IMG/VR virus record: IMGVR_UViG_2706794683_000010
Source: a virus
Lineage: Duplodnaviria > Heunggongvirae > Uroviricota > Caudoviricetes
DNA length: 4,557 nucleotides
Reading direction: 5' to 3' (one strand)
The translations under genes were made by a program, and so were the position numbers. Each line of letters opens with the position of its first letter. The first letter of the stretch is position 1. The notes under the pieces are model-generated. The model saw only the letters and a list, made by a program, of their open reading frames with translations. It was not told where the DNA came from and did no database searches. Positions 1 to 4,557 of the stretch are shown in pieces.

Positions 1-107
1 GGCTGGGACGGAAGTCGCTGTCGTTCTCAAAATCGGTGGAGCTGCATGACAAAGTCATCGGGCATTATCTGAACATAAAACACTATCAATAAGTTGGAGT
101 CATTACC
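1..107 (+). repeat. Left terminal inverted repeat (IR-L), 107 bp; exact reverse complement of 4451..4557
   Basis: Base-by-base comparison of 1..107 with the reverse complement of 4451..4557 shows 107/107 identity; identity ends abruptly at 108 (c) versus the complement of 4450 (t). GC-richer outer part (1..~60), AT-rich inner part (~61..107). Confidence 0.97.
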
Positions 108-489
108 CGTTAAAACATCTGCAGATAATGACGTTGACTTGGATACAGATGGATTCAGACAACTGAGGATATCGTGCCCATCCCCTTCTGCCAGCGGTGC
201 GATTATATTGAGAAAAGCTTCTTATGAATTCGGCAAAAGTATAGGTGTATTTGATTTTGCAAACAATGCATCACCAGCGACGATGACATTTTTGATCCCA
301 ATATATAAAGATGATGATTTTGATTCAGATACTGTTGGTTTTACATTTGCGTTCAAGATGCCAAGAGGCCAGTTTTTTGTAGATGTAAAAGAAAACGGGA
401 ATATCAGAGCTGGAGTTAATGTTAATGGCGAGTCGGGAGTGACCTACGAAAATTGCAAATTGAATATGAAAGATATTAATGATGATTAA
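94..489 (+). CDS. Hypothetical acidic protein, 131 aa, AT-rich moron-like ORF; start uncertain (TTG at 94 inside IR-L, weak SD; first in-frame ATG is at 283)
   Basis: A 396-nt open frame in about 38% GC DNA (my count for 101..489: 146 G+C of 389), where stop codons would normally be frequent. TAA stop at 487..489 is followed 8 nt later by a canonical intrinsic terminator. No signal peptide or hydrophobic segment is apparent by eye. I do not recognise the family. Confidence 0.5.
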   Translation: MESLPVKTSADNDVDLDTDGFRQLRISCPSPSASGAIILRKASYEFGKSIGVFDFANNASPATMTFLIPIYKDDDFDSDTVGFTFAFKMPRGQFFVDVKENGNIRAGVNVNGESGVTYENCKLNMKDINDD

Positions 490-496
490 TATATAA

Positions 497-521
497 GCCG
501 CCAGAAATTGGCGGTTTTTTT
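497..521 (+). terminator. Rho-independent terminator: G-C rich stem (498..503 CCGCCA paired with 509..514 TGGCGG), 5-nt loop GAAAT, then T7 tract 515..521
   Basis: Directly read from sequence: gCCGCCAgaaatTGGCGGttttttt. Lies 8 nt after the stop of the 94..489 ORF and 15 nt before the start codon of the next gene. Confidence 0.8.
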
Positions 522-535
522 ATAGTGGAGACAGT

Positions 536-1927
536 ATGGACTTACCTTCTTTACCTTCTCTTTCTTCACTCTTTTCTGCATCTTCAGGTATCAATTGGCG
601 CGATAATCTTTACGACGCTTCATTTCGTGGCGTTCCGTTTTCGGTGGAGAGCGACGAGGGTTCGTTCGGACGCCGCGTTCAGGTCCATGAATACCCAAAC
701 CGTGACAAACCGTACACGGAAGATCTCGGGCGTGCCACGCGACGGCTGACGATTAATGCGTATCTCGTTGGTGATGATTACGCAGAGCAGCGCGACAGGC
801 TGATTACAGCGATTGAAACCGCCGGGCCGGGGACGCTGATCCATCCGCAGTTCGGTGAAATGCAGGGCTGTATTGACGGGCAGGTGACCGTTTCTCACTC
901 CGGCACTGAAGGCCGTATGTGCCGGGTTTCATTTCAGTTTGTTGAGAGCGGGGAACTGTCATTTCCGGTCGCCGGAGCTGCAACCGCCAGAAAACTGGAG
1001 GAGTCGTCCGTATTCCTGGATGAGTTGATTGAAGACATGTTCGGCGATTTTGATCTCGCGGGAATACCGGACTTTATTCAGAACGATGTTATTGCCCGGA
1101 CGACCGATATGCTGGGAACCGTTCAGACAGCTTTCAAAATGGTTAATTCGGCTGTTTCTGCCGGAGCGAGACTACTGCAGGGCGATTTATCCGTCATTCT
1201 GATGCCGCCGTCGGTTGCCAGTGATTTTGTGCATACGTTGCAGGATACCTGGCGGGCCGGAACCCGGCTGGTGGATAACACACAGGATCTGGTGCAGTCC
1301 ATAACGACAATGTCCGGCATTACGCTGGACCCAGGACTGGCACCGCGTGCGGTGTGGCCCACAGATTCCGCATCGGTTATCAGGCAAAAACAGCAGACAA
1401 ACCTTGTGGCTGCTGTCATCCGGACGACGGCAATCAGCGAAGCCACAAGGGCGGTCACTTCACTGCCACAACCCGGAAGCCTGGTGAAAAATCAGCAGGC
1501 GGTTGTGGCTGTTGGTGGTTCCACTGAACGTCAGTCCGATATTATTCACGTTTCTCATCCGGCACTTGACAGCGTGGCAGCCAGCACAGGACAGGATGAG
1601 AGAGCGCAACCACCCACGCGGGAAAATCTCACCATCATACGCAAATCGCTGAACGCGGCGATTGAACAGGAGCTCAGGCGTACGGCGGATGACAGGCTGT
1701 TTTTTCAGCTGACGTCATTACGTACAGAACTGAACCGGGATATTCAGGCGCGTCTGGTTCAGACGGAGGAAACCGCAGAGCGAACGCCAGCGGAAGTTCT
1801 GCCTGCGCTTGTTCTGGCTGCGTCATGGTACGACGATGCGTCCCGTGAAACTGATATCCTGGATCGAAATGCCATCTCTCATCCGGGCTTTGTTCCGGTC
1901 AGGGCATTAAGGGTACCCGTCAGATGA
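536..1927 (+). CDS. Phage Mu gp43 (N)-like DNA circulation protein, 463 aa
   Basis: ATG at 536 with GGAG Shine-Dalgarno at 527..530 (5-nt spacing). The N-terminal region WRDNLYDASFRGVPFSVE...FGRRVQVHEYPNRDKPYTEDLGRATRRLTINAYLVGDDY matches my memory of the DNA circulation protein N-terminal domain of Mu N-like proteins. Stop TGA at 1925..1927 overlaps the next start (ATGA). Confidence 0.85.
   Translation: MDLPSLPSLSSLFSASSGINWRDNLYDASFRGVPFSVESDEGSFGRRVQVHEYPNRDKPYTEDLGRATRRLTINAYLVGDDYAEQRDRLITAIETAGPGTLIHPQFGEMQGCIDGQVTVSHSGTEGRMCRVSFQFVESGELSFPVAGAATARKLEESSVFLDELIEDMFGDFDLAGIPDFIQNDVIARTTDMLGTVQTAFKMVNSAVSAGARLLQGDLSVILMPPSVASDFVHTLQDTWRAGTRLVDNTQDLVQSITTMSGITLDPGLAPRAVWPTDSASVIRQKQQTNLVAAVIRTTAISEATRAVTSLPQPGSLVKNQQAVVAVGGSTERQSDIIHVSHPALDSVAASTGQDERAQPPTRENLTIIRKSLNAAIEQELRRTADDRLFFQLTSLRTELNRDIQARLVQTEETAERTPAEVLPALVLAASWYDDASRETDILDRNAISHPGFVPVRALRVPVR
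542..559 (+). repeat. Perfect 9-bp tandem direct repeat (ttaccttct x2) inside a 45-nt polypyrimidine tract (541..585) at the 5' end of the N-like CDS
   Basis: 542..550 and 551..559 are both ttaccttct and encode LPS-LPS. In 541..585 I count 40 pyrimidines of 45 nt on the + strand. Confidence 0.7.
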
Positions 1928-3006
1928 ATGATACCGTTTTACTTCGGGTTTCCGGTCGCGAATGGGGCGGCTGGACATCCGTCCGTATCAGTGCGGGCAT
2001 TAACCGTATTGCCCGGGATTTTAATGTTGCCATTACCACCCGCTGGCCCGGAAGCCGGGATTATCAACCCCGGATAAAAAATGGTGAGCTGGTTGAAGTG
2101 CTTATCGGGGATGAGCCTGTGCTCACCGGATATGTGGAGGCACTACCGCTTCGTTATGACGCCAGCAGCGTCAGCATGGGAATTGTCGGGCGAAGCAAAA
2201 CAGCCGATCTGGTTGACTGCTCTGCTTTGCCACTCCAGCAGAGCGGAAAAAACCTGCTCAGAATAGTCAGTGAACTGGCTGCGCCATTTGGCATCACCGT
2301 TGTTGATGCTGGCGTGCCGCAGACAGCGGTGATTGATGCCCAGCCGGAACACGGCGAAACCGTTGCCGATTGTCTTAACCGGTTACTGGGGCAGGTTCAG
2401 ACGCTGGCTTATGACGATGAATGCGGGCGACTGGTTCTGGGAAAACCCGGAACAGGTAAAGCGGCGACGGCGCTGGTGCTGGTGCTGGGAGAGAATATTC
2501 TTTCCTGTGACACGGAAAGAAGCATCAGAGAGCGGTTTTCTGAATATCAGGTCAGTGGGCAGCGCCCGGGCAACGACGATGATTTTGGTGAGGCCACCAT
2601 TGCCGCAATACGTCAGACCATTCAGGACAGTGGCGTGACCCGTTATCGCCCTTTGTTGATTCAGCAGTCAGGCACAGCAACGACAGCAACCTGTAAGGCC
2701 CGTTGTGAATTTGAAGCGCGCCAACGGGCTGCGCTTACCCGTGAGACAACATATACGGTTCAGGGCTGGCGGCAGGGCAGTGGCGCGTTATGGCGTCCGG
2801 GGTTATCTGTCATCGTTTTCGACCCGCTGAATAATTTTGATAATGATGAACTGGTGATCGCAGAAGTTACCTATAACCAGGACGACCGGGGCACGACGAC
2901 TGAATTACGGGTTGGCCCGGCAGATGCTTATCTCCCCGAGCCTGTTACCGCCAGGAAGAAAAAAATGTTGAGGAGGATTTCTGATGAACGGGTTTTCTCT
3001 TCGTAA
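1924..3006 (+). CDS. Phage Mu gp44 (P)-like baseplate hub / tail protein (P2 gpD-like late control D family), 360 aa
   Basis: ATG at 1924 overlaps the upstream stop by 4 nt (translational coupling). Size and position immediately after the N-like gene fit the Mu order N-P-Q. The N-terminal sequence resembles Mu P-like tail proteins from memory. Stop TAA at 3004..3006. Confidence 0.85.
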   Translation: MNDTVLLRVSGREWGGWTSVRISAGINRIARDFNVAITTRWPGSRDYQPRIKNGELVEVLIGDEPVLTGYVEALPLRYDASSVSMGIVGRSKTADLVDCSALPLQQSGKNLLRIVSELAAPFGITVVDAGVPQTAVIDAQPEHGETVADCLNRLLGQVQTLAYDDECGRLVLGKPGTGKAATALVLVLGENILSCDTERSIRERFSEYQVSGQRPGNDDDFGEATIAAIRQTIQDSGVTRYRPLLIQQSGTATTATCKARCEFEARQRAALTRETTYTVQGWRQGSGALWRPGLSVIVFDPLNNFDNDELVIAEVTYNQDDRGTTTELRVGPADAYLPEPVTARKKKMLRRISDERVFSS

Positions 3007-3448
3007 TCTGATTTCCCGGGCTGTCATCACGGCGGTGGATTCCGCCAGAAAGTGTCAGTCTGTAGGGTTGAAAATGATAGCCGGAGATCAGAAACAACAC
3101 GTTGAGCACCTTGAACCTTATGGTTTTACATCTGCCGCACAGAACGGTGCTGAGGGCGTTGCTTTATTTCCGGCGGGCGATCGTTCTCATGGTGTGGTTG
3201 TGGTCGTGGCTGACAGACGTTACCGGCTGAAAGGACTGAAACGTGGGGAAGTGGCGCTTTATGACGATCTGGGACAGTCCGTTGTCCTGACCCGTTCCGG
3301 TATTGTGGTGGACGGGGCCGGGAAGGCCATAATTTTTAAAAACGCGCCTAAAGCGCGCTTTGAAATGCCAGTCGAATCCACCGCCGATATTACTGACAAT
3401 TGCGACAGTGGCGGGATCACTGACACGCCGGATCAACCGATGGGCTGA
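2984..3448 (+). CDS. Phage Mu gp45 (Q)-like baseplate spike / baseplate assembly protein V family, 154 aa
   Basis: ATG at 2984 preceded by AGGAGG at 2971..2976 (7-nt spacing); overlaps the upstream gene by 23 nt. The region GVALFPAGDRSHGVVVVVADRRYRLKGLKRGEVALYDD resembles the OB-fold N-terminal domain of gpV-type spike proteins from memory. Stop TGA at 3446..3448. Confidence 0.8.
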   Translation: MNGFSLRNLISRAVITAVDSARKCQSVGLKMIAGDQKQHVEHLEPYGFTSAAQNGAEGVALFPAGDRSHGVVVVVADRRYRLKGLKRGEVALYDDLGQSVVLTRSGIVVDGAGKAIIFKNAPKARFEMPVESTADITDNCDSGGITDTPDQPMG

Positions 3449-3453
3449 AAATC

Positions 3454-3864
3454 ATGATGATTAATGTTAACGGGCGACCCGTGTCGACCGGGGCTTCGAT
3501 CGACCTTCTGACGCGTGCTGTGATTATTTCGCTTTTTACATGGCGGCGTGCCGGGCGTGATGATGCACCACGGATATTTGGATGGTGGGGGGATACCTGG
3601 CCTGCGGTTCAGAATGATCGCACGGGGTCGCGTTTGTATCTGTTGCGACGCAGCAAGCTGACAAATAAAACCCCGCAGCTTGCCAGAGATTATGTCCGTG
3701 AGGCGCTGGCGTGGATGGTGGAGGATGGTGTTGCTTCCCGTCTTGATATTAACGCTGTCCGGACCGGGACAGACTCGCTGGCACTTGCCATTACCATTTA
3801 CCAGCGTGACGGCAATATTCACAACATTATTTTTGATGATATCTGGAGTGAACTGAATGGCTGA
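3454..3864 (+). CDS. Phage Mu gp46-family baseplate protein, 136 aa
   Basis: ATG at 3454 (ATGATG; weak SD), 5 nt after the upstream stop. Size and synteny match the small gene between Q and the Baseplate_J gene in Mu-like tail modules. Stop TGA at 3862..3864 overlaps the next start by 8 nt. Confidence 0.75.
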   Translation: MMINVNGRPVSTGASIDLLTRAVIISLFTWRRAGRDDAPRIFGWWGDTWPAVQNDRTGSRLYLLRRSKLTNKTPQLARDYVREALAWMVEDGVASRLDINAVRTGTDSLALAITIYQRDGNIHNIIFDDIWSELNG

Positions 3865-4531
3865 CAGTCAGTTTTATCGCCCCGGCCTCCCGCAACTTAT
3901 TTCTATGATCCGGAGCGATTTATTAACCCGCTTTGAGCAGGATACGCTGCTTCGTCGTATGGATGCGGAAGTGTATGCCCGTGTACAGGCTGCAGCCGTA
4001 CACACGTTGTACGGGTATATCGATTATCTTGCCAGAAATCTGTTACCGGACGTGTGTGATGAAGACTGGCTGTACCGGCACGCCAGAATCAAACGCTGCC
4101 CGCGAAAAGAAGCGGTGGCAGCCCGGGGATTTGTGCGCTGGGATGGCGTAGAGGGGACGCCGGTATTGCCAGCGGGAACGCAGATCCAGCGTGATAATCA
4201 GGTGACCTTTACCACGACGGCGACGGTGACCGCAGCCGATGGTCTTCTCCGGGTGCCTGTTGTGGCAGACGAACCGGGATCGGCGGGGAATACGGATGAT
4301 GGTATTGCCATGCAACTGGGAACACCCGTCAGTGGTCTGCCGTCCACAGGGTACGCTGACACCATTACAGACGGTGAAGATATTGAAAATCTGGAAATAT
4401 GGCGTGCCCGCGTTATGGAACGTTATTACTACATTCCACAGGGGGGCGCAGGTAATGACTCCAACTTATTGATAGTGTTTTATGTTCAGATAATGCCCGA
4501 TGACTTTGTCATGCAGCTCCACCGATTTTGA
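3857..4531 (+). CDS. Baseplate_J-like protein (Mu gp47 / P2 gpJ family), 3'-truncated: family-like sequence for about 198 codons (3857..4450), then 26 repeat-encoded codons and a TGA stop inside IR-R; probable pseudogene or fusion
   Basis: ATG at 3857 overlapping the upstream gene. Synteny after the gp46-like gene; N-terminal region with conserved-looking aromatic and charged residues (YARVQAAAVHTLYGYIDYLARN, FVRWDG). The ORF crosses the IR boundary at 4450/4451 and terminates at 4529..4531. Its length (224 aa) is below what I recall for this family (roughly 300 aa or more, from memory). Confidence 0.7.
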   Translation: MADSQFYRPGLPQLISMIRSDLLTRFEQDTLLRRMDAEVYARVQAAAVHTLYGYIDYLARNLLPDVCDEDWLYRHARIKRCPRKEAVAARGFVRWDGVEGTPVLPAGTQIQRDNQVTFTTTATVTAADGLLRVPVVADEPGSAGNTDDGIAMQLGTPVSGLPSTGYADTITDGEDIENLEIWRARVMERYYYIPQGGAGNDSNLLIVFYVQIMPDDFVMQLHRF

Positions 4532-4557
4532 GAACGACAGCGACTTCCGTCCCAGCC
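4451..4557 (-). repeat. Right terminal inverted repeat (IR-R), 107 bp; exact reverse complement of 1..107
   Basis: Same comparison as IR-L. The junction at 4450/4451 lies inside the Baseplate_J-like ORF, immediately after a G6 run (4441..4446). Confidence 0.97.

Follow-up and report, generated by a model that had tools for sequence, protein, structure and literature searches.

The question raised by this locus is whether an AT-rich open reading frame (ORF) upstream of a set of phage tail genes is a foreign gene in its own right or the remainder of a larger one. It is located at the left end of a 4,557-nt fragment of a tailed phage genome (IMG/VR record IMGVR_UViG_2706794683_000010), referred to as the window in the following. 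Direct counting revealed a GC content of 37.5% for positions 101–489 (146 of 389 nt), which agrees exactly with the count in the initial annotation, and of 54.4% for the tail gene part at positions 536–4450, for which a sliding profile was made as well. Since a stop-free run of 127–131 codons has a probability of about 3–4e-5 per frame at this base composition, the reading frame was regarded as a real coding sequence, which was confirmed by the homologues described below. As noticed before from the sequence, the frame encodes an acidic product (pI 4.5), has its first in-frame ATG at position 283, and stays open up to a stop codon (487–489) closely followed by a canonical intrinsic terminator, the hairpin of which has a folding energy of -14 kcal/mol (z = -3.4 compared to shuffled sequences). 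A scan against Rfam resulted in sub-threshold matches only, driven by this hairpin. Downstream of the module, the conserved tail genes begin with the one for a DNA circularization protein. All features are listed in Table 1.

Table 1. Features identified in the window; positions are counted from its first nucleotide.
Feature	Position	Strand	Remarks
Right end (last 107 nt) of a 768-bp IS1	1..107	+	insB 3' end with stop codon TAA at 90-92; terminal inverted repeat ending ...GGAGTCATTACC at 107
Mechanical ORF	94..489	+	TTG start, 131 codons, open; not a real start
3' remnant of a 160-codon moron gene (predicted exported lipoprotein, phrog_5586)	108..489	+	last base of codon 34 through codon 160 and stop
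9-bp IS1 target-site duplication CGTTAAAAC	108..116	.	other copy across IS1, outside the window
Sub-ORF of 68 codons from first in-frame ATG	283..489	+	called as a gene by some pipelines in S. sonnei chromosomes
Intrinsic terminator of the moron	495..521	+	hairpin 495-517, core CCGCCA/TGGCGG 498-514, T-run 515-521
DNA circularization protein gene (Mu gp43/N-like)	536..1927	+	annotation; Pfam DNA_circ_N; Shine-Dalgarno sequence GGAG 526-529
End of a second IS1, opposite orientation	4451..4557	-	splits the baseplate-J gene; own 9-bp duplication GGGGGCGCA at 4442-4450

The two ends of the window (1–107 and 4451–4557) form a perfect inverted repeat of 107 nt, and both were identified as termini of IS1. 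In S. sonnei chromosomes the element next to the AT-rich remnant is complete, comprising 768 bp (4805–5572 in locus L005) with the ends GGTGATGCTGCC... and ...GGAGTCATTACC and genes on the plus strand matching Pfam families Zn_ribbon_InsA, HTH_Tnp_IS1, and DDE_Tnp_IS1. The gene order there is tape-measure gene, short fragment, IS1, AT-rich remnant, and DNA circularization gene, with a second, inverted IS1 in the baseplate-J gene. This changes the reading of the left end of the ORF, which had been described as initiating within the repeat at TTG94 with a weak Shine-Dalgarno (SD) sequence. TTG94 is IS1 sequence located 1 nt past the insB stop codon (TAAGTTG), and no SD sequence was found in front of it. 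The first five codons, TTG GAG TCA TTA CCC (94–108), are all derived from IS1 except for the very last base (108), with which the remnant begins. In the same way, the AT-richness thought to begin inside the repeat at about position 61 had to be reassigned: positions 61–107 are AT-rich too (34% GC), but represent the IS1 terminus and lie outside the module, whose own sequence starts at position 108.

An intact version of the gene was identified in the prophage of E. coli FDAARGOS_944 (L001, 7900–8382). It is 483 nt long (160 codons) and starts with GTG, in front of which GGAG is found; a gap of 67 nt separates it from the tape-measure gene. The remnant in the window is 100% identical to it. Window position 108 corresponds to L001 position 8001, so the window lacks the initial 101 nt, and with them start codon, SD sequence, signal peptide, and lipobox. 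The 5' 110 nt of the gene, including the 9 bp that are duplicated, were located on the other side of IS1 in S. sonnei, where this split-off part forms a 43-aa stub that reads into the left end of IS1 and is annotated as a separate hypothetical protein. The junctions in L005 read ...ATTAGTAACGTTAAAAC/GGTGATGCTGCC...IS1...GGAGTCATTACC/CGTTAAAACATCTGC, and the intact L001 has CGTTAAAAC only once. The locus thus displays what characterizes a simple IS1 insertion, i.e., an element of 768 bp with insA and insB, terminal inverted repeats, and a 9-bp duplication. IS1 thus inserted after nucleotide 110 of the gene in the S. sonnei lineage of the window, duplicating 9 bp and stranding start codon, SD sequence, and export signal beyond the element, so that the window retains only the 3' 127 codons together with the terminator.

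Based on this comparison, the AT-rich ORF is very likely the 3' four-fifths of a prophage lipoprotein cargo gene, dead and truncated by IS1, in a decaying S. sonnei prophage. IS1 insertions are known to be strongly polar. Because of this polarity and of the missing start, SD sequence, and export signal, the copy in the window was considered non-functional, and we classify it with high confidence as a pseudogene. The initial annotation had proposed a moron-type cargo gene or, alternatively, what remained at the 3' end of a gene after the repeat had replaced its 5' end, and had named a longer gene disrupted at 107/108 as the finding that would speak against an independent gene. Such a longer gene exists, and the two alternatives are true together: the module is a moron, its copy in the window is a truncated pseudogene, and the ORF is indeed a 3' remnant, from which the 5' end was split off by simple insertion rather than replaced. 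The apparent start in the repeat also misleads annotation pipelines, which called "hypothetical proteins" of 130, 120, 68, and 43 aa in this region. The 68-aa one corresponds to the gene called at 5748–5954 in L009, L010, and L011 (window 283–489). No SD sequence was found upstream of its ATG at 283, and it is probably not a real gene.

In regard to the second IS1, the two inverted copies were checked for forming a composite transposon, which was rejected, since each copy has a separate 9-bp duplication and they reside in different genes. Thus, they represent two independent simple insertions, and both junctions were located at identical coordinates in all eight chromosomes examined. The ORF at 3857–4531 (224 aa), part of the baseplate-J/gp47 gene, runs into this second element. 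Exact look-ups of the 463-aa DNA circularization protein of the window revealed thousands of assemblies named Shigella sonnei or Shigella, and also complete chromosomes of 4.3–4.9 Mb, while the longest contig carrying the protein was only 2–5 kb in 3,132 of 3,271 index blocks. The window looks like a whole short-read draft contig bounded by collapsed IS1 copies, and its terminal 107-nt inverted repeat would therefore partly be made by the assembly ends. The exact junction pattern of IS1 and remnant gave no match in genome_contigs, probably because only one genome is kept per species there and Shigella is filed under E. coli. IS-driven pseudogenization is described as characteristic of Shigella in a passage of PMC8072062. 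The case of the window shares with the IS1 insertional pseudogenes of this genus a 768-bp IS1 with a 9-bp duplication splitting a coding sequence in all sampled chromosomes of the lineage, shows no difference from them, and is thus typical, i.e., an ordinary event for Shigella that adds one more pseudogene made by IS1.

The moron nature of the module was analyzed using empty sites. The query comprised 1,796 nt, namely the 3' end of the tape-measure gene, the module, and the 5' end of the DNA circularization gene, and matched 50 genomes. Eleven of these carry the module; about 40 possess both flanks at 94–97% identity with a span that is 581 nt shorter. In the two empty sites that were aligned, the tape-measure gene stops 15 nt before the ATG of the DNA circularization gene. 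The inserted block of 581 nt reaches from the last tape-measure codons to just beyond the T-run of the terminator, and the alignment of the window to the empty-site prophages resumes at about position 521, so that the right edge of the module was placed at about 520/521. Its GC content is 36.7–36.9% compared to 52–55% on either side in L001, 34.4% compared to 54% in phage vB_EcoM-720R4, and 35.9% compared to 46% in Yersinia. Morons are defined as extra DNA of deviant GC content with their own promoter and terminator (PMC3594210). Extra DNA, deviant GC content, and an own terminator were all found for the module; strict and relaxed scans for a sigma-70 promoter upstream of the intact gene revealed no match to at least 9 of 12 consensus positions in L001 or L004, and in the window the region upstream of the gene has been removed by IS1. 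It is possible that the gene is expressed only within the late tail operon. Since about 40 prophages that are closely related do not have the module, we regard it as a genuine moron, which in its intact form consists of one gene of 160 codons and an intrinsic terminator between the tape-measure and the Mu N-like DNA circularization genes. Positions 108–521 of the window were shown to be the surviving right-hand part of this 581-nt AT-rich moron, whose boundaries are now clean and backed by an empty-site control.

Among 5,426 complete E. coli genomes, no more than 11 were found to contain the segment 108–535 (97.4–100% identity), always between the tape-measure and DNA circularization genes. 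The prophage carrying it combines HK97-type head genes with Mu-type tail genes, so that the term Mu-like prophage used before is appropriate for the tail genes but not for the head genes. Homologues near tail genes, for which a search had been proposed, were also found at this site outside of E. coli chromosomes: phage vB_EcoM-720R4, deposited as a phage isolate, harbors a homologue of 50% identity, and a Yersinia enterocolitica prophage (74% identity) as well as a plasmid-borne prophage display the same synteny. In 720R4 a different hairpin with T-run occupies the position of the terminator; it was read by eye in the alignment and not called by the terminator scan. As a side observation, an efficient-looking terminator (window 495–535; L001 8388–8428; L004 about 7490–7545) interrupts the late tail operon halfway, with about 15 nt between it and the leading gene of the baseplate cluster downstream, so that late transcription must pass through it, either via antitermination or because it is leaky.

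The intact protein begins with MIKPFLMTVAILTSC/C. A lipoprotein signal of the PROSITE PS51257 type comprises a positively charged n-region, a hydrophobic h-region, and the lipobox [LVI][ASTVI][GAS]C with the cysteine at about position 15–35. Applying this rule as a coded lipobox search, the protein was recognized as a putative lipoprotein (Cys15, K3). The lipobox reads LTSC/C or LISC/C in the branch comprising E. coli, Shigella, and Yersinia (LISC/C in Yersinia), and the subgroup of 50% identity as well as distant members display Sec-type signals without the lipobox cysteine. Judging from these signals, the intact protein is with high confidence predicted to be exported. For the E. coli/Shigella/Yersinia branch sorting to the outer membrane is predicted, because no Asp is present at +2 (standard Lol rule), and proteins of the other branches, carrying an ordinary Sec signal, would be periplasmic. 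The Y. enterocolitica copy (L019, about 7975–8000) shows an apparent 1-nt frameshift in a 5' poly-A run with a called start MMLISCC; if the run were longer by a single A, the sequence would become MKKTYLLVFMMLISC/C and match a lipoprotein signal perfectly. This frameshift may be a sequencing error, a sign of a pseudogene, or a case of slippage-prone expression.

As to its family, scans of the full-length protein against Pfam, NCBIfam, and PADLOC resulted in no match (0 families in PADLOC-DB at E <= 10), in agreement with the previous statement that no family was recognizable. Among phage orthologous groups, residues 1–160 match the 161-position profile of phrog_5586 with E = 1e-88, a group annotated as "unknown function". 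Eleven diverse members of the family all matched phrog_5586 and nothing else, and none of them gave a Pfam match. All members revealed a signal peptide and two invariant cysteines. Structure prediction with AlphaFold was unusable with 5 sequences (pLDDT 40), so that the model was taken from the run with 11 sequences (pLDDT 84), which displayed a helix and an eight-stranded β-barrel. According to this model, the fold is with high confidence an N-terminal helix packed on a calycin-like eight-stranded β-barrel, probably stapled by a predicted disulfide between the invariant C57 and C150. A profile search against PDB revealed nothing meaningful, and Foldseek found no match at E <= 0.001 in PDB or BFVD. 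Three large multi-repeat proteins (P0017, P0018, and P0020) obtained by exhaustive HMMER search were rejected as low-complexity or adhesin-repeat artefacts, as they match only the "CP-SAS" stretch. No papers were found in a literature search with the protein accessions and the phage name. The product thus emerges, on the basis of a confident model, as a predicted exported lipoprotein or periplasmic β-barrel with no structural or sequence relatives.

The family is tiny and rare, and it is carried by prophages and phage-plasmids. The intact gene is present in E. coli strains such as FDAARGOS_944 and STEC309, in S. flexneri, and in phage vB_EcoM-720R4. Distant homologues of 24–28% identity were identified on phage-plasmid-like metagenomic contigs of 20–39 kb (L016, 740–1270; L017, 2919–3413; L018, 2044–2550), where the GC content of the gene is not deviant. 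There, they are flanked by a ParC-like gene and a toxin-antitoxin pair, with IncFII repA, ParA, and a CI-like repressor encoded in the vicinity. The same rare family thus travels in tail operons and in maintenance regions of phage-plasmids, and the latter location favors cargo over a part of the virion.

No family, motif, or structural neighbor assigning a function was found in profile, Pfam, and structure searches, and the proposals made here derive from comparison with known systems. For HK97 gp15, which resides in the inner membrane, superinfection exclusion has been demonstrated (Juhala/Hendrix; Cumby, Davidson and Maxwell, PMC3594210). Gene 15 is likewise a single-gene insertion of foreign GC content in the tail operon beside the tape-measure gene, is missing from related phages, and encodes a small envelope protein; the protein studied here differs from gp15 in being a predicted lipoprotein or periplasmic β-barrel, and its sequence is not similar to that of gp15. 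Cor (phi80/N15/HK022), Llp (T5), and Bor (lambda) are small phage proteins with a lipobox, which are encoded near tail genes and act in the envelope of the cell that the phage has infected or lysogenized. With these, the intact protein shares its small size, the lipobox, the accessory character, and the location close to tail genes. On the other hand, a Pfam scan detected no sequence relationship, the protein is about twice as large as Cor and Llp, and many members of its family are predicted to be soluble in the periplasm instead of being lipoproteins. Bor is also among the phage-encoded accessory proteins cited in PMC3594210. The periplasmic lysozyme inhibitors MliC, PliC, and PhiA, which are calycin-like barrels, resemble the model at the level of the fold only, no better than avidins or designed barrels do; neither a match to the Pfam MliC family nor motifs plugging the active site were found, and the additional N-terminal helix and the cysteine pattern differ from MliC/PliC.

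By analogy with HK97 gp15, Cor, Llp, Bor, and the periplasmic barrel inhibitors only, the intact protein may work in the lysogen's envelope, where it would protect the cell by binding or blocking, a suggestion that we put forward tentatively and consider possible rather than probable. Candidate roles would be superinfection exclusion at the outer membrane or in the periplasm, or inhibition of an incoming enzyme acting in the periplasm. More speculative is the wider proposal that phrog_5586 and its distant relatives form an unrecognized class of mobile-element cargo, a small periplasmic or outer-membrane-anchored calycin-like barrel that would shield lysogens and carriers of phage-plasmids by binding either an envelope component or part of an incoming phage or toxin. 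If true, this would mean a new mechanism of superinfection exclusion or immunity, and the inactivation by IS1 would be part of the loss of prophage-borne envelope functions in the S. sonnei lineage. Because of the clean boundaries, the predicted export, and the distribution on two kinds of mobile elements, the intact gene is a cheap and reasonable candidate for screens for superinfection exclusion or envelope protection.

As an alternative, the intact protein could be a host-directed factor of lysogenic conversion, for instance an outer-membrane lipoprotein that alters serum or lysozyme resistance or the interaction with the host, like lambda Bor or MliC/PliC, instead of acting against phages; we judge this unlikely. 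Far less probable is a role as an optional tail or baseplate accessory protein or assembly factor, expressed from the late operon and hence fixed in position. Such a role would explain why the position is constant in prophages of E. coli, Shigella, and Yersinia, in phage 720R4, and in the plasmid-borne prophage, and why no own promoter was detected, but the gene is missing in the roughly 40 prophages whose flanking tail genes are 94–97% identical, its product carries a Sec or lipoprotein signal whereas tails are assembled in the cytoplasm, its foreign GC content and the terminator just before the next tail gene do not fit, and the distant homologues reside in plasmid maintenance regions with no tail genes nearby.

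Envelope protection as the tentative role concerns the intact gene. For the copy in the window, a last alternative is that the truncated ORF still works, with read-through from IS1 and re-initiation at TTG94, or initiation at ATG283, yielding a cytoplasmic acidic protein of new or retained function. Translation of the insB frame of IS1 depends on a rare frameshift. Since insA and insB lie on the same strand directly upstream and the TAAGTTG arrangement puts a start-type codon beside the insB stop, trace translation of a signal-less fragment is possible; the remnant is moreover undecayed, and pipelines call the 68-aa ORF. We nevertheless regard a working gene as most improbable, as both candidate starts lack an SD sequence, TTG is a poor initiator, polarity and the rare frameshift limit expression through IS1, the signal peptide and two invariant cysteines of all family members point to an extracytoplasmic fold, so that a read-through product without the export signal would miss the compartment in which the family acts, and the lack of decay can be explained without selection, as the tail genes around the remnant have decayed just as little.

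Returning to the pseudogene and its surroundings, only two indels were detected between 4.3 kb of the window and the S. sonnei chromosomes. At about position 3407, within the ORF at 2984–3448, 69 nt are missing in frame compared to S. sonnei L005 and L006, so that the Mu gp45-like baseplate gene encodes 154 aa compared to 177 aa. This gap is the sole difference to L006 over the 4.3-kb insert, and L005 additionally differs by a 6-nt repeat; the 69-nt difference may be a strain-specific deletion or an assembly collapse. The repeat is a tandem unit GCTGGT at positions 2466–2477 in the gp44-like gene, the copy number of which varies among S. sonnei chromosomes and in comparison to E. coli. Furthermore, a 1-nt difference to the E. 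coli reference at about position 2958 lengthens and changes the C-terminus of the gp44-like protein (Mu P; 360 aa compared to 351 aa), and its ORF (1924–3006) then overlaps the start of the gp45-like ORF by 23 nt. Upstream in the S. sonnei prophage, an IS3-family transposase gene abuts the tail-sheath gene. As this gene and the second IS1 are present in addition, the prophage was regarded as a multiply disrupted remnant. In the FDAARGOS_944 prophage, which carries the intact moron, the tail-sheath gene is split by ISEc60 (L001, 2307–5107).

Follow-up and report, generated by a model that had tools for sequence, protein, structure and literature searches.

The closest known system to the locus described here is the tail and baseplate module of phiP27, an Stx2e-converting phage (NC_003356, genes L48-L52), and of the phiP27-like prophages of E. 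coli, in which the tape-measure gene is followed by N, the hub gene, V, gp46, gp47, gp48 and the fibre genes. At the protein level the module can also be compared with the simple baseplate of phage Mu, gp43(N)-gp44(P)-gp45(Q)-gp46-gp47-gp48 (PDB 9ki1; PMC11915804), where gp47 is a wedge protein present twice per wedge (PMC11915804). IS-driven decay has been described in Shigella, in which IS1 contributes the most IS insertion sites of all (Hawkey et al. 2020, PMC7373316); prophages are not mentioned in the main text of that study.

The stretch of DNA analysed here (the window, 4557 bp) is the entire contig CWTZ01000230.1 (positions 1-4557) of a short-read draft assembly of Shigella sonnei. Its public product names are those of Shigella sonnei or Ss046 (Q3YYR0_SHISS, Q3YYR3_SHISS, CSG07264.1), and the baseplate genes have been publicly named since the first two of these, which are Ss046 genome entries. 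The window is very probably the baseplate stretch of a degraded phiP27-like prophage, lying between two independent IS1 insertions and recovered as a short-read contig.

Five baseplate genes of Mu type on a phiP27-like prophage

Five open reading frames were found on the plus strand (536-1927, 1924-3006, 2984-3448, 3454-3864 and 3857-4531). Successive frames share ATGA at 1924-1927 and 23 nt at 2984-3006, are 5 nt apart at 3449-3453, and overlap again by 8 nt at 3857-3864, so that the coordinates and junctions given in the original prediction were reproduced. All five products scored above the Pfam gathering scores of the families predicted for them (DNA_circ_N, GpP/gp44 hub, Mu_Gp45, GP46 and Baseplate_J; E-values 3e-36 to 1.2e-24) and are therefore the products of real genes rather than chance ORFs. 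For each of the five, the Mu baseplate counterpart (9ki1) was the best or second-best solved relative (6.7e-45 to 3e-12), and the family and PDB matches support the predicted order N-P-Q(gp45)-gp46-gp47, ending inside gp47.

The first gene (536-1927, plus strand) encodes an intact 463-aa homologue of Mu gp43/N, the tube initiator or 'DNA circularisation' protein (PF07157, DNA_circ_N, 3e-36 with 124 bits, the cut-off being 21; phrog_184 baseplate hub, 6.8e-135). It is followed by the gene for a 360-aa homologue of the Mu baseplate hub gp44/P (1924-3006, plus strand), which carries all four GpP/gp44 domains above their cut-offs (PF21683, PF22255, PF22630 and PF21929), matches 3cdd (3.4e-45) and Mu gp44 (1wru/9ki1, 6.7e-45) in the PDB, and has a frameshifted C-terminus. 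The third gene (2984-3448, plus strand) encodes a 154-aa homologue of Mu gp45, the central spike or 'baseplate assembly protein V' (Mu_Gp45, PF06890, 1.7e-26), with a 23-aa in-frame deletion, and the fourth (3454-3864, plus strand) an intact 136-aa homologue of Mu gp46, baseplate wedge 1 (PF07409, 4.5e-33; phrog_180; Mu gp46, 9ki1_A, 3e-12). The fifth encodes the homologue of Mu gp47 (Baseplate_J, wedge 2) and is phage-derived only up to 4450 (3857-4450, plus strand), the last 26 codons and the stop, to 4531, being read from IS1. With 198 of 360 codons and a match to positions 2-137 only of the 255 in PF04865, it does not encode a full-length Baseplate_J protein; an intact 360-aa relative matched positions 2-255 and Mu gp47 (9ki1_H, 4.1e-36).

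The inner segment was 96.6% identical to phiP27 DNA over 90% of its length (window 532-4450), with 94.8-98.3% identity per gene, and its identity to E. coli prophage DNA was 99.0%. This high nucleotide identity, together with the synteny of the late genes, identifies a phiP27-like prophage. The 4-nt overlap, the 5-nt gap and the 8-nt overlap are identical in phiP27, and the protein lengths are equal apart from the lesions. In contrast to phiP27, the window has a gp47 cut by IS1, a frameshifted hub, a spike shorter by 23 aa, and an AT-rich moron between the tape-measure gene and N; the remnant lies at ssrA and has lost the head, lysis, stx and early genes. The intact E. coli prophage used for comparison (L001) is annotated with a P27-family small terminase, an HK97-family prohead protease and a major capsid protein.

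The window shares its order of five genes with the Mu baseplate, but the relationship is seen at the protein level only, with no megablast match between the DNAs, and the best PDB match of the N homologue, Mu gp43 (9ki1_0, 1.5e-13), is confined to the N-terminal tube-like domain. The term Mu-like, used for the module in the original prediction, applies to the tail only. The parent phage was not transposable, and its closest relative, phiP27, has a cos site, terminase and portal genes, a Q-like antiterminator and attR; what the window holds is a Mu-type tail on a non-Mu phage.

IS1 copies at both ends and the surrounding prophage

Both ends of the window are IS1. Positions 1-107 (plus strand) are the last 107 nt of one copy, at its insB-proximal end (IRR), the element running on leftwards off the contig, and positions 4451-4557 (minus strand) are the first 107 nt of a second copy, also insB-proximal (IRR), which is inverted relative to the first and likewise runs off the contig. 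The two stretches are exact reverse complements, forming a perfect inverted repeat, are 100% identical to nt 1-107 of K-12 IS1A, and read GGTGATGCTGCC... and GGTAATGACTCC... at the IS1 ends. In S. sonnei 53G (L006) the full copies, at 5421-6188 on the left, with InsA/InsB genes, and at 10595-11362 on the right, are 768 bp long and 99.6% identical to IS1A, and the InsA/InsB Pfam domains were present in the full copies of complete genomes. Their length of 768 bp, insA/insB, terminal inverted repeats and 9-bp target duplications identify these elements as IS1.

The 9 bp following the left IS1 in the window, CGTTAAAAC (108-116), also precede this IS1 in 53G and occur as a single copy in the intact prophage (L001 15001-15009), so that 108-116 is the right-hand copy of a target-site duplication. 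Similarly, the 9 bp at 4442-4450, GGGGGCGCA, are the left-hand copy of the duplication made by the right IS1; the same 9 bp follow that IS1 in 53G and are single-copy in L001. In this uninterrupted prophage, the sequences found on the two sides of each IS1 join directly. Both copies are thus simple insertions with 9-bp duplications into a collinear prophage remnant.

The flanks of the source isolate are deduced from 14 other S. sonnei chromosome loci, which are 99.8-100% identical to the window over the shared DNA. Directly to the left of the left IS1, sheath, tube, tail-chaperone (TAC) and tape-measure (TMP) genes were found in 14/14 of the loci fetched. Directly to the right of the right IS1 were the C-terminal part of gp47 (Baseplate_J_C, 131 aa, in complete genomes), gp48, a fibre gene, TAP, a further fibre gene and DUF4376, followed by tmRNA and smpB; these right-hand tail genes (gp47 C-terminal part, gp48, fibres and fibre-assembly) were again present in all 14. 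The remnant lies at the 3' end of the tmRNA gene, ssrA, and nothing but the moron and the two IS1 copies breaks its order N-P-Q-46-47-48 after the tape-measure gene, with TMP upstream and gp48 (PF10076) downstream in L003-L017. The complete loci have full-length N, gp46, sheath, tube and TMP, except that in one of the 14 (L016) the tube and gp46 genes are called shorter. Of the head genes, only a fragment of the prohead protease is left, with an IS4 on one side and an IS3-family element on the other, and the 21-kb loci showed neither lysis nor regulatory genes.

The prophage has lost its head and early genes and keeps a collinear Mu-type contractile-tail module, in which one IS1 landed in the AT-rich moron between the tape-measure gene and N, and the other, in the opposite orientation, in codon 198/199 of the gp47 gene. 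With many IS1 copies in the genome, the assembler would have stopped 107 nt into each of these two, leaving an isolated 4.3-kb baseplate contig with inverted-repeat ends, and the isolation of the module is thus probably due to the short-read contig stopping at IS1 repeats. The exact N protein was listed in 3271 blocks of the collection, and in 3132 of these the longest contig carrying it was just 2-5 kb. The case serves mainly as a caution: where a high-copy insertion sequence stands in inverted copies at the two ends of a short contig, these ends are to be read as an assembly break, and not as the boundary of a biological module.

Lesions in the hub and spike genes

Intact relatives of the hub are 351 aa long and end in ...KKKNVEEDF, whereas the hub of the window ends in ...KKKMLRRISDERVFSS, its last 6 residues having been swapped for 13 by the frameshift. 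Alignment to L001 placed the lesion in a run of seven A (2959-2965, plus strand), the ancestral state being A8. The run is A8 in L001 and phiP27, A7 in 9 of the ten S. sonnei loci counted and in the window's own contig, and A6 in the remaining locus (L004). Intact relatives have a 1-nt TGATG overlap at the hub/spike junction; the 23-nt overlap is the result of the 1-bp deletion in the poly-A run and not an ancestral coupling signal. One of the four junctions described as tight coupling in the original prediction is therefore a mutation artefact. The overlapping or abutting starts of the five genes are otherwise inherited and typical of a phage late operon. The hub gene also contains an in-frame hexanucleotide repeat, (CTGGTG)2 at 2473-2484 (plus strand), present in 1-3 copies among S. 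sonnei genomes (regex count across loci), in agreement with hubs of 358, 360 and 362 aa in the different genomes.

The spike is 177 aa long in intact relatives, and the intact form matched Mu gp45 (9ki1_V) at 3.6e-14. In complete S. sonnei loci the 7-bp direct repeat GTGGCGG flanks 69 bp on both sides, and the window retains one copy, at 3408-3414 (plus strand), where two BLAST pieces overlap. The peptide deleted, LSMQQMRQTYNAHKHTENGDGGG, contains HKH, aligned with HIH of Mu gp45, so the 23 residues bearing this HxH motif, kept in all relatives, are gone from the C-terminal tip of the spike in the window. The HxH motif would have a metal-binding role. The loss may have arisen in this isolate by a slippage-type deletion between the 7-bp repeats. 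The 154-aa form was found on just 2 contigs in the collection, which may come from the same isolate, and the 69-bp deletion is known from these two deposits; a read-level artefact is conceivable, though a k-mer assembler would not be misled by a repeat as short as 7 bp.

Judging by these lesions, with gp47 split, the C-terminus of the hub frameshifted and the spike tip missing in this isolate, the module is probably dead as a machine.

Alternative explanations

The original prediction had taken the block for a stand-alone, baseplate-only fragment, with the sheath, tube, tape-measure, gp48 and fibre genes lost or moved elsewhere. Only N to the truncated gp47 is indeed found within the 4557 bases, and both ends fall at structural breakpoints, but the window makes up an entire contig with IS1 at its ends, and the search for the remaining tail genes found them adjoining, just past each IS1 of 768 bp, in 14/14 S. 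sonnei chromosome loci, where they follow the phage order and are collinear with the intact prophage; a stand-alone fragment is very unlikely. It verges on the impossible that the two IS1 and the 4.3-kb segment brought in the baseplate genes as one unit in the manner of a composite transposon. Inverted copies do bracket the segment with the same end facing inwards, as in known IS1 composite transposons, but each IS1 has a separate 9-bp target duplication and, by comparison with L001, the same prophage runs on unbroken beyond both copies, whereas transposition of a unit would leave a single duplication on the outside and an inner segment foreign to the DNA flanking it. The IS1-bracketed unit was also present in no E. 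coli complete genome, the best coverage, 95%, being that of the inner segment only.

The nearly complete tail gene set, running from sheath to fibres with just a fragment of one head gene and with N, gp46, sheath, tube and TMP at full length, might instead be a domesticated phage-tail bacteriocin, a tailocin, as a tail-only remnant still used by S. sonnei. Against this stand the gp47 gene split by IS1, the frameshifted hub C-terminus, the shorter tube and gp46 genes called in L016, and the IS4 and IS3-family element bounding the head genes, which point to IS-mediated deletion; a head-protease fragment is still there, the 21-kb loci carry no lysis or regulatory genes, and the locus does not have the make-up of an R-type tailocin, which leaves a tailocin extremely unlikely. 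We consider it highly improbable, too, that the remnant is partly active, whether by a slip at A7 restoring the hub C-terminus in combination with a host-serving sub-assembly, or by the IS1-bracketed segment moving or inverting as a unit. The ancestral hub C-terminus would then be regained by slippage on A7 (A AAA AAA), either a -1 slip of the ribosome or one in transcription, and the genes that are intact (N, gp46, sheath, tube and tape measure) would be kept for a use such as a partial tail-like structure or an effect on superinfection; no result of this analysis, made from sequence alone, supports A7 slippage, a host-serving sub-assembly, or mobility or inversion of the segment. The plasmid collection gave weak matches in the gp46 region only, covering no more than 4% of the query, so a plasmid origin is rejected.

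As a degraded phiP27-like prophage interrupted by IS1, the locus is an ordinary observation, one more documented case of the known IS-driven decay of prophages, here by IS1 in Shigella sonnei. IS1, IS4 and an IS3-family element interrupt or bound the remnant, and its IS1 insertions, with their 9-bp duplications, are common to S. sonnei genomes, with no substantive difference from the decay described in Shigella (Hawkey et al. 2020, PMC7373316). A first literature search on S. sonnei, IS1, prophages and pseudogenes yielded nothing specific to this prophage remnant. The hexanucleotide polymorphism of the hub, the isolate-specific in-frame loss of the spike tip and the uncharacterised moron of the tail operon are extras, of use at most for typing or as curiosities.

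The moron and the left edge of the phage DNA

The block was also predicted to begin exactly at N, with both edges at compositional or structural breakpoints. Phage DNA begins earlier, at 108, inside the moron, and its true left edge is the IS1 junction at 107/108. The AT-rich DNA, the terminator and the right-hand repeat are real, but the left-hand AT-rich DNA and terminator lie within the tail operon, since the moron is found in intact E. coli prophages too, again between the tape-measure gene and N. GC content was 0.335-0.37 for windows between 201 and 600 (0.335-0.34 within 201-500), against about 0.55 in the genes. The terminator is an intrinsic-terminator-like hairpin and T-run after the moron (495-524, plus strand; site 495-517), with a 10-pair stem, 5 GC pairs and a T-rich tail by consensus scan; it was the only convincing one of 7 such sites in the window, where 4.5 were expected. 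The promoter scan gave 3 sites against 3.9 expected by chance, and the Rfam scan of the window returned zero RNA families.

The window holds the 3' part of the moron (about codons 34-160; 108-489, plus strand), cut by IS1 and 100% identical to L001 15001-15382; the IS1 end supplies 14 nt of the listed ORF (94-489), with its TTG start. Neither Pfam nor PADLOC had a match for the moron, and the fragment matched phrog_5586, a family of unknown function in PHROGs, at 2.4e-76 over profile positions 32-161 of 161. The full-length moron in L001 is a 160-aa hypothetical protein (WP_000594909.1), whose structure, predicted from an alignment of 8 sequences, reached a mean pLDDT of 40.7 and a pTM of 0.37, values too low for a fold search, and the homologue search returned 9 hypothetical proteins. 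PhiP27 lacks the moron, which at least 11 E. coli prophages carry between the tape-measure gene and N. The moron product has a signal peptide and a lipobox-like motif.

Two IS1 insertions in a phiP27-like prophage remnant of Shigella sonnei

The genes belong to a phiP27-like prophage remnant that lies at ssrA in Shigella sonnei, has been degraded by IS elements and was already annotated. The two ends of the window (1-107 and 4451-4557) form an inverted repeat with 100% complementarity. Compared with the IS1A annotated in E. coli K-12, both match its insB-proximal end (nucleotides 1-107) at 100% identity; no other insertion sequence accounts for as many insertion sites in Shigella as IS1 does (PMC7373316). 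An exact-protein look-up showed that the window spans contig CWTZ01000230.1 (4557 bp, draft assembly GCA_001252555.1) from end to end; its products carry S. sonnei names in the sources (e.g. Q3YYR0_SHISS and Q3YYR3_SHISS, strain Ss046). The exact N protein was present in 3271 blocks of the collection, with the longest carrying contig only 2-5 kb in 3132 of these. We take this to mean that short-read assembly of S. sonnei has stopped at these two IS1 copies in thousands of cases.

One arrangement was common to all 14 S. sonnei chromosome loci sampled for context, including HE616528.1, which we take to be strain 53G. From the left it comprises rluD, bamD, IS4, a 120-aa prohead-protease fragment and an IS3-family element, then sheath, tube, tail chaperone and tape measure genes, IS1 (forward), the inner segment of the window, IS1 (reverse), the gp47 C-terminal part, gp48, fibre, fibre-assembly, fibre and DUF4376 genes, and finally the tmRNA gene and smpB. 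Alignment of 53G with L001, the prophage of E. coli FDAARGOS_944 that has no IS at either site, showed that each IS1 copy is 768 bp long and that its two flanks join without a break in the uninterrupted prophage. Each copy is bounded by its own 9-bp target duplication, CGTTAAAAC at the left IS1 and GGGGGCGCA at the right. Because the flanks are contiguous in L001 and each copy has its own duplication, IS1 inserted into a collinear tail operon twice, each time independently and as a simple insertion, which rules out both the movement of a composite transposon as one unit and the suggestion that the remaining tail genes had been lost or lay elsewhere. The central reading of the original prediction, a baseplate-only fragment with breakpoints at its module edges, is an artefact that arises from the contig ending in IS1 on both sides. 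The IS1-bracketed form was found in 0 of 5426 E. coli complete genomes, where the best coverage was of the inner segment alone.

Other differences were seen around the remnant. Beyond smpB-ratA-ratB and an IS4 copy, 53G (locus L006) continues into bamE-recN and most S. sonnei into raiA-pheA (L003-L012, about 18100-20675), which suggests an IS4-mediated inversion that differs between S. sonnei lineages. At one chromosome locus (L008), a further integrase-bearing element is inserted near ssrA. Outside the window, roughly 170 bp is missing from the tail-fibre and fibre-assembly region in S. sonnei relative to L001 (L006 13170-13205 against L001 21209-21412), and the genes called there for the fibre and TAP come out shorter, a further lesion of the remnant.

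A Mu-like tail in a prophage that is not Mu-like

Over the inner segment, identity to the Stx2e phage phiP27 is 96.6% and to the FDAARGOS_944 prophage 99.0%. Mu gave no megablast-level DNA match. As phiP27 has a cos site, terminase and portal genes, a Q-like antiterminator and an attR site, and the L001 annotation lists a P27-family small terminase and an HK97-family prohead protease, the likeness to Mu is confined to the tail; the description "Mu-like" holds there, but "Mu-like prophage" is the wrong label.

Within the segment, the gp46 gene (3454-3864) is only 92.5% identical to its L001 counterpart (18411-18824), with a 3-nt indel, while the genes adjoining it are 99.3-100% identical to that prophage. 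The gene is closer to phiP27 (96.6%) and, by this pattern of identities, resembles a short patch of mosaic recombination. The FDAARGOS_944 prophage is decaying too, with ISEc60 copies splitting its portal and sheath genes (L001 4068-5258 and 9781-10971), a frameshifted terminase, and a frameshifted ipaH gene just past the tail fibres.

A truncated moron gene precedes the baseplate genes

AT-rich DNA to the left of the baseplate genes (GC 0.335-0.34 in windows 201-500, against about 0.55 in the genes) and a terminator (hairpin and T-run at 495-517) are present as predicted, but both belong to a moron gene and do not mark a module edge. A gene for a 160-aa hypothetical protein (WP_000594909.1) lies between the tape-measure gene and N in L001 and in at least ten further E. 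coli prophages; phiP27 lacks it, with 15 nt separating those two genes. Window 108-489 is the 3' part of this gene (L001 14900-15382 in full), as IS1 cut it at about codon 34 and removed about the first 33 codons, and the listed ORF at 94-489 has a TTG start codon supplied by the IS1 end. The N-terminus of the full-length protein, MIKPFLMTVAILTSCC, is read as a predicted signal peptide in which LTSC forms a lipobox-like motif. The family is tiny, with 9 proteins (Shigella, E. coli and Yersinia), and confined to Enterobacteriaceae; Pfam and PADLOC scans of the moron protein gave no match, and its AlphaFold model was too poor for use (pLDDT 40.7).

Five baseplate genes and their lesions

The five same-strand genes were recovered by ORF listing and direct reading at 536-1927, 1924-3006, 2984-3448, 3454-3864 and 3857-4531, with the predicted junctions: a 4-nt ATGA overlap, a 23-nt overlap, a 5-nt gap and an 8-nt overlap. 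All five products scored far over Pfam gathering scores, and the predicted families withstood this check, a failure of which would have refuted them, with every product placed as expected: N in DNA_circ_N (3e-36), the hub with all four GpP/gp44 hub domains, the spike in Phage_Mu_Gp45 (1.7e-26), gp46 in GP46 (4.5e-33) and gp47 in Baseplate_J (1.2e-24, over profile positions 2-137 of 255 only). PHROGs agreed with Pfam (baseplate hub, hub, wedge, wedge). In a solved-structure search, every protein or an intact relative of it matched the corresponding chain of the Mu baseplate (9ki1), with E-values of 1.5e-13 (gp43), 6.7e-45 (gp44), 3.6e-14 (gp45), 3e-12 (gp46) and 4.1e-36 (gp47); in Mu these are the tube initiator, hub, spike, wedge 1 and wedge 2, respectively (PMC11915804).

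The overlapping or abutting gene starts are the inherited arrangement of a phage late operon. The 23-nt hub/spike overlap had been taken as part of a tight translational coupling, but although its coordinates are correct, it was made by mutation. At 2959-2965 the hub gene carries A7, against A8 in both L001 and phiP27, and the frameshift changes the hub C-terminus from ...KKKNVEEDF to ...KKKMLRRISDERVFSS before the stop, which is shifted 23 nt into the spike gene; in intact relatives the junction is a 1-nt TGATG overlap. Since A7 is common to 9 of the 10 S. sonnei loci compared (A6 in the other, L004) and to the window's own contig, it is a lineage mutation rather than a coupling device or a read error. 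The run is an A AAA AAA heptamer, and a hypothetical -1 slip there would bring back the ancestral hub C-terminus NVEEDF.

Between two GTGGCGG repeats, the spike gene has lost 69 bp in frame, which takes out LSMQQMRQTYNAHKHTENGDGGG, whose HKH aligns with the HIH of Mu gp45; spikes of this kind bind a metal ion through an HxH motif at their tip. This variant was found on only two contigs of the collection. The gp47 gene is cut after codon 198 of 360. With gp47 split, the hub end changed and the spike tip also lost in this isolate, we infer loss of function, and the baseplate block is almost certainly non-functional; in Mu, gp47 is used twice per wedge and the hub end contacts the spike and tape measure (PMC11915804).

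The hub gene also carries an in-frame (CTGGTG)n repeat (window 2473-2484) whose copy number ranges from 1 to 3 in S. sonnei genomes (53G and L008 have 1, the window and L003 have 2, the others have 3), giving hubs of 358, 360 and 362 aa, and this could serve as a typing marker.

Follow-up and report, generated by a model that had tools for sequence, protein, structure and literature searches.

A baseplate gene that breaks off in the middle, exactly where one arm of a perfect inverted repeat begins, raises the question of what cut it. In the 4,557-nt stretch of viral DNA analysed here (hereafter the window), a gp47-like open reading frame (ORF) runs up to the repeat, continues into it in frame and stops there. 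A preliminary description had offered two readings, a pseudogene in a defective prophage remnant or a gene to which the repeat supplies an alternative C-terminus, and it left the cause of the break unnamed. What broke the gene is a simple IS1 transposition, which duplicated 9 bp of the target site. The positions that had been given for the cut ORF at the repeat boundary all hold on re-reading, and the repeat itself is real: its two 107-nt arms lie 4,343 nt apart and are 100% complementary. The features of the window are listed in Table 1.

Table 1. Positions of the genes, IS1 ends and target-site duplications in the window; L001 is the prophage locus of E. coli FDAARGOS_944.
Feature	Position	Strand	Length	Basis or remark
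IS1 right (IRR) end, element positions 662-768	1-107	+		3' end of insB and terminal inverted repeat
Target-site duplication copy of the left IS1, CGTTAAAAC	108-116		9 bp	
phrog_5586 gene, 3' part, codons 35-160 of 160	108-489	+		Beheaded by the left IS1
Terminator-like hairpin with T-run	495-524	+		Consensus scan, 10-pair stem then TTTTTTT; pattern match only
Mu gp43-like DNA circularisation protein gene	536-1927	+	463 aa	Pfam DNA_circ_N, E=3e-36; annotated L001 homologue
Mu gp44/GpP-like baseplate hub gene	1924-3006	+	360 aa	Pfam GpP-like_1st, Gp44-like_2nd, GpP_4th
Mu gp45-like baseplate spike gene	2984-3448	+	154 aa	Pfam Phage_Mu_Gp45, E=1.7e-26
Phage GP46 family gene	3454-3864	+	136 aa	Pfam GP46, E=4.5e-33
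gp47-like chimeric ORF	3857-4531		224 aa	ORF translation; stop at 4529-4531
gp47/Baseplate_J wedge gene, first 198 codons	3857-4450	+	Intact gene, 360 codons	Pfam, BLASTP, PHROG 6
Target-site duplication copy of the right IS1, GGGGGCGCA	4442-4450		9 bp	Holds 5 of the 6 G's of the G6 run
Second IS1 copy, right (IRR) end	4451-4557	-		Exact reverse complement of 1-107

The native portion of the gp47 gene comprises 594 nt, or 198 codons, and its last residues (...RYYYIPQGGA) are encoded up to position 4450, with a G6 homopolymer at 4441-4446 just before the junction. The 26 codons that follow read GNDSNLLIVFYVQIMPDDFVMQLHRF in frame and end in the stop. By profile score the 224-aa product belongs to PF04865: residues 69-201 match Pfam Baseplate_J with 87.5 bits (E=1.2e-24) against a gathering cut-off of 21.1 bits. 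PHROG 6 (baseplate wedge subunit) matches residues 1-198 (E=5.6e-45). The homologue WP_000785589.1 of E. coli FDAARGOS_944, annotated as 'baseplate J/gp47 family protein', is an unbroken protein of 360 aa that spans the entire Baseplate_J profile (2-255 of 255). In BLASTP, the window product is the same as WP_000785589.1 through residue 198 and divergent after it, the homologue going on with DPDYVIW... and the window product with GNDSNLL...; the alignment of 201 residues with 199 identities includes a chance D at residue 201. Family similarity therefore ends where it had been said to end (residue 201 by Pfam, 198 by PHROG 6 and BLASTP), and the earlier judgement that 198 family-like residues are incomplete agrees with the intact homologue.

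The window shares the N-terminal 198 residues of the family that includes Mu gp47, P2 gpJ and T4 gp6 (PF04865), but unlike these proteins its copy covers only profile positions 2-137 of 255, and the C-terminal half lies beyond the IS. Against a full length of ~255 profile positions and ~300 aa or more, the window product has 198 native residues and is without profile positions 138-255 and the Baseplate_J_C part. The truncation would have been only apparent if full-length homologues themselves ended near residue 200-225; full-length members have 360 aa, so the reading of a truncation stands. On these comparisons, the window carries a fragment of a gp47 gene and no complete Baseplate_J member. 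No similarity between the 26-aa tail and Baseplate_J C-termini was found by Pfam, BLASTP or PHROG. The sole match of the tail is phrog_27209 ('unknown function'), whose positions 56-83 of 83 align with residues 197-224 of the chimeric ORF (4445-4528; E=1.6e-16), a family that probably owes its existence to spurious ORFs predicted over IS1 ends in phage records. The Mu gene order gp43-gp44-gp45-gp46-gp47-gp48 also holds for this locus: gp44, gp45 and gp46 lie upstream in the window, and Phage_Mu_Gp48 and the tail fibre lie beyond the IS1, this downstream half being read from complete genomes.

The nature of the repeat is seen in the locus L005, where the 107-nt arm is identical to the last 107 nt (662-768) of a 768-bp IS1. 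The left arm closes with ...GGAGTCATTACC at 107, and the right arm opens with the IS1 terminus GGTAATGACTCCAACTTATTGAT, which in L005 is located at 10595, at a distance of 768 bp from the IRL terminus. We take the ends of IS1 to be imperfect terminal inverted repeats of ~23 bp, GGTGATGCTGCC... and GGTAATGACTCC..., on an element of ~768 bp, and at both L005 insertions these termini are located exactly 768 bp apart. The two L005 copies are exactly 768 bp long and mutually identical, their InsA/InsB ORFs carry the Pfam domains Zn_ribbon_InsA, HTH_Tnp_IS1 and DDE_Tnp_IS1, and the A6C frameshift motif AAAAAAC is found at IS1 position 307. Of 5,426 E. coli genomes, 4,958 contain matches to the arm within features annotated as 'IS1-like element IS1A/IS1B family transposase', the number of places per genome having a median of 10. 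Both IS1 copies face the 4.3-kb segment with their IRR end, the left one reading rightwards and the right one leftwards, and the window itself includes only the last 107 bp of each. Positions 4451-4531 of the right arm make up the read-through tail and the stop of the chimeric ORF. Judged by these matches, the window starts and ends inside IS1 copies, and the contig breaks within the IS.

Each IS1 copy has a target-site duplication of its own. In L005, GGGGGCGCA stands on both sides of the right IS1 and is single at the intact E. coli prophage site; CGTTAAAAC stands on both sides of the left IS1 and is likewise single at the intact E. coli site. Both insertions thus display the direct 9-bp duplication, single at the empty site, by which an IS1 insertion is recognized. 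Excising the right IS1 and one duplicate in silico yields a 360-aa ORF with one change (R238H) relative to the E. coli protein, and excising the left IS1 and one duplicate yields a 160-aa ORF identical to the E. coli one. Since the two copies have their own, differing duplications and excision mends both genes, the two IS1 events were separate insertions in situ. The G6 run, after which the preliminary description had placed the boundary, is indeed located there; it has no slippage role, as five of its G's belong to the duplicated target, and it stays G6 in the uninterrupted gp47 gene. The run is merely part of the duplicated target.

An exact look-up identifies the 224-aa chimeric protein as UniProt Q3YYR0 (Q3YYR0_SHISS) of Shigella sonnei Ss046. 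The protein occurs on 230 contigs; older records label Q3YYR0 'head assembly protein', and many slightly shorter entries, on contigs of 4,500-4,553 bp, are named 'baseplate J/gp47 family protein, partial [Shigella sonnei]'. The window is identical to the NCBI draft contig CWTZ01000230.1 (assembly GCA_001252555.1), and we infer its assignment to S. sonnei from this sequence identity together with the source names for the protein. Ten chromosome-scale places, on records of up to 5 Mb, carry the chimeric protein; the record HE616528.1 is presumably S. sonnei 53G. The same gp47/IS1 junction is present in every complete genome retrieved via the chimeric protein, and the gene order is common to all ten places. 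Its left part consists of tail sheath, tail tube, tail assembly chaperone, tape measure and IS1 (InsA, InsB); in the middle follow the gp43-like, gp44-like, gp45-like and GP46 genes, the 224-aa ORF and the opposite-strand IS1 (InsB and InsA on the minus strand); on the right are a Baseplate_J_C ORF of 131-137 aa, Phage_Mu_Gp48, tail-fibre genes (Caudo_TAP, phage_tail_N) and DUF4376. The next gene after DUF4376 in L005 is the tmRNA gene, and smpB lies past DUF4376 in nine of the ten places. The preliminary description had expected the rest of gp47, together with gp48 and the tail-fibre genes, outside the window, and in the complete genomes they are found directly past the 768-bp IS1.

Queries of 140 nt spanning the two IS1/prophage junctions matched none of 5,426 complete E. 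coli genomes, and the exact 42-nt right junction had no match among one-genome-per-species contigs; the latter miss is likely due to a representative genome, for the species including S. sonnei, that is without the insertion. Intact ssrA-side prophages of E. coli with a Mu-like tail, such as those of AST215 and A36, share 97-99% nucleotide identity with the window over 108-4451 and have the same gene order, but in them gp47 is unbroken with 360 aa, the A-run at the gp44 end is A8 and gp45 has 177 aa. The best relative among complete E. coli genomes is FDAARGOS_944, with 99% identity over 108-4451; its near-identical copy differs in carrying an ISEc60 insertion of its own. This nearest relative with an intact gp47 is also decaying: ISEc60 (IS4-like) splits its tail-sheath gene, and immediately beyond the tail-fibre end lies a frameshifted ipaH effector gene (L001 781-1971 and 15275-16411, respectively), the latter being indicative of an EIEC/Shigella-like background.

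The gp47 gene is not the only damaged part of the prophage. The complete genomes contain no module for head, replication or lysis between the tail genes and the host genes upstream of them, which carry PseudoU_synth_2 and YfiO domains; moving upstream from the sheath gene, this interval is occupied by an IS3-family element, a 120-aa remnant of a head-maturation protease (Peptidase_S78) and an IS4-family element. Judged by its gene content, the prophage is a defective, tail-only remnant at ssrA/smpB. The pseudogene reading of the preliminary description agrees with the IS1-split gp47 and with the loss of the head genes. Near the 3' end of gp44, the window has an A7 run at 2959-2965. Of 13 complete S. 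sonnei loci, 11 also have A7 and two have A6, against A8 in three intact E. coli prophages. The loss of an A frameshifts the last gp44 codons, lengthens the ORF by 23 nt into gp45 and abolishes the TGATG stop/start overlap.

The C-terminal part of the wedge protein (T4 gp6, P2 gpJ, Mu gp47) joins neighbouring wedges, and because of this role the N-terminal 198 residues should not suffice to form a baseplate. With the C-terminal half missing and the prophage degraded, baseplate function would have been lost. Against such a loss, nothing interrupts the 224-aa ORF itself, which could be expressed, and gene calling yields a 131-aa ORF with Baseplate_J_C in the stranded 3' part.

Further observations concern the other genes of the window. 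Positions 108-489 align to L001 6001-6382 within the CDS WP_000594909.1, and the match of the 160-aa gene to phrog_5586, a family of unknown function, has E=9.7e-89. The left IS1 cuts off the first 34 codons of this gene, whose intact protein has an N-terminus (VIKPFLMTVAILTSCC...) resembling a lipoprotein signal peptide; the ORF at 94-489 in the program-made list begins at a TTG inside the IS1. A promoter and terminator scan of the window found nothing above shuffle expectation except the hairpin at 495-524. In the gp44-like gene, a GCTGGT hexanucleotide repeat (2472-2489) is present in one, two or three copies across S. sonnei genomes, a small in-frame variable-number repeat that gives gp44 products of 358, 360 or 362 aa. 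The gp45-like gene has a 69-bp in-frame deletion at 3408-3414, between two GTGGCGG direct repeats, by which 23 codons (LSMQQMRQAYNAHKHTENGDGGG) are gone. The 69 bp are present in all 10 complete genomes checked, and the L001 E. coli prophage aligns across the same stretch; other gp45 copies have 177 aa, and the 154-aa form is found on just two contigs in the collection. An H-x-H motif lies within the lost stretch; we take it to resemble the metal-binding tip of Mu gp45-type spikes. The deletion may be genuine, produced by slippage in this strain, or it may reflect a collapse in the assembly. Identity to FDAARGOS_944 steps down from 99.7% (108-3414) to 96.7% (3408-4451) at the deletion point, a hint that prophage lineages meet near the gp45/gp46 junction, at a mosaic or recombination boundary.

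Could the truncated gene nevertheless be a functional fusion? The IS1 end would then provide an alternative C-terminus, and the 224-aa chimera would be a working shortened baseplate protein or an interference protein. The chimeric ORF is open and exactly conserved on 230 contigs, and its N-terminal 198 residues are the same as in the intact E. coli protein. However, the tail is the first in-frame read-through of the IS1 terminus, bears no Baseplate_J similarity and matches solely a PHROG of unknown function, the product is without profile positions 138-255 and Baseplate_J_C, and the surrounding prophage is without head genes and bears other lesions. As S. sonnei is of very recent clonal origin (PMC7373316), exact conservation is accounted for. 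We therefore regard a functional fusion as very improbable. What is left of the proposed repeat-supplied C-terminus is that the ORF does read through the IS1 end to the first stop; the tail gained in this way is unlike Baseplate_J C-termini. It may be tempting to speculate that the fusion, with the open gp43-gp46 genes, is kept as a dominant-negative wedge that poisons superinfecting Mu-like or P2-like phages, or that the inverted IS1 pair is a switch inverting the 4.3-kb segment; we give these ideas the same very small chance.

The geometry of the locus, two identical 768-bp IS1 copies in inverted orientation bracketing the segment, would also fit a composite transposon that brought the baseplate genes as a unit of 4.3 kb. 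Against this, each IS1 is flanked by its own 9-bp duplication, the two duplications are unlike, and removing each IS1 mends both broken genes. The segment is, moreover, collinear with the flanking tape-measure gene and with gp47-C/gp48, as in the intact E. coli prophages. The single shared duplication and the foreign cargo of a Tn9-like IS1 composite transposon are not found here. Separate duplications and a cargo in line with its flanks refute the arrival of the pair as a composite transposon, a reading to which we assign an even smaller probability than to a functional fusion. The least probable of all, to the point of being negligible, is that gp47 only looks truncated through an error of assembly or sequencing, be it a chimeric contig end or a frameshift in the G6 run. 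Such an error might be suspected in a draft contig from short reads whose end lies in a repeat and whose break comes after a homopolymer, but the identical junction is present in finished and long-contig genomes and the sequence past 4450 is IS1, not frameshifted gp47. The complete genomes with the same junction rule out an assembly chimera, and slippage in the run is ruled out by its unchanged length, the intact gene having G6 as well.

Together, our results leave hardly any doubt that gp47 was cut by IS1 transposition with a 9-bp duplication and is an IS-split pseudogene in a Mu-like-tailed prophage of the S. sonnei lineage; no observation speaks against the insertion itself. The insertions, their duplications and the gene order are direct observations, and we propose the following course of events for them. 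A 768-bp IS1 entered gp47 at codon 198/199, duplicating the 9-bp target GGGGGCGCA. The upstream half of gp47 now reads 26 codons through the right end of the IS1 to the first in-frame stop, giving the 224-aa chimera, and the downstream 162 codons are left stranded beyond the IS1. A second, identical IS1 landed independently and in the opposite orientation, 4,343 bp upstream, in the small gene after the tape-measure gene. Short-read assemblers fail to bridge the many IS1 copies, and the piece between the two emerges as a separate contig of ~4.5 kb, the window, both ends of which consist of 107 bp of IS1. A similar pattern surrounds the gp43-like protein, for which 3,271 blocks are indexed: the longest carrying contig measures 2-5 kb in 3,132 of them, as expected when assemblies stop at IS1, an element present in many copies. 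What appears as an inverted repeat enclosing a phage module is thus a contig-end effect over two real insertions.

The case closely resembles the IS1 inactivation of genes described in Shigella (PMC7373316), with a 768-bp IS1, IRL/IRR, InsA/InsB, the A6C motif, a 9-bp duplication and a position inside a CDS. It is unlike those cases in that a prophage gene is hit and not a metabolic gene; nothing essential differs. In S. sonnei, IS insertion is directly responsible for 50% of the pseudogenes, and the branch from which lineages II and III arose saw a rapid expansion of IS1 (PMC7373316). The IS1 inactivation of gp47 is ordinary and of a kind already known, and the chimeric protein has long been in public databases. 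Its importance lies mainly in annotation hygiene: the label of the 224-aa ORF should be IS1-interrupted gp47 pseudogene. IS copies split short-read assemblies into small contigs with inverted-repeat ends, which can look curious when viewed alone; the locus behind this one is a textbook case of IS1-driven prophage decay in Shigella sonnei.
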